Assembly (NCBI GenBank): GCA_045600145.1
Contig: JAZRXI010000087.1
Location: 1 to 61,723 of the forward strand
Origin: Clostridia bacterium
Lineage (GTDB): Bacteria > Bacillota > Clostridia > Christensenellales > QALW01
Length of the DNA: 61,723 bases
Reading direction: 5' to 3'
Part shown: one piece after another, positions 1 through 61,723 of the stretch
How the letters are laid out: each line of letters starts with the position of its first letter
Position numbering within the stretch: position 1 is the stretch's first letter
Made by a program: the position numbers and the translations under genes
The notes under the pieces: model-generated
Databases searched by the model: none
Told to the model about the DNA's origin: nothing
The model's input: the letters and a program-made list of their open reading frames with translations, nothing else

Positions 1-224
1 TTCGCACCGAAAACGTGATGTTTTTCTGCAAGATTTGATGAGGAGGACGAAGTAATATAAGACATATTACGAGGACGACGAATCTTAAGATTGCAAAAAA
101 CAGCCGTTTTCGGCATCGGGGTTCGACTCTCTTATGCTATATCGCGTCGGTACGCATGAAAACGAAAATACCGAAAGATTTGTTACGGAGATATGCTATC
201 CGATAACACAACATAGAAAAGTGT

Positions 225-275
225 CCCTCCGGAAGTCAAATGTTTATTTGATTTCCGGAGGGGAATTTTTGTTTT
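225..275 (+). terminator. Rho-independent terminator closing an unidentified upstream transcript or leader
   Basis: Perfect 10-bp stem CCCTCCGGAA (225-234) / TTCCGGAGGG (253-262), followed by GAATTTTTGTTTT. Confidence 0.7.
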
Positions 276-386
276 GCGGAATATCTGCAAATTCAAATTT
301 TTGATGAAATGTCAAAGATTTATTTGACTAATGTTGAAAAAAGTTATACAATTAAAAAAAATATGCTGTTAAAGAAGGATAGTCTA

Positions 387-1409
387 ATGTCAGATATTCA
401 GAGTGTGCTGAAACAATTCGGCTTCGAGAGTGAAGTAACTTATGAGCCTTACGGTCACGGCCACATCAACGATACATATCTTATCAACGACGATTATATT
501 TTACAGAGAATAAATACATCGGTGTTCAAGGATCCTGACGGGCTTATGAAAAACATCGAGCTCGTGACTGATTTTTTGCGCAAGAGTGCAAAAAATCCCA
601 AACGCGAGGTACTTAAAATAAATAAGACGGTCAACGGGAATAATTATTTCAGGGACGAACAGGGAACTGTTTGGAGAGTGTATGACAGAATACAGAATGC
701 GCGCGGCGTTGAAAGCGCACAGAGCGGTAAGGAAATGAGTGCGTGCGGCTTTGCGTTCGGGGACTTTCAACGCAAGCTGAACGACTTTGACGCGACACTG
801 CTCAGTGAGACGATACCGGATTTCCACAATACAACAAAACGCTTTCTTGCTTTTAAGGATGTGCTTGAAAAGGATGTATGCGGACGAGCGAAGGACGCAC
901 AGGAAGAGATATCATTTGTGCTCGGACATGAAAAGTTTATTTATGATTCAATGGAGATGTATTCGCATCTGCCGCTTCGCGTAACTCACAACGATACTAA
1001 GTTGAACAATGTGTTGCTCGATGTTGTGACACGTGAGCCGGTATGCGTTATTGACCTTGATACGATAATGCCCGGGTATGTTTCGAATGACTTTGGTGAT
1101 GCTGTGCGCTTCGGCGCAAGCACCGCGGCAGAGGATGAAAAAGATCTTTCCAAGGTCGGCTTTTCTATGGAAATGTACAATGCTTTCAAGGAAGGCTTCC
1201 TCAAAGGATGCGGTAATGCTTTGACTGACGGCGAGGTAAAGGCACTGCCTGTCGGCGCAATGCTCATGACACTTGAGTGCGGCATGCGTTTTCTGACGGA
1301 TTATCTTGATGGCGATAACTATTTCAAGACTGCTTACTCGGAGCATAACCTTGTGCGCTGCCGCACACAGTTCAAGCTCGTCAGCGAAATGGAAAAGCTG
1401 TTCAGCTGA
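387..1409 (+). CDS. nahK: N-acetylhexosamine 1-kinase (APH-type phosphotransferase fold, GNB/LNB pathway kinase)
   Basis: Motifs YGHGHINDTY, RVTHNDTKLNNVLLD, IDLDTIMPG, RFGASTAAEDEKDLSKV and ECGMRFLTDYLDGDNYF...EHNLVRCRTQFKLV match my recollection of Bifidobacterium NahK. The ATG at 387 follows GAAGGA; the ORF track begins at 309. Confidence 0.85.
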   Translation: MSDIQSVLKQFGFESEVTYEPYGHGHINDTYLINDDYILQRINTSVFKDPDGLMKNIELVTDFLRKSAKNPKREVLKINKTVNGNNYFRDEQGTVWRVYDRIQNARGVESAQSGKEMSACGFAFGDFQRKLNDFDATLLSETIPDFHNTTKRFLAFKDVLEKDVCGRAKDAQEEISFVLGHEKFIYDSMEMYSHLPLRVTHNDTKLNNVLLDVVTREPVCVIDLDTIMPGYVSNDFGDAVRFGASTAAEDEKDLSKVGFSMEMYNAFKEGFLKGCGNALTDGEVKALPVGAMLMTLECGMRFLTDYLDGDNYFKTAYSEHNLVRCRTQFKLVSEMEKLFS

Positions 1410-1454
1410 GTATATGCGGATAATTATAGTTTTTGAAAGGTCAGCCTATATTAA

Positions 1455-2045
1455 ATGAGAAATACACGCAGGCTTGCACTTACGGGAATTTTTTCGGCAA
1501 TGGCGTTTTTGCTGATGCTGCTTGAATTTCCGCTTGCGTTTGTGATACCCGATTTTATAAAATTCGATTTTTCAGAGCTTCCTGCACTGATATGCGCGTT
1601 TTCGGCAGGTCCCCTGTGGGGAGGTGCTGTATGTCTGATAAAGAATTTACTGCATCTGACAGTTTCGGCGACAGGCGGAGTGGGGGAGCTTGCTAATTTT
1701 TTGCTCGGGATCTGCTTTGTGGTGCCTGCGGGAGCAGTGTATAAAAAGGCACGCACGAAGAACGGCGCGCTTATCGGATGCGTCATCGGCGCGGTTGTCG
1801 GCAGTGTTGTCAGCTTTCCCGTCAATTCTTTCATAACGTATCCGTTTTATATGAATTTTTTGCCTGAAGAAGCCATAATAGCCGCGTACAGAGTATTTAT
1901 ACCGTCACTTGAGTCACTTTGGCAGGCACTGTTGATATTCAATCTGCCGTTTACATTTTTTAAGTTCGCGGCTGATTCGACGATAACATTTTTGATATAT
2001 AAACGAATTTCACCACTACTTAAAGGGAAAAAATCTGCCAAATAA
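1455..2045 (+). CDS. ECF transporter S component, RibU (riboflavin transporter) family
   Basis: Polytopic membrane protein with the RibU-like motif FIKFDFSELPALICAFSAGP. Only 45 nt separate it from nahK, and no FMN riboswitch is visible. Confidence 0.75.
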   Translation: MRNTRRLALTGIFSAMAFLLMLLEFPLAFVIPDFIKFDFSELPALICAFSAGPLWGGAVCLIKNLLHLTVSATGGVGELANFLLGICFVVPAGAVYKKARTKNGALIGCVIGAVVGSVVSFPVNSFITYPFYMNFLPEEAIIAAYRVFIPSLESLWQALLIFNLPFTFFKFAADSTITFLIYKRISPLLKGKKSAK

Positions 2046-2065
2046 TGAAAAAAATAAAATAATGC

Positions 2066-2094
2066 GTGCAAAATATTTGTTTTTGTGATATAAT
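2066..2094 (+). promoter_or_regulatory. Candidate sigma-A promoter of the hydrogenase operon
   Basis: GTGCAA (2066-2071), a 17-nt spacer and TATAAT (2089-2094), about 65 nt upstream of the first hydrogenase gene. Confidence 0.5.
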
Positions 2095-2126
2095 CTATTT
2101 GTGCCTGTTTTGTCAGGTACAAATAG
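2095..2126. promoter_or_regulatory. 32-nt near-perfect palindrome just downstream of the -10 box (candidate operator or 5'-UTR hairpin)
   Basis: CTATTTGTGCCTG-TTTTGT-CAGGTACAAATAG. The arms are complementary with one mismatch. Confidence 0.45.
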
Positions 2127-2156
2127 GTATATAATTTTTTTAGGGGGATAACAAAA

Positions 2157-2639
2157 ATGGCTTTAACAAATGAACAGAAGCAGGCTGCATTTGCTGAGCT
2201 GGCGCAATTCATCGAAGAAAAAAAAGATGATGCCGGCAAGCTCATGCCCATCATGCAGCAGGCACAAAAGCTTTTCGGTTGCGTTTCGCTTGAAGTGCAG
2301 GAATTCATTTCCGAAAAGACCGGCGCGCCCGTATCTGAGCTTTACGGGATCGCTACCTTCTATGCGCAGTTTACGCTTGAACCCAAGGGTGATAATGTCG
2401 TTAGCGTATGTCAAGGTACTGCCTGCTATGTCAAGGGCGGCGCGGCTATACTTGAAGAGGTAAAGAAAATCCTCGGCATTGACGCGGGTCAGACGACGAA
2501 GGACGGTAAGTTCTCGATACAGGATACCCGCTGTCTCGGCTGCTGCGGACTTGCACCCGTAATGGTAATAAATGAGGACGTTTACGGACGGCTTGTTCCT
2601 GCCGATGTAAAAGGCATATTGGAAAAGTATATGGCGTAA
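2157..2639 (+). CDS. hndA: NuoE-like thioredoxin-fold [2Fe-2S] subunit of an NAD(P)-linked [FeFe] hydrogenase
   Basis: NuoE/HndA cysteine pattern (VCQGTACYVKG ... CLGCCGLAPVMVIN). It is the first gene of the hydrogenase operon. Confidence 0.85.
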   Translation: MALTNEQKQAAFAELAQFIEEKKDDAGKLMPIMQQAQKLFGCVSLEVQEFISEKTGAPVSELYGIATFYAQFTLEPKGDNVVSVCQGTACYVKGGAAILEEVKKILGIDAGQTTKDGKFSIQDTRCLGCCGLAPVMVINEDVYGRLVPADVKGILEKYMA

Positions 2640-2670
2640 GCCGTGAAATCTGAGAAAGGAATCTGAGCTT

Positions 2671-3039
2671 ATGAAATCATTGAATGAATTGCAGGCAATC
2701 AAGGAAAAAATGCAGGACAAGATCATCGTCAGACCCGGCTCGGGAAACATCCGCGTAGTAGTCGGCATGGCTACCTGCGGTAAAGCGGCGGGAGCGGCTC
2801 CCGTTCTCGATGCACTTGTTGCCGGTGTTGAAAAAGAAGGACTCGGCGGCAAGGTCACCGTTTCGCAGACCGGCTGTGTCGGCATTTGCCAATATGAGCC
2901 CGTAGTTGAGGTTTACGAGGCTGACAAAAGAGTTACTTATGTTAAAATGACCGCGGAAAAGGCTGAAGAAGTTGTAAAGAAGCACCTTGCCGGCGGCGAA
3001 GTAGTAGCCGAATACACTATCGGCAATTACAAAGATTGA
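2671..3039 (+). CDS. hndB: Small [2Fe-2S] ferredoxin-like hydrogenase subunit (HndB-like)
   Basis: 122 aa with MATCGKAAG ... [13 protein letters not shown], located between the NuoE-like and NuoF-like genes. Confidence 0.7.
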
Positions 3040-3053
3040 TCGGAGGTATAATC

Positions 3054-4592
3054 ATGACTGAAAATATCAACGGAGCGCAGGGCGCGGTGTCACTTGATGC
3101 TATACCGTTCTACGGGGCACAGAAGCGTGTCGTTCTCCGCAACTGCGGCGTTATCGATCCCGAAAGTATCGACGAATACATAGCCATGGACGGCTATCAG
3201 GCACTTGGCAAGGCTCTTACCGAAATGACGCCCGATGACGTTATAAAGGTAATAACCGACTCCGGACTTCGCGGACGCGGAGGCGGCGGCTTCCCGACCG
3301 GCAGAAAGTGGGCACTTTGCGCCCCCAATAAGGCACCTCAGAAGTATGTTGTCTGCAACGCCGATGAAGGCGACCCGGGTGCATTCATGGACCGTTCAGT
3401 ACTTGAAGGTGACCCGCACTGCATCATCGAAGCAATGGCGATCGCAGGTTATGCAATCGGCGCAAGCATCGGTTACATTTATGTCCGCGCTGAATATCCC
3501 GTTGCCGTTGAGCGTTTGCAGATCGCAATACAAAAAGCGCATGAATACGGGCTTTTGGGTAAAAATATATTCGGTACGGATTTCAGCTTTGAACTTTATA
3601 TCCGTCTCGGTGCAGGCGCGTTCGTCTGCGGTGAGGAAACCGCACTTATGCGTTCTATAGAAGGCAAGCGCGGCGAGCCCCGTCCGAGACCTCCGTATCC
3701 GGCTGTAAAGGGCCTTTACGATTCTCCCACGGTTGAAAACAATGTTGAGACATTCGCGAATGTTGCTCAAATCATCCTTCACGGTGCGGATTGGTTCAAG
3801 AGCGTCGGCACTGAAAAGTCAACGGGTACGAAGATATTCGCGCTCGGCGGAAAAATCAAGAACACCGGACTTGTTGAGATACCCATGGGTACTCCGCTTT
3901 CCAAGATCATTTACGATATCGGCGGCGGCATCCCCAATGGCAAGAAGTTCAAGGCCGTTCAGACCGGCGGACCTTCGGGCGGATGCATCCCGGCATCACT
4001 TATAGATATCAGCGTTGATTACGATTCGCTTACATCCATCGGCTGCATGATGGGCTCGGGCGGTATGATCGTAATGGACGAGGACAACTGCATGGTGGAT
4101 ATCGCGAAATTCTTCCTTGAGTTCATTGTTGACGAATCCTGCGGTAAATGCACACCCTGCCGTATAGGTACTCGCCGTATGCTTGAGTTGCTTACCAAGA
4201 TAACCGACGGGAAGGGCGAGGACGGCGATATTGAAAAGCTCGAAAGCCTTGCCAATACCATCAAGTCAACGTCGCTTTGCGGTCTCGGTCAGACGGCACC
4301 CAACCCCGTACTTTCTACCATTCGCTTCTTCCGTGATGAGTATGAGGCTCATATTTATAAGAAGGAATGCCCGGCTCATTACTGCAAGGCGTTCAAAAAG
4401 TACACGATCGACAAGGATAAGTGCATGGGCTGCGGTCTTTGCGCAAAGAGCTGCCCTGTTTCCGCTATTGCCAAGACAGATTATGTTGCACCCGGTCACA
4501 AGTTGGCTTCTTACGCAATCGACAGCGAAAAATGCGTAAAGTGCGGCGCTTGTCAGGCAAATTGCAAATTCAATGCCATTGAAATAAAATAA
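3054..4592 (+). CDS. hndC: NuoF-like NAD(P)H/FMN-binding Fe-S subunit of the hydrogenase
   Basis: [23 protein letters not shown] motif, a C-x2-C-x2-C-x3-CP ferredoxin tail ([23 protein letters not shown]), and GGAGG 8 nt before the ATG at 3054. Confidence 0.9.
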
Positions 4593-4610
4593 GTGTGGGA
4601 GGTAAAGAAA

Positions 4611-6368
4611 ATGGAAAATAAAATGATTACTTTGACCATTGACGGTATTTCGGTAACAGTTCCCGAAGGTACGACCGTTCTTGAAGCTGCAAGACAGGCA
4701 AAAATCAATATCCCTACACTCTGCTATCTTAAGGGTATAAATCAGATCGGTGCCTGCCGTATCTGCATGGTAGAAATCGAAGGCGCCCGCGGTCTTGCCG
4801 CGGCATGCGTTATGCCTGCCGGTGACGGTATGGTAGTTAAAACGAACACCCCCAAGCTCCGTGCGGTAAGAAAGGACAACCTCGAACTGCTTCTTTCAAA
4901 CCACAACCGTGAATGCACCACATGCGTGCGCTCCGGCAAGTGCGAGCTTCAGGCTCTTTCGAACGAGTACGGCATAACGGGCATCCAATATGAAGGCGCA
5001 AAGACCTTCAAGCCCACGGATGTTGACGACCTTTCGCCCTCTATCGTTCGTGATAACAGTAAGTGTATCCACTGCCGCCGCTGTATTGCGGTGTGCAACA
5101 ATGTTCAGAAGATAGGCGCTATCGGAATGGGTAAGCGCGGCTTCAAATCTACAGTAGGTCCTGCGTTTGGTCTTTCGCTTGCTGATTCGCCCTGCGTAAA
5201 CTGCGGTCAGTGTATCGAAGCTTGCCCGGTAGGCGCGCTTCATGAAAAGAGTGAAATAGATAACGTTTGGAATGCGCTTGCAGATCCCGATAAATTCGTT
5301 TGCATCCAGCCCGCTCCTGCCGTACGCGCTTCACTCGGTGAAGAATTCGGCATGCCGATAGGTACTGATGTTACCGGCAAAATGGCGGCTTCGATGCGCC
5401 GTCTCGGCTTCGACAAGGTGTTCGATACCGATTTTGCCGCAGACCTTACGATAATGGAAGAGGGAACAGAGCTTCTTGACCGCATCAAGAACGGCGGCGT
5501 GCTTCCGATGATTACATCGTGCTCGCCCGGATGGATAACCTACTGCGAGAAATTCTATCCCGAATTTATCCCGAATCTTTCGACCTGTAAATCGCCTCAC
5601 GAAATGGAAGGCGCGATGATCAAGTCGTATTACGCAGAGAAGATGGGTATTGATCCCGCAAAGATATTTGTTGTATCGGTTATGCCCTGCACCGCAAAGA
5701 AAGCGGAATCTCAGCGTGAGCAGCTTGTAACAAACGGTCTGCGTGACGTTGATGCCGTACTTACAGTTCGTGAGTATGCTAAAATGGTCAAGACTGCTGG
5801 TATTGATTTCGCGTCTCTTGATGATGAAGATTTTGACAGCATTCTCGGTGAATCTACCGGCGCAGGCGTTATCTTCGGCGTAACCGGCGGCGTTATGGAA
5901 GCGGCTCTTCGTACTGTTTATGAAATCGTAACGGGCAAGGAACTTGAAAATGTTGAATTTACCGATGTCCGCGGCTTCGAAGGCGTTAAGGAAGCTGAGA
6001 TCGACCTTGCCGGAACAAAGGTAAGCGTTGCGATCGCTCATGGTACGGCAAACGCAGCAAAGGTACTTGATGCTGTTAAAGCAGGAGAGAAGAACTATAC
6101 ATTTATCGAGGTTATGTGCTGTCCCGGCGGATGTATCACCGGTGGCGGTCAGCCGATAGTTAATGCAAAGACTCAGGCGAGCGTAAATGTAAAAGAGCTT
6201 CGTGCAAAGGTGCTTTATGGTGCGGATGCGAACAAGGCAAAAAGAAAGTCGCACCTCAACGAAGAAGTAATGAAGGCTTACAAGGAGTTCCTCGGCGAGC
6301 CCAACAGCCATAAAGCGCATGAGCTTCTTCATACTTCGTATTCACCGAAGCCCAAGTACAAGAATTAA
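4611..6368 (+). CDS. hndD: [FeFe] hydrogenase catalytic subunit (H-cluster)
   Basis: N-terminal 2Fe-2S and 4Fe-4S domains plus H-cluster motifs TSCSPGW, MPCTAKKAE and CCPGGCITGGGQP. GGGAGG precedes the ATG at 4611. Confidence 0.92.
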   Translation: MENKMITLTIDGISVTVPEGTTVLEAARQAKINIPTLCYLKGINQIGACRICMVEIEGARGLAAACVMPAGDGMVVKTNTPKLRAVRKDNLELLLSNHNRECTTCVRSGKCELQALSNEYGITGIQYEGAKTFKPTDVDDLSPSIVRDNSKCIHCRRCIAVCNNVQKIGAIGMGKRGFKSTVGPAFGLSLADSPCVNCGQCIEACPVGALHEKSEIDNVWNALADPDKFVCIQPAPAVRASLGEEFGMPIGTDVTGKMAASMRRLGFDKVFDTDFAADLTIMEEGTELLDRIKNGGVLPMITSCSPGWITYCEKFYPEFIPNLSTCKSPHEMEGAMIKSYYAEKMGIDPAKIFVVSVMPCTAKKAESQREQLVTNGLRDVDAVLTVREYAKMVKTAGIDFASLDDEDFDSILGESTGAGVIFGVTGGVMEAALRTVYEIVTGKELENVEFTDVRGFEGVKEAEIDLAGTKVSVAIAHGTANAAKVLDAVKAGEKNYTFIEVMCCPGGCITGGGQPIVNAKTQASVNVKELRAKVLYGADANKAKRKSHLNEEVMKAYKEFLGEPNSHKAHELLHTSYSPKPKYKN

Positions 6369-6380
6369 AAATATAGTGTG

Positions 6381-6417
6381 TCAGTGGCAGTTTTTTGTAA
6401 CTGCCGCTGATTTTTTT
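6381..6417 (+). terminator. Terminator of the hydrogenase operon
   Basis: Stem TCAGTGGCAGTT / AACTGCCGCTGA followed by a T7 run. Confidence 0.7.
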
Positions 6418-6482
6418 GTTTGATTCTATAGAAATTTTATGTTATAACTACAATATTTGCTTTTGTTGAGGGGAACTTTACT

Positions 6483-7778
6483 GTGGATATTAAAGGAGTG
6501 GTTGAATCACTGAAAGACTGCGATTGCGGTCGGGCACATAATGTCAATATAAAGTGTGTTGCGATAGAGCAGGGACTTGTACATCGGTGCGCACAGATAT
6601 TATCCGAAAACGGTTTTCCGCAAAATATTCTTGTCGTTGCCGACAAAAATGAGCTGAACGCAAGTGCGGGAATACTTGAAAACTTGGCGGCAGGCGGCAT
6701 AAATGTCGAACTTAAACTATATGACGATCTGCGTGTGGCGGAAGAGAGGCTTGTGCTTGAAGTAACGGCGCTTGCCCGGAAACATGACGGTATTCTTTCG
6801 ATAGGCAGCGGTTCATGTAACGATATCTGCCGACGAGCCGCTTTGCTTGCAGATAAAGAATTTGCGATTTTTGCTACCGCACCGTCGATGGACGGCTTTG
6901 CTTCGGGAACTTCACCTATAACGGACAATAATTTCAAGATGACAAGACCGGCAAGACAGCCGAGCATCATTATCGGCGATACCGACATTCTTGCAAAAGC
7001 TCCCGACATACTCAAGGTTGCAGGCTTCGGCGATGTGCTTGCAAAATATGCCGCGCTTGCGGATTGGCGGATATCAAATCTGCTAATCGGCGAAAAGTTT
7101 TGCCCGCATATAGCTCAATTCGTAAGAGAAAACCTCAAAAGAATGGAAGAGCTTGCGGACAAGGTAACAAGCGATGACCCGGAAACGGCAGGAGCGATAA
7201 TGGAAGCACTTGTATGGGCGGGACTGTATATGAAGCTTGCCGACAGCGTGAGACCGGCATCGGGCGCGGAGCATATAATTGCACATTTTTGGGGAATAAA
7301 GAACCTTGAAAAGGGCGTAGAATCGGATTTCCACGGCAGAGAGGTCGGAGTTGCGACGCTTTATATATCACGCATTTATTACGACATCATCGGTCGTACG
7401 AATGTCAGCTTTACCGAAGATATGACAGATTGGGATGAGGTATATCGCATTTACGGTGAAAACCTGCGAGGTGATATCACCAAAATGAACGATCCTACGG
7501 TCACGGCAGATGCCACACCCGAAAACCTCAGAGAAAATTGGCAGAAGATATGTGATATAGTACGCGAAGAGATACCCTCACCCGAAAAACTGCTGTCGCT
7601 TATGCGACGCGCAGGTGCGCCGATGACGATCGGAGAGATAGGCGTTGACAGCAAACTTGGCTTGAACGGACTTAAATTTCATCCGTATATGCGTCACCGC
7701 CTTACACTTACAAGACTTTTGCCGATGACGAATATAAATATCGACTATAAAAAAATTATTGATGAAAGCAAATGGTAA
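6483..7778 (+). CDS. sn-glycerol-1-phosphate dehydrogenase-like (AraM/EgsA family, iron-dependent ADH superfamily)
   Basis: About 430 aa with overall resemblance to bacterial G1PDH homologues (GSGSCNDI, FGDVLAKY, SGAEHIIAHFWG). GTG start with GAGGGGA upstream. Confidence 0.6.
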   Translation: MDIKGVVESLKDCDCGRAHNVNIKCVAIEQGLVHRCAQILSENGFPQNILVVADKNELNASAGILENLAAGGINVELKLYDDLRVAEERLVLEVTALARKHDGILSIGSGSCNDICRRAALLADKEFAIFATAPSMDGFASGTSPITDNNFKMTRPARQPSIIIGDTDILAKAPDILKVAGFGDVLAKYAALADWRISNLLIGEKFCPHIAQFVRENLKRMEELADKVTSDDPETAGAIMEALVWAGLYMKLADSVRPASGAEHIIAHFWGIKNLEKGVESDFHGREVGVATLYISRIYYDIIGRTNVSFTEDMTDWDEVYRIYGENLRGDITKMNDPTVTADATPENLRENWQKICDIVREEIPSPEKLLSLMRRAGAPMTIGEIGVDSKLGLNGLKFHPYMRHRLTLTRLLPMTNINIDYKKIIDESKW

Positions 7779-7812
7779 AATTAAAGGCGGCTTTGCGCTT
7801 TGAACGGATAAA

Positions 7813-7858
7813 AACAGCAGTGTCGGGATCAAAATGATCTTAACACCGCTGTTTTTTT
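7813..7858 (+). terminator. Terminator after the G1PDH-like gene
   Basis: AACAGCAGTGT ... ACACCGCTGTT stem followed by a T-run. Confidence 0.6.
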
Positions 7859-7939
7859 GAATATTTGACTTCGCTTTTTTAGAGAAACGCTTTTGCAGGC
7901 GTTTTTGTGTCCTGAAAGAGTGAGCTTTTGCAGTACGGA

Positions 7940-9316
7940 CTATTTCTTTAGCGATCCGAGAAGTGATTTGCCTTCCTTTACTATCAGCTCGCCGACACCT
8001 GCTTTGAAAATGGAGGATTTGGCTTCATAGCCGCCCTCATCGAAGGAATCCTTCATGGGGAAATAGCCGTCGCACCCGTTGACAAGACAGCACGGTATGA
8101 TCATATCGTAGCCCTCGGTGGCTTTGAGCTGATTACCTATTTCGGAGAACGGCTCGCCGGGAATGCCTACGAACGCGATTTTGCCTATTCTGACTGCCGC
8201 AAACGACATCTTGAATGCTTCGGGACCGTTTTGGAGGCGAAGCTTTCTGCTGGCATCTGCAAGCATCGTGGTAAGCATCATGCCCTTATAGGGAAGTTCG
8301 TTTTCACGTCCGGCGTCATGAAATGCTTTTATTTTTTCGGCTTCGGGAATCTCCGACGGATGCGGCATATTGGACGGGATATCTATAGTGCTTTCGATCG
8401 AATCAATACTTTCGCAGTCACAGTATTCAGCTTTGTCCCATACCTGAAGCACCGCACCGGCAATAGCGCGTCCGATGAAACGGGAATGACCGTATCCGCG
8501 CGGCACGTCATCAAAATCAACGGCAAGGTCGTTCATAAAGCCTTTTGACGGCATGACATTCACATGATTGACGTCGCCCTCGGCACCGTTGAAGAAAATA
8601 CATTTGGTATTGTCAAGCGTCTTTTCAAGAGTTGCGGCAAGGAAGCCGGGCCAATCTGCGGAAATCAGCGTTCCGCCGATAACATCGGGGTGATTCGGAA
8701 AGTTTACAAGCGCGATGCTGTCGTTTTCACGGTCGAAACGAACGATATTAACATCCGAATCGGGCTCGCCGAATGACGACACTATATCGGGATTGTTTAT
8801 ACCGGGGTTGGTGCGAACGCTTCCGTCCTTCATGCGGTAGCGACGCAGGAACGAAACACCCTTTGCCGTACCTTTGCAGAAGCCGATGCGCGCGGGAGAC
8901 ATATCCTCTATTGCCGCAAGCGCCGTATCGGTAAGGCGCTTTTCCAGAAATGTGCGGTATTCATCAACGAGTTCACACCCGCTTTCATCTCCGGCAGTAA
9001 CTATTTCCTCTGAGTTATTCATCAAAACATACGGTGCGGTATGCGTATGAGTGCAGTGTAAAAACAGTGCACTTTCGGGAAGCCCCGTTGCTTTTGATAT
9101 CGTTTTACGGTAGCCGGAAGCCACGGATGTGGGTAATTTAAGCAGGTCTATCGACATCATTATAACTGTCTTTTCTCCTGCTTTGAGCGCAAGTGCCGAA
9201 GTGTTCAGCGTATCAAGTACGCCTGTTGCTTCACGTTTTACAAAATACCCGGCTAATTCTATTCCGCGCATCGGCGTGATATCGGCGCGGGCAAATCCGG
9301 CAGAAAGCTTATTCAT
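7940..9316 (-). CDS. Neutral/alkaline ceramidase N-terminal-domain-like hydrolase
   Basis: The N-terminus (AGFARADITP...GIELAGY) and H-x-H region (HCTHTHTAP) resemble the non-lysosomal ceramidase-like family. Function is not established. Confidence 0.5.
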   Translation of the reverse strand: MNKLSAGFARADITPMRGIELAGYFVKREATGVLDTLNTSALALKAGEKTVIMMSIDLLKLPTSVASGYRKTISKATGLPESALFLHCTHTHTAPYVLMNNSEEIVTAGDESGCELVDEYRTFLEKRLTDTALAAIEDMSPARIGFCKGTAKGVSFLRRYRMKDGSVRTNPGINNPDIVSSFGEPDSDVNIVRFDRENDSIALVNFPNHPDVIGGTLISADWPGFLAATLEKTLDNTKCIFFNGAEGDVNHVNVMPSKGFMNDLAVDFDDVPRGYGHSRFIGRAIAGAVLQVWDKAEYCDCESIDSIESTIDIPSNMPHPSEIPEAEKIKAFHDAGRENELPYKGMMLTTMLADASRKLRLQNGPEAFKMSFAAVRIGKIAFVGIPGEPFSEIGNQLKATEGYDMIIPCCLVNGCDGYFPMKDSFDEGGYEAKSSIFKAGVGELIVKEGKSLLGSLKK

Positions 9317-9521
9317 TTGATTTTCTCCTTATGAAACTATATGCTTTTAACAATATAATAATAATACACGGCATAAAAGTCAAGAAAAACTTCGTAATAA
9401 ACGATTTTTTTGTAAAAAACGCTTGCCAAAACCACTGTGTTTGTGGTATCATTATACGGCAGATAAATCCTTGTTCTCTTTTTTGTGAGAGAACCTAAGT
9501 CCATAAGGAGGTGAATTGGGT

Positions 9522-9809
9522 ATGAATAAGTACGAGGCACTCTACATCATCAACCCGAAGCTGGATGGTGAGGCTACTAAAGCCATCATTGATAAGTTTG
9601 CGGCGCTTGTAGCCGATAACTGCGGCACGGTTGACGGTATCGAGGAGCAGGGCATCAAGAAGCTCGCTTATGAGATCAACTTCTTAAACGAAGGCTTTTA
9701 TGTTCTCATGAACTTCACGGCTGACCCCGCTTTCCCCGCTGAGCTTGAAAGAAACTTCAAGATCTGCGAGGATATAATGCGTTTCATCGTTATAAAGAAG
9801 GAAGCTTAA
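9522..9809 (+). CDS. rpsF: 30S ribosomal protein S6
   Basis: [12 protein letters not shown]... is a typical S6 start. AAGGAGG precedes the ATG at 9522. Conserved rpsF-ssb-rpsR order. Confidence 0.95.
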
Positions 9810-9834
9810 TTTTAACTTTAAGGGGAATGTACAT

Positions 9835-10257
9835 ATGAACAGAGTAATTCTTATAGGAAGATTAACGAAAGACCCCGAATTGCGCGCTACCGGCAGCGGA
9901 ATATCCGTATGTCAGTTTACGCTCGCGGTAGACCGCCGTTTCGCAAATCGTGAAACACAGCAGAAAGAAGCTGATTTTATTCCGATCGTTGTTTGGAGAG
10001 CACAAGCCGAGAACTGCGCCAAATATCTGCAAAAAGGCAGTCAGGCAGCTGTATGCGGCTCCATTCAGACACGTTCATATGATGCTAACGACGGCACAAA
10101 GCGTTACATTACAGAGGTAATTGCCGATGAGGTGCAGTTCCTCTCAAGCCGTAATTCGAATTCAGGTAACGATGATGCCGCAAGAGCGGCAAGCTTGGGT
10201 AATCCTCCGTTCGGCGAAAATATGCAAGCCGTTGATGAGGAGGAAATCCCATTTTAA
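9835..10257 (+). CDS. ssb: Single-stranded DNA-binding protein
   Basis: [19 protein letters not shown]-fold N-terminus and an acidic C-terminal tip (DEEEIPF). Confidence 0.95.
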
Positions 10258-10272
10258 TTAAAACAGGAGGTA

Positions 10273-10527
10273 ATGACGATGTCCGAAAAGGATTTTAAGA
10301 AGATTCGCGGCAACCGCAAACCCAGAAGAAAGGTTTGCCAATTCTGCGCTGATAAGGTTGAGTCCATTGATTACAAGGACGTTGCAAAGCTTCGCAAATT
10401 CATAAGCGAACGCGGCAAGATCCAGCCCCGCAGAATGACAGGCACCTGCGCAAAACATCAGCGTGAGCTCGCTACCGCTATCAAGCGTGCGCGTACGGTA
10501 GCTCTTCTTCCTTACAGCGTTGACTGA
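10273..10527 (+). CDS. rpsR: 30S ribosomal protein S18
   Basis: [47 protein letters not shown] is a classic S18 sequence. The true start may be the ATG at 10279. Confidence 0.95.
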
Positions 10528-10553
10528 TTTACGTTTGCAGAGTTTTATAAAAT

Positions 10554-10587
10554 AAGCGAAGGTGTAACAACTTTCGCTTTATTTTTT
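10554..10587 (+). terminator. Terminator after rpsR
   Basis: AAGCGAA / TTCGCTT stem followed by TATTTTTT. Confidence 0.55.
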
Positions 10588-10657
10588 CAGTGCTTTATCA
10601 TAAATTTATCATATTGCGGAATTATAATATAAAAAAAGGTAATGAGGAGCAGGAAAT

Positions 10658-12277
10658 ATGTACGGGGATAACGATTGGGATAACGACCCTTTTTCGGGTA
10701 CCAATGCAGCGAACGGAAATACTGTAGACGTCGGGCAGAACGATGGGCAGACATCAAACGGCAGCGGTGTTGCTTACCGCAATGATTCTGCCGATGATAC
10801 TGTAAATAACGGAGCATACGGTAATTCTGCAGGAGACACTTACGGTGACACGGGAACGCATATGAATGAAACGCATATGAATGAAAAACGTGTTTACGGC
10901 GATGCGGGAGCAAATGTGAACGATAACCAATATGGCGGTGCATACGACAACGGCACGCAAGGGAGAACATCCGATATCCGCTACACATATAATCCGAACA
11001 GTTCTTACAATAATCAGGGAACGCCTTACGATACAACTATCGGTAACGGCAAAAAGAAAAAGAAGAAGGGCAACGGCTTTTTTATCTCAATAATAGCCGT
11101 TCTGCTTTGCATAACAGTAGGCGCGGCAGGCGTAAGTATTTGGTCACTGCTCAATTCCGGCAGCAGCGGGTCGGAAATTCCTTCGCCCGACTCAACGTTT
11201 TCGCCCAATCAGACACCGGGAGAGGGAGAAGATAAAGGCGCTGCATTTGATAATGTAGTCTACATCGCACCGACGCCTACACCGCAGGTGATCGAAGGGC
11301 AGATGCTCACACCTCAACAAGCGGCAGACAAGGTCATTCCGAGTGTTGTATGCATCCAATGCTATACTACATCAAGCTCTTATTTCGGCGGAACGAACAC
11401 GTCATCACTTTACAGTGAAGGCAGCGGGATAATCAGCCGTGCCGACGGATATATAATCACAAACGCACACGTTATCAAGAACGCATCTTCCGTACATGCG
11501 GTGCTGAATAACGGGACGACTTGTGATGCCGAGGTTATCGGCTACGATACCGTAACAGACATCGCACTTTTGAAAATAAAACCCGACGGATTGAACCTTG
11601 TTCCCGCAACATTTACATCGGTCAGCAACTGCCATGTCGCTGACACGGTTCTTGCGATAGGAAATCCCGGCGGAATAGAGTTTTTCTCATCGGTCACACA
11701 GGGCATCATTTCGTGTGTGAATCGCGTTATGCAGGATCAGGAAACGGGCTATGTGATGCATTGCATACAGACTGATACGGCAATCAACCCCGGCAACAGC
11801 GGCGGACCGCTTATTGACCTGTACGGAAATGTTATCGGAATAACGTCATCGAAGATCGTATCGGAGGAATATGAGAACATGGGCTTTGCCATAACCTACG
11901 ACGAAGCTGAGCCTATCGTGACAGATCTTCTGCATTACGGACACGTTAAAAACCGTGCGACTATAAATATAACGCTCGCGTTGCCGTCAAGCGTGTTCAG
12001 AATGACGGGCTGGAATGCGATACCGACGGGACTTTGCATTACTGCGATATCGGGCGATAATGAGGCCAACGCCGGATTGCAGACATACGATATCATATAC
12101 GCGATAGATGATGTTCAAATAACCTCAATGTCAGATTATTCATCGTATCTGCTGTCTAAAAAACCGGGTGATAAAGTCAAGCTTACGATATATCGCGCGA
12201 CGATAAACGGATGGTCGGTGCAGTATTCAAACACACCGATAAACATAGAGCTTGCACTTTCGGAAGCGACATCTTGA
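10658..12277 (+). CDS. htrA: Membrane-anchored HtrA/DegP-family serine protease with a C-terminal PDZ domain
   Basis: Catalytic triad context TNAHV, DIALLKI and GNSGGPL. Low-complexity N-terminus, a K-run, then a TM segment (FFISIIAVLLCITVGAAGV). Confidence 0.85.
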   Translation: MYGDNDWDNDPFSGTNAANGNTVDVGQNDGQTSNGSGVAYRNDSADDTVNNGAYGNSAGDTYGDTGTHMNETHMNEKRVYGDAGANVNDNQYGGAYDNGTQGRTSDIRYTYNPNSSYNNQGTPYDTTIGNGKKKKKKGNGFFISIIAVLLCITVGAAGVSIWSLLNSGSSGSEIPSPDSTFSPNQTPGEGEDKGAAFDNVVYIAPTPTPQVIEGQMLTPQQAADKVIPSVVCIQCYTTSSSYFGGTNTSSLYSEGSGIISRADGYIITNAHVIKNASSVHAVLNNGTTCDAEVIGYDTVTDIALLKIKPDGLNLVPATFTSVSNCHVADTVLAIGNPGGIEFFSSVTQGIISCVNRVMQDQETGYVMHCIQTDTAINPGNSGGPLIDLYGNVIGITSSKIVSEEYENMGFAITYDEAEPIVTDLLHYGHVKNRATINITLALPSSVFRMTGWNAIPTGLCITAISGDNEANAGLQTYDIIYAIDDVQITSMSDYSSYLLSKKPGDKVKLTIYRATINGWSVQYSNTPINIELALSEATS

Positions 12278-12286
12278 CGTTTTATA

Positions 12287-12317
12287 AAACAGAAGCGGCT
12301 TTTCGCTTCTGTTTTTC
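12287..12317 (+). terminator. Terminator after htrA
   Basis: AAACAGAAGCG / CGCTTCTGTTT stem followed by Ts. Confidence 0.7.
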
Positions 12318-12394
12318 GAATTTTCAATCTTTTTTAATACAAAACTATAGCGCTAAATAAAAGTTTTTGTTATAATACTGTGAGGGTGACATAA

Positions 12395-12853
12395 ATGAGC
12401 CTGATAGACGATTCGTTTTTTATTAAACTTGAAAAAAAACACAGCGTATCACTTGTAGTTTTCTTTGTACTTATCGCGATATGTGTGACGTGCTATGTGA
12501 TATCTTTTTATTCCGCAAATCTGTTTGTTTCGCTCGGCGTCGGTATAGCATCGGTGACCATATGTATACTATTCTACTATGGCAATGTTTTTGAAAAACA
12601 GCGCCTTTTAAGGCTTCGCAGGGATATTTCATGCGGTTTGGCACAGGAGGACAGCTATGTGTTCGATAAGCTTGACGGAGCTACCGAGCATGATGGTGTA
12701 AGACTGATGCGTGTCCGTGCCTTTTATCCCGGACAGGATAACGACTATGACCGTACACTTTATTTTATCGAAGCTTTGCCGTACCCCGAACTGCACAAAG
12801 GACAGAAAATAACTGTTAAAACTTACAGAAATATAATAACGGATATTGAATAA
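12395..12853 (+). CDS. Hypothetical two-TM membrane protein
   Basis: ORF with two hydrophobic segments and a soluble C-terminal domain. No recognisable family. Confidence 0.4.
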   Translation: MSLIDDSFFIKLEKKHSVSLVVFFVLIAICVTCYVISFYSANLFVSLGVGIASVTICILFYYGNVFEKQRLLRLRRDISCGLAQEDSYVFDKLDGATEHDGVRLMRVRAFYPGQDNDYDRTLYFIEALPYPELHKGQKITVKTYRNIITDIE

Positions 12854-12876
12854 ATGAACTGAACGGATGCGAAAAA

Positions 12877-14445
12877 ATGAAACATACGCCATTAAAGTAT
12901 GAAGAATTGACCGCAGAACAAAAAATCGGCATGACACTCATGGGTGCAGGCGGAAGTCCCGGGTTTACACAGTTTCCGTATGCAATCGAAAAAATTAAAA
13001 AGCGCGAGCTCGGTACTGTTTGGGTCATAAGTGACCAATATGATGCGCCGGAGCATTTCCGTGAGCATATAAAACAAATCCACGAAGCCGCGGATTATCC
13101 CGTTCTTGTGATCATGGACGCGGAGCGCGGTTACGGAGAATTCCGAATAGGAAGGCAAATGGCACTCGGATATGTTGACGATGCCGATTTGACTTATCGC
13201 TTTGCACGCGCTGTCGGTGCAAGAGCGAGGGAGGATGGTTACACCGGCATATGCAGTCCGATTCTCGACCCGGGCGGCTTGGATGTTATTTGTCCCACAC
13301 GGTCGTTCAATCTTGATAAGGAAGGCATCCTCCGTCACGGCAGAGCGTATATTCAGGGCTTGCACGATGCGGGTGTTTTGTCTATCGTAAAACACTTCCC
13401 ATCGTTGGGGTCAAAGGTCGATACACATCTTTTCGAAGGTCATTGCGATTTGACAAAAGAGGAAATAATCAACACCAATCTCTATCCGTATATTCAGCTT
13501 TGCAAGGAAGGGCTTATTGACGGTATTATGTCGGGACATTCGGTCGCGTACAGCATAGACCCCGAGAATCCGGCAACCTTTTCAACGAAAGTCATGAATA
13601 TTATCAAAGACAACGGCTTTGACGGTTTTTTTATTACCGATGATATGTCTATGCTGGGCATTTGCGCAAAATACGGCACCGAACGATTCAGTAAATGTAT
13701 TGCAAGCGGTGCGGATATTTGTCTTGAATGGAACACCGAGGATGCCGAAAAAGAAATCAATCGCGCAATCAATGCGGGTTCACTTCCGATGGAAAGAATC
13801 GACGATGCTGCCAAAAGAATCATACGCGCGCAGGAAAAAATCACAAGGCTTACTCCGTATAAGCTGACAGAAGCAGATTTTGATGTCGCCGAAGAAGTAA
13901 ACAGACGCAGCATTTGTCAAATCACAAAAAATGGCGTTCCCGCGTCTATCCCGCAAGGCGGCAAGCATCTGTTCGTTCTTATGACCGAACAGAATACGGA
14001 TTTTTCCGCCGCTAAGAGCGCGACTGCCATGGTAGAACAGGGTGATTGGCTGAATCCAGTTACACTTTCAGATCATATAAAAAGCCGCTTTCCGAATTCC
14101 GGAGTCATAACGGTAAAGGAATTTCCCGACCGCATCGAGATGTGCAACGCAGTCCACGACGCACTTAAGTATGACGATACGGTTCTTGTTTACTTCAGTA
14201 ATTGGCAGAGCTATGTGGGCGGTGAAAGCCTTACACCGAGGATCGTTGCGCTTGCGGAATCGCTTTATCAGGCAAACCGCGCGAAGTCGCTTGTTTTCTA
14301 CGGAAATCCGAACTTGCTGTCCAAGTTACCTGATTTTGACCGAATAATCGCAGGATGCAATAATCAAGCGAATACAAAGTATTGTATCGACGTGCTTGCC
14401 GGTATTATTCCCGCAGAGGGAAAATTACCTTACGACATTAAATAA
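12877..14445 (+). CDS. Glycoside hydrolase family 3 (NagZ-like beta-N-acetylhexosaminidase/beta-glucosidase)
   Basis: KHFPSLGS..DTH and ITDDMSMLG motifs are typical of the GH3 N-terminal domain. Confidence 0.75.
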   Translation: MKHTPLKYEELTAEQKIGMTLMGAGGSPGFTQFPYAIEKIKKRELGTVWVISDQYDAPEHFREHIKQIHEAADYPVLVIMDAERGYGEFRIGRQMALGYVDDADLTYRFARAVGARAREDGYTGICSPILDPGGLDVICPTRSFNLDKEGILRHGRAYIQGLHDAGVLSIVKHFPSLGSKVDTHLFEGHCDLTKEEIINTNLYPYIQLCKEGLIDGIMSGHSVAYSIDPENPATFSTKVMNIIKDNGFDGFFITDDMSMLGICAKYGTERFSKCIASGADICLEWNTEDAEKEINRAINAGSLPMERIDDAAKRIIRAQEKITRLTPYKLTEADFDVAEEVNRRSICQITKNGVPASIPQGGKHLFVLMTEQNTDFSAAKSATAMVEQGDWLNPVTLSDHIKSRFPNSGVITVKEFPDRIEMCNAVHDALKYDDTVLVYFSNWQSYVGGESLTPRIVALAESLYQANRAKSLVFYGNPNLLSKLPDFDRIIAGCNNQANTKYCIDVLAGIIPAEGKLPYDIK

Positions 14446-14457
14446 AGGAGATATACA

Positions 14458-14721
14458 ATGAAAGCTTTTTTGACCGTACTCGGACCCGATCGCGTCGGCA
14501 TTATCGCCGATGTCAGCACACGCCTTGCTTCATACAAGGTAAACATTCTCGATATCACACAGACTATTTTGCATGATTACTTTTCAATGGTCATGTTTAT
14601 TGACCTGACGGAAAGCACGATAGACATTGCAGGTCTGCAAGCGGAGTTTAAGGATTTCGACAAGAATCTTGAAGTACGCATACAGAACGAAGATATTTTC
14701 AATAGTATGCACCGTATTTGA
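14458..14721 (+). CDS. ACT domain protein (UPF0237 family)
   Basis: 87 aa (MKAFLTVLGPDRVGIIADVS...), in the conserved pairing with the downstream UPF0210 gene. Confidence 0.8.
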   Translation: MKAFLTVLGPDRVGIIADVSTRLASYKVNILDITQTILHDYFSMVMFIDLTESTIDIAGLQAEFKDFDKNLEVRIQNEDIFNSMHRI

Positions 14722-14727
14722 TGAGGT

Positions 14728-16092
14728 TTGAAAATGATAAACTTTAATGAAGTTACCGAAACAATAGCTATGCTTGATAACCAGCATCTTGATGTCCGCA
14801 CGGTGACGATGGGCATTTCACTTTTCGACTGTGCCGACAGCGATGCAAAAAAAGCATGTCAGCGTATTTATGACAAAATATGCTTTAAGGCTGAGAATCT
14901 TGTTGCCGAAACTGAAAAAATAGAAAAAACTCTCGGCATCCCGATAGTCAATAAACGTATATCCGTTACGCCAATTGCTCATATAGCTTCGGCTTCACGT
15001 GTGAACGATGCGGTCTGCTTTGCACTTACACTTGAAAAAGCGGCGCAGGCGGTCGGAGTGAATTTTTTGGGCGGATATTCGGCGCTTGTACATAAGGGCA
15101 TCACACCGGGAGATGAAGCACTTATCAACAGCATCCCGGAGGCTCTTGCCGTAACGGAGCATATATGTTCATCTGTGAATATCGGCTCGACCCGTGCCGG
15201 AATCAATATGGACGCGGTACAGAAAATGGGCAGGATCGTGCGCGAAACCGCCGAACGCACAAAGGATAACGGCTGTATCGGCTGCGCGAAGCTCGTGGTG
15301 TTCTGTAATGCCGTTGAAGACAATCCGTTCATGGCGGGCGCGTTTCTCGGCGGCGGTGAGGGCGATTGCGTCATCAATGTCGGCGTAAGCGGACCCGGAG
15401 TTGTAAAGTGTGCTATCGAAAAGCTTCCCGATGCAACGCTTGGCGAGCTTGCAGAGGAAATCAAAAAGACGGCATTCAAAATCACACGTATGGGTCAGCT
15501 TGTTGCCACGCGCGCGGCAAAGGCACTTAATGCGCAGTTCGGAATCGTCGATCTGTCACTTGCACCTACCCCCACGATGGGCGACAGTGTAGCGCATATC
15601 CTTGAGGAAATGGGACTTGAGTCAACGGGAGGTCCGGGTACGACCGCCGCGCTTGCGATGCTTAACGATGCCGTCAAGAAGGGCGGAGTTATGGCATCAA
15701 GCTACGTCGGCGGACTTTCGGGGGCATTCATTCCCGTCAGCGAGGATATCGGTATGATAAATGCCGCGCAGAGCGGTAACCTGACGCTTGAAAAGCTTGA
15801 GGCGATGACTTGCGTATGCTCGGTGGGACTTGATATGATAGCCATTCCGGGTGATACGAGCGCCGCAACGATTTCGGGAATAATTGCCGATGAAGCAGCT
15901 ATCGGCATGGTAAATTCCAAAACTACGGCAGTGCGTGTCATACCGGTTATAGGTAAGGGTGTAGGTGAGTCGGTCAGCTTCGGCGGACTGCTCGGAGAAG
16001 CACCGATCATGCCTGTCAATATAACATCGTGCGATAAATTTATTTCGCGCGCGGGACGTATTCCGGCTCCGCTTCAAAGTCTTAAAAACTGA
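14728..16092 (+). CDS. PFL-like UPF0210 (DUF711) family protein
   Basis: 454 aa; the sequence ([12 protein letters not shown]..., [13 protein letters not shown]) fits UPF0210. It is immediately downstream of the ACT protein. Confidence 0.8.
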
Positions 16093-16373
16093 TGAAAAAA
16101 GCACGCAATATTTTATGGCTGCTGTTTCCGGTGATGATAATACTGCAAGTGGTGTTATCGTATGCACACGTTATCCGTTCGTTTATTGTCGCCGATATAT
16201 TCGTTTCACTTGTTTTTATGCTTCCGATCACCGCAATGCTTTTGCAGACGATAATGAACAGGGAAAAAAATCTCGATAACTCAATGTATATCGTAAAGCT
16301 TACATTTGTCGGCTTACTGTATCTTATGGTGCTGTTTATGTTTGCGTTTACGTTGCTCGGCGGTAGAATATGA
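16092..16373 (+). CDS. Hypothetical small membrane protein
   Basis: 93 aa with three hydrophobic segments. Its start overlaps the upstream stop. Confidence 0.4.
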   Translation: MKKARNILWLLFPVMIILQVVLSYAHVIRSFIVADIFVSLVFMLPITAMLLQTIMNREKNLDNSMYIVKLTFVGLLYLMVLFMFAFTLLGGRI

Positions 16374-17074
16374 AAAAAGAAACGGTAACAAAGATTCTGT
16401 ATTATTTTGTGCTCGCAAGCTTTATCATCCCGATTGCGTATCTTGTTTGGCGGATAGCGTCCGGGGTAGAAGGGTCAAAATCCCGTGCCGATTATGCTTT
16501 GATGCTCGTTCAATGTGCGCTCGGAGCGCTTGTCATACATTTGCCGTCATTCCTTGAGAGAAAATTCAAACTTGAGATTCCTGCATTTCTGTACATAATG
16601 TACATAATTTTCTTGTATTGCGCGATTTTTCTCGGCGAAGTCAGAAGCTTCTACTATATCGTACCGCATTGGGATGATTTTCTGCATTGCTGTTCAAGTA
16701 TGATGACGGGAATGTTCGGCTTTATGCTCGTTTCAATACTGAACCGCAATCGGCATGTGGCTATCAGACTGTCACCCGCGTTTATAGCGTTGTTCGCGTT
16801 TTCCTTTTCAGTGACCTTTGGTGCGCTGTGGGAAATATATGAATTTGCGTTTGACGGGATAATGGGACTCAATATGCAGAAATTTGCGCTTGAAAGCGGC
16901 GAACAGCTCATCGGACACGAAGCACTGCGCGATACAATGAGCGATATCATTGTCGATTGCTGTGGCGCATTCGTTGCTTCTTTCATAGGCTTTCTTTCAC
17001 TTAAGCTCAAAAAAGGCTGGACGTATTCCGTTATTTCCGATGAAAAAGCGCATGGAAAAGAAGAAAATAATTGA
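16370..17074 (+). CDS. Polytopic membrane protein (possibly YjdF/DUF2238-like)
   Basis: 234 aa with multiple TM segments and a 4-nt overlap with the upstream ORF. Family assignment is tentative. Confidence 0.45.
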   Translation: MKKETVTKILYYFVLASFIIPIAYLVWRIASGVEGSKSRADYALMLVQCALGALVIHLPSFLERKFKLEIPAFLYIMYIIFLYCAIFLGEVRSFYYIVPHWDDFLHCCSSMMTGMFGFMLVSILNRNRHVAIRLSPAFIALFAFSFSVTFGALWEIYEFAFDGIMGLNMQKFALESGEQLIGHEALRDTMSDIIVDCCGAFVASFIGFLSLKLKKGWTYSVISDEKAHGKEENN

Positions 17075-17221
17075 TTTTTATAAAAATGTGATTTGCTTGT
17101 TTGATAAAAAACATCGCCTGAATGGCGATGTTTTGGTTTATAGAAAAATCCTAAACCTCGCTTGAGATTTAGGATTTTCGGCAAGCTGAGCATTGTTGCC
17201 ATTGCTGCCATGATGCTTTTT

Positions 17222-17310
17222 TGGTGCCGAAGACCGGGATCGAACCGGTACGGGTGTCACCACCCACGGGATTTTAAGTCCCGGGCGTCTGCCAGTTCCG
17301 CCACTCCGGC
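17222..17310 (-). tRNA. tRNA-Leu (anticodon UAA), CCA encoded
   Basis: The reverse complement folds as a cloverleaf. Acceptor GCCGGAG/CTTCGGC, anticodon stem CGGGA/TCCCG with loop CTTAAAA, a long variable arm, and T-arm with GGTTCGATCC. Confidence 0.9.
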
Positions 17311-17428
17311 AGTCAGCTTAAACAGCCCGGTTTATAACGTATCCAAACTGTTTGAGCTTCAAGTACATATATTATACATAAAAATATTTTTCAAGTCAAC
17401 CTATTTGCGGGAAAATCCGAAAAATTTT

Positions 17429-18871
17429 TCATTTTCTTCCGTAGAGGTCGTTCCATAAGTTGAATTTGTTTTTGTCGATTGTGTTGAGCTGTTCTCGCGT
17501 TATACGGTAGCTCCAATTTCCGTCGCGACAACCGGGTTTGTTGAGGCGTGTATCGCTTCCGTAAAGCAGGATATCCTGCACGGGAAGAATAAATAACTCC
17601 GAATGACTGGCGAACATCGTGCGCAGGATGCTGTCGTAGCATTTGTTCCAATCATCGCCCTCAAAGCCGCAATATGCAAGCAGGCGTCTGCGGGTAAAAT
17701 CGTCAAGCTCCCAAACATAGCCGAGCAAGGTGTTATTATCGTGAGTGCCCGTGTACGAAACACAGCTCTCATCATAATTATGCGGCAAATGCGGCGATTC
17801 CTTATCGCCGAAAAACGCGAACTGCAATACGCGCATTCCCGGGAATCCGCTGTCCGACACAAGCTTATGTACCTCCGGCGTTATATCACCGAGATCCTCG
17901 GCGATTATGAAAGTATCTCCGCACACCTCTTTTATCGCGTTGACAAGCTTCATGCCGGGTCCATTTATCCATTTGCCGTTGCGCGCCGTAGCCTCGTTTG
18001 CGGGGATGCTGTAATAGCTTTCAAGCCCGCGGAAATGATCTATGCGCACGCCGTCGAAAAGCTCGGACATAAAGCTCATGCGTTGTTTCCACCACATAAA
18101 CCCGTCCTTTTCCATCGCATCCCAATCATAGAGCGGATTGCCCCAGAGCTGACCGTCGGCACAGAAATAATCCGGCGGAACACCCGCGACGCATGATGGC
18201 TTGCCGTCTTTATCGAGTTGAAACTGTGACGGTGCGTTCCACACATCGGCGCTGTCCCACGCTACATATATCGGAATATCTCCGATTATGCGGATACCCT
18301 TTTTATTTGCGTACTCCTTAAGCTCTGCCCACTGAGTAAAAAATTCATACTGCGTAAAGCACCATGCGTTGTAAGCTTCCGCATCAAATGTTTTCTCCGT
18401 CCACTCAGTCCACGGCTTCTGCCAGTTGGCTTCCTTGAAAGCCATATAACGGCAAAATGCTTCTGTCTGCGGATGTTTAAGCAAAAATGTGCGTATTTTG
18501 TCTTTTTCGCTAAAACGCGACGCGGCTTTTTTCAACAAGTCAAAACGTTCGGAATGCAGTCGGTCAAATTCACAGCTGTACGGCGTATGCTGCTTTGCCG
18601 CTTGCAGTTCATCATTCGTAAGCAATCCACGATTTTGAAGCTGAACAATGTCGATAAAAAACGGATTGCCGCTGAATGAGCTGTACGATTTGTACGGGGA
18701 ATTATATTCATCAGGAAGGCAAAACGGAAGTACTTGCCAATACGAAAAGCCGCAAGAGGATAAAAAGTCTATCCACTCCCTTGCTTCACGTCCGAATGAG
18801 CCCTCCGAATAATCTCCCCACAGAGAGGAAACGTGCATAAGCACACCGCTTGAACGTTTCATGAGTTTCAC
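17429..18871 (-). CDS. malQ: 4-alpha-glucanotransferase (amylomaltase, GH77)
   Basis: 480 aa. GVLMHVSSLWG..., IGDIPIYV and the overall layout are typical of MalQ. Confidence 0.85.
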   Translation of the reverse strand: MKLMKRSSGVLMHVSSLWGDYSEGSFGREAREWIDFLSSCGFSYWQVLPFCLPDEYNSPYKSYSSFSGNPFFIDIVQLQNRGLLTNDELQAAKQHTPYSCEFDRLHSERFDLLKKAASRFSEKDKIRTFLLKHPQTEAFCRYMAFKEANWQKPWTEWTEKTFDAEAYNAWCFTQYEFFTQWAELKEYANKKGIRIIGDIPIYVAWDSADVWNAPSQFQLDKDGKPSCVAGVPPDYFCADGQLWGNPLYDWDAMEKDGFMWWKQRMSFMSELFDGVRIDHFRGLESYYSIPANEATARNGKWINGPGMKLVNAIKEVCGDTFIIAEDLGDITPEVHKLVSDSGFPGMRVLQFAFFGDKESPHLPHNYDESCVSYTGTHDNNTLLGYVWELDDFTRRRLLAYCGFEGDDWNKCYDSILRTMFASHSELFILPVQDILLYGSDTRLNKPGCRDGNWSYRITREQLNTIDKNKFNLWNDLYGRK

Positions 18872-18929
18872 CTATCTTTCGTGATCATGAAACGATTATA
18901 TCAGATTTTTCGCGCAAATGCAATGCTTT

Positions 18930-21152
18930 TCAACTTGCTTTCTGCATTTTCAGAACCATAACAGTCATATCGTCATCGTTTGCCGAGCTTTGTGCCCTTG
19001 AAAGTATTAAATCTGCCAGCTGTTTTATATTCCCCATGTGTTCCGACATAAGCAATGATGCGATCCCGTCCGATGCGCCCGTGCAAAGTCCGTCATATAC
19101 TCCGTCGCTGACCATTACGATTATATCTCCTTCACGGACGAGCTTTTTTGTGGTACCGGGATTTATTGACGTGACTATGCCTATCGGCAGTGCACCCGAT
19201 TCAATTTTCTCCACCTTGCCCTCGCGCAGTATATACCCCGGTACGGCACCTATTTTCGTCCAATAGAGAATGCCCGATTCAAGATCAAATTCAGTAACGT
19301 CCATAGTTGAATACGCTTCACTGTCGCCTTTTAACAGCAACATTCTGTTCATTGCGTTGAACACCTCCGTGCGCGGAAGATTCGCGTCCGAAAACGCCTC
19401 AAGCATGTCGAGCGCACCTTCACTCTTGACCGCGGCACGCCTGCCGCTCCCCGCGCCGTCGCTTATCGCCGCAAGATATCTGTCGTTTTCGACGTTACAG
19501 AAGGTAAAGGAATCGCCGCAGACACTTTCACCGTTTTTATTGCTCCGACATGCGTAAGCTTCAACCGAATACCTCGGTACGGGCGCGAACACTCCCGTAA
19601 ACCCGCCTGATTTATCGGTGCTTCCGTCAAGACAGCGGTACTTGCCCAAAAAACCGCCATCAAGCGCATCGCATATCCTCTTTCGTGTATTTTTGTTGTT
19701 CTCTTTGACGCTTACGCTTATTATATGACTTTCTCCGCTCTTGCGGCACACGACGCGCCGCACATTTCCGATACGCGAAGAAAGCACATCATATACCTGA
19801 GCTTCAAGCTCTTTATCAAATTCAGGAAGCTCATTCATGTCCGACGCAAGTGAAAACAGCATTTCCGATACGCTTTTCATCTGAAGCGAAAGCTCGTCCT
19901 CTGCCGTCGGATTTTCTTCTTGAAACTTTTTAAGAGTATCAAAATTATCCTGCATTGCGCTTAATAATGTCATCGGTTGGATGCAGCGTGCCGTCAATGT
20001 CAGCGGAAGTGCCTTTAGACGTTCACTTTCGATTACGGTATCAGCTGCTTCACCAAGTTCAATAAGCGTATCGCTCCTGCGGCTTTTCAAACAGTAGTCA
20101 CGTTTTTTACAATTTTCACAGACCTCCGCGGTACGTTTGATAAGCTCATTGCGAAAAACGTTCCCTCGTGAAGCATGGCGCATCGTGCGTGAAAGCTCCG
20201 CATACATTCTGCCCGCGCTTTCAAGCTTCGTTTTCTGCCGCTCACGCAGACTTTCAAGATAATTCATTTCAAGGTCGTTGACTCCCGAATTTATGCCGGC
20301 AAGCCGCTTGAGCTTTTCCGTAAATTCCTTTTTCAAAAAGGCGGTATAGACACAGCCGACTACCATATTTACAACTCCGGTACTGAGCGACGGCATATGG
20401 AGCGTGAAAAGCGAGATCATAAGGTCGCCCAAGATAAAACCGAGCAAGATGCCTCCGCGCTTTTTCGACAGCATCCCGCCCAAAATCCCGCCCGCAATAA
20501 GACACAGTGCGGTAGTGGTATCACCGCCTTTTATCACCCACATGATACCGCAGATCGACGCCCAGACACTGCCGTTCATTTCAAAGGCGCATATTGCAAG
20601 CGATGACGTGAACAGTAAGGCGCTCACACAAAGGTCAAAGCCCAATATATGTGTGCGTGGCAACGATGAGATCACAAGTCCGCCGATACAGCAAAGCGAA
20701 ACGATATCCGCACGTTCGAGGCTAAGGCGGCTCTCTATCTGAGTAAGTGAAATGTACAGCCGTTGTATAAGCGGAATAATACAGAGCGCGAACAGCCCTG
20801 AGAAAATCATGACGACCTTTTGCGCAAAATCAATATTTATTATAAGTGCGGGTACGGCAAACGAAAAAAAGGCGGCTGTCATATACAGCAGACGCTTTGC
20901 TTTGTATTTGTTGAGAATGAGTATCACCGGGAATATCACTGCATACGGAAGTGAATTGATAAGCATGTCCCCCAATGTCAGGCTTATCGTCAGACTTCCG
21001 ACGAACGCTCCGAAAAGCACAAAGATAAAGCCGTCGGATGCGTTGAGGACACACAATAGAGCTATACCGAATGGATATATCCCTTGCAGGAGATTGCATC
21101 TTGAAGCAAGTATACCGAGCAGGATGAAAAGAATCGGCTTGAATTTTTTCAT
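18930..21152 (-). CDS. spoIIE: Stage II sporulation protein E (membrane PP2C phosphatase)
   Basis: About 10 N-terminal TM segments, a central regulatory region and a C-terminal PP2C domain (AAISDGAGSG ... DDMTVMVL). The start is taken at the MKKFKP ATG; the ORF extends to 21188. Confidence 0.85.
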   Translation of the reverse strand: MKKFKPILFILLGILASRCNLLQGIYPFGIALLCVLNASDGFIFVLFGAFVGSLTISLTLGDMLINSLPYAVIFPVILILNKYKAKRLLYMTAAFFSFAVPALIINIDFAQKVVMIFSGLFALCIIPLIQRLYISLTQIESRLSLERADIVSLCCIGGLVISSLPRTHILGFDLCVSALLFTSSLAICAFEMNGSVWASICGIMWVIKGGDTTTALCLIAGGILGGMLSKKRGGILLGFILGDLMISLFTLHMPSLSTGVVNMVVGCVYTAFLKKEFTEKLKRLAGINSGVNDLEMNYLESLRERQKTKLESAGRMYAELSRTMRHASRGNVFRNELIKRTAEVCENCKKRDYCLKSRRSDTLIELGEAADTVIESERLKALPLTLTARCIQPMTLLSAMQDNFDTLKKFQEENPTAEDELSLQMKSVSEMLFSLASDMNELPEFDKELEAQVYDVLSSRIGNVRRVVCRKSGESHIISVSVKENNKNTRKRICDALDGGFLGKYRCLDGSTDKSGGFTGVFAPVPRYSVEAYACRSNKNGESVCGDSFTFCNVENDRYLAAISDGAGSGRRAAVKSEGALDMLEAFSDANLPRTEVFNAMNRMLLLKGDSEAYSTMDVTEFDLESGILYWTKIGAVPGYILREGKVEKIESGALPIGIVTSINPGTTKKLVREGDIIVMVSDGVYDGLCTGASDGIASLLMSEHMGNIKQLADLILSRAQSSANDDDMTVMVLKMQKAS

Positions 21153-21349
21153 GTCGTCACGTTCCTTTTTTGTTTGATTGTACATCATACGCCGTGCGCA
21201 AAGTGTCGCTTATCAAATGTAAAAAAACAGTGAAATATTCCAAAATGTGTTGATTTAATTACCGCAATATATTATAATTCTCTTTAGCGCACGGATGAGG
21301 GCAGCTCTTTCAATGCGGCGAGAATCTTATTACGTAAGAGGTAATCATC

Positions 21350-22171
21350 ATGAAAATAATCCAGCAGACAAATAAAACGCTTCAGCAGACGATGGGTTAT
21401 ACCGTCGTTGTTGATACCGGTGAGGTGCTTGTTATCGACGGCGGTGCATCGGGCAATGGCGAAGAGCTTAAAAGAGTTATAAAGAAAGTAGGCGGTCATG
21501 TCGATCTGTGGCTCATAACACATCCGCACTGCGACCATCATAACGCCATAATCGAAGTACTTTCAAATCCCGACGGCATTACATACGATAAGCTCGGTGC
21601 GGGACAGCTTCCCACATCGTGGGGCGATGCCACGGGCATAAATGACGCTGAAGAATTGCGTACATGGAACGAATTTGCCGAAAATCTTGACGAAAGATAT
21701 TTTGACATCAAGGCAGGTCAGGTATTTACGCTCGGTTCGCTCAAGGTAGAAGTGCTTGCCGGAGCAAATCCCGAACTGACCGTAAATCCGTTCAACAATC
21801 AGTCGTGCGTGTTCCGCCTTACCGATGGTGATTTTACTATGCTTATTTTGGGCGATCTCGGTGTTGAAGCAGGTAAAAAGCTCATGGCGACAGGAATTGA
21901 TCTCAAGGCTGACGCAGTCCAGATGGCGCACCACGGTCAGCAGGGCGTAAGTGAGGATTTTTATCAGAAGGTCGCGCCCACATATGCATTTTGGCCGACG
22001 CCCGATTGGCTGTGGGATAACACGCCATATCTGGGCGGAACACCAGGCACAGGTCCCTTCAAGACGCCCGAGGTAGCAAAATGGATGGAGAAGCTCGGTA
22101 CGGTCAATATAATTGATTTTAAGAATACCGTTGTGTTCGATTCTCATACGAAAGAAGTAAATGTATTCTGA
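21350..22171 (+). CDS. MBL-fold metallo-hydrolase
   Basis: THPHCDHH (HxHxDH) motif and a later AHHG histidine. Confidence 0.75.
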   Translation: MKIIQQTNKTLQQTMGYTVVVDTGEVLVIDGGASGNGEELKRVIKKVGGHVDLWLITHPHCDHHNAIIEVLSNPDGITYDKLGAGQLPTSWGDATGINDAEELRTWNEFAENLDERYFDIKAGQVFTLGSLKVEVLAGANPELTVNPFNNQSCVFRLTDGDFTMLILGDLGVEAGKKLMATGIDLKADAVQMAHHGQQGVSEDFYQKVAPTYAFWPTPDWLWDNTPYLGGTPGTGPFKTPEVAKWMEKLGTVNIIDFKNTVVFDSHTKEVNVF

Positions 22172-22270
22172 TAATGTGCAAACCGTTTGTATATTTTGTG
22201 CATTTTGACAGTAGCGTCATTTCGTATTAAATGATACAATAGTAAAAAATATTTTAGGAGGACTGTTTTT

Positions 22271-23404
22271 ATGGCAGGCGTTACTTTAAGACATATCTAC
22301 AAGGTCTATGCCGGCGGCGTTACCGCTGTAAATGACTTCAATCTTGTAATAAAGGATAAGGAATTCATCGTTCTTGTAGGCCCCTCCGGTTGCGGAAAAT
22401 CAACAACGCTCCGTATGGTTGCCGGACTTGAGGAAATCACCGAGGGTGAACTTTTCATCGGCGATAAGCTGATGAACGACGTTGCTCCCAAGGACAGAGA
22501 TATAGCGATGGTTTTCCAGAACTACGCTCTTTATCCGCACATGACCGTTTACGATAACATGGCGTTCGGCCTTAAGCTCCGTAAGGTACATAAGGGTGAA
22601 ATAGACAAGAAGGTAAAGGAAGCCGCAAAGGCTCTCGGCATTGAAGAATATCTTCAGAGAAAGCCGAAGGCTCTTTCGGGCGGACAGCGTCAGCGTGTTG
22701 CACTCGGACGTGCGATAGTTCGTGAGCCCATGGTATTCCTTATGGACGAACCTCTTTCAAACCTTGATGCAAAGCTCCGTGTACAGATGCGTACCGAGAT
22801 AACAAGACTTCATCAGCGTCTTAACACCACATTCATCTACGTTACCCACGACCAGACAGAGGCCATGACAATGGGTACCCGTATCGTAGTTATGAAAGAC
22901 GGATTCATCCAGCAGGTAGATACTCCCCAGAATCTTTACGATTATCCCTGCAATAAGTTTGTTGCTTCGTTCATCGGTACACCTCAGATGAACTTCTTCA
23001 ATGCTACGCTTCTCCGTGAGGGCGACAAGGTCGTTGCACGTCTCGGGGAGAATAAAGTTGAGATCCCCAAGGCTCTTGTTGAGAAGCTTACTGACCAGAG
23101 CTATATCGGCAAGGAAGTCGTTCTCGGCATACGTCCCGATGATATCCATGACGAGCAGGTATTCATAGAGGCTCATCCCGAAGCAAAGGTAAAGGCTCAC
23201 GTAGATCTGCTTGAAAAGCTTGGCTATGAGACACTTGTTTACATGGATATGGATGCGTTCATTCAGGATCAGGCTGAAAGTACTGTTGCCCGTGTAAATC
23301 CGCGTTCTACCATTATGGCAGGCGACGATGTTACACTTGCTTTCGATCCGTATCGTATACATCTGTTCGATAAGGATACTGAGGTCAGCATCCTCGATAA
23401 GTAA
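22271..23404 (+). CDS. Sugar ABC transporter ATP-binding protein (MsmX/MalK/UgpC type)
   Basis: Walker A GPSGCGKST, signature LSGGQRQR, Walker B FLMDEPLS and a C-terminal regulatory/TOBE-like domain. No adjacent permease genes. Confidence 0.9.
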   Translation: MAGVTLRHIYKVYAGGVTAVNDFNLVIKDKEFIVLVGPSGCGKSTTLRMVAGLEEITEGELFIGDKLMNDVAPKDRDIAMVFQNYALYPHMTVYDNMAFGLKLRKVHKGEIDKKVKEAAKALGIEEYLQRKPKALSGGQRQRVALGRAIVREPMVFLMDEPLSNLDAKLRVQMRTEITRLHQRLNTTFIYVTHDQTEAMTMGTRIVVMKDGFIQQVDTPQNLYDYPCNKFVASFIGTPQMNFFNATLLREGDKVVARLGENKVEIPKALVEKLTDQSYIGKEVVLGIRPDDIHDEQVFIEAHPEAKVKAHVDLLEKLGYETLVYMDMDAFIQDQAESTVARVNPRSTIMAGDDVTLAFDPYRIHLFDKDTEVSILDK

Positions 23405-23462
23405 TTACAAAAATCAAAATTTTATACCGCTGCGGTGTGCAAGCGTGCACTTGATCAAACGA

Positions 23463-23497
23463 AAACAGGCTGATTTATTATAGTCAGCCTGTTTTGT
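23463..23497 (+). terminator. Terminator after the ABC ATPase gene
   Basis: AACAGGCTGA / TCAGCCTGTT 10-bp stem followed by TTTGTT. Confidence 0.7.
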
Positions 23498-23593
23498 TAC
23501 TCAAGGCGATATTTTATCATTAAAAATACTATTGAAATTTTCTTTCGCATGCTTTATAATATACATAAATTCTTTGATATTCGGGAGCGTCAC

Positions 23594-25780
23594 ATGGCAA
23601 ATTTAACTGATATAAAATGGATAGGCAAGGTCAAGCGCACGGGAGATGAGTACAGCACTTATGAAAAGCGTTTTACGCTTTCCCCAAAAAACGATCCCGC
23701 GATATTAAGGCTTTCGAGCGACGGGATATCAGTTCTTTACATAAACGGGAAATTCGTTGACGGACTTGCGGGCAGACTGCCGGGACGCGTCGGTGCATAT
23801 GATGTAACAAAATTGCTTGTTGAAGGTGAAAACACCGTTACTGTGCTGTCGGGCGGTCATTTCTATGAATCAGAGCGCATCGACATGCGCAAAAAACGCG
23901 GCGTATATTTTTCGCGCTTCGCTCTTGAGCTTGATTGCGGAACAACACGCATCGTATCCGATGAAAGCTGGACGTGGTTTTCCGACATCGGAAACGGCTC
24001 GCCCGAATGTTTCACCAATGTAACTCAAGCAGCATATGACCGTTTTTGGGCAAGTGCCGCGGTGTGGTCGGAATACAAGCCGAATGTTGATGATGCGATC
24101 TTTGATGTCGCGGGCGTGGAATACAGACGTGCGGTAAACACAGATGATCCGGAGCTTATCGTACCGAAATTGACCGAAATCACCGAAACATATGCCGAAT
24201 ACGACTTCGGCAGGGTGTGCGTCGGCTTTTTCGAGCTTGAGTATGAATCAGCTGCGGATTGTGAAGCCACATTTGTATTTGATTATTCAGAAAGCCATGA
24301 TGACCTTATCGGCGCCGAAAGCTGGTGGCGCGGAATAGTCGGCCACATGACACTGCACGAAAAGCTTCAAAAAGGCAGTCACACGTTGTTTATCACTCGC
24401 CGCCGCGCAACGCATTTAATGCGCATCAATTTCCCGTCGGGCGTAAAAATAAAGCAGCTCGTGCTTCATTCAAGCATCAAACCGTGCGTCAGCAAGGGCT
24501 TCTTTCGCTGCAACGATGATTTGCTCAACCGAATTTGGGATGTCGGCAGTTACACGGTAAACGTCAATCGCCATCAAGAATATGAATCGTGTCCGCGTCA
24601 AGAAATGAAATTTTTTATAGGCGACGGTGTGCCCGACGCACTGACCGATTATTACGCGTTCGGCGATTATTCACTTGCAGATTCATCACTTTCGTATATT
24701 GATTCTGTCGATGCGGCAGGGCTTGTCTTCGATAAGCTCCAAATCTCGGTATGTCTGATGGATTATCCTGCATGGCGGATAATCATGGTATACAATCACT
24801 ATGTTTATACGGGAAATGCGGATGTCGCCAAAAAGTATTATCCGGAGCTTAAAAAAATCGTTGAATGGATGTATGAGTGTACCAATGCGGAGGGACTTAT
24901 CTTTCAATACCCCATACAGCATGACCCGTTCTTTATGTTTGATACCGCAAATGAATATAATTCGTCATCACACCGATTTGGTGAAAAACCGTATCTCAAC
25001 GCGCTGTACTACCGCAGCCTTGTTTGCATGAGCAAGCTTGCTGAGCTTTGTGGTGACACAGATGCGTCGCACGGATACGCTCAAAATGCTGAAAATGTCA
25101 AAAAGGCGTTCAACGAGCATCTTTGGAGCAACGAGGCGGAGGCATATCTTGATACGTTTGATACGGGCTACATTCCGCAGGACGGCAATACGCTTGCCGT
25201 ACTGTTCGGACTTGCCGATAAAGAGCGCACTCGGAAAATCTTCAAAACGATGGAGCGTGAATTGTGGTCGCCTTACGGTTCGCCTGTTGTAAGCAAGGTA
25301 ACGAATCCCGATTTCACTGCACCGAGGTGCAATAATGAGGTGCTTTCGCCGATGATGAACGGCTACGAGGCCGAGGCACGTTTCTTAAACGGCGATGCGG
25401 AGGGCGCAATAAAGCTGATAAAGGCTTGCTGGGGCACGATGATAGCAAAGGGCGCTGAGACATTTTGGGAATTTGCACCTAAAGACGCAACAACGCGTTG
25501 GCCCGTTTCCGCTCATGCGTGGTCGGGAAGCTGTACATATTTGCTTTCAGCATATGTCGGCGGTATCCGTCCTGCGCAGATGGGATTTGAAACCGTTTTG
25601 TTCGCTCCATGCGGCATCGTGAACGAATACCGCGTTGTCGTTCCGACACCTCACGGACTTATCGCCGCCTCATGTGTGACCGAAAAAGGTAAACAGCATT
25701 ATTCACTTTGTCTGCCGTCATCACTTAAACTTGAAACAAATCTGCCTGACGGCGCAGAGCTTGATGTTGTAAAGTATTAA
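23594..25780 (+). CDS. Six-hairpin (alpha/alpha)6 glycoside hydrolase, GH78 alpha-L-rhamnosidase-like
   Basis: About 730 aa. SCPRQEMKFFIGDG resembles the GH78 xCPxRExxxWxGD segment. GGGAG precedes the ATG at 23594. Family call is tentative. Confidence 0.5.
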   Translation: MANLTDIKWIGKVKRTGDEYSTYEKRFTLSPKNDPAILRLSSDGISVLYINGKFVDGLAGRLPGRVGAYDVTKLLVEGENTVTVLSGGHFYESERIDMRKKRGVYFSRFALELDCGTTRIVSDESWTWFSDIGNGSPECFTNVTQAAYDRFWASAAVWSEYKPNVDDAIFDVAGVEYRRAVNTDDPELIVPKLTEITETYAEYDFGRVCVGFFELEYESAADCEATFVFDYSESHDDLIGAESWWRGIVGHMTLHEKLQKGSHTLFITRRRATHLMRINFPSGVKIKQLVLHSSIKPCVSKGFFRCNDDLLNRIWDVGSYTVNVNRHQEYESCPRQEMKFFIGDGVPDALTDYYAFGDYSLADSSLSYIDSVDAAGLVFDKLQISVCLMDYPAWRIIMVYNHYVYTGNADVAKKYYPELKKIVEWMYECTNAEGLIFQYPIQHDPFFMFDTANEYNSSSHRFGEKPYLNALYYRSLVCMSKLAELCGDTDASHGYAQNAENVKKAFNEHLWSNEAEAYLDTFDTGYIPQDGNTLAVLFGLADKERTRKIFKTMERELWSPYGSPVVSKVTNPDFTAPRCNNEVLSPMMNGYEAEARFLNGDAEGAIKLIKACWGTMIAKGAETFWEFAPKDATTRWPVSAHAWSGSCTYLLSAYVGGIRPAQMGFETVLFAPCGIVNEYRVVVPTPHGLIAASCVTEKGKQHYSLCLPSSLKLETNLPDGAELDVVKY

Positions 25781-25808
25781 AATCGTGGAAAAACGAAAAC
25801 AGTTAAAA

Positions 25809-25840
25809 AACAGCAGGGTTCCGATGACCTTGCTGTTTTT
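25809..25840 (+). terminator. Terminator after the GH78-like gene
   Basis: ACAGCAGGG / CCTTGCTGT stem followed by T5. Confidence 0.6.
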
Positions 25841-25926
25841 ATATTAATATTCACTGTGACGAAATGCTTTTGTCACAAAAGCGAATATGTCGATGGCAAC
25901 TATGAAGCCCTGAAAAAAGTATGAGT

Positions 25927-26190
25927 TCAATGGAAAAGGTCGTTGTCGTTTATGCGTAATTCGATTTCTTTAACTATTTCGCTCATTGGTGTATCAAATG
26001 CGATACTCAAACGGTACAGTGTTTCAAGTGTCGGCTTGCGCTCACCGCGCTCGATTGCGCTAAGATGTGTGCGCCCGATGCCGGCAAGCCCGCTGAGTAC
26101 CTCTTGTGAAAATCCTTTTTTGCGCCGTAAATGTGCGATAGCTTCTCCAACAATTACAGAATCAAGCGAATAATTTGTCAAAATAATCAC
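25927..26190 (-). CDS. XRE-family helix-turn-helix transcriptional regulator
   Basis: 87 aa. IAHLRRKKGFSQEVLSGLAGIGRTHLSAIERGERKPTLETLYRLS is a canonical HTH_3 sequence. Confidence 0.85.
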   Translation of the reverse strand: MIILTNYSLDSVIVGEAIAHLRRKKGFSQEVLSGLAGIGRTHLSAIERGERKPTLETLYRLSIAFDTPMSEIVKEIELRINDNDLFH

Positions 26191-26288
26191 CTCTTAGATT
26201 ATTTTAAGAAATTCCGCCATAGTTTATGAACACAAATGTTGACAAAAGAATACATTTGTGTTATAATTTTATATGCAAAAGGTGAAAA

Positions 26289-26669
26289 ATGAAGAAAATC
26301 AAAATATTTTGTGTGATGAATGTCGGCTTGGCAATAGCAGTCGGTTCCTTGATATACATTTTTAACAGCGATGATCGTATTTTGAGCAATCTGTTCGGAT
26401 TTTCGGTGGAAAATCAAACACTGAGTGTGCTGAGCGGTTACATTCCCGATTTTTTGTGGGGATATGCGTTGTGTTCGGCACTCTGCATTTTTAACGGCGA
26501 GGGTGTTGCATGTGTCATAAGTACGACGTTTGGCATTCTATGGGAAATATTACAGTTTCTCGGAGCAGTTCGGGGGACGGGTGATGTGATAGATATGATA
26601 TTGTATCTTACGGCAAGCCTTACTGCCGTTATGATAATTAAAATACAAAAACGGAGGTATTCAAAATGA
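26289..26669 (+). CDS. Hypothetical small membrane protein
   Basis: 126 aa with four hydrophobic segments, divergent from the XRE gene. Confidence 0.45.
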   Translation: MKKIKIFCVMNVGLAIAVGSLIYIFNSDDRILSNLFGFSVENQTLSVLSGYIPDFLWGYALCSALCIFNGEGVACVISTTFGILWEILQFLGAVRGTGDVIDMILYLTASLTAVMIIKIQKRRYSK

Positions 26670-27175
26670 AGGCAAAAAGATTCATGTGCGTCGTTATGAC
26701 GGTAATAATGTTGACGGCATTCGGCGTCATGGCGCTCGGAAGCGGCGAAAGTGAAACAAAAACTCAAGGTGACGGTACCGATACTGTGGCAACATCTGCG
26801 GTAAAAAGTGATACGGGTCTCGGCAATTATGATGTTGAGATAAAAAGCTGCCGTTTGGCTGAGGATTATGAAGGCAAACCGATAGTAATAGTGCTGTTTG
26901 GCTTCACTAATAACGGCGATGATCCGAGAGCATTCTGGACAGCACTTGAAACTACTGCGTATCAAAACGGGATCGGCCTTAATAATTGTTATTTAGCTGA
27001 TGACAGCGCAAATTACAATGATGATAACAAGAGCAAGGAAATCAAAAAGGGTGCGACGATTGATGTTGAGGTAGCGTATGTGTTGAATGACACGACAACA
27101 GATGTCGAAGTCGAAGTAAAAGAATTTATAAGCTTGAATGATAATGTTATATCAAAAACGTTCCATATTGTGTAA
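26666..27175 (+). CDS. Secreted/lipoprotein-like protein (DUF5067/DUF4352-like beta-sandwich)
   Basis: Signal-like N-terminus, then NYDVEIKSCRLAEDYEGKPIVIVLFGFTNNGDD, typical of that domain class. 4-nt overlap with the upstream ORF. Confidence 0.5.
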   Translation: MKAKRFMCVVMTVIMLTAFGVMALGSGESETKTQGDGTDTVATSAVKSDTGLGNYDVEIKSCRLAEDYEGKPIVIVLFGFTNNGDDPRAFWTALETTAYQNGIGLNNCYLADDSANYNDDNKSKEIKKGATIDVEVAYVLNDTTTDVEVEVKEFISLNDNVISKTFHIV

Positions 27176-27251
27176 GGTATAGTTTCCAAAAAAGAGGACA
27201 GAGCCCATTTGGGGTCTATCTCAAGCTCTGCTTTTTTTAAGCGGGGTAAAA

Positions 27252-27345
27252 TTTTTTATTGCGCTCCGCGCAGAGTAAAAATAATGCAGTGCCTGCTCAT
27301 GAAAAACTTTTATGAGCAGGCACTGCGTTTTTTATTATTGTTTAC
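27252..27345 (+). repeat. Intergenic repeat copy A (core element with a perfect 15-bp hairpin and T-run)
   Basis: TTTTTATTGCGCTCCGCGCAGAGTAAAAATAATGCAGTGCC... Stem GCAGTGCCTGCTCAT (27286-27300) pairs with ATGAGCAGGCACTGC (27312-27326), then GTTTTTTATTATTG. Homologous cores lie at 38445-38530 and 56345-56435. Confidence 0.75.
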
Positions 27346-27468
27346 TCTATTGTGTTATCGCGATAGCTCCGTGGCAATCCATGTTAAGTAAAAAGTAATT
27401 TTGGGTAAAGTGGCGCGAAGCGTGACAAAAGAGAGAGGTGCGGTGACAATGTCCCCGCTAAAAATGCC

Positions 27469-27795
27469 TTATTCCCACGATAGGAGTCCCTTTTCTTCCA
27501 TAAAGGCATCATGGTATTCAAAGTAAAGCTCGATAAAATCGGAGAGGTCATCGGTATCAATATCCGGGATGGCGTTTGAAATATGCTCGGCGATAAAATC
27601 AAAAGCGTCGTCTTCGTCATAGTATTCGTCCGTGAACGCACCATCCTTGATTATTCCGGCGCTTGCCATATAATCAAGGTCGTATGTCATTGCCAAATTG
27701 AATACGGCTTTCGCGGCGTCAGCGTTTCTTTCTGGAAAGTTTTCCTTCAGACTGTTAAGCATGAAATCGAGAGCTTCATCATTAAAACCTGTCAT
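27469..27795 (-). CDS. Hypothetical small acidic protein
   Basis: 108 aa, very D/E-rich. Its start overlaps the pepF stop by 4 nt. Confidence 0.5.
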   Translation of the reverse strand: MTGFNDEALDFMLNSLKENFPERNADAAKAVFNLAMTYDLDYMASAGIIKDGAFTDEYYDEDDAFDFIAEHISNAIPDIDTDDLSDFIELYFEYHDAFMEEKGLLSWE

Positions 27796-29585
27796 ATGCT
27801 CATAATCTCCTCAAATTCGTCAAGCGTTGATTCAAACAGTTTGAGTGCGGTGCTGACAGTTTCTTTTTTTGACATATCAACTCCTGCAAGCTTCAAAAGC
27901 TCTACGGGGAAATCACTTCCGCCGGATGAAAGAAATTTTATATAATCATCCACTGCCGGCTGACCTTCGTTCGTGATTCTGTCGGCGATCGCCACTGCGG
28001 CAGAAAAGCCCGTCGCGTATTGATAAACGTAATAGCAGTTGTAGAAATGCGGTATGCGCGCCCATTCGGTTTCGATGTATTTATCAGTTTCGATGGCGTC
28101 CGAATAGTACATACGGTTGAGATCACCGTACAGCTTGTTCAGCGTATTTACGGTAAGGCTTTCACCGTTTTCTGCCATTGTGTGTACCTTGTATTCAAAT
28201 TCCGCAAACATTGTCTGACGATGCAAGGTGGCACGGAATTGCTCAAGAAGATGATTCAGTAAATACGCCCTTGAGGTTTTATCTGTGCAGGTCTTTAGTA
28301 GATATTTTAGCAACAAAACTTCGTTGACCGTTGACGCGACCTCCGCAACGAAAATGCGGTACTGCGCCTTTTCATAGGGGAGAGAGGCATCAGAGAAATA
28401 TGTGTGCATCGAATGACCCAATTCGTGAATAAGAGTAAAAACATCGTCAAGCCGATCATGATAGTTAAGAAGCATGTACGGATGCGTGCCGTATGCACCC
28501 CATGAGTAAGCGCCGCTCGTTTTGCCCTTATTTTCATATACGTCTATCCAATTTTCATTAAAGGCGCGGTCAAGCAGATGCCTGTATTTTTCGCCTAAAG
28601 GCTCAAGGGCGGCTTTGATGAGTGACTGCGCGTCGGAATAGGTGTATTTCTTTTCGTCTGTCTTGACAACCGGTACGTTGATATCGTACATTTTTAAGGA
28701 ATCAACACCGAGAAGTTTTTTACGCAATCTGATATAGCGGTGAAGCTGCGGCAGGCTGTCGTGTACCGCCTCACATAATCCGTCGTATACGCTTGTCGGA
28801 ATATTGCTTGCGAAAAGCTCGCCTTCAAGCACACTGCCGTATTTGCGGGCGCGCGCATAAAAGATATCTTTCTTGACGCTTGAGGCGTACAGTGATGCAA
28901 GCGTATTTATGCTTCCCATGTGCGCATTATACATTGATTCATATGCCTGCCTTCTGACTTCACGGTCTTTATTCTGCATCAGCAGACCGTACATGCCATG
29001 CGAAAGCTCGGTCACTGTACCATCTGGCATTTTGACAGAGTCAAATTTCATGTCAACGTCATCGAGCATAGTGAATATAGTATCATATGAGTTTGCCATT
29101 TCTCCCGAAAGTGCAAGCAGACGTTCTTCGGGCTCTGAAAGCAGATGCTGTTTGTTCCGTACTATTGATTTAAGAAAAAGTGAGTTGTCTTCAAATATCT
29201 GCTCATCTGCCCATTTTAACAGAATACCGTCATCTATGGCGTTCAGCTCGGGAGTGACGAAGGCTGTTTTTGTGTCAAGCTCGGTAAGCAGGGCGTAGGC
29301 ACGGTCGCACATAGCGACGCTCGCGTCATTGCCGTTATCCTCATCACGTTTCATTTTTGCGTACACGAACAGTTTTTCCGAAAGGACAGATATTTCATGG
29401 TCAAGCACAAAGAACTTTTTCAGTTCATTTTTGTCGCTTAGTTTGCCCTTGAATTCGCATATTTGCGGGATCATTTCTTTAAGCTTGTTAAAGAACTTTT
29501 CCCATTCTGCATCGCCGTTGATGATGTCATTCAGATTCCATTTGAATTTTTCGTTGATGTCTTTGCGTTCTTTCAGTTCGCTCAT
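27792..29585 (-). CDS. pepF: Oligoendopeptidase F (M3B metallopeptidase)
   Basis: 597 aa with the HELGH zinc motif (LIHELGHSMH) and typical PepF N-terminus (WNLNDI...). Confidence 0.9.
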   Translation of the reverse strand: MSELKERKDINEKFKWNLNDIINGDAEWEKFFNKLKEMIPQICEFKGKLSDKNELKKFFVLDHEISVLSEKLFVYAKMKRDEDNGNDASVAMCDRAYALLTELDTKTAFVTPELNAIDDGILLKWADEQIFEDNSLFLKSIVRNKQHLLSEPEERLLALSGEMANSYDTIFTMLDDVDMKFDSVKMPDGTVTELSHGMYGLLMQNKDREVRRQAYESMYNAHMGSINTLASLYASSVKKDIFYARARKYGSVLEGELFASNIPTSVYDGLCEAVHDSLPQLHRYIRLRKKLLGVDSLKMYDINVPVVKTDEKKYTYSDAQSLIKAALEPLGEKYRHLLDRAFNENWIDVYENKGKTSGAYSWGAYGTHPYMLLNYHDRLDDVFTLIHELGHSMHTYFSDASLPYEKAQYRIFVAEVASTVNEVLLLKYLLKTCTDKTSRAYLLNHLLEQFRATLHRQTMFAEFEYKVHTMAENGESLTVNTLNKLYGDLNRMYYSDAIETDKYIETEWARIPHFYNCYYVYQYATGFSAAVAIADRITNEGQPAVDDYIKFLSSGGSDFPVELLKLAGVDMSKKETVSTALKLFESTLDEFEEIMSI

Positions 29586-29603
29586 GGTTAAATTACTCCG
29601 GGT

Positions 29604-30956
29604 TTATTTTATTTTGCCGTCACACGCCCTTTCTATCGCTTTCGCTATTGAAAGAGCATAGCGGTCAATTTCGTCTACATCATTGCCCTCAAGCATTACG
29701 CGGATAAGCGGCTCTGTTCCGCTTGCACGAATCAAAGTGCGCCCGCGTCCCTTGAGTGCATCATCAGCTTTTTTGATTTCAGCAAGAATCGTTTCGTCGG
29801 TCTTATAGAGGTCTTTTTTGCTGTTATCGACCTTTATGTTTATAAGCACCTGCGGAAGATTCTGCATATCCTTCACAAGCTCGCTCATTTTAAGCTTTGT
29901 AAGCACTTTCGCCCTTAAGAGCTGAAGTGCCGTAACCATTCCGTCACCGGTAGTGTTGTATTCAAGGAAAATCACATGTCCGCTCTTTTCACCGCCGATA
30001 CTCAAGTCCTTTTCAAGCATGCGTTCAAGCACATATCTGTCACCGACGGCAGTTTTTTCAAACTTGAGACCTGCTTTTTGGGTAAATATCTCAAGACCCA
30101 TGTTGCTCATGACTGTGCCGACGATCGTATCCTGCTTAAGTCTGCCTTCGTTATGAAGCATTCTGCCGCAGGCGGCAAGCACATGGTCTCCGTCGACCTC
30201 AACGCCGCGCTCGTCGCAGGCGATAAGACGGTCGGCATCGCCGTCAAAAGCAAGTCCGAGGTCGGCGCCTGTTTCCTTTACAAGCTCGCAAATGCGGTCT
30301 GAATGTGTTGAACCGCAATTCTTGTTTATGTCTGTGCCGTCGGGATGATTGTAATAGGCAAGCACCTCGGCGCCGAGCTCCTTGAATAGTACGGGCGCAA
30401 TCTCACTTGAAGCGCCGTTTGCGCAATCTACAACGATTTTAAGCCCGTTGAAGCGAACGTCAACGGTAGATTCGAGAAAATCAAGGTAATCACGCACTGC
30501 GTTGTCCATGGAAAACATCCTGCCGACATCGACGCCGATCGGATGGGACATGCCGCCGTTTTCGATAAGCTCCTGGATTTTATCTTCTGTGGCGTCGGGA
30601 AGCTTGAAGCCTTTGCCGTCAAAAAACTTGATGCCGTTAAATTCAACTGAGTTATGTGATGCGGAAATAACAACTCCGGCATCGGCATGATACAGCCGCG
30701 TAAGATACGCGATCGCGGGAGTAGGAACGACCCCAACCGTAAGCACATCGGCTCCGACACTCATTATGCCCGCCGAAAGCGCGGCTTCGAGCATATAGCC
30801 GGAAATCCTTGTATCACGTCCGATAAGAATTTTAGGTCTGTTGATTTCGCTTGCGAGCACTGTGGCACCTGCCTGACCGAGCTTGAACGCAAGCTCCGGA
30901 GTAAGCTCACTGTTTGCAATTCCGCGTACACCGTCTGTTCCGAACAATCTTGCCAT
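29604..30956 (-). CDS. glmM: Phosphoglucosamine mutase
   Basis: MARLFGTDGVRG N-terminus, active-site SASHN, and a 450-aa alpha-D-phosphohexomutase layout. Confidence 0.95.
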   Translation of the reverse strand: MARLFGTDGVRGIANSELTPELAFKLGQAGATVLASEINRPKILIGRDTRISGYMLEAALSAGIMSVGADVLTVGVVPTPAIAYLTRLYHADAGVVISASHNSVEFNGIKFFDGKGFKLPDATEDKIQELIENGGMSHPIGVDVGRMFSMDNAVRDYLDFLESTVDVRFNGLKIVVDCANGASSEIAPVLFKELGAEVLAYYNHPDGTDINKNCGSTHSDRICELVKETGADLGLAFDGDADRLIACDERGVEVDGDHVLAACGRMLHNEGRLKQDTIVGTVMSNMGLEIFTQKAGLKFEKTAVGDRYVLERMLEKDLSIGGEKSGHVIFLEYNTTGDGMVTALQLLRAKVLTKLKMSELVKDMQNLPQVLINIKVDNSKKDLYKTDETILAEIKKADDALKGRGRTLIRASGTEPLIRVMLEGNDVDEIDRYALSIAKAIERACDGKIK

Positions 30957-31051
30957 AAGTAGTATTCTCCTAAACTGTTAATTTATGTATGAGCCTAAAA
31001 TCACTCATTACACAAATTATATCATGTATTGCTTGAAATTGCAACAATCTT

Positions 31052-31327
31052 TTACAGCTTCGAAGCTTTTATTGCAAGATATTTTTCTCTTGTGGCTATT
31101 CCGCCGCGGATATGGCGTTCATCCTTGTGCTCCTCGAGAATAAGCTTGACTGCCGAAAAGAGAGTCGGATTGATATGCTCCAGACGCTCCGTCACATCCT
31201 TATGTACGGTACTTTTGCTTATTCCGAATTTTGTTGCCGCGCCTCGTACGGTATCGCGTGTATTGATGATATATGATGCCAATTCAAGTGCGCGTTCCTC
31301 AATGGAAGAATCAAACATAAAACCCAT
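31052..31327 (-). CDS. spoIIID: Sporulation transcriptional regulator SpoIIID
   Basis: FGISKSTVHKDVTERL...HIRGGIATREKY matches the SpoIIID HTH. The true start may be the ATG at 31318. Confidence 0.9.
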   Translation of the reverse strand: MGFMFDSSIEERALELASYIINTRDTVRGAATKFGISKSTVHKDVTERLEHINPTLFSAVKLILEEHKDERHIRGGIATREKYLAIKASKL

Positions 31328-31378
31328 TCCTTTCGTTATGCTAAAGCATATTCCGGAAAGGAAAGGGTTAGAACTTTT

Positions 31379-34300
31379 TCAGTTTATGTATTGCTTGAGT
31401 AATACCGAATCTTTTGCGTTGATAACGCCGTCTCCGTTCATATCGGCAGAGTCAAAGCTCGGGAGAACGCCTCCCTTTAAGAGATATTCACGCAGCATTG
31501 TATAGTCAGTTGTATCGGAAAGCCCGTCGCAGTTGATGTCACCCTTTACCGAAACGGTATATAATACCGTGCTCTGTGGGTAATTGAGAGCAAGCACGCA
31601 TCCCGATGAAACGATATCATTGTCGTCGAGCACATTTCCGTTTTTAAGTATTGAAAAGTTTTGGGGAAGGTACTGTATGTTCGCAAGCATTTCACCTACA
31701 TGTGTACCCGGCAGTACGTTTGTTATTTTCGTTTCGCGTATGCTGTAAGTTCCGGACGCGATGCTTTTGTATGCCGGCATTTTGAAGTTTGCTTCGGCAA
31801 AGCCGAAGAAAGCACCGTAGTAGCGTGCACGGAGCGTGACTGTCTTACCGAGGACACTGTCATCGGGAACATATGTCTGATCTGTGGCTATCTGGATACC
31901 GTCAACAAGCCATTCAAAAGCGGCGGGGAGAGGCGCATTTGCAGTCAACCATGTATCGGCGGTACCGGTTATCGTGACGGGATAATTACTCGCACTTGCA
32001 AGCAATGAGGTATCAATAGGGTTATCTGTAAGCTGTGGGTGCATGTATTCTTGACCGAATGTCCATATGGCGGAAAAATCGAATCCTCCGTATGCGGTTT
32101 GGATAGTTGAATCTTCCCAACTTAGTTTTTGGGCGTAATTATCATTGCCATTGGTATAAAAGCAATCCGCTACGGTGCCGCCGTCGGCGGATGCGGTAAC
32201 GGCGCCGATATGTGCGGAATCATAGCTGTATCCGCTGATACTACCGAGACTGTAAGAGTGCCTAAGCTCTGAATAAGCGAGTGAAGATATGATTCCGCCC
32301 GCATAAAGCGGTGATCGAGCCGAGTGAGCGTATATGTTTCCGGCATTAAACAGATTCTCGGCAATAAGCGTGTTGCCGGAATTTCCGGAAGTGTTTTTGT
32401 ATGCTCCGATTATGCCGCCGACATTCACGGATGATGCTTCGACAGAAATACTGCCGAGGTTAAAACATTTTGAAACGTTTATGTGAGATATTCCGCTGAA
32501 TGACGAAATATAGCCCGTTATACCGCCGGCATACGCGACAGAGGAATCGGCTATACTAAGTGTCCCGTAAGAGGCAGATGTATTTAATGAGGGCTTTGCG
32601 CCAGAAGAAGCAAGACATACACCGACTATTCCGCCGACAGATGCGTTTTCGATGCGATCCTTAACGGTAACACTGCCGCTGAAGGTGCAGTCGGAAATAT
32701 TCACACCATCGGAGGAGCATTCATAATAACCGACGATGCCGCCGCAGTAGGCAATGCCGAACGATGATGAGCCTTCGACCGTTGCGTCGGATGTGACGGA
32801 GTGAAGAAGGGTGTTCCGTGCGTGAGATACGGCAGATCCGATACAACCCGATCCCGAAACCGTGCCGGATATGTTCAAGTCTGTAACAGTAGTACCGTCA
32901 CATACGTTGAACAGCGCGGATGAGTTTCCCTTGAGCGTCACCGTATGACCGTTGCCTATGACAGTTCCCGTAAGGGGGTCGTATATACTGCCGATACCGC
33001 GGAAATCAGTAACTTCTGCGTCGTTCATGAAAAAGTAGCTGTTATGCGGAAAATAACGTGCGGTTTCAAGATTTTCACCTGAATAGATCGGAATAAAGTC
33101 ATTGCCGAGTGAACGGAGCAAATCACGTTCGGTATAGGAGTTGTACATATTTACATTGTAGTATGTTGATGCACCCATATAATCCAGCGTTATCTTATTC
33201 GGACCAGGTACGAGCGAGGAACGGCTTACGGTAAAACCGTTTGTGAGCATTTCACTTGTACCGTCGGTGTAAACGACTTTGAGTGAAAGTCCTGATGTCG
33301 AAAACGAGGTGTCGCCCGAAATGTACTCTGTTAGCACGGGGAGTGAAGCTACGGTAAGCTCGGCAGGCGCTTTTGAAAACGATATCGGATTGCTTTTGAG
33401 CTCCGGATATTTGAAATCGCCGGATTCGGCAAATTTCCATGTATTATTGAAATTAAAACCGGTAAAAGTCGATTGTGTGCACATCTGCGCATATGTGACG
33501 GGGGAAACCGAGCCGTTGGGAACATCATACTGAACGGAATTTGAAAGGAAAAAACAGGCGTCGACAGTCAGATGCGTGCCGCCGGATATCCCGCCGCAGG
33601 TGCCTTCTTGAGATATGATCCCTGCGTTGTAGCATCGGCTTACGGTAAGTGCATGCGCTGATTTTGACGTCGTTCCGCCGACAATGCCGCCCAAGATGGC
33701 AGACGTGCTTTCGGAATACACAGAACCGAGATTGAAACAATCGGCGATCACGGTAGAGCCGTCGGAGGATGAGTAGCCTAAAATACCGCCGCCGTATATG
33801 CTGTTTGTGACTACTTTACCGGAATTGAAGCTATTTGCGATACTTATTGAATTATAGCTTGAGTGGGCGTATGTCTGCCCTATGAGACCTCCGGTGTACG
33901 TATCTGCGGAAATTATGCCGTAATTGGAACAGCCATTCAATGTGCCTCCGGTAAAACGTCCGCAGATGCCGCCGCAGTAGTTTTCGGCAATGATGTTTCC
34001 GTGATTGTGACATCCTGAAAAGCGGCTGCCTAGGCTGATCCCACAAAAGCCTCCGGAATATGAATCGCATGAAACGTTGCAGTAATTCAGGCAGTTTTCG
34101 AAAATCGAATCCCTGCATCCACCGGCAAATGCACCGCAATATGAGCAGGAAAGCTTTTCAAATGGCTGAATGGTGACGCGATCATCAATATCACCGTAAA
34201 GCGACAAATCGGATATTTTTGCACCGTAAACGAAAGCAAAGAGTCCGCAATAGCTCTTTTTTTCGGAAAATGTAAGATTCTTTACCGAATGACCGTTGCC

Positions 34301-34528
34301 GTCAAGCGTTCCGGTAAACGGGGAAGCGGCACTGCCGATAGGCGTCCACGGGTCAGTGAGCGTTATGTCGTTCATGAGCCTGTAGCTTCCGGAAAGATTG
34401 TGTGAAATGTTTTTGAGGTCATTTACGGTGTATATCGGCTGTACCGAATCCGCGGCAATCGTCACTACGGATGAAAGTATAAGTATAACTGTCCAAACAG
34501 CGCACAAGTATATATGTGTTTTTTTCAC
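31379..34528 (-). CDS. Large secreted repeat protein with GLUG-type G-G-[ILV]-x-G repeats and a C-terminal type-I-like dockerin
   Basis: Signal peptide (MKKTHIYLCAVWTVILILSSVV). Dozens of GG(I/L)(I/V/A/C)G repeats. C-terminus GDINCDGLSDTTDYTMLREYLL...DMNGDGVINAKDSVLLKQYIN carries two dockerin Ca-binding loops. Confidence 0.75.
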   Translation of the reverse strand: MKKTHIYLCAVWTVILILSSVVTIAADSVQPIYTVNDLKNISHNLSGSYRLMNDITLTDPWTPIGSAASPFTGTLDGNGHSVKNLTFSEKKSYCGLFAFVYGAKISDLSLYGDIDDRVTIQPFEKLSCSYCGAFAGGCRDSIFENCLNYCNVSCDSYSGGFCGISLGSRFSGCHNHGNIIAENYCGGICGRFTGGTLNGCSNYGIISADTYTGGLIGQTYAHSSYNSISIANSFNSGKVVTNSIYGGGILGYSSSDGSTVIADCFNLGSVYSESTSAILGGIVGGTTSKSAHALTVSRCYNAGIISQEGTCGGISGGTHLTVDACFFLSNSVQYDVPNGSVSPVTYAQMCTQSTFTGFNFNNTWKFAESGDFKYPELKSNPISFSKAPAELTVASLPVLTEYISGDTSFSTSGLSLKVVYTDGTSEMLTNGFTVSRSSLVPGPNKITLDYMGASTYYNVNMYNSYTERDLLRSLGNDFIPIYSGENLETARYFPHNSYFFMNDAEVTDFRGIGSIYDPLTGTVIGNGHTVTLKGNSSALFNVCDGTTVTDLNISGTVSGSGCIGSAVSHARNTLLHSVTSDATVEGSSSFGIAYCGGIVGYYECSSDGVNISDCTFSGSVTVKDRIENASVGGIVGVCLASSGAKPSLNTSASYGTLSIADSSVAYAGGITGYISSFSGISHINVSKCFNLGSISVEASSVNVGGIIGAYKNTSGNSGNTLIAENLFNAGNIYAHSARSPLYAGGIISSLAYSELRHSYSLGSISGYSYDSAHIGAVTASADGGTVADCFYTNGNDNYAQKLSWEDSTIQTAYGGFDFSAIWTFGQEYMHPQLTDNPIDTSLLASASNYPVTITGTADTWLTANAPLPAAFEWLVDGIQIATDQTYVPDDSVLGKTVTLRARYYGAFFGFAEANFKMPAYKSIASGTYSIRETKITNVLPGTHVGEMLANIQYLPQNFSILKNGNVLDDNDIVSSGCVLALNYPQSTVLYTVSVKGDINCDGLSDTTDYTMLREYLLKGGVLPSFDSADMNGDGVINAKDSVLLKQYIN

Positions 34529-34587
34529 CGAATGTACCCCCTATGAATTATAGCATAACATTTACATATCGAAACCGTAGACGCATT

Positions 34588-35343
34588 TTAACAAAAGCAC
34601 AGGCACGGCATGAATCTTCCACCGCAAAGCAGGCATATAAGTATTGAAGCGAGATTGTAACAAAGACGTCCGTTGGGAAATCCGTATGTCGCGGTGCGTT
34701 GAGAATACGTGTTACCCGATGCTTTTATTTTGTCAAGCAAATCACGATAAGCGGTATTGCCGGGCTCATGCCGGACTGCCATGGAAGCATAGCTTAGCGC
34801 CGCCGCTTTGTTGCCGATATTGTAATTGGCTATTGCATTCAGATAATACCATTCGCCGTCGCGTGTGCCGATGGCATCAAGTAGGCGGATAGCTTCATTG
34901 TACTTGTGATTTTTTATTTTTTCACGTACTTCGCTGTAGCGTGTATTGCCCGAAGAATAAAAGCTCGACGTATCGAAAGAATCTCCGTAAGTTTTGTAAT
35001 CCGTATTACTGCCGTTTCCGTCAAAGCCTCCGAAACCGCCGAAGCCCCCAAAACCTCCAAAACCTCCGTAATTACCGAAGCCTCCGTAATTACCGTATCC
35101 GCCGTATCCGCTTGTGCGGTTGCCGTATGAGCCGGATGTGCTTCCGCCGGAGGAATATGAGGGATCCTTGCCCGAACGCAGTGTGTTATACGCGTCGTTT
35201 ATTTCGCGCATTTTTGCCTCTGCCGCGGCATCACCGGGATTCAGGTCGGGATGATACTTTTTCGCAAGCTTTTTGTATGCCTTGGAAATTTCATCCTGTG
35301 TAGCGCCGGGCGAAACGCCGAGTATTTTATACGGGTCGTTCAC
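34588..35343 (-). CDS. J-domain (DnaJ-like) protein with a Gly/Tyr-rich linker, TPR-like region and Cys-rich hydrophobic C-terminus
   Basis: [36 protein letters not shown] (HPD motif), a GGFG repeats tract, and C-terminal [18 protein letters not shown]. Confidence 0.8.
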
Positions 35344-36131
35344 TTATTCATCTCCTTGAATCTTGTCCATATGCCTGAATAAAGAATGTTTTCAATGATA
35401 TCATTGTTTTTTGTTATATTCATTTTATCATAAATATTTGTGCAATCACTCAGCAGTATTGTTAAAATTTGCTGAAAATTTGCCGAAGAAGTTTCAACTA
35501 ACGGATTATATCTGCATTTTTTGAGGTCGCTTTTGAAGTCCACACACGCATCAAGAATGTATATCGCTTTGCCGAGCGCGAAACCGAAGCCGCGAAGTAA
35601 AGCGTCATTATTATATATATCGAATAATTCCGACATTATTACTCCAAAAGCCGATGCAGGAATATCCGGATTGTGCTCGTCGTGCTTTTCGATATCGGCA
35701 AGCTCCGTGAGTTGCCTTTGTATTGCGGAGTTTTTTGCAGGATATTCCTTATCTGCTTTATTATATGCTTTGTTCAAAACGGCTTTTGATATCCGCGCAC
35801 TTTGGCTGTTGTCGTCGCATATATCGTCTGCAAGCTTATGGAAAGTAAGCAGAATATTCATAGAGGCGGCATATTCGGTGAATTTATTGGTTATTTCGCG
35901 GTGCTTAGAAAAAGGATGCAGAGCACAGCTTTTGTTTTCGACTGTTTCATTCGCGTTAAAATAACTGCTCAGAAACATTGCGAGAAATGCCATGTCAAAG
36001 TTAAGTGTCAGCTTAGCGCGAATGCCGTATTCGTTCCCGAGTGTTCTGCATAAGCCGCAGTAATATCCGCGATAGCGTGCTTTTGCGTCCTCATCCAAGC
36101 CGGCGATATTTGCATTTACATATCCGAACAT
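35340..36131 (-). CDS. DUF5685-family protein (function unknown)
   Basis: The N-terminus [32 protein letters not shown] is characteristic of this family as I recall it. Its stop overlaps the start of the J-protein gene. Confidence 0.6.
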
Positions 36132-36147
36132 ACGAATTTTTTCGCTC

Positions 36148-37437
36148 CTATTGAAGCGTTACGGATATTTGCGACGGTGAAACAAGCTGTGCTGTGACAA
36201 CTGAAGCGTATGACGGGCTTAGTGCCACGATGGGTGTCATCTCATATGAGCCCGGTTCTTTGTTTGCCACTGAAAGCTTTACGATTATATCCGAGCTGTT
36301 TATTGATGAAAGCATATTTTGCGGTCCGGTAAGCGTTATTGAAGCTTTGATTGCGGTAGCACCGTCAGAGGTATATTTTTTCGTAAACGTTCCGCTTGTA
36401 AGTGTTACGGAATGTCCGGCGGGAATGCCTGATATAAGCACGGGACACGTAAATGTTGCGTCGGTATTACGCTCAGAAATATTGATCGCGGCCTCAGGCG
36501 TGCTTTGGTCGGGAACGAGCGAGATCCCCTCAGGGAGAATGAATTCAAGCGGTGCTGATGTAAACGATGAGTTTTTGCCTGTCAGATCTATGGGAGCGGC
36601 GGAGATCTCGGTTATTTTTTCTATTGCGTTCTTATGTCCGCATATGAGTACTTTGCCGGCAGTCATACCGTTGAATATATATCCGTCGGCGACTTTATCG
36701 GCATTTGCGCCTGATGCGGACACATTTATCGGGACTTCCTTGACGGTTTGTATGTCCATGTCCACATTAACGCGCTCGCCTGCAAATTTGATGGAATTGT
36801 TTTTCTCATCGGTAAAATCACATATTGCCGACAAAACCTCACCGTCGCGCAAGGTCGAAAGGTCTACACCGACTACGGCTTTGGTTATACGTTCGACATA
36901 ATAACGCGCGCCGGACACCGTAAGCGCATGCGGAACGACGGGCGAAAGAGAGATGAGTCCGCTTTGAAGCTCGCCGGAAACGGACAAGCTTACGGGCACA
37001 TCTTTTGATACTATGCTGTCAATTACGATCGCAGCGTTTACAGGATTGACGGACGCGAGACTTACGTCGGCGACGTTGCCGAATGAAACTATGACAGGCA
37101 GCGTCGCGGTACATTCGCTTGAAATCTTTGAGATATCGACCGTAGCCGAAATGAAGTTTTTGTCGATAAATTTATAATCGGAATGCGAAACGTTCACCTT
37201 TACGTCTACGGTTAACGGGTTTTCCGTTAAATTGTCGCGGACTGTCAGCCCCTTTGCTTCAAGCTCGTTCAAGCCTTCGATAACCACGGGAATACCAGTT
37301 ATTTGCTTTGTCCGCTCCTGATTTGTTTCGGTTATAACGAAGCTCCAAAGTATTACTGCAAACAGAATGGAAAGAAGCTTTAATCCGACATTATTGGTGA
37401 AGTATGATTTAAATGGTCTGCGATTACTTTTGCTCAT
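36148..37437 (-). CDS. cdaR: YbbR-domain protein CdaR (regulator of diadenylate cyclase)
   Basis: N-terminal TM segment followed by repeated YbbR-like beta domains. It overlaps the cdaA 3' end, as in other Firmicutes. Confidence 0.8.
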   Translation of the reverse strand: MSKSNRRPFKSYFTNNVGLKLLSILFAVILWSFVITETNQERTKQITGIPVVIEGLNELEAKGLTVRDNLTENPLTVDVKVNVSHSDYKFIDKNFISATVDISKISSECTATLPVIVSFGNVADVSLASVNPVNAAIVIDSIVSKDVPVSLSVSGELQSGLISLSPVVPHALTVSGARYYVERITKAVVGVDLSTLRDGEVLSAICDFTDEKNNSIKFAGERVNVDMDIQTVKEVPINVSASGANADKVADGYIFNGMTAGKVLICGHKNAIEKITEISAAPIDLTGKNSSFTSAPLEFILPEGISLVPDQSTPEAAINISERNTDATFTCPVLISGIPAGHSVTLTSGTFTKKYTSDGATAIKASITLTGPQNMLSSINSSDIIVKLSVANKEPGSYEMTPIVALSPSYASVVTAQLVSPSQISVTLQ

Positions 37438-38284
37438 TGCCGTTCTCCTTTCCGAAAAGCTTTAATAACAGTGCGGTCGATTTGCGGTTTTCACCGTATA
37501 TTGCATAAGCGTCGTTAAGCAGTGCGCGGAGGGTGTCGAGGTCAAGATAACGCTGAAGATTTCCGTTATGCGTCGAAGATATAACACCCGTCTCTTCACT
37601 TATCACTATAATTATCGCGTCTGAGCGTTCGCTCATACCGAGCGCGGCACGGTGACGTGTGCCGAGCGTCTTTTCTATACTGTTGTTCTCCGAAAGCGGA
37701 AGAAAACATCCGGCAGAAACTATTGTGGAACCCTTTATTACCATGGCACCGTCATGCAGGGGAGTGTTTGGTTCAAATATGTTTTCGATAAGCTCGGATG
37801 AAACCTTTGCTTCAAGTGGTGTGCCCGTTGAAATTATATCGTCAAGATTCGATTTCTGTTCAAAGACCATCAGTGCTCCGACATGACGCTTGGAAAGATG
37901 ATCGGCAACGGTGACGATTTCATTTACCGTATTCTCAATATTTTGCGAATCGTCGGAAATCCCGAACTTACCGCGCCCCAGAGTCTCAAAAACACGCCTC
38001 AGCTCGGGCTGGAACAGTACGACGATCACGACTATTCCGGATGTGAATACAGAACTTAACAGCCATGTTGTTGTCGGCAATCCCATCCATGAGGCTATGG
38101 CGAGTGCCACGATAAGTATTGCTATGCCTTTAAGTACATGTATGGCTTTTGTGTTTTCGAAAAACTTAAGTATCTGGTATATCACGAATGAGATGATTAT
38201 TATATCAATAATGTCTATAACACTTATGGATGCTATAAGACCGTTTGACAACGCTTCGTGAATACCTGAAAAAAATTCGCTCAT
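37424..38284 (-). CDS. cdaA: Membrane diadenylate cyclase CdaA (c-di-AMP synthase)
   Basis: Three N-terminal TM helices and a DAC domain with TPLHDGAMVI and GTRHRAALG motifs. Confidence 0.92.
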   Translation of the reverse strand: MSEFFSGIHEALSNGLIASISVIDIIDIIIISFVIYQILKFFENTKAIHVLKGIAILIVALAIASWMGLPTTTWLLSSVFTSGIVVIVVLFQPELRRVFETLGRGKFGISDDSQNIENTVNEIVTVADHLSKRHVGALMVFEQKSNLDDIISTGTPLEAKVSSELIENIFEPNTPLHDGAMVIKGSTIVSAGCFLPLSENNSIEKTLGTRHRAALGMSERSDAIIIVISEETGVISSTHNGNLQRYLDLDTLRALLNDAYAIYGENRKSTALLLKLFGKENGNEQK

Positions 38285-38444
38285 ATGATTTCTCCCGTAA
38301 ACAAATATTCACTATATATGATAGCATAAAACAAAAAAAAATAAAAGCGTTTTATTCGGAGATAAGAAAATTATTTTTTTGCGAGCTTATTCTGGGGCTC
38401 CGCCACAAACCACGCGAGCTTTTCTATAGAAAAGCTCGACAAAA

Positions 38445-38530
38445 TATTTTTATTGCGCTTCGCACAGATTAAAAATAATGCAGTGCCTTATGCAAACTAT
38501 TCACAGACACTGTGTTTTATTATTGGTTAC
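38445..38530 (+). repeat. Intergenic repeat copy B (degenerate hairpin)
   Basis: ATATTTTTATTGCGCTTCGCACAGATTAAAAATAATGCAGTGCCTTATGC...CACTGTGTTTTATTATTGGTTAC aligns with copies A and C. It lies in the divergent cdaA/zur region. Confidence 0.7.
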
Positions 38531-38596
38531 TTTTGGTAGGCTTTGGAGCGGAGCCTCTGAAGATGGGAACACAAAAACTGTGCGTACAAATTCAGC

Positions 38597-38624
38597 TTGA
38601 CAGAAAAAAATATCCATGTATAAT
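38597..38624 (+). promoter_or_regulatory. Candidate sigma-A promoter of the zur-znu operon
   Basis: TTGACA (38597-38602), a 16-nt spacer and TATAAT (38619-38624). Confidence 0.6.
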
Positions 38625-38625
38625 T

Positions 38626-38652
38626 ATTATGAAATTGGGAATCATTTTCATA
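38626..38652. promoter_or_regulatory. Candidate Fur-family (Zur) operator overlapping the transcription start region
   Basis: Inverted repeat TATGAAA (38628-38634) / TTTCATA (38646-38652). An inner 7-1-7-like TGGGAAT-C-ATTTTCA lies immediately downstream of the -10 box. Confidence 0.45.
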
Positions 38653-38671
38653 TCGTAAGGAATGACAGCTA

Positions 38672-39070
38672 ATGCCACGAAGTTATAACACAAAGCAAAA
38701 GGATGAAATCAAAGCCGTTATCGCTGAGCTGAACGGCAAGCATTTCACTGCGGAGGACATCTGCGAAAAGATAAAAAGTACAGGTATAGCGGTAGGCATA
38801 TCAACGGTGTACCGACAGCTTGATAAAATGGTAAAAGAGGGTTTTTTACGCAAGTTCGTATCATCTGCGGGCGAAAGCGCATGCTATCAGGAAATATGCG
38901 ATTGCGGCGAACATTTTCACTTAAAGTGTATCGTATGCGGCAAGCTTGAGCATCTTTCATGTACGCATCTTGACGGCATCAATTCTCATGTTTTGTCAGA
39001 GCACGGATTCAAAATAGACCCGTCACGGACAGTCTTTTACGGTATCTGCGGGGAGTGCGGCAAAAAATGA
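38672..39070 (+). CDS. zur: Fur-family metalloregulator, probably Zur
   Basis: 132 aa with a winged-HTH (ISTVYRQLDKMVKEG) and CxxC pairs (HLKCIVCGK ... GICGECG). It is the first gene of a zinc ABC operon. Confidence 0.75.
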   Translation: MPRSYNTKQKDEIKAVIAELNGKHFTAEDICEKIKSTGIAVGISTVYRQLDKMVKEGFLRKFVSSAGESACYQEICDCGEHFHLKCIVCGKLEHLSCTHLDGINSHVLSEHGFKIDPSRTVFYGICGECGKK

Positions 39071-39996
39071 AACGGACAACCGCCATTATTCTTTGTGCTG
39101 TTTTTGCACTGTCACTTGCACTTTTGGGATGCTCGGTCACGGACGGCACGACAACCAAGCTGAAAATAACAGCTACTCTGTTCCCGCAGTACGATTTTTG
39201 CAAGCAAATAGTCGGTGATGATGCCGAAATAATCCTCCTGCTCCCGGCAGGTATGGAAAGCCATAATTATGAACCGTCTGTAGCCGATGCACTTGAAATA
39301 TCCTCATCAGACATTTTTGTCTATACAGGTGCTGATATGGAACCGTGGGCGCAGACGCTTATTGAAGGTCTCGATTCAGCGGTGCGGGTGGTCAATGCTT
39401 CCGATAATATAGAGCTTGACGAGCATGAGCACGAACACGAGCACGAGCATGAGTACGAGCGTGAGCATGAGCACGACCCTCATATCTGGACCGACCCGTT
39501 GAACGCAGTGACAATGGTCAGAAATATTCTTGCGGCATTGAATGAAAAAGATCCCGTCAATGCGCAAAAATACAACGACAATGCCGAAAAATATATCGCA
39601 GAGCTGAATGCACTCGACGGCGAGTTTTCAAAAATATCACAAAACGCAAAAACGCATACACTTTGTCACGGCGGACGCTTTTCCATGACCTATTTTGCCA
39701 AAAGGTACGGATTCGATTTTTTGCCGGCGTTTGATTCTTGCTCGTCACAGTCAGAACCGTCGGCGGCGCGGGTGAATGAGTTGATAAAGTCGGTCAAAGA
39801 AAACAAACTCACCGCGGTATTTTATGAGGAATTGACGGAGCCGCGTATTTCAAAGGTTATATGCGAGGAAACGGGCGCGGAAATGCTCCTGCTCCATAGC
39901 TGTCACAATGTTTCACGTGCAGAGCTGGAGGGCGGAGCAACATATGTTTCTTTAATGAAACAGAACGCTGATCACTTAAGAAAGGCACTGTTATGA
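39067..39996 (+). CDS. znuA: Zinc ABC transporter substrate-binding lipoprotein with a His/Glu-rich loop
   Basis: Lipobox LALLGC, cluster-9 SBP layout and loop DEHEHEHEHEHEYEREHEHDPH. ATGA overlap with the zur stop. Confidence 0.85.
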   Translation: MKRTTAIILCAVFALSLALLGCSVTDGTTTKLKITATLFPQYDFCKQIVGDDAEIILLLPAGMESHNYEPSVADALEISSSDIFVYTGADMEPWAQTLIEGLDSAVRVVNASDNIELDEHEHEHEHEHEYEREHEHDPHIWTDPLNAVTMVRNILAALNEKDPVNAQKYNDNAEKYIAELNALDGEFSKISQNAKTHTLCHGGRFSMTYFAKRYGFDFLPAFDSCSSQSEPSAARVNELIKSVKENKLTAVFYEELTEPRISKVICEETGAEMLLLHSCHNVSRAELEGGATYVSLMKQNADHLRKALL

Positions 39997-40697
39997 TACT
40001 TGAAGTAAAAAATCTGTCCGTCTCGCTTTCGGGTAGTGTGATACTCGAAAATATATCGTTTTCCGTCGATAAGGGAGATTATATCTGTATAGTCGGTGAA
40101 AACGGGAGCGGCAAAAGCACGCTCATAAAGGCTGTGCTCGGTCAGGTACCTGTCAAAAACGGTACGGTGACGGTCGACAAAAGTGCAGGCAGGATAGGCT
40201 ATCTTCCCCAGCAGAGCACTTTGCGCGGAGATTTTCCCGCATCATGCGGCGAGGTCGTACTGTCGGGTTGCTTGAATGGGCTCGGTATGCGTCCGTTTTT
40301 CGGAAAAAAAGAAAAGGAAACGGCAAAAGCAAATATGTGCAGACTCGGCATAGAAGCTTTGAGGGATAAGCCGTTCTCACAGCTTTCGGGCGGACAGAAA
40401 CAGCGAGTACTGCTCGCTCGCGCACTGTGCGCAAGCGAGAATCTGATTTTGCTCGATGAGCCGGTCACGGGACTTGACCCGATAGTCACTGAGGATATGT
40501 ATAGGCTTATTCGCGACATGAACGCACATGACGGAATAACGGTCCTGATGGTTTCACACGATATCCCCGCCGCCGCGAAGTACGCTTCAAAAATATTGCA
40601 TATCGGACAAACTGTACGCTTTTTCGGCAAAACCGCCGAATACATGAACAGTGAACTCGGGATCCACTTTACGGGGAGGTGCTGTGAGCATGTTTGA
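39993..40697 (+). CDS. znuC: Zinc ABC transporter ATP-binding protein
   Basis: Walker A GENGSGKST, signature LSGGQKQR and Walker B LILLDEP. Confidence 0.85.
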   Translation: MILEVKNLSVSLSGSVILENISFSVDKGDYICIVGENGSGKSTLIKAVLGQVPVKNGTVTVDKSAGRIGYLPQQSTLRGDFPASCGEVVLSGCLNGLGMRPFFGKKEKETAKANMCRLGIEALRDKPFSQLSGGQKQRVLLARALCASENLILLDEPVTGLDPIVTEDMYRLIRDMNAHDGITVLMVSHDIPAAAKYASKILHIGQTVRFFGKTAEYMNSELGIHFTGRCCEHV

Positions 40698-41502
40698 GCT
40701 TTTGAAAGAAATGCTTTCGTACGCATTCATTCTGCGCGCGCTTGCCGTCGGGATAATGGTATCTCTCTGTGCCTCACTGCTTGGCGTGACGCTCGTATTA
40801 AAGAAGTATTCAATGATAGGTGACGGACTTTCTCACGTAGGTTTTGGCGCAATGACTATCGCGCTTGCACTGAACACCGCTCCGCTGTATATCGCAGTGC
40901 CGGTGATGTTCGTTGCGGCATATCTTTTGCTTCGCCTGCGTGAAAACACTCGAATAAATTCCGATGCCGCGATAGCGATGATATCAAGCACCTCAATTGC
41001 CGTCGGCATAACCGCCGCGTCACTTTCGGGCGGCATGAACACTGATGTGTACGGCTATATGTTCGGAAGCATCCTTGCCGTAACGAAAGGCGATGTAATT
41101 ATTTCTGCACTGCTGTGCGGCTCGATAATCCTTGTATTCGTGCTGTGCTATAACCGTATTTTTGCCGTCACCTTCGATGAGGGCTTTGCTTCATCATCGG
41201 GCATGAAAACACGTCCGTTCAACGTACTGTTTGCCCTGCTTACCGCGGCGACGGTGATAGTCGGCATGCGAGTGATGGGAACGATGCTTATATCGGGCTT
41301 GATAATTTTCCCCGCCATAACTAGTATGCGTCTGTTCGATTCGTTTAAAAAAGTAACCGTCTGTGCCGCATTGATTGCGGTAGCGTCGTTCTGCATCGGC
41401 ATGTTTCTGAGCTTTGCGTTCTCATACATCCCTGCCGGCGCGGGAATAGTACTTACCGACCTTGCATTTTTCATTATCGCGTGCGCGATAAAGAGAAGAT
41501 AA
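40690..41502 (+). CDS. znuB: Zinc ABC transporter permease
   Basis: Polytopic ABC-3 family membrane protein. Its start (ATG 40690 or GTG 40684) overlaps the znuC stop. Confidence 0.85.
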   Translation: MFELLKEMLSYAFILRALAVGIMVSLCASLLGVTLVLKKYSMIGDGLSHVGFGAMTIALALNTAPLYIAVPVMFVAAYLLLRLRENTRINSDAAIAMISSTSIAVGITAASLSGGMNTDVYGYMFGSILAVTKGDVIISALLCGSIILVFVLCYNRIFAVTFDEGFASSSGMKTRPFNVLFALLTAATVIVGMRVMGTMLISGLIIFPAITSMRLFDSFKKVTVCAALIAVASFCIGMFLSFAFSYIPAGAGIVLTDLAFFIIACAIKRR

Positions 41503-41535
41503 CGATAAAACTGAACATAAATACATTTGACGATA

Positions 41536-41559
41536 AAAGCACGCCGAAGCGTGCTTTTT
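41536..41559. terminator. Bidirectional terminator between znuB and tRNA-Gly
   Basis: AAAGCACGC-CGAA-GCGTGCTTT flanked by A- and T-runs. Confidence 0.7.
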
Positions 41560-41561
41560 GT

Positions 41562-41635
41562 TGGAGCAGGTGACGGGAATCGAACCCGCGTAGTCGGCTT
41601 GGGAAGCCGAAACTCTGCCATTGAGTTACACCTGC
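41562..41635 (-). tRNA. tRNA-Gly (anticodon CCC), CCA encoded
   Basis: Reverse complement GCAGGTG...TCGGC-TTCCCAA-GCCGA...GCGGGTTCGATTCCCGT-CACCTGC-T-CCA. Perfect acceptor stem and discriminator U. Confidence 0.9.
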
Positions 41636-41731
41636 GTTTTCTGTATTATATTACATTGCTGCATATTTGTCAAACAATTTTACAGAAAAGCTTGCAGGGG
41701 TGTGTGGGAACAAAACTCCACCATTCATGTC

Positions 41732-42493
41732 CTAATGTCCCTGTTGTTTAAGCCATATTTTTATAACAAGACTGTGCGGCAGAAGCTTCACCGCAAGCAC
41801 TTGCATTTTGACTTGAAAGCCGTGTATCGACACCTGCTTATTCTTGCACATGTCACGGTATGCCGTATCAATGACATCCTTTGCCTTATACATTTTGTTA
41901 AAATATGTTACTGCGTCGCCCTGTTCGGTCTGTGCACGTGCAAAGAATTCCGTTTCGACCCAGCCGGGACATACCGCCATAACGTGAATGCTTTTTCCCT
42001 TCAGCTCTGCGTTAAGTCCGCGCGAATACGAAAGCACAAACGCCTTGCTCGCGGCATATACATTCAAGTACGGCACCGGCTGGAACGCCGAAAGCGAATC
42101 AAGCTCAACGATATGACCGCCACGTACCATATACGGCAGTGTTATCTGCGTAATTGCGACAAGCGCCTTGCAATTCAAGTCTATCATTCCGACACTGTCA
42201 TCAAGCGACACGACATCCGTATGCCCGAATTTTCCGTAGCCGGAGCAATTCACAAGTATTTTGACCTCCGGCTTTTCCGATTCAAGCAATATGCGGTATG
42301 CCTTGATGCTTTCGGTATCCGTCAGGTCACACGGGATCGTCCTGAGCGGAGTTTTTACCTCGGCTTTCAGTTCATCAAGTCTGTCTGCACGGCGTGCCAA
42401 CACCCATATTTCATCAAGCTTCTCGTTCTTGTCGAGCTTTTTGACAAATTCTCGTCCCATGCCAGAAGACGCACCCGTTACTATCGCTATCAT
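41732..42493 (-). CDS. Short-chain dehydrogenase/reductase (SDR) family oxidoreductase
   Basis: TGASSGMG Rossmann motif and YAASKAF catalytic Y-x3-K. Confidence 0.85.
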   Translation of the reverse strand: MIAIVTGASSGMGREFVKKLDKNEKLDEIWVLARRADRLDELKAEVKTPLRTIPCDLTDTESIKAYRILLESEKPEVKILVNCSGYGKFGHTDVVSLDDSVGMIDLNCKALVAITQITLPYMVRGGHIVELDSLSAFQPVPYLNVYAASKAFVLSYSRGLNAELKGKSIHVMAVCPGWVETEFFARAQTEQGDAVTYFNKMYKAKDVIDTAYRDMCKNKQVSIHGFQVKMQVLAVKLLPHSLVIKIWLKQQGH

Positions 42494-42628
42494 AAGGCTT
42501 CCTCCGTTTCAAAGATATTATATACATATTTTAACACCGTATGAGTTATTTTTCAAGCAAAAAACATTTGCCTTTTTGCAATATGTATTGTACAATATAT
42601 ACAGTAATTTTGAAAGGAAGTTGCAAAA

Positions 42629-43195
42629 ATGGATAAGTTTATTATTGAAACCAGCGCACGTCATGTGCATGTAACAAAGGAACATCTTGAGATCCTTTTC
42701 GGTAAAGGCTATGAGCTGACCGTTAAAAAGAACCTTTCACAGCCCGGTCAGTTCGCTTCAAATGAGCGTGTTACCGTCGTAGGACCTAAGAAAGAACTCG
42801 CAAATGTTTCCATTCTCGGCCCAGTCCGTCCTGCTTCACAGGTAGAGCTTTCAGCGACCGACTGCCGTTCGATTGGCGTTGATATTGCCGTAAGAGAATC
42901 CGGCGACATTACAGGCACACCTGCTTGCAAGCTTGTAGGTCCTTGCGGGGAGGTTGAGCTTACCGAAGGCGTTATCGTTGCAAAGCGTCATATCCATATG
43001 ACGCCGGCCGATGCCGAAAAGTTCGGGGTTAAGGATAAACAGATAGTTTCCGTTAAGGCGGAAAGTGCTGTTCGCGGCTGCACATTTGATGACGTTGTCG
43101 TTCGAGTAAGCGATAAGTTCTCACTTGCAATGCACATTGATACCGATGAAAGCAATGCTGCGTTCGGTGTTAAGGAAGGCTATATCGTAAAATAA
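42629..43195 (+). CDS. pduL: Phosphate acyltransferase PduL (phosphate propanoyl/acetyltransferase)
   Basis: ETSARHVHVTKEHLEILFG ... AKRHIHMTPADAEKFG. The duplicated PduL motifs are diagnostic. Confidence 0.88.
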   Translation: MDKFIIETSARHVHVTKEHLEILFGKGYELTVKKNLSQPGQFASNERVTVVGPKKELANVSILGPVRPASQVELSATDCRSIGVDIAVRESGDITGTPACKLVGPCGEVELTEGVIVAKRHIHMTPADAEKFGVKDKQIVSVKAESAVRGCTFDDVVVRVSDKFSLAMHIDTDESNAAFGVKEGYIVK

Positions 43196-43416
43196 TTTCT
43201 GTTATGCATATGTGATGCGGGGAACAGAGCCCCTTTGCAAAAGCGGCGCATATAGATGGCGGACAGTAACAAAGAATGTAAATTTTTCTTAAATTTCAAA
43301 AAGTTTTTATAAAATTCTGTTTACTTATTCCGCCAAAAGTAGTATTGTATATATTGATAGATTTCGGTCGTTGTGCATTAACGCTTGACCGGTAAAATAT
43401 TTAGGAGGAAATTGTT

Positions 43417-46400
43417 ATGGCAAGAAAGTTCAAGACCATGGATGGTAACAATGCGGCAGCATATGTCAGCTACGCTTTTACCGAGGTTGCCGGTATTTAT
43501 CCGATAACCCCCTCAAGTCCCATGGCAGATTACGTTGACCAGTGGGCAGCACAGGGTCAGAAAAACATTTTCGGTACAACAGTTAAGGTAGCCGAAATGC
43601 AGTCAGAGGCGGGTGCCTCCGGTACTGTACACGGCTCTTTGGCGGCAGGTGCGCTTACCACCACCTATACCGCTTCTCAGGGACTTCTTCTGATGATCCC
43701 CAACATGTATAAGATCGCGGGCGAATTACTTCCCTGCGTATTCCATGTGTCGGCACGTTGCGTAGCCAGCCACGCGCTCAACATCTTCGGCGATCATTCC
43801 GACGTTTACGCTTGCCGTCAGACAGGCTTCGCGATGATGGCTGAAACCAATCCTCAGGAAGTAATGGATCTTGCTCCCGTTGCGCATCTTGCGGCTATCG
43901 AGGGCAGAGTACCGTTCCTCAACTTCTTTGACGGCTTCCGTACCTCTCATGAGATACAGAAGGTAGCTGTCTGGGATTATGACGATCTTAAAGAAATGTG
44001 CGACATGGATGCCGTTGATGCTTTCCGTAAGCGTGCGCTCAACCCCGAGCGTCCCGTAATGCGCGGCAGTCATGAAAACGGTGATATCTTCTTCCAGCAC
44101 AGAGAGGCTTGCAACGCTTATTACGAAGCAGTTCCCGCTATCGTTGAAAAGTATATGGCAAAGATCAACGAAAAGCTCGGAACGGATTACAAGCTGTTCA
44201 ACTACTACGGCGCACCCGACGCAGAGCGCGTTATCGTTGCGATGGGCTCTATCTGCGACGTTGCCGAGGAAGTTATTGATTACCTTACCGCCAAGGGCGA
44301 AAAGGTCGGACTTGTAAAAGTTCGTCTGTACCGTCCCTTCTCGGCTGAAAAGCTTATCGAGGCTATTCCCGAGACAGCAAAGACGATCGCCGTGCTTGAC
44401 AGAACAAAAGAGCCCGGCGCTATCGGCGAGCCGCTTTATATGGATGTTGTTACTGCGCTTGCTTCAAAGGGCATCTGCAAGAAGATCATCGGCGGCAGAT
44501 ACGGTCTCGGCTCAAAGGATACTCCCCCCGCAAGCATTTTCGCGGTTTACGACGAGCTTAAAAAGGCTGAGCCCAAAGAGCATTTCACACTCGGCATAAA
44601 CGATGATGTTACTTATCTTTCACTTGAGGAGAAGCCAGCGCCCAACACTGCGGCAGAAGGCACTATCGAGTGCAAGTTCTGGGGCTTGGGCGGCGACGGT
44701 ACAGTCGGTGCCAACAAGGACTCCATTAAGATCATCGGTGACCACACAGACAAGAATGTTCAGGCATACTTCCAGTATGACTCAAAGAAGACCGGCGGTG
44801 TAACGATTTCGCACCTCCGCTTCGGTGATAAGCCCATCAAGAGCCCCTATTACATCAATAAGGCTGACTTCGTTGCCTGCCACAACCCCTCATACGTTGA
44901 AAAGGGCTACAGAATGGTCAATGACGTTAAGCCCGGAGGTGTATTCCTTATCAACTGTCAGTGGGACGAAAAGGAGCTTGAGGAGAAGCTTTCGGGTGAA
45001 GCAAAGAGATATATCGCAAACAACAATATTCAGCTTTACACCGTAAACGCTATCGACCTTGCCGCACAGATCGGCTTGGGCAAGCGTACAAACACGGTTC
45101 TTCAGTCTGCGTTCTTTGCTCTTTCGGCTGTTCTTCCCCGTGAAGAAGCTATCGGCTATATGAAGGAAAAAGCTCAGAAGTTCATGAAGAAGGGTAAAGA
45201 AATCGTTGAAATGAACGAAAAGGCTATCGACGCAGGTGCCAACGCTTACGTTAAGGTCGAAGTTCCCGAATCATGGAAGAATGCAGAGGATAAGCCCGAA
45301 GCCGCTACTACAAAGGGAAGCGCTAAGCTTATCAAGATGGTTGACGGCATCATGAAGCCCGTAGGAAAGATGAACGGTGATCTTCTTCCCGTTTCCGCTT
45401 TCGTTGACCACGTTGACGGTACATTCGAGCAGGGTGCCGCCGCTTACGAAAAGCGCGGTGTTGCCGTTATGGTACCCGCTTGGAACAATGAGACCTGCGT
45501 AGGCTGCAACAAGTGCGCATTCGTTTGCCCGCACGCGACCATCCGTCCGTTCGCTCTCAACGATGCAGAAAAGGCTGCCGCTCCCGCAAACATCAAGTAC
45601 GCTGTCAAGGAAAAGACAGCCGCCAACAAGGGCTTTGCTTATACGCTCGCTGTTTCGCCTATGGATTGCATGGGTTGCGGCGTTTGCGTAGGCGTTTGCC
45701 CGACCAAGTCACTTACAATGGTATCCCGTGAATCTCAGGACGACATGCAGCCCGTATTTGATTACTGCGTAGATGCCGTCTCCGAGAAGAAAGAGCTTAC
45801 CGCTGCTATAAATGCTATTTCCAGCCAGTACAAACAGCCGTTGCTTGAGTTCTCCGGCTCATGCGCAGGCTGTGCCGAGACCGCTTATGCCCGTCTCATC
45901 ACACAGCTTTTCGGTGACAGAATGTACATCTCCAACGCGACCGGTTGCTCCTCTATCTGGGGCGGTCCTGCCGCAACGAGCCCCTACACCGTAAACAAGG
46001 AAGGTCACGGACCTGCATGGGCTAACTCACTGTTCGAGGACAACGCCGAGCATGGCTACGGTATGTATCTCGGTCAGAAAGCCATCCGCACACAGCTTAT
46101 CGAGCAGGTAAAGGAGATCACCGAAAAGGCAGAAGCTCCCGAAGCTCTTAAGGCGGCGGCGCAGGCTTATCTTGACACTGTTGATGACGGCAAGGCTAAC
46201 GCGGAAGCTACAAAGGCTCTTGTTGCCGAGCTTGAAAAGGTTGCGGGCAACTGCGAGCATTGCGCTTCGATACTTGCAAAGAAAGAATATCTTTCCAAGA
46301 AATCCGTATGGATCTTCGGCGGCGATGGTTGGGCATACGATATCGGCTTCGGCGGACTTGACCATGTACTTGCTTCGGGCGAGGATATCAACATCATGGT

Positions 46401-46944
46401 ATTCGATACCGAGGTTTACTCCAACACCGGCGGACAGGCTTCAAAGGCTTCGCAGATCGGTCAGGTAGCACAGTTTGCCGCGGCAGGTAAGACTATCGCC
46501 AAGAAGAGCCTTGCCGAGATCGCAATGAGCTACGGTTACATCTATGTTGCACAGGTTGCTATGGGTGCCGATCCCGCTCAGACGCTCAAGGCGATGCAGG
46601 AGGCTGAAGCTTACCACGGTCCGTCGCTTATCATCGGCTATGCACCCTGCGAGATGCACTCCATCAAGGGCGGTATGATCCACTGCCAGGATGAGATGAA
46701 GAAGGCTGTTGAATGCGGTTATTGGAATATGTTCCGCTTCAATCCTGCAAGTGAGAAGCCCTTCACGATCGATTCCAAGGCTCCCACGACGGATTACAAG
46801 GAGTTCATCCTGAACGAAGCACGTTATTCATCGCTTACACGTTCGTTCCCCGAACGTGCGGAAGAGCTGTTCAACAAGGCGGCTGAAACCGCTAAGGCGA
46901 AACGCGCTCATCTTGAAAAGCTTCAGGCACTCTATAACGAATAA
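43417..46944 (+). CDS. nifJ: Pyruvate:ferredoxin (flavodoxin) oxidoreductase, single-polypeptide type
   Basis: 1175 aa with an MDGNNAAAYVSYAFTEVAGIYPITPSS N-terminus, two ferredoxin C-x2-C-x2-C-x3-CP motifs and a TPP domain (GGDGWAYDIGFGGLDHV). Confidence 0.95.
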   Translation: MARKFKTMDGNNAAAYVSYAFTEVAGIYPITPSSPMADYVDQWAAQGQKNIFGTTVKVAEMQSEAGASGTVHGSLAAGALTTTYTASQGLLLMIPNMYKIAGELLPCVFHVSARCVASHALNIFGDHSDVYACRQTGFAMMAETNPQEVMDLAPVAHLAAIEGRVPFLNFFDGFRTSHEIQKVAVWDYDDLKEMCDMDAVDAFRKRALNPERPVMRGSHENGDIFFQHREACNAYYEAVPAIVEKYMAKINEKLGTDYKLFNYYGAPDAERVIVAMGSICDVAEEVIDYLTAKGEKVGLVKVRLYRPFSAEKLIEAIPETAKTIAVLDRTKEPGAIGEPLYMDVVTALASKGICKKIIGGRYGLGSKDTPPASIFAVYDELKKAEPKEHFTLGINDDVTYLSLEEKPAPNTAAEGTIECKFWGLGGDGTVGANKDSIKIIGDHTDKNVQAYFQYDSKKTGGVTISHLRFGDKPIKSPYYINKADFVACHNPSYVEKGYRMVNDVKPGGVFLINCQWDEKELEEKLSGEAKRYIANNNIQLYTVNAIDLAAQIGLGKRTNTVLQSAFFALSAVLPREEAIGYMKEKAQKFMKKGKEIVEMNEKAIDAGANAYVKVEVPESWKNAEDKPEAATTKGSAKLIKMVDGIMKPVGKMNGDLLPVSAFVDHVDGTFEQGAAAYEKRGVAVMVPAWNNETCVGCNKCAFVCPHATIRPFALNDAEKAAAPANIKYAVKEKTAANKGFAYTLAVSPMDCMGCGVCVGVCPTKSLTMVSRESQDDMQPVFDYCVDAVSEKKELTAAINAISSQYKQPLLEFSGSCAGCAETAYARLITQLFGDRMYISNATGCSSIWGGPAATSPYTVNKEGHGPAWANSLFEDNAEHGYGMYLGQKAIRTQLIEQVKEITEKAEAPEALKAAAQAYLDTVDDGKANAEATKALVAELEKVAGNCEHCASILAKKEYLSKKSVWIFGGDGWAYDIGFGGLDHVLASGEDINIMVFDTEVYSNTGGQASKASQIGQVAQFAAAGKTIAKKSLAEIAMSYGYIYVAQVAMGADPAQTLKAMQEAEAYHGPSLIIGYAPCEMHSIKGGMIHCQDEMKKAVECGYWNMFRFNPASEKPFTIDSKAPTTDYKEFILNEARYSSLTRSFPERAEELFNKAAETAKAKRAHLEKLQALYNE

Positions 46945-46948
46945 GATT

Positions 46949-46976
46949 ATGCGGGGCTTTGCCTCGCATTTTCTTT
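46949..46976 (+). terminator. Terminator after PFOR
   Basis: ATGCGGGG / CCTCGCAT stem followed by TTTCTTT. Confidence 0.55.
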
Positions 46977-47093
46977 GTGGTGCTCCGATTCAACTCCCAC
47001 CGGCACACTTTCTTTAAATAAAGGGAAAAAAGTCCCCGCTAAAGGTTTTGACGGAGCATCTTTCAAAAATCTGTTTATGAGAGGATGACTGAA

Positions 47094-47798
47094 ATGTTTG
47101 TTAATTATGCGCATCGCGGCGCGAGCGCATATTATCCTGAAAACACGATGAGTGCTTTCTATGCCGGAATTGAAATGAATGCTAACGGAATCGAAACGGA
47201 TATCCATAAGACCAAGGACGGCGTTCTTGTTATGTTCCATGATGATACACTTGAACGAGTAACCGATCATACCGGCAGGATATGCGACCATACATACGAA
47301 GAATTACTCGGTGTCAATGTGTATAACAATGACAAAACCAAAATTGACAAAGTACCCGCTTTTGATGATTTTCTCAAATACTTTTCGTTCAGAAATCTGA
47401 CTTTTGCTATTGAATTGAAGCAGGACAACATAGAAAAAGAAACGGTAGACATTATCGAAAAATACGGTATATGTGATAAAGTGATAATAACTTCGTTTTC
47501 TTTTGAATATCTCCGCCGTGTTAAAGAGTATGCACCCAAATACAAAATAGGGTATCTTTACAAAGATGATGACAACGCACTTGAAAAGGTGCTTTCGATA
47601 AACGGTGAGCAGCTTTGTCCGTATGCAAAAAGCATTACGCCTGAATTTGTAAAAGAAATCAAAAAAACGGGTCTTTCAATCAGAGCGTGGGGCGTGAGTG
47701 ACGAAGAAATTATGCGACGTCTGTATGATTTCGGAGTTGACGGAATGACGGTCAATTTCCCCGATAAGCTTCAAATGTATGTTGAGGGAAAAAAGTAA
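47094..47798 (+). CDS. Glycerophosphodiester phosphodiesterase (GDPD family)
   Basis: YAHRGAS...PENT...ETDIHKTKDGVLVMFHDDTLERVT signature. The ATG at 47094 has better RBS spacing than the one at 47085. Confidence 0.85.
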   Translation: MFVNYAHRGASAYYPENTMSAFYAGIEMNANGIETDIHKTKDGVLVMFHDDTLERVTDHTGRICDHTYEELLGVNVYNNDKTKIDKVPAFDDFLKYFSFRNLTFAIELKQDNIEKETVDIIEKYGICDKVIITSFSFEYLRRVKEYAPKYKIGYLYKDDDNALEKVLSINGEQLCPYAKSITPEFVKEIKKTGLSIRAWGVSDEEIMRRLYDFGVDGMTVNFPDKLQMYVEGKK

Positions 47799-47820
47799 AT
47801 TTATCAGGATAAAAATATAT

Positions 47821-47867
47821 CCCCGCAGAGATTCGCATTGCGTTTTGTTGCGGGGAAAGTTTTTTTG
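47821..47867. terminator. Hairpin terminator at the left edge of the AT-rich block
   Basis: CCCCGCA (47821-47827) / TGCGGGG (47849-47855) followed by AAAGTTTTTTT. Confidence 0.5.
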
Positions 47868-48021
47868 TTTGTTGCCATTTGTTTATTTAATTTATGCTGA
47901 AGCCAAAATCGCAAGATTTCGGCAGAAAAAGCATGAAAATGCTTTTTCTCAAACTGCTAATGATGTGTCGGCAGTTATTCAGCAGACATTATTTAATAGA
48001 ATGGGCGGTGTTAAATGCGAA

Positions 48022-48957
48022 TCAAATGAAATCGTTGATGTTGAATTTCCATTCTTTTCTTTTTCTGAATGGCTGCTTGAACTTTTTAGTTAAAACACCT
48101 TTTGATTCAAGATGGATGTAACAAGCCACATCACATGATCTTCCGCAAATAGAACATTGGTATGCGTGTTGAGCAGGGGGATAAAAATAGATGTTATCAA
48201 GGATTTTTTTTGCCGTTTCGGGGTCGACTTTGGCTTCTCCCGCTATTATTTCCAAACGATTATCAAACCCGGAAAAAGCATCGGGTGGCATGAACGGATT
48301 TTTTAAACCGTTTGCCCCGTTATAATACACTGCACATTGCCACTCATCGACTTTTCCGTCTTTGCTTATTGCGTTACCGGGACATGCCTTTATACATTTA
48401 CCGCAATTATCGCAAAGCTTTGTCGTTTTGATCTCGTCGGGCTTTATTTCGGCATCGGTCAGAATAAAGCAATAACGCACCATGGGGCCGAAATCAGATG
48501 TAAGCAATGCTCCGCTGAGTCCCTTTTCACCAAGACCGCATTTTACCGCCGCATCAACGAAATCCATTTGATTTTCGGCAGTCTTATTTCTGTAAACAGC
48601 ATCATATGCGACCTCCGGATTGGTACTGTTCTTTTCTTGCATGATTTGCTGATGACGACGTTGCGGTACTGCTAAAAAGCCATTACTTTCCAAAAAAACG
48701 GAAATTTTCATCTGTGCCATGGGCATTATGGTTTCTTCCATGTTTTCAACGCCCATTGTGGTATACTGATAATATGTAGTTCCCTCTTCCGTACCTCTGT
48801 AAACACCGCGGAGAACTCTGAATCCCAAACCTATTACCGTTTTTGTTTGAGGGAAAATTTTGAATATCGCATCGCTTTTATCAAAAGCTTCGGCACTTGC
48901 GAATCCGACAATATCGGCAAAATTGTCCTTTGCGATTTCTATGATTTTTGATTTCAT
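48022..48957 (-). CDS. QueG/RdhA-superfamily Fe-S protein, paralogue 3 (last gene of the operon)
   Basis: QueG-like N-terminus (IIEIAKDNFADIVGFASAE), CGLGEKGLSG, RYCFILTDA, CDNCGKCIKACPGNAI, WQCAVYY and CSICGRSCDVAC. ATGA overlap with paralogue 2. Confidence 0.65.
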   Translation of the reverse strand: MKSKIIEIAKDNFADIVGFASAEAFDKSDAIFKIFPQTKTVIGLGFRVLRGVYRGTEEGTTYYQYTTMGVENMEETIMPMAQMKISVFLESNGFLAVPQRRHQQIMQEKNSTNPEVAYDAVYRNKTAENQMDFVDAAVKCGLGEKGLSGALLTSDFGPMVRYCFILTDAEIKPDEIKTTKLCDNCGKCIKACPGNAISKDGKVDEWQCAVYYNGANGLKNPFMPPDAFSGFDNRLEIIAGEAKVDPETAKKILDNIYFYPPAQHAYQCSICGRSCDVACYIHLESKGVLTKKFKQPFRKRKEWKFNINDFI

Positions 48958-49862
48958 TTTTTTTCTCCTTTCAGATGACGATAGCAGGCAACATCACATT
49001 TTCTTCCGCAAAGGCATGGAGTATATCCCCATTGCGTATTCGGCAGAAAGTCCATTTCCTTAAATATTTTCCTTGCACTATCGCTGTCAAAACGCTTTTT
49101 ACCGTTTAATATCGTTTCTCTTTCGGGATCATCTTTCAAAAACTTTTCGGTAATAAACGGGTTGGATTTGTGTGCTCCCTTGTAATAAACAGCACATTGC
49201 CAAGTGTCAAGCCCGTCATCGCCGATCGCGTTACCGGGACATGCTTTTATACATTCTCCGCAATTATCGCAAATACTTTCGGTCAAAGGCCCATCCGTCT
49301 CGAGAGGCGCGTCGGTAATGATAAAACAATATCTTATAAAAGGTCCGTAATCCTTATTGATTATTTTACCGCTCAGTCCCTTTTCACCTATACCGCATGC
49401 CCTTGCCGCCTTACCGAAATCAATTATAACATCGGGTGCGGGCTTTCCGTCAGCAACGGGTACCGCATGGATAAGCTCATAGGTGTCCAAGACCTCGGGA
49501 TTGGTCGTCTTATCTCCTTTAATACGCAAATTCGGTATTGATTTCTGAAGGCAGGCGTCATACCCTGCATTTTCTATCATAGCTCCGATTTTAAGTAAAA
49601 AAATCTCCGCCATTTCTTCATCAATATACTTTACTCCCATTGAGGTATATGTATAATACTGACTTCCTATATCCATTGTCATATAAAGACCCTTCGGTAC
49701 TGCAAATCCAAAGCCGATCATACATTTTGCATTCGGCAAAATCATTTTTGGGTCTCTCTGTATATCTTCATTTTTGAATAGATCCAACGAGCCTATGCCG
49801 CAGATCGCGGCACCGAGCTCTTTTGCTTTTGCTTTTATATCTGACGCTGTCAACATTTTCAT
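48954..49862 (-). CDS. QueG/RdhA-superfamily Fe-S protein, paralogue 2
   Basis: Shares TNPEV, CGIGEKGLSG, RYCFIITDA, CDNCGECIKACPGNAI, WQCAVYY and CLCGRKCDVAC with paralogue 3. AGGAG precedes the start. Confidence 0.65.
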   Translation of the reverse strand: MKMLTASDIKAKAKELGAAICGIGSLDLFKNEDIQRDPKMILPNAKCMIGFGFAVPKGLYMTMDIGSQYYTYTSMGVKYIDEEMAEIFLLKIGAMIENAGYDACLQKSIPNLRIKGDKTTNPEVLDTYELIHAVPVADGKPAPDVIIDFGKAARACGIGEKGLSGKIINKDYGPFIRYCFIITDAPLETDGPLTESICDNCGECIKACPGNAIGDDGLDTWQCAVYYKGAHKSNPFITEKFLKDDPERETILNGKKRFDSDSARKIFKEMDFLPNTQWGYTPCLCGRKCDVACYRHLKGEKK

Positions 49863-49880
49863 TTACTCCTAATCCGTTTT

Positions 49881-50225
49881 TTAACTCTGACAATACTGCT
49901 TTTCCGTATTATCTTTTGATGTATCACTGTTTTCTATAACCAAAACGGTTGCATCACGACTTACGACGATATGGTGCCATTCGCCTTTCGGAACTTCATA
50001 CGCTTTGTTTACTTCCAACTTTTCGGATATTATGTTTTGATCGCTTTTGACATATAATTCCGCCGTTCCGGACATCAGAACGAATACTTCCGCCGTTTGT
50101 GTGTGACGCTCCCATATGCCGATATGAGAGAATCTGTCGGAATAGCGCAGAAACCCGATTTTCCAACCCTCAAAGCTGAAAACTGCCTTGAAGTCGGAGC
50201 CGTCATACGAATATATGTTCATCAT
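49881..50225 (-). CDS. Small cupin-fold protein
   Basis: About 114 aa with cupin-like motifs (ERHTQTAEVFVLMSGTAELY ... PKGEWHHIV). Its ATG overlaps the TGA of the upstream paralogue. The ORF track extends to 50243. Confidence 0.6.
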   Translation of the reverse strand: MMNIYSYDGSDFKAVFSFEGWKIGFLRYSDRFSHIGIWERHTQTAEVFVLMSGTAELYVKSDQNIISEKLEVNKAYEVPKGEWHHIVVSRDATVLVIENSDTSKDNTEKQYCQS

Positions 50226-51316
50226 CAGCGATCCAATTTCCATGTCTTTTTAGTTCTCAACGGCTCTTGAAAATGTCCTTCAAGACAACCGCCCTTTTTC
50301 TCGAGAACAGAAACGCATCCCCGTATACATCCTCCGCATTTTGCCATATTGTAGCCGACCCAGCTCGGGAAATACTTTTGAAGTGCGGTATACACCTTCA
50401 TTATTTCATGTTCATTTGCAACATTGGTAACGCCCTCCATAAGGTCAAGCGCACCGTCTTTGTTTTCATCCCAAACTTCTTTGGGAACAAACGGATTGTA
50501 GTATCTGCCGGCATGCGTATAGAAAGCATAGCAACGCCACATATCAATATCTCCCCATTCACAAACTTTGCCCTCTATATTGACTGTGACCGTTTTACCT
50601 GAATCTATTGCCGGTATACATCCTCCCGGGCACTCTCTGACACATGCACCGCATCTCCGACATAACGGCTTACCATTGTACATTTCATCATATTCATCAA
50701 AATCAGCATCGGTAAATATGAAGGCAACACGCTGTAACGGCCCGAATTGAGGAGTTAAAAGCATTTTGCTCCAACCTATTTCACCAAGACCGCAGGCAAC
50801 CGCCGCAAGACGAAATTGAAACTGTAAATCAGGCGGTACATTATCTTCTCTTGTAGCTCGGGTAAACTGAACATTTCTATGATGCGCAGTAGCGTTTTTG
50901 GCATTTTCGTTTACTTCTATCTGCTCTTCCGGAGAAAGTGAGTTTCCTTGACTTCCGTCCATATCCGAAACGCAGCCTCTGGCGCCTGTATTCCGATAAA
51001 CAAATGCCTCATACCCCTCATCCTCTATGACTTTCCCTACTGCATAAAGAACAGCCGGAGCGAAAATCTCGTTTATACCGCCGTAAGCCATAGAGGGATA
51101 TTGATAAAACTGAGTCCCCTCCTCTATTCCTCTCTGAACACCCCTTGGTATTCGAAAAATAAAACCTATCATGGATTTGGCTTCGGGGAAAAGATACATC
51201 GGGTTCATCTCGTCCGGAGCCCCTTTCATCCTTGTGATAGGCGCGATCCCGCAGGCATCGGCACCTGCTTTTAACGCCATTTCTTTAATTAGTTTACTGT
51301 TAAGCATAGTATTCAC
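50225..51316 (-). CDS. QueG/RdhA-superfamily Fe-S protein, paralogue 1 (longer and more divergent)
   Basis: IKEMALKAGADACGIAP N-terminus, ACGLGEIGWS, RVAFIFTDA, CRRCGACVRECPGGCI, MWRCYAFY and KCGGCIRGC. It starts 5 nt after the U32-like gene's stop. Confidence 0.6.
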   Translation of the reverse strand: MNTMLNSKLIKEMALKAGADACGIAPITRMKGAPDEMNPMYLFPEAKSMIGFIFRIPRGVQRGIEEGTQFYQYPSMAYGGINEIFAPAVLYAVGKVIEDEGYEAFVYRNTGARGCVSDMDGSQGNSLSPEEQIEVNENAKNATAHHRNVQFTRATREDNVPPDLQFQFRLAAVACGLGEIGWSKMLLTPQFGPLQRVAFIFTDADFDEYDEMYNGKPLCRRCGACVRECPGGCIPAIDSGKTVTVNIEGKVCEWGDIDMWRCYAFYTHAGRYYNPFVPKEVWDENKDGALDLMEGVTNVANEHEIMKVYTALQKYFPSWVGYNMAKCGGCIRGCVSVLEKKGGCLEGHFQEPLRTKKTWKLDR

Positions 51317-51321
51317 CTTTC

Positions 51322-52278
51322 TTATATCCCGTCTATTCTTTTCAGCTTTAACGGTTCTCCGTTTTCCAGCACATAAGGATATATTGAATGTGTCGGCTCT
51401 AAAATTCGGAGAATGTCTCCGCTGTATTTTTCGTTTATATAACTTTTCAATACAAGCTCCGGATCATTATGAACTCTTGTAGCAAGCTTTACCGAAACAA
51501 AATAATCTTCGTATAAATGAATATCTTCGGGACGTACGAAATTTGTTATTTGAGGCAGCTTTTGAATATTCTCTTGCTTTTTCAAAAATTCTTTGCAAAT
51601 ACCCGTAAAACTATATGCGTTGTCCATTTTGGAAATTTCATCCTCGCGAGCTACAAGGTTATCATGAAAATTATGTGCCGAGCAATTATTCAGACAGCCG
51701 CTGTTGGCAAGCATAAACAATTTTTTTGAATTTCTGTCGCACCATTGCTTCAAAATTTTTATTTTATCAAAATCCCGATTAAGCTCTCTGCGCATATAGT
51801 AAGAATCAAAATATTCGGATAGGTATTCCATGCCTTCGACAGAACCGATTTCCATATTGACGGAAGCTCTTGTTTCTAAAGTTTCAAAATTGTTTTTAAT
51901 GAATTTGGCAATCAGTGGTGAAGTGGTCGTAACAGATGAAAGACCGTAATTATTATTTATGTAATCTACTGTATTGCCGATTTTGCAGAAAAAAGCTCTT
52001 GACAGGCTGTCTTTTCCGTAACAATTTCCATTGAAAAGAAGGTTTAACCTGATGTTGTTTTTGCTTATATTTTTAAGGGCATTTCTTTGTGTATCAATTC
52101 GCTCGATTTCCGACATCGTGTCTCCTATAACCAGATTGCTTCTTCCGTTCGGAAAATCACCGAATGAAAAATATACCTCGTAAATATGCTCTTTGTTTTC
52201 CGTTATGCAATTCAGAAAAGCGGGATCATTATTTGGTAAGCCTACTGAATACTTCAAAATACACACCTGCAAATTCAA
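51322..52278 (-). CDS. Divergent peptidase-U32-family-like (TIM-barrel) protein, first gene of the operon
   Basis: The layout resembles U32 proteins (VYFSFGDFPNGRS; TTTSPLIAKFIKNNF..LETRASVN; FMLANSGCLNNCSAHNF). It does not match the canonical U32 signature exactly, so the assignment is tentative. Confidence 0.4.
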   Translation of the reverse strand: MNLQVCILKYSVGLPNNDPAFLNCITENKEHIYEVYFSFGDFPNGRSNLVIGDTMSEIERIDTQRNALKNISKNNIRLNLLFNGNCYGKDSLSRAFFCKIGNTVDYINNNYGLSSVTTTSPLIAKFIKNNFETLETRASVNMEIGSVEGMEYLSEYFDSYYMRRELNRDFDKIKILKQWCDRNSKKLFMLANSGCLNNCSAHNFHDNLVAREDEISKMDNAYSFTGICKEFLKKQENIQKLPQITNFVRPEDIHLYEDYFVSVKLATRVHNDPELVLKSYINEKYSGDILRILEPTHSIYPYVLENGEPLKLKRIDGI

Positions 52279-52369
52279 ATTTTCATATTGATTTTATCAC
52301 ACATTTACGCTATAATGAATATATAAAACAATAAAATTCTTTAATATAACAAACTTTTAGAGGTGGATC

Positions 52370-53218
52370 ATGAAGCTGTGTGAGATCAATCCGTTTATAC
52401 GTTTTGCCGAAAAAATAAAAATCAAAAGAAGACCTGAAAAATTCAATGTGTTTGATTCGAGGATCTTTTCGATTTTATCGGGTGTAATTGAAATCAAAAC
52501 AGAAGAAAATTGCTACAATTTGAGACCCGGCGATATATTTTACTGTGCACAAGGAAGCTGTTATACTATCGCGTGCAGTGAGGTGTGTGAATTGATATGC
52601 CTCAATTTTGATTTGACACAGAAAAGAAATACCATCACCGAAGCTTATGCTCCCGTAAAAATCAAATCAAGCTCGGAGGTGTTGTTTTTTAATGATGATA
52701 CTGTTGAAGATTGCGTGTATATCAATAAGTTCTTTTATTTGAAAAACGATTATTTGATCAAAACACAAATAACGAAGATCGCTGATGAATTTGAAAATAA
52801 GCGAATATATTTCAGGGAAAAATCCGGTGCGATCCTAAAAGATATCCTTATTGAAATGAGCAGGAGAGATCTGGAAAAAAATGCTAATTCGTTTGACGCG
52901 GTGGAAAAGACGATGGCATAAATAAATGATAATTACAGAAATAAAATAAACAACGAACAGCTTGCGAGGTTGACCGGATATCATCAGTACTATCTCAACC
53001 GCATTTTTAAGATACAGACCGGTAAAACGATCCATAAATACATTATGGAGGTTCGAATAAATGAAGCCAGAAAAATGCTGATGACAACAAATCTGTCCAT
53101 TTGTGCGATCGCTCAAAAAACAGGTTTTTGCAGTGATACGCATCTTTCTAATTGTTTTGAAGATTATTTTGGTTATAGGCCAATAAAATATAAAGAGCTT
53201 TTCAAAAATAATATTTAG
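52370..53218 (+). pseudogene. AraC-family regulator interrupted by one in-frame TAA (52919-52921)
   Basis: ORFs 52370-52921 (cupin-type sensor domain) and 52970-53218 (HTH: LARLTGYHQYYLNRIFK...FCSDTHLSNCF) are in the same frame. Translation through the stop reads VEKTMA*INDNYRNKINNEQLARLTGYHQYY. Confidence 0.8.
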
Positions 53219-53289
53219 CAAAATCTCGGAACATGGGTGAGGCTCTGCTGAGGGGGCTGCCGGTCATGACGGGCTCGGCGGCGCACATT

Positions 53290-53886
53290 CCCGCTTGCAG
53301 AGGGCAAACGCTCCATCGAGGCGGAACTTCGCCTTGAACGCCATAAGGCAAATTTGTTGTTCGATGAACGCAGGAGCGGTTAAAAATTACGCAGATCTTA
53401 ATTTCCCGAAAAAACGGCAGATAATGAAATCAAGCTGAACGAGGAGATAAAGGAATTAAAAACGGCTGAAAATTCAATCGCAGAGGAAAAAGAAGAGCCT
53501 GAAAAAGAGATTCTTCGGAATCTCGGCATTGATGATGACGAAGAAAAAGCTGAATGCCGTTTTTGAGAAAAACCAACAGAACCCTTACATTCTCTATCAG
53601 TCGGGAGAGTTGGTAAAAGGCATATGTCAAAAGCTTGTGGAGCACGATAAAGCGCATCCGAAATTCAAGAAGACCAATCCGTTTCTCAAGCAGAAAGAGC
53701 TTGATACCGCCAAAAAGACGATGTTACGCGGACAGGAGGCGGCACGGACGATGAAGAGTCACACGGCGGACGCTCCGGAAATGAACGGGATCGAAGAACA
53801 ATACAGAGCCGCTCGATCTTCTTAATGTACCGAAGGACGAAGTGAAGAGTAAATCCAAGCAAAAGACCGCTCTGACCAACAACTGA
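53290..53886 (+). pseudogene. Decayed coding remnant of unknown origin (at least three frame changes)
   Basis: Coding-like segments continue across frames: ...AVKNYADLNFP / FPEKTADNEIKLNEEIKELK...DDDEEK / KKLNAVFEKNQQ...EEQYR / EPLDLLNVPKDEVKSK. The frame junctions fall at A-runs (53409-53414 and 53545-53549). Confidence 0.55.
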
Positions 53887-54143
53887 TACCGCGCATTGGC
53901 GCAGGCAACAGAAAATGCCGATGAGTATATACCTAATTATCCATACCGCATAATGCAAATCAGCCTCAAGCGGCTTTGCACCACTTTTTTTCTCCCGTCG
54001 TAAGTAAGGCGGGAAAAATTTTTTATACGAAGGTGTAAGCAAGAGACACACGAAGTTTTCACAGTTTATCTAATATGTTAAAGCGACGTGACAATCCATG
54101 TCGGCGCAAAAGCACTTAATATGGATTGCCACGTATTATGTCA

Positions 54144-54312
54144 AAAAACTCATAATGACGCAGGGAAGTTTTTTTATCGTGTAACTACTTTGTTTCACGG
54201 CTTTTACTTTAGATAAAGCAACTTAGATAAAGCAACGCGAAGTATCAGTAAAGTCTTTTGCCGCGCTTTTCTTCGAAAAAGCGGGTAAAGGGTGCGGGGG
54301 ACAGAGCCCACA
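54144..54312 (+). repeat. Intergenic repeat copy D (core deleted, 3' module retained, internal 14-nt tandem duplication)
   Basis: TACTTTGTTTCACGGC..ACTTTAGATAAAGCAAC..CGAAG..CAGTAAAGTCT aligns with 56485-56580. TTAGATAAAGCAAC is duplicated at 54209-54222 and 54223-54236. Confidence 0.65.
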
Positions 54313-54328
54313 TCCAATAAAAAAGGGG

Positions 54329-54592
54329 TCACGGATGCGGAGCGGCTGCGGCATTTTTATAGCTTACGACGGGCAAACGTGCGCTGAGAATCGCCCCTGC
54401 TCCTTTCCGCTCGATACTTATTGATATTTTATCATAATCCGGCTCTATATATTTTATTGCGGCTGAGATTATATCGGCGGTCATCTGCAACAAAAATTCG
54501 GCAGATACGTTGGCTCTGTCACGTGATACAACAGACATAAGACGTTGCTTTGCCGTATTACTGCTTGTACTTTTTTTGAAAAATCCGAACAT
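54329..54592 (-). CDS. minE: Cell division topological specificity factor MinE
   Basis: MFGFFKKSTSSNTAKQRLMSVVSRDR matches the conserved MinE membrane-targeting/anti-MinCD N-terminus. Confidence 0.88.
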   Translation of the reverse strand: MFGFFKKSTSSNTAKQRLMSVVSRDRANVSAEFLLQMTADIISAAIKYIEPDYDKISISIERKGAGAILSARLPVVSYKNAAAAPHP

Positions 54593-54614
54593 AAATATTC
54601 CTCCTTATACGGAT

Positions 54615-55406
54615 TTATACTGCTCTTTTTCCGAAAATTTTGCCGATGAGTGCGGAAAGTCCTCCCGTAATATTTATGGGAATATTTTCGCCGATCAGTC
54701 TGTGCGCAATATTTTCGTATTCTTTACCCGCGCGGCTTGACGGCAGATTCAGTACAGGCTCGCCGAGATTTGCGGCACGGACGATGCTTGCGTCATCCGG
54801 CACTGCACCGATTGCCTTTTGCCCGAGAATATCCTCGACATCTTCGATACTCAGCATATCGCCGCCGCGAATCAGCTCTTGCTTGATACGGTTTATTATA
54901 AGTGAAACATGCGCAATTTCGCTTGTTGCCATCAGTCCGATGACCCTATCGGCGTCGCGTACTGATGACACCTCGGGGGTACATACAACAAGTGCTTCGT
55001 CGGCACCTGCTATCGCGTTTTTGAAGCCCTGTTCAATTCCTGCGGGACAGTCAAGCAAAATAAAATCATATAGCGGCTTCAATTCGTTAAGCAACTCACA
55101 CATTTGCTGCTCGCATATCGCGTTTTTATCGCGTGTCTGGCTTGCCGGCATGAAACTCAGATGTTCATTACGCTTATCTTTAATGATTGCTTGTCGAATA
55201 CGGCACTTGTTTTCGATAACGTCAACTATATCAAAGACGATTCGATTTTCAAGTCCGAGCACCGTATCAAGATTCCGCAAGCCGAGATCGGTGTCGATAA
55301 GCAGAACCTCCTTACCCAATCGGGCAAGACCGCATCCGACATTTGCACAGGCTGTCGTTTTGCCTACACCGCCTTTTCCGGATGTTACAACGATTACTCT
55401 ACCCAT
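54615..55406 (-). CDS. minD: Septum site-determining ATPase MinD
   Basis: MGRVIVVTSGKGGVGKTT deviant Walker A and a C-terminal amphipathic helix (LIGKIFGKR). AGGAGG lies upstream of the ATG at 55406; the ORF extends to 55493. Confidence 0.92.
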   Translation of the reverse strand: MGRVIVVTSGKGGVGKTTACANVGCGLARLGKEVLLIDTDLGLRNLDTVLGLENRIVFDIVDVIENKCRIRQAIIKDKRNEHLSFMPASQTRDKNAICEQQMCELLNELKPLYDFILLDCPAGIEQGFKNAIAGADEALVVCTPEVSSVRDADRVIGLMATSEIAHVSLIINRIKQELIRGGDMLSIEDVEDILGQKAIGAVPDDASIVRAANLGEPVLNLPSSRAGKEYENIAHRLIGENIPINITGGLSALIGKIFGKRAV

Positions 55407-55581
55407 ATGTGATTCCTCCTTTGTATTGCCTATGATACAACCTTGCTCTGAAAAAAGAAAGAACTCTTTTTGTCGAAAGAATGTTTTTGACAAAACAAGA
55501 AAAAAGCTTTCAAAAAACGCACTGCAAAATTGACAAAAATATCAAATGAAGATATAATTATATGCAAGGAGGATGCGGATC

Positions 55582-55797
55582 ATGAAACAGGCTACCAAAC
55601 AAAATACGATAGGCGAAATACTTGAAATGAACAGTGAGGTCGCGGCACTGTTCCTTGGACACGGAATGTTTTGCATTGCTTGTCCGAGTGCACAGAATGA
55701 ATCGTTTGAGGAAGCGTGCATGGTGCATAATATTGATGCTGATGCACTGCTTGAACTGATAAATAAATTTCTTGCGGCAGATGAGGTGGAAAAATGA
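55582..55797 (+). CDS. DUF1858-domain small protein (hybrid-cluster-protein-associated redox disulfide type)
   Basis: TIGEILEMNSEVAALFLGHGMFCIACPSAQNESFEEAC is typical of DUF1858. The ATG at 55582 has proper spacing from AGGAGG. Confidence 0.7.
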   Translation: MKQATKQNTIGEILEMNSEVAALFLGHGMFCIACPSAQNESFEEACMVHNIDADALLELINKFLAADEVEK

Positions 55798-56237
55798 TAG
55801 CGATCGGATGTGATCACGGAGGATATGAGCTTAAGCTCGCCATTATAAAGCACTTAGAAGAAAAAGGAATAAAGTGTAAAGATTTCGGATGCTATTCGAA
55901 TGAGAGCGTTGATTATCCCGATTATGCGTATCCTGTTGCCAAGGCTGTCGCTGACGGCGAATTTGAAAAAGGCATACTTGTTTGCGGGACAGGCATAGGT
56001 ATGAGCATTGCCGCAAACAAGGTTGACGGAATACGCTGTGCCTTGTGCGGCGATACGTTTTCGGCGCATGCTACACGTGAGCATAACGACAGTAATATCC
56101 TTGCACTCGGAGGGCGCGTAACAGGCCCCGAACTTGCCTTCGATATAGTTGATATTTGGCTGAACACGGACTTTTCCGAAGGTGCACGCCATATCAACAG
56201 AATAGGAAAAATTACGGAAATAGAAAATAAGCGATAA
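55794..56237 (+). CDS. rpiB: Ribose-5-phosphate isomerase B
   Basis: IAIGCDHGGYELK...GILVCGTGIGMSIAANKV...AR.HNDSNILALGGR are canonical RpiB/LacAB motifs. Confidence 0.92.
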   Translation: MIAIGCDHGGYELKLAIIKHLEEKGIKCKDFGCYSNESVDYPDYAYPVAKAVADGEFEKGILVCGTGIGMSIAANKVDGIRCALCGDTFSAHATREHNDSNILALGGRVTGPELAFDIVDIWLNTDFSEGARHINRIGKITEIENKR

Positions 56238-56344
56238 GCTATGTAGCGGGAACTCTGTCTCAATACCCATTTTGGGCTCTGCCCAAACGGGAAAAAACTG
56301 TCCCCGTGACTCTCGGAACAATTCTCACGAAATGTTCGATAAAA

Positions 56345-56580
56345 GATTTGTATTGCACTTTGCGCAAAGCAAAAATAGTACAGTGCCTTATGCTGAAATA
56401 TAGCACAGGCACTGTTTTTTTATGGGTTATTCTGTTGCACGAACGATATATGCCCGCAATGCCACAGGAAAGATTTTATAGCACATTACTTTGTTTCATG
56501 CCACTTAACTTTAGCCAAGCGACACGAAGCGCAGTAAAAGTCTAAGCTTTTCTGAAGAAAGGCTTGCAGTGGGGACGGAA
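56345..56580 (+). repeat. Intergenic repeat copy C (core hairpin plus 3' module)
   Basis: Core GATTTGTATTGCACTTTGCGCAAAGCAAAAATAGTACAGTGCCTTATGCT-GAAATAT-AGCACAGGCACTGTTTTTTTATGGGTTAT. The 3' module at 56485-56580 is homologous to copy D. Confidence 0.7.
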
Positions 56581-56621
56581 TCCACACGGAAGAAAGCGTA
56601 CCCTTGCAACGTCACCGCATG

Positions 56622-59222
56622 CTACCTTTTTACCGATACATTCAAGCCGTCCGCATCGGCGTCAACGGTGAGTATATCGTTCAAATCAAGATTTTCGGAA
56701 AGTATCACTTTTGCTATTGCGGTTTCGACATGGCTTTGTATATATCGCTTGAGCGGGCGCGCACCATAGACGGCATCAAAACCGTGCTCGGTGATATACT
56801 CCTTTGCACGGTCGGTCACGCAAAGGCGCAACGAGCTCGCCTCGAGTCGCTTTTCGAGCCGCGCAAGCAAAATATCAATGATCCCGCCGATATCGCTTTT
56901 CGTCAAAGGCTTATAGAATACCGTTTCGTCAAGTCGGTTGAGAAATTCGGGTCGGAAGCTTCGCTTAAGCAGTTCGTTGACCTCGGCTTTCGCATCGTCA
57001 CTGATTTCGCCGTCCTGTCCGATGCCGTCAAGCAGTATTTGTGAGCCGAGATTGCTTGTGAGGATTATTACAGTGTTCTTGAAATCCACTACTCTGCCCT
57101 GCGAATCGGTTATTCTGCCGTCGTCAAGCACCTGAAGCAGAATGTTGAATACATCCGGGTGCGCCTTTTCGATCTCGTCAAACAGTATGACCGAATACGG
57201 TTTTCTTCGTACCGCCTCGGTGAGCTGACCGCCCTCGTCGTATCCTACATATCCGGGAGGCGCTCCTATGAGCCTTGATACGGAAAATTTCTCCATATAC
57301 TCGCTCATGTCGATGCGGATAAGATTTTTTTCGTCATCGAACAAATTTTCGGCAAGCGCCTTGGCAAGCTCGGTCTTACCGACGCCCGTCGGGCCGAGAA
57401 ACATGAACGAGCCTATCGGACGGTTCGGGTCGGCGATGCCTGCACGTGAGCGCAGTATCGCCTCCGATACCTTTGTTACAGCTTCATTCTGACCTATCAC
57501 ACGCTTGTGAAGCTCATTTTCAAGATTCAACAGTCTGTCACGTTCACCCTCGACAAGCTTAGTAACGGGTATACCCGTCCATTTCGCAACGATGCCAGCT
57601 ATTTCGTCCATTGTGACGGTGTTGCGCACAAGCCCCGAGCCATTGCTTTTTTCGCTTTTTTCTACCGCAGTCTGTAGGCGTTTTTCAAGCTCAGGCATTA
57701 CCGAATATTTGAGCCGTGCCGCTTTTTCGTATTCAAGATTGCGTTGCGCCGCTTCCATTTCAAGTTGTGTTTTGTCTATTTCCGCCTTTACAGACTTTAC
57801 CGAATCGATTTCCTGCTTGCCACGCTCCCACTCCGCTTTCATTTCGTTGAAAATATCGCGTTCCGCGCTCAGCTCCTCACGAAGCTTTTGCAAACGCTCG
57901 ACCGACAGCGTATCGGTCTCTTTTGCCAGCGCCGTTTCTTCTATTTCGAGCTGTAATATTCTTCGCCTTGAATCATCAAGCTCCGACGGCATGGAATCTA
58001 TTTCCGTCCTTATCATCGCGCACGCCTCATCGACAAGATCTATCGCCTTGTCGGGCAAAAATCTGTCGGTTATATATCTGTTGGAAAGCGTAGCCGCCGC
58101 AACAAGTGCATTGTCGTGTATCTGCACGCCGTGGAATATCTCGTATTTTTCCTTCAAACCGCGGAGAATGGAAACGGTGTCCTCGACATTCGGCTCATCG
58201 ACCTGAACGGGCTGAAAACGCCTTTCGAGCGCTGCATCTTTTTCAATGTACTTGCGATACTCGTCAAGTGTGGTCGCACCTATGTAGTGAAGCTCACCGC
58301 GTGCGAGCATCGGCTTTAATAGATTGCCCGCATCCATCGCACCGTCGGTTTTGCCCGCGCCGACTATCGTGTGAAGCTCGTCTATGAATAGTATTATCCT
58401 GCCGTCACTGTTTTTTATTTCGTTCAGTACCGCTTTGAGCCGTTCCTCAAATTCGCCACGGAACTTCGCGCCGGCTATCAGCGCACCCATGTCGAGAGAA
58501 AATACGGTCTTTTCCTTTAAGCCTTCAGGCACATCACCACGCACTATACGCTGTGCGAGTCCCTCTGCGATAGCGGTCTTGCCGACACCCGGCTCACCTA
58601 TCAGCACGGGATTGTTTTTCGTCTTTCTTGAAAGGATCCGGATAACATTTCTTATTTCTGTATCTCTGCCTATAACAGGGTCGAGCTTGCCATCCTTGGC
58701 ACGTTCGACGAGGTCTGTCCCATACTTTTTCAGAGCCTCGTATGTCTCTTCGGGATTGTCACTCGTCACCTTTTGTCCCGCTTTTACGGTATCAAGCTCT
58801 TTTTTGAAGGCTTCGGTGCTTATGCCGAACTTTTTGAACAGCTCCTTGAGCTTAGGTGTGGAAAATTTGAATATCCCGAGCATTATATGCTCTACCGAAA
58901 TGTATTCGTCGCCGTTCTGCTTGGCGGATTTTTCCGCCTCTGAAAGTATCTTGTCGGTCTCGGGTGAAATATACACCTTGTCCGGCTCTCTGCCGCTTCC
59001 GCTGACCTTAGGCATCTCGGTTATGATTTCGTTCAGACTCGATGCAAGTCTGTCGACCGGAATGCTCATTTTTTCAAAAATGCTGCCTATCAGTCCGTTC
59101 TCCTGCTCGATAAGCGATGCAAAAAGATGCTCGGGCGCAATCTGCATATTTTGATTGCTTATCGCCCTTTGCTGTGCATCCTGCAATGCTTCAAGTGCCT
59201 TTTTTGTGAATTTATCCGTCAT
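56622..59222 (-). CDS. clpB: ATP-dependent chaperone/disaggregase ClpB
   Basis: 866 aa with two AAA+ modules ([18 protein letters not shown]), a long coiled-coil M-domain and a Clp N-domain. Confidence 0.95.
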
Positions 59223-59842
59223 ATCAAAACACCTCTTTCTGTGTATTCCTTTAATATTCTCCCTATATCAGTTTCTCCGAACTTGCCCGTAATATAATTT
59301 TTAAGACAAGCATCAAACATCTTTATATACGCGGATATCGCGTCGGCGGCTTCATTTGCCGTAAGATTTTTGTCTATACTTATGCTACGGACAAATCTGC
59401 CGTCGAAAAGCTCGTACTCGGGCTTTTTTGCACTGAGTGCCGATTCATGATACGCCCACAGCTTGAAAAAACCGTTCATCTCGGTCAAAAGCATTTGCGA
59501 TTGAGTGCGAAAAATAACGCTCAATCTGCCCGCCGTCAGTTCTGAACTGAATAACTCAACATCGTATTTGATCGTAGGACGGTATTTGTATTCAAGAATG
59601 CTTTTTAGCGACATCGTGCTTTGATTCGGAAGAACACACGGTATCATGTCGGTCAGATTCATCATTTCCTCTATCGTCCTGAAAATGTTGTCTATGCGCA
59701 TCTCCGGCGTAGTATATGAAACATATTCCGCCAATATGCGGTTTATCAGCTTCGAACGATTCGTGTTCTGCATCAGCGCCATGCGGTCTATTTCACGCAC
59801 TACCTCGTCGGTCAAAATTACACTGTATAAGCTTTTACTCAT
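59219..59842 (-). CDS. Ribbon-helix-helix (CopG/Arc-like) N-terminal domain protein, translationally coupled to clpB
   Basis: YSVILTDEVVREIDRMALMQNTNRSKLINRILAEYV fits the RHH beta-alpha-alpha pattern. A roughly 150-aa C-terminal domain of unknown family follows. 4-nt ATGA overlap with clpB. Confidence 0.55.
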   Translation of the reverse strand: MSKSLYSVILTDEVVREIDRMALMQNTNRSKLINRILAEYVSYTTPEMRIDNIFRTIEEMMNLTDMIPCVLPNQSTMSLKSILEYKYRPTIKYDVELFSSELTAGRLSVIFRTQSQMLLTEMNGFFKLWAYHESALSAKKPEYELFDGRFVRSISIDKNLTANEAADAISAYIKMFDACLKNYITGKFGETDIGRILKEYTERGVLI

Positions 59843-59866
59843 TATTTTTACCGCCTTTCTGTAATA

Positions 59867-59895
59867 ATTGTATCATCGGATTATATTTTTGTCAA
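59867..59895 (-). promoter_or_regulatory. Candidate sigma-A promoter for the RHH-clpB operon
   Basis: On the minus strand: TTGACA (59895-59890), a 17-nt spacer and TACAAT (59872-59867). Confidence 0.5.
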
Positions 59896-59946
59896 TACAT
59901 TTATATAAATTTTCACACAAATTTTATTATCGTACATATATTTTAC

Positions 59947-59975
59947 TTGACAATACACATTTATGAAGCTACAAT
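59947..59975 (+). promoter_or_regulatory. Candidate sigma-A promoter for the 60010 membrane-protein gene
   Basis: TTGACA (59947-59952), a 17-nt spacer and TACAAT (59970-59975). Confidence 0.5.
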
Positions 59976-60009
59976 ATTTCTACAAAAAAGTATGTAAGGA
60001 AGTGTTCAT

Positions 60010-60729
60010 ATGGCAAAAAAACAAAGTATATTTACAAGGTTGCTTCTATACATTATCGGTTTGTTGATAATCGCGCTCGGCATAAATATCTCAAAGCTTT
60101 CGGGACTCGGAATTTCGCCGGTCAGCTCGATCCCGGGCGTGCTTAACGCGATAATACCGTCGTTTTCACTTGGCAGTATGGTCATTATCGTATATATCGT
60201 GCTGATAATCGCGCAGATAATAGTGCTTCGCAAATCATTCAAGCTTGTCAACATTCTCGGCGTTCCGGTAGCGATAATATTCGGCTGGATGGTAGATTTT
60301 GTGGGTACTGCGGATTTTAAGCTTACTATCGGCGGTATCGACATCGGTATTGAACGTACATTTACGGGGCTTATGAAGCTTTTGAATGTTCCCAAGCCCG
60401 AAAGCTATCCGTTCAAGCTCGGATATCTTATCGTAAGCATAATAGTTATCGGTATAGGTGTATATATCTACTTAAAGCCGAAGCTCGTTCCGATGCCTGC
60501 CGAGGGGCTTGCACAGGCGATATCGCAAAAGAGCAAAATGAAGTTCGGAAACTGCAAGACGATCGTTGATATGTCGATGATACTCATAGCGGCATTACTG
60601 CAAATAATATTCCTCGGCGGATTTGCCTCGTTCACAACAAATCCCGTTGTGCGTGAAGGCACGATACTTTCCGCGTTCTGCGTAGGGCAGACGGTAAAAC
60701 TGCTGAATAAGATTTTTAAGAAAAGGTAA
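60010..60729 (+). CDS. Polytopic membrane protein (YczE/DUF6198-like)
   Basis: 239 aa with 6-7 TM segments. The N-terminus LLLYIIGLLIIALGINISKLSGLGISPVSSIP resembles the YczE-type family. Tentative. Confidence 0.45.
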   Translation: MAKKQSIFTRLLLYIIGLLIIALGINISKLSGLGISPVSSIPGVLNAIIPSFSLGSMVIIVYIVLIIAQIIVLRKSFKLVNILGVPVAIIFGWMVDFVGTADFKLTIGGIDIGIERTFTGLMKLLNVPKPESYPFKLGYLIVSIIVIGIGVYIYLKPKLVPMPAEGLAQAISQKSKMKFGNCKTIVDMSMILIAALLQIIFLGGFASFTTNPVVREGTILSAFCVGQTVKLLNKIFKKR

Positions 60730-60734
60730 AAAGT

Positions 60735-60770
60735 AAACGGAAGCTGTGTTGCTTGACAGCTTCCGTTTTT
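60735..60770. terminator. Bidirectional terminator between convergent genes
   Basis: 13-bp stem AAACGGAAGCTGT / ACAGCTTCCGTTT with flanking A/T runs. Confidence 0.75.
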
Positions 60771-60810
60771 ATCTACCTGTATTTCTTTATTTGCACACTG
60801 CGCTTCTCTC

Positions 60811-61248
60811 TTATTTGCACAGCTCAGCGACTATGGTGTTTATCATTTTACCCTCAGCCTTGCCCTTAAGCTCTGCCATTGCGGTGCGCATTATCATGCC
60901 CTTGTTTTTCTGTCCGATAAGCTCTGCACAGTTTTTGAGCAAGAACTCTTTTACTTCGGCTTCACTCATCATTTTCGGCGCGAATGCTTCTATCACGACG
61001 AGCTTCGCACTGTATTCATCCAAAAGATCGGTGCGTCCGGCGGGACATGTGTCTACCTGCTCCTTGAGCGATTTTACTTCCTTGATGATGACTCTGTCCA
61101 CAAGCTCTTCCGGGATATTGTCACGCACACCGTCGTCGATAGCTGCTTTTTTTACGGCGGCGACAAGTGACGATATCGCATCCTTTTTGATTTTATCTTT
61201 CGCCTTCATTGCGGCGATAAGTTCCTTTTGAAGTACTTCAAATTGCAT
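60811..61248 (-). CDS. GatB/YqeY-domain protein
   Basis: 145 aa. LQKELIAAMKAKDKIKKDAISSLVAAVK ... is typical of the YqeY family. Confidence 0.8.
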   Translation of the reverse strand: MQFEVLQKELIAAMKAKDKIKKDAISSLVAAVKKAAIDDGVRDNIPEELVDRVIIKEVKSLKEQVDTCPAGRTDLLDEYSAKLVVIEAFAPKMMSEAEVKEFLLKNCAELIGQKNKGMIMRTAMAELKGKAEGKMINTIVAELCK

Positions 61249-61318
61249 GATTTTATTCCTCCGATGCTTTATTTTTATAATATTGTACTATTTCATTTGA
61301 AAATCGTCAACAAACTAA

Positions 61319-61347
61319 TTGCAAAATTTTTGATGAAATGGTACAAT
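61319..61347 (+). promoter_or_regulatory. Candidate sigma-A promoter of glnS
   Basis: TTGCAA (61319-61324), a 17-nt spacer and TACAAT (61342-61347), about 30 nt upstream of the ATG. Confidence 0.45.
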
Positions 61348-61379
61348 ATATAATAAATTCTGGAAAATAGGTGTTAGAT

Positions 61380-61723
61380 ATGATCGAAGAAGCGAAGAAT
61401 AACTTTATCAAAGAAATAGTCGAAAACGACCTTGAGGCAAACGAAGGCAAGTTGAACATCGTTACGCGCTTTCCCCCGGAACCGAACGGATATCTTCATA
61501 TAGGTCATGCAAAGGCTATATGTGTTGATTTCGGCATAGCGAAGCAGTACGGCGGAAAATGCAACCTGCGTATGGATGACACGAATCCCGCAAAGGAAGA
61601 CAACTTCTATGTTGAAGCCATCTGCCGCGATGTCGAATGGCTCGGCTTCAAGTATGACAAGCTCTGCTTTGCCGCGGATTATTTTGAAACGATGTACGAG
61701 CAGGCGATAGTCCTTATCAAAAA
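61380..61723 (+). CDS. glnS: Glutaminyl-tRNA synthetase, 5' fragment (runs off the window end)
   Basis: Own translation from the ATG at 61380: [52 protein letters not shown]...LRMDDTNP, which includes the class-I HIGH motif in GlnRS context. It is absent from the ORF track because no stop lies in the window. Confidence 0.85.

Follow-up and report, generated by a model that had tools for sequence, protein, structure and literature searches.

A U32-like protein and three QueG/RdhA-fold paralogues form the core of a conserved gene cassette in uncultured gut Clostridia

Layout and origin of the cassette

The window analysed here, a stretch of 61,723 nucleotides from a Clostridia bacterium, contains five closely packed genes on the minus strand and, facing them, a regulator gene on the plus strand. 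In order of transcription, the five genes encode a divergent TIM-barrel protein of the U32 superfamily (p1, 51322-52278), a QueG/RdhA-fold protein with two [4Fe-4S] motifs (p2, 50225-51316), a small cupin that only some of the cassettes contain (p3, 49881-50243, or to 50225), and two further QueG/RdhA-fold paralogues, each again with two [4Fe-4S] motifs (p4, 48954-49862, 302 aa; p5, 48022-48957, 311 aa). The gap between p1 and p2 is 5-14 nt, set by the choice of start; p2 and p3 overlap, p3 and p4 are 18 nt apart, and p4 and p5 share a 4-nt ATGA overlap. These frames and junctions are all present as the initial annotation had given them, and its reading of a single operon is backed by the gene order, which is kept in 61 of 65 loci. 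Read directly, the translations show neither a twin-arginine nor another signal sequence at the N-terminus of any cassette protein, and no membrane-anchor gene belongs to the cassette; lacking both, the proteins are predicted to be cytoplasmic.

The divergent regulator gene belongs to the AraC family (52370-53221, plus strand) and is separated from p1 by a 91-nt intergenic region (52279-52369). It had been noticed before and is indeed present, but a single in-frame TAA (52919-52921) splits it into a 183-aa part with a cupin-like sensor domain (52370-52918) and an 82-aa part with an HTH_18 DNA-binding domain (52922-53218). Its closest homologue, in locus L089, is intact (282 aa, 82% identical) and carries Tyr184 at the TAA codon. 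As read from the sequence, the gene in this genome is thus a nonsense pseudogene, and the cassette may be unexpressed here. The intergenic region also contains a promoter-like TTGATT-17-TATAAT (52288-52316, plus strand), which is a consensus match only, such matches occurring there at chance level.

An AT-rich, horizontally acquired operon had been proposed from spot counts and from debris and repeats on the right side. The G+C content of the operon is 0.41, against 0.464 in the rest of the window, and GC3 is 0.36-0.40 in four of the five genes (cupin 0.48) against a background of 0.50 +/- 0.043 (39 genes), a deviation of about 2.3-3.2 SD for those four. The deviation is real, but the original contrast was overstated, since the gene for PFOR used for comparison has a G+C content of 0.52 and not 0.60. 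The low-G+C tract coincides with a block (47988-53224) that is 80-88% identical at the nucleotide level to its closest relative, L089 (blastn, window against L089); the homology ends at both edges of this block, and L089 lies in a genome of 34% G+C. The genomic contexts of the cassette vary from locus to locus. Composition, variable contexts and the relationship with L089 together support a horizontal origin, and the cassette was probably acquired from a Clostridia lineage of lower G+C content. The debris and repeats reported on the right side are in part confirmed: the 1.1 kb of unassigned sequence that separates the cassette from minE (53225-54300) contains neither a long ORF nor an intact gene, gives no match in Pfam, PHROGs or plasmids, and carries a 14-nt tandem duplication (54209-54236), but the remaining repeats lie within the operon and reflect the similarity among the paralogues p5, p4 and p2.

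The U32-like protein and the cupin

The p1 protein has 318 aa from a TTG start (314 aa in its database form) and itself matches nothing in Pfam or NCBIfam, including PF01136 (Peptidase_U32). In a Foldseek search, its AF2 model (pLDDT 80) comes closest to the U32 protein 5D88, with E=1.4e-9, whereas the E-values of other TIM barrels are about 5e-5; the profile of its family matches 5D88 alone in the PDB, and PF01136 is matched by 13 of 49 relatives. The protein is a very divergent TIM barrel of the U32 superfamily, and the U32-like call holds on the structural match to 5D88 and on these 13 relatives. Its likeness to the U32 Fe-S proteins (UbiU/UbiV, TrhP, RlhA and Mk0906, the protein of 5D88) consists of this fold, nearest to 5D88, and of homology at the profile level together with transitive sequence homology. 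Four cysteines (C86, C195, C199 and C228), invariant in 81/81 orthologues, are the presumed ligands of a [4Fe-4S] cluster. UbiV likewise has a conserved set of four, one of them lying far upstream of the remaining three; the spacing in p1 is, however, C-x108-C-x3-C-x28-C, in contrast to CX6CX15CX3/4C in the U32 oxidases. In the UbiU/UbiV system each U32 protein has a partner, as p1 has, but the partner of UbiU is a second U32 protein (UbiV) and that of p1 is a QueG/RdhA-fold protein. No SCP2/UbiT-type accessory protein accompanies p1.

The cupin p3 (115-120 aa) scores 24.9 bits against Cupin_2, below the cut-off of 27.2, and shows a weak WbuC-like match. Its assignment is confirmed by PDB matches to the cupins 3d82 and 3d0j and by the conserved metal-type ligands H47, E52 and H90 (37/37 orthologues). 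It is a small metal cupin, found in 31 of 65 loci.

The QueG/RdhA-fold paralogues

The proteins p2, p4 and p5 share 41%, 32% and 28% pairwise identity (E-values 2e-73 to 1e-35) and are true paralogues with the QueG/RdhA fold. Eight Fe-S cysteines are invariant within each of the three families, in p5 in 71/71 orthologues. In the PDB, phmmer finds PceA (8.7e-11) and QueG (4e-7) with p5, and all 46 Foldseek matches of its AF2 model at E<1e-3 are QueG, PceA or NpRdhA. The p2 protein (363 aa, or about 360 from the ATG at 51307) has an insertion of some 50 aa and partial matches to TIGR02486/TIGR00276. Sequence and fold evidence thus agree on the QueG/RdhA type, and the U32-like, QueG/RdhA-type, cupin and AraC calls were all upheld.

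QueG structures (5D08, 5T8Y, 5D6S) are the top Foldseek matches for p5. QueG and the paralogues have in common an N-terminal corrinoid-domain fold of the nitroreductase-like type followed by a ferredoxin module with two [4Fe-4S] clusters, the core motif 'A-x-G-(I/L)-G ... G-(P/S) ... C-x2-C-x2-C-x3-C-P', and solubility without a signal peptide. The corrin-side arginine of QueG (Arg141, whose position sits under the corrin) is kept in p2 alone among the three, in 75/75 orthologues. Unlike QueG, the paralogues are co-encoded as a trio with a U32-like partner under AraC control, and have an extra invariant cysteine, in the motif 'A-C-G-(L/I)-G-E', that takes the place of the alanine of 'A-G-(I/L)-G' beside the corrin site. 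Since RNA bases are the targets both of QueG and of several U32 proteins, modification or salvage of a nucleoside or RNA component, such as free epoxyqueuosine or glycosylated queuosine, was considered. QueG being the top structural match, the hydroxylation of tRNA and rRNA by the U32 members TrhP and RlhA, and the addition in some loci of a glycosidase and a YgjV-family membrane protein, presumably related to the PnuC nucleoside transporters, would fit such a role. Nonetheless, the paralogues (300-363 aa) lack the C-terminal HEAT-like tRNA-binding domain of QueG, score 21-48 against its model TIGR00276 (cut-off 200), and offer no counterpart in the alignment to the catalytic Asp134 (the alignment does not extend to its partner His106); neither a preQ1 nor any other riboswitch was found at the cassette. 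With the patchy, accessory distribution of the cassette, the AraC control and the CAZyme surroundings, these points make a nucleoside or RNA substrate very unlikely.

With the reductive dehalogenases (PceA, 4UQU/8Q4H; NpRdhA, 4RAS/6ZXU) the paralogues have the fold and the pair of clusters in common, and their best sequence E-values, 8.7e-11 to 2.9e-13, are reached in the cofactor core. The best sequence matches of p5 are of the PceA type, and TIGR02486 is the top NCBIfam match, as would suit a cytoplasmic system for the reductive dehalogenation of compounds from the diet or the host. Against that model, however, the paralogues score 33-52 bits (cut-off 160), and the matches span the shared core only; the TAT leader, the RdhB anchor, the fused NAD(P)H reductase and any match to the Pfam Dehalogenase family (PF13486) are missing; the neighbours are carbohydrate genes and not an organohalide context; and sequences so extremely conserved from host to host contrast with the rdhA genes, whose diversity is driven by substrate. 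Dehalogenation is therefore very improbable.

For class III B12 enzymes there is no sequence motif that would be diagnostic (PMC4646009). The surroundings of the cassette, in this window and in 14 related loci, contain neither a cobalamin riboswitch nor a cobamide gene. This absence, the lack of conservation of QueG catalytic residues (in p4 and p5 also of the Arg141 equivalent) and the cysteine near the corrin site in all three paralogues would agree with p1 as the sole catalyst, an O2-independent hydroxylase or oxidase in the manner of UbiU/UbiV, TrhP or RlhA, with the trio, its corrinoid lost, serving as a six-cluster wire that removes electrons. The characterised U32 Fe-S proteins are all hydroxylases, not reductase partners (PMC6747719, PMC11574389). 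This reading is doubtful, since the entire N-terminal corrinoid-binding fold, needless for a plain wire, is kept and is the most conserved (p2, 80-87% identity), p1 diverges faster than p2, which is odd for the only catalytic subunit, and p1 lacks the cysteine motif of the U32 oxidases.

Conservation, genomic context and proposed function

The same gene order is conserved elsewhere, but the conserved unit is the four-gene core p1-p2-p4-p5 and not the five genes of the initial annotation, as the cupin is optional. At least 251 species-level genomes carry the core, and the best 80 matching loci are all from MAGs; the cassette is a strongly conserved module of uncultured gut Clostridia. The core persists in distant versions with p1 at 37-47% identity. 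Selection on it is strongly purifying, since synonymous sites are saturated (pS 0.7-0.83; pN 0.105-0.25 in the cassette genes) and yet p2, the most conserved subunit (pN 0.105), remains 80-87% identical over 74 loci. Besides the cupin, the optional parts are a GH129/GH101-like glycosidase, a YgjV-type membrane protein and a radical-SAM/SPASM maturase-like gene; the cassette of this genome is without glycosidase, transporter and maturase genes. The combination had not been recognised as any characterised pathway, and searches of curated families and the literature likewise found no family or paper describing it.

The pairing of U32-like and QueG-like genes is general, since in environmental metagenomes too a gene of this same U32-like family adjoins one to five QueG-like genes (23 of 27 loci with both sides visible). 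This variable number fits independent enzymes sharing a helper equally well as it fits a fixed complex. The trio might then be three separate enzymes for different substrates or successive steps, like the multiple rdhA of organohalide respirers, and p1 a shared, non-stoichiometric reductase, activator or cofactor-loading factor; the paralogues are, moreover, old and distinct (28-41% identical to one another, 65-87% to their own orthologues). Genes for independent enzymes should, however, come and go one by one, whereas no reshuffling of the trio occurs in the gut clade, where incomplete sets are rare (61/65 complete), and the start/stop overlaps suggest a fixed stoichiometry, so that separate enzymes are unlikely.

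A divergent AraC gene is present in 56 of 73 loci. Neighbours in related loci include GH31, GH3, GH9 and GH29-like genes, sugar ABC permeases, SBP_bac_5 and, in 18 loci, Gfo/Idh/MocA genes; a DUF5696 protein has its best PDB matches in a GH129 alpha-GalNAc-ase (5e-14), a 3,6-anhydro-D-galactosidase and GH101. The context points to glycan-derived compounds, a narrower substrate range than the diet- or host-derived small molecule suggested before, and the link is contextual because the GH129/GH101-like glycosidase occurs in only 18 of 43 loci and in variable positions. The AraC-controlled carbohydrate utilisation operons of Firmicutes likewise have, in divergent orientation, an AraC gene whose sensor domain is of the cupin type, along with CAZyme neighbours and, as in many cassette loci, a co-encoded glycosidase or transporter, but their core consists of kinases, isomerases and aldolases, whereas that of the cassette consists of multi-cluster proteins of Fe-S redox families.

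Taken together, these data tentatively suggest, with a probability somewhat below one half (about 0.45), that the cassette encodes an inducible, oxygen-independent, ferredoxin-fed and probably corrinoid-dependent multi-Fe-S reductase for a glycan-derived molecule. In this reductase, p1, with its one presumed cluster, would work with the non-interchangeable p2, p4 and p5, with two [4Fe-4S] clusters each, as one complex kept in fixed proportion by translational coupling and assisted by the metal cupin. The substrate would be a small molecule derived from a glycan or glycoside by release. The AraC regulator would sense it, and in related loci the YgjV-type membrane protein and the glycosidase would serve to import or release it. 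Low-potential electrons, probably donated by ferredoxin, would travel along the Fe-S clusters and reach a QueG-like active site, for which p2 is the likeliest seat and a base-off corrinoid the likeliest cofactor, to drive a two-electron reductive cleavage of a C-O (or similar C-X) bond; p1 might either perform another Fe-S-dependent step on this substrate or be the point of electron entry. No electron-donor module is encoded in the cassette. The PFOR gene lies close to it in this window, and in locus L104 a PyrK/AsrB-type NAD-binding Fe-S subunit and a Fer4_22 protein are encoded directly upstream.

Layout and conservation of the cassette

An ORF check recovers the five minus-strand genes of the initial annotation, namely p1 (51322-52278), encoding a U32-like protein, p2 (50225-51316), p4 (48954-49862) and p5 (48022-48957), encoding three QueG/RdhA-type Fe-S proteins, and p3 (49881-50243, or up to 50225 with an inner ATG), encoding a cupin. 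The junctions between them vary, from an overlap of 4 nt to a gap of 18 nt. Genuine paralogy links the three Fe-S proteins, with identities of 41% (p5/p4), 32% (p5/p2) and 28% (p4/p2), and the direct DNA repeats within the operon reflect this paralogy only. A RiPP-style reading of the cassette with a precursor peptide was rejected, since the intergenic gaps are too short for a small ORF. p3 is probably a small cupin, as annotated: it scores 24.9 bits with Cupin_2, below the cut-off of 27.2, matches PDB cupins at 4e-6, and keeps the His/Glu/His ligands H47, E52 and H90, which are invariant in 37 orthologues.

Database relatives at E≤0.001 number 3,212 for p1 and 2,630 for p5; among the top matches listed, those with a name are called 'hypothetical protein' or '4Fe-4S binding protein' and come from Clostridia MAGs. 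The cassette is present in at least 251 species-representative genomes. The best 80 of these 251 are all gut-type Clostridia MAGs, from the families Acutalibacteraceae, Oscillospiraceae, Lachnospiraceae and others; those isolate names that indicate a source refer to gut compartments of goat, roe deer, water buffalo and water deer, to rabbit ('Lapin') and to Hadza samples. The gene order is not peculiar to this genome: among these best 80, the core p1-p2-p4-p5 is complete and in the same order in 61 of 65 loci. The accompanying genes are more variable in the same set. A divergent AraC gene is found in 56 of 73 loci, the cupin in 31 of 65, and a DUF5696 gene, at variable positions, in 18 of 43; in 8 of 65 loci a radical-SAM/SPASM gene sits precisely at the p1/p2 junction, and in 6 of 65 a YgjV-family membrane protein is encoded between the cupin and p4.

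Identity to the window copy across the best 80 loci is 80-87% for p2, 72-80% for p4, 65-77% for p5, 56-76% for p1, 30-63% for the cupin and 27-55% for the AraC protein. Synonymous sites are saturated between the window and every one of these loci (pS 0.7-0.83), while pN of p2 is only 0.105; the similarity therefore reflects purifying selection, and recent transfer among the best 80 loci is discarded. The conservation of p2 is about that of PFOR among the relatives of the window. The core is a four-gene unit under strong selection, its proteins are cytoplasmic, its U32-like partner looks obligate, and it stands under AraC control. The cassette was not found on viral contigs. In one locus (L065, CP091729.1, 12004-15753), the sole MAG of the best 80 labelled as a complete genome, p2 and p5 are broken into two to three ORFs and p4 is shortened, which could be decay or long-read frameshift errors.

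Predicted fold and cofactor sites of the core proteins

The QueG/RdhA-type claim for the three paralogues agrees with both sequence matches and structural comparison. p2, p4 and p5 match reductive dehalogenase and QueG models over the common cofactor core only, far under the family cut-offs. Against the PDB, p5 matches PceA at 8.7e-11 and QueG at 4e-7, and a profile of the three paralogues scores better. The p5 model has a pLDDT of 75, and all 46 of its PDB matches with E<1e-3 are QueG, PceA/RDH or NpRdhA, followed by the B12-handling proteins CblD and CblC. Together, the p5 model and the sequence matches predict an N-terminal corrinoid-domain fold with a C-terminal ferredoxin module. Eight cysteines for two [4Fe-4S] clusters, arranged as CxxCxxCxxxCP and C...CxxxCxxxC, are kept in the orthologues of p2 (75), p4 (73) and p5 (71), the sole exception being one p2 orthologue with Gly at one position.

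The paralogues nevertheless differ from both known groups. They score 21-48 bits with TIGR00276 (equivalog cut-off 200), end soon after the last Cys motif, so that the HEAT-like tRNA-binding domain is absent, and have no counterpart of QueG Asp134 in their alignment, in which the aligned stretch excludes His106; on these three features they fall outside QueG proper. They likewise fall outside RdhA proper, with TIGR02486 scores of 33-52 bits (subfamily cut-off 160), no PF13486 match, N-termini that all lack an RR motif or twin-arginine leader, and neither a fused reductase nor, within the cassette, a small membrane gene that might encode an RdhB anchor. They also carry an extra invariant cysteine (C140 in p5, C156 in p4 and C175 in p2) in the motif 'A-C-G-(L/I)-G-E', at a position where QueG and RdhA have Ala ('A-G-(I/L)-G') in a loop that adjoins the corrin and the proximal cluster. 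A Y-x-Y pair (Y63/Y65 in p5) is near-invariant in the three paralogues, each family having no more than one or two exceptions; in the p5 model the pair falls in a loop of low confidence, and it is not alignable to the QueG Tyr above the corrin. The three proteins all keep the QueG/RdhA fold and are not interchangeable. QueG Arg141 lies beneath the corrin ring (PMC5175355), and the position aligned to it by HMM is Arg in 75 of 75 p2 orthologues; p4 has Gly, Asn or Ser there, and p5 has Leu, Glu or Val.

Neither Pfam nor NCBIfam has a match to p1, even at E≤0.1, and the protein does not reach the PF01136 (Peptidase_U32) gathering score; searched alone against the PDB with phmmer it gives chance matches only. 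Its AlphaFold model is a TIM barrel (pLDDT 80, pTM 0.82) whose top PDB match by Foldseek is the U32 protein Mk0906 (5D88; E=1.4e-9, TM 0.67), with other TIM barrels next at about 5e-5. An exhaustive search found 807 clusters of p1 relatives. PF01136 is matched by 13 of 49 diverse relatives, in two cases with a score that exceeds the gathering threshold, and every other family is matched by at most two; the family profile, run against the whole PDB, has 5D88 as its sole match (E=0.0028). Because the model fold, the PF01136 matches of the relatives and the profile match to 5D88 point the same way, p1 is assigned, by predicted structure and remote homology, to the U32 superfamily as a very divergent member, which bears out the U32-like label given to it before.

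Four cysteines of p1 (C86, C195, C199 and C228) occur without exception in 81 orthologues and almost without exception in the wide family, and with them the four core proteins contain seven predicted [4Fe-4S] sites. The spacing of the four p1 cysteines, C86-x108-C195-x3-C199-x28-C228, differs from the motif of U32 oxidases (CX6CX15CX3/4C) and from that of UbiV (CXnCX12CX3C) (PMC6747719), and matches neither. In profile comparison, the narrow p1 alignment has no match to E. coli UbiU or UbiV, and the broad p1 profile matches UbiU weakly (E=0.007) and UbiV not at all; the p1 cysteines are therefore not mappable onto the U32 ligands.

A U32-like/QueG-like pair and its possible chemistry

The pairing extends beyond the gut-type loci, as distant p1 relatives still precede p2-like genes. 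One such locus (L085) has p1 at 47% and p2 at 72% identity, and a more remote one (L087) has p1 at 37%, p2 at 49%, p4 at 45% and p5 at 48%, without the cupin. A scan of metagenomes that started from distant p1 relatives gave 80 loci, whose record names point to bioreactor and human-gut metagenomes and to many unnamed JGI samples. Among the 27 non-gut-type loci in which both flanks of the U32-like gene are visible, a QueG/RdhA-like gene directly adjoins it in 23, usually upstream. Neighbouring genes in non-gut-type loci encode AraC and IclR regulators, solute-binding proteins, MFS and ABC transporters, glycoside hydrolases and a PF12831 flavoprotein. In one of the environmental loci (L104, 6036-11023), the pair is directly preceded by genes for a Fer4_22 protein, a 238-aa protein and a PyrK/AsrB-type subunit with NAD_binding_1 and DHODB_Fe-S domains, which look like a dedicated NAD(P)H-linked electron-input module. 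The wider U32-like family has at least one other use: in L086 (78-3420), a YcaO gene and a 95-aa ORF with a Cys-rich, precursor-like tail are immediately followed by the gene of a remote p1 relative, which is 31% identical and carries a CxxxCxxCxYC extension at its C-terminus; this suggests a RiPP-type use of the family there.

The context of the cassette is carbohydrate-rich. The best solved relatives of the DUF5696 protein are GH129 alpha-N-acetylgalactosaminidase (5e-14), 3,6-anhydro-D-galactosidase and GH101. The optional radical-SAM protein matches the 'tungsten cofactor oxidoreductase radical SAM maturase' model (TIGR04317-like) over the full length, at 262 bits (cut-off 380). Directly upstream of the cassette in L001/L008 (1-7032) and four other loci lie genes for a glycyl-radical enzyme and its activase, together with as many as four for Gfo/Idh/MocA oxidoreductases; genes of the Gfo/Idh/MocA type are near the cassette in 18 loci, and one for a PF12831 FAD oxidoreductase in five gut loci and in locus L128.

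The pair of a U32-like and a QueG/RdhA-fold protein may represent a widespread, undescribed two-component class of anaerobic metalloenzymes, a further class III branch beside the dehalogenases and QueG, carrying out oxygen-free C-O chemistry (reductive deoxygenation, or ether or epoxide opening) on glycan-derived substrates, with a four-subunit, seven-cluster complex as its gut-Clostridia version. This reading is a tentative one, with a probability of about 0.3. In the mechanism favoured for the cassette itself, p1, p2, p4 and p5 would form one complex fed with electrons from ferredoxin, p2 would bind a base-off corrinoid and perform a QueG-like two-electron reductive C-O cleavage of a glycan-derived molecule, and p1 would either catalyse a second Fe-S-dependent step or serve as the electron entry point. 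Class III corrinoid enzymes have no sequence motif for base-off cobamide binding (PMC4646009). Counting against a corrinoid reductase is the genetic context, in which no cobalamin, preQ1 or other riboswitch was found by Rfam (window and 14 related loci) and no cobamide gene lies near the cassette; the optional occurrence of the glycosidase, in turn, counts against a glycan-derived substrate. The varying number of QueG/RdhA-like genes, one to five per non-gut-type locus, agrees equally well with an alternative arrangement, in which several QueG-like enzymes share one U32-like helper.

The statement of the initial annotation that the combination belongs to no characterised pathway holds in both kinds of search made: curated libraries contain no model for p1 and give only sub-threshold core matches for p2, p4 and p5, and literature searches turned up neither the cassette nor a U32/QueG-type pairing. 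The cassette is an undescribed family-level combination and architecture of known superfamilies. Within the QueG/RdhA class of B12/Fe-S enzymes, dehalogenation and epoxyqueuosine reduction are, to our knowledge, the only two established functions. The U32 Fe-S proteins are a recently recognised class of O2-independent hydroxylases whose mechanism is unsolved; U32 oxidases bind a [4Fe-4S] cluster, and their hydroxylation depends on prephenate. The structural study of QueG expected further class III families that would be unrecognisable by sequence motif (PMC4646009), and a 2024 review counts the U32 oxidases among the open problems of gut metalloenzymology (PMC11574389). The cassette unites both families in one strongly selected unit, and its related proteins fall into more than 3,000 protein clusters. 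Identification of the reaction would provide new chemistry for anaerobic gut glycan or xenobiotic metabolism and a tractable partner system for studying the role of the U32 Fe-S cluster, and would allow the annotation of thousands of entries now named 'hypothetical protein' or '4Fe-4S binding protein'. For the window genome the significance is more modest, as it holds an acquired copy with a broken regulator.

Regulator, origin and flanks of the window copy

A divergent AraC-type gene had been placed at 52370, and a gene is indeed present there (52370-53221, plus strand), but its frame is broken by one in-frame TAA (52919-52921), which splits it into a 183-aa cupin-like sensor part and an 82-aa HTH_18 part in the same frame. 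HTH_18 scores 66 bits, and the N-terminal matches are cupin-like. AraC/XylS membership supposes the DNA-binding and sensor domains in one intact frame, which the window copy lacks; the homologues in related loci are intact, with 282 aa. The closest relative of the cassette, L089, has Tyr184 at the position of the TAA, and its AraC protein is 82% identical to the window copy on both sides of the stop. The stop has the appearance of a recent nonsense mutation, or else of a sequencing error. If the AraC protein is an activator, the operon should not be inducible with the broken copy. Promoter and terminator scans gave no more matches than chance.

The operon was described as AT-rich, and it does deviate in composition: its G+C is 0.41 against 0.464 in the rest of the window, and four of its five genes have a GC3 of 0.36-0.40, compared with 0.50 ± 0.043 for 39 background genes. 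The contrast is smaller than had been estimated, with 0.52 instead of 0.60 for the PFOR gene. Low G+C is not an intrinsic feature of the cassette, since the operon is at or above its flanks in 53 of 60 other loci (mean +0.021, SD 0.024), while that of the window is 0.054 below. L089, a Logan contig, is 80-88% identical in nucleotides over window positions 47988-53224 and not outside them, and has 33.6% G+C throughout. We infer that the cassette was acquired from a lower-G+C lineage and then partly ameliorated, because the window value of 0.41 sits between L089 and the host background. In L089 the genes adjoining the cassette are DpnD-PcfM, DUF6744 and AAA_14, and its radical-SAM/SPASM gene (6536-7533, 998 bp) is cleanly missing at the p1/p2 junction of the window (51317-51321), the break having the p1 stop codon immediately on one side and the p2 ribosome-binding region on the other. 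The closest PFOR relative (92% amino acid identity) lies on a contig that has only the PFOR gene in common with the window and is not syntenic, so that no empty insertion site was found.

The host is an uncultured Clostridia bacterium, and in the window the cassette is flanked by a GDPD gene on one side and by minE/minD on the other. The GDPD gene (47085-47798) has a G+C of 0.39 yet lies outside the block common to L089, and GDPD-like genes are also near the cassette in L024 and L159. Debris and repeats had been reported on the right side. The 1.1-kb stretch from the cassette to minE (53225-54300) does contain no intact ORF, and it has one perfect 14-nt tandem duplication (TTAGATAAAGCAAC x2) at 54209-54236, but a mobile-element remnant is unsupported, with no match in plasmids, PHROGs, Pfam or Rfam. 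To its right, at 54329-55493, are minE (Pfam MinE) and a second gene, which matches a ParA-like PHROG and is read as minD by its position beside minE. An 18-nt inverted repeat (53181-53198 and 54442-54459) brackets the stretch, and two tRNA genes are found elsewhere in the window, at 41565-41635 and 17225-17310.
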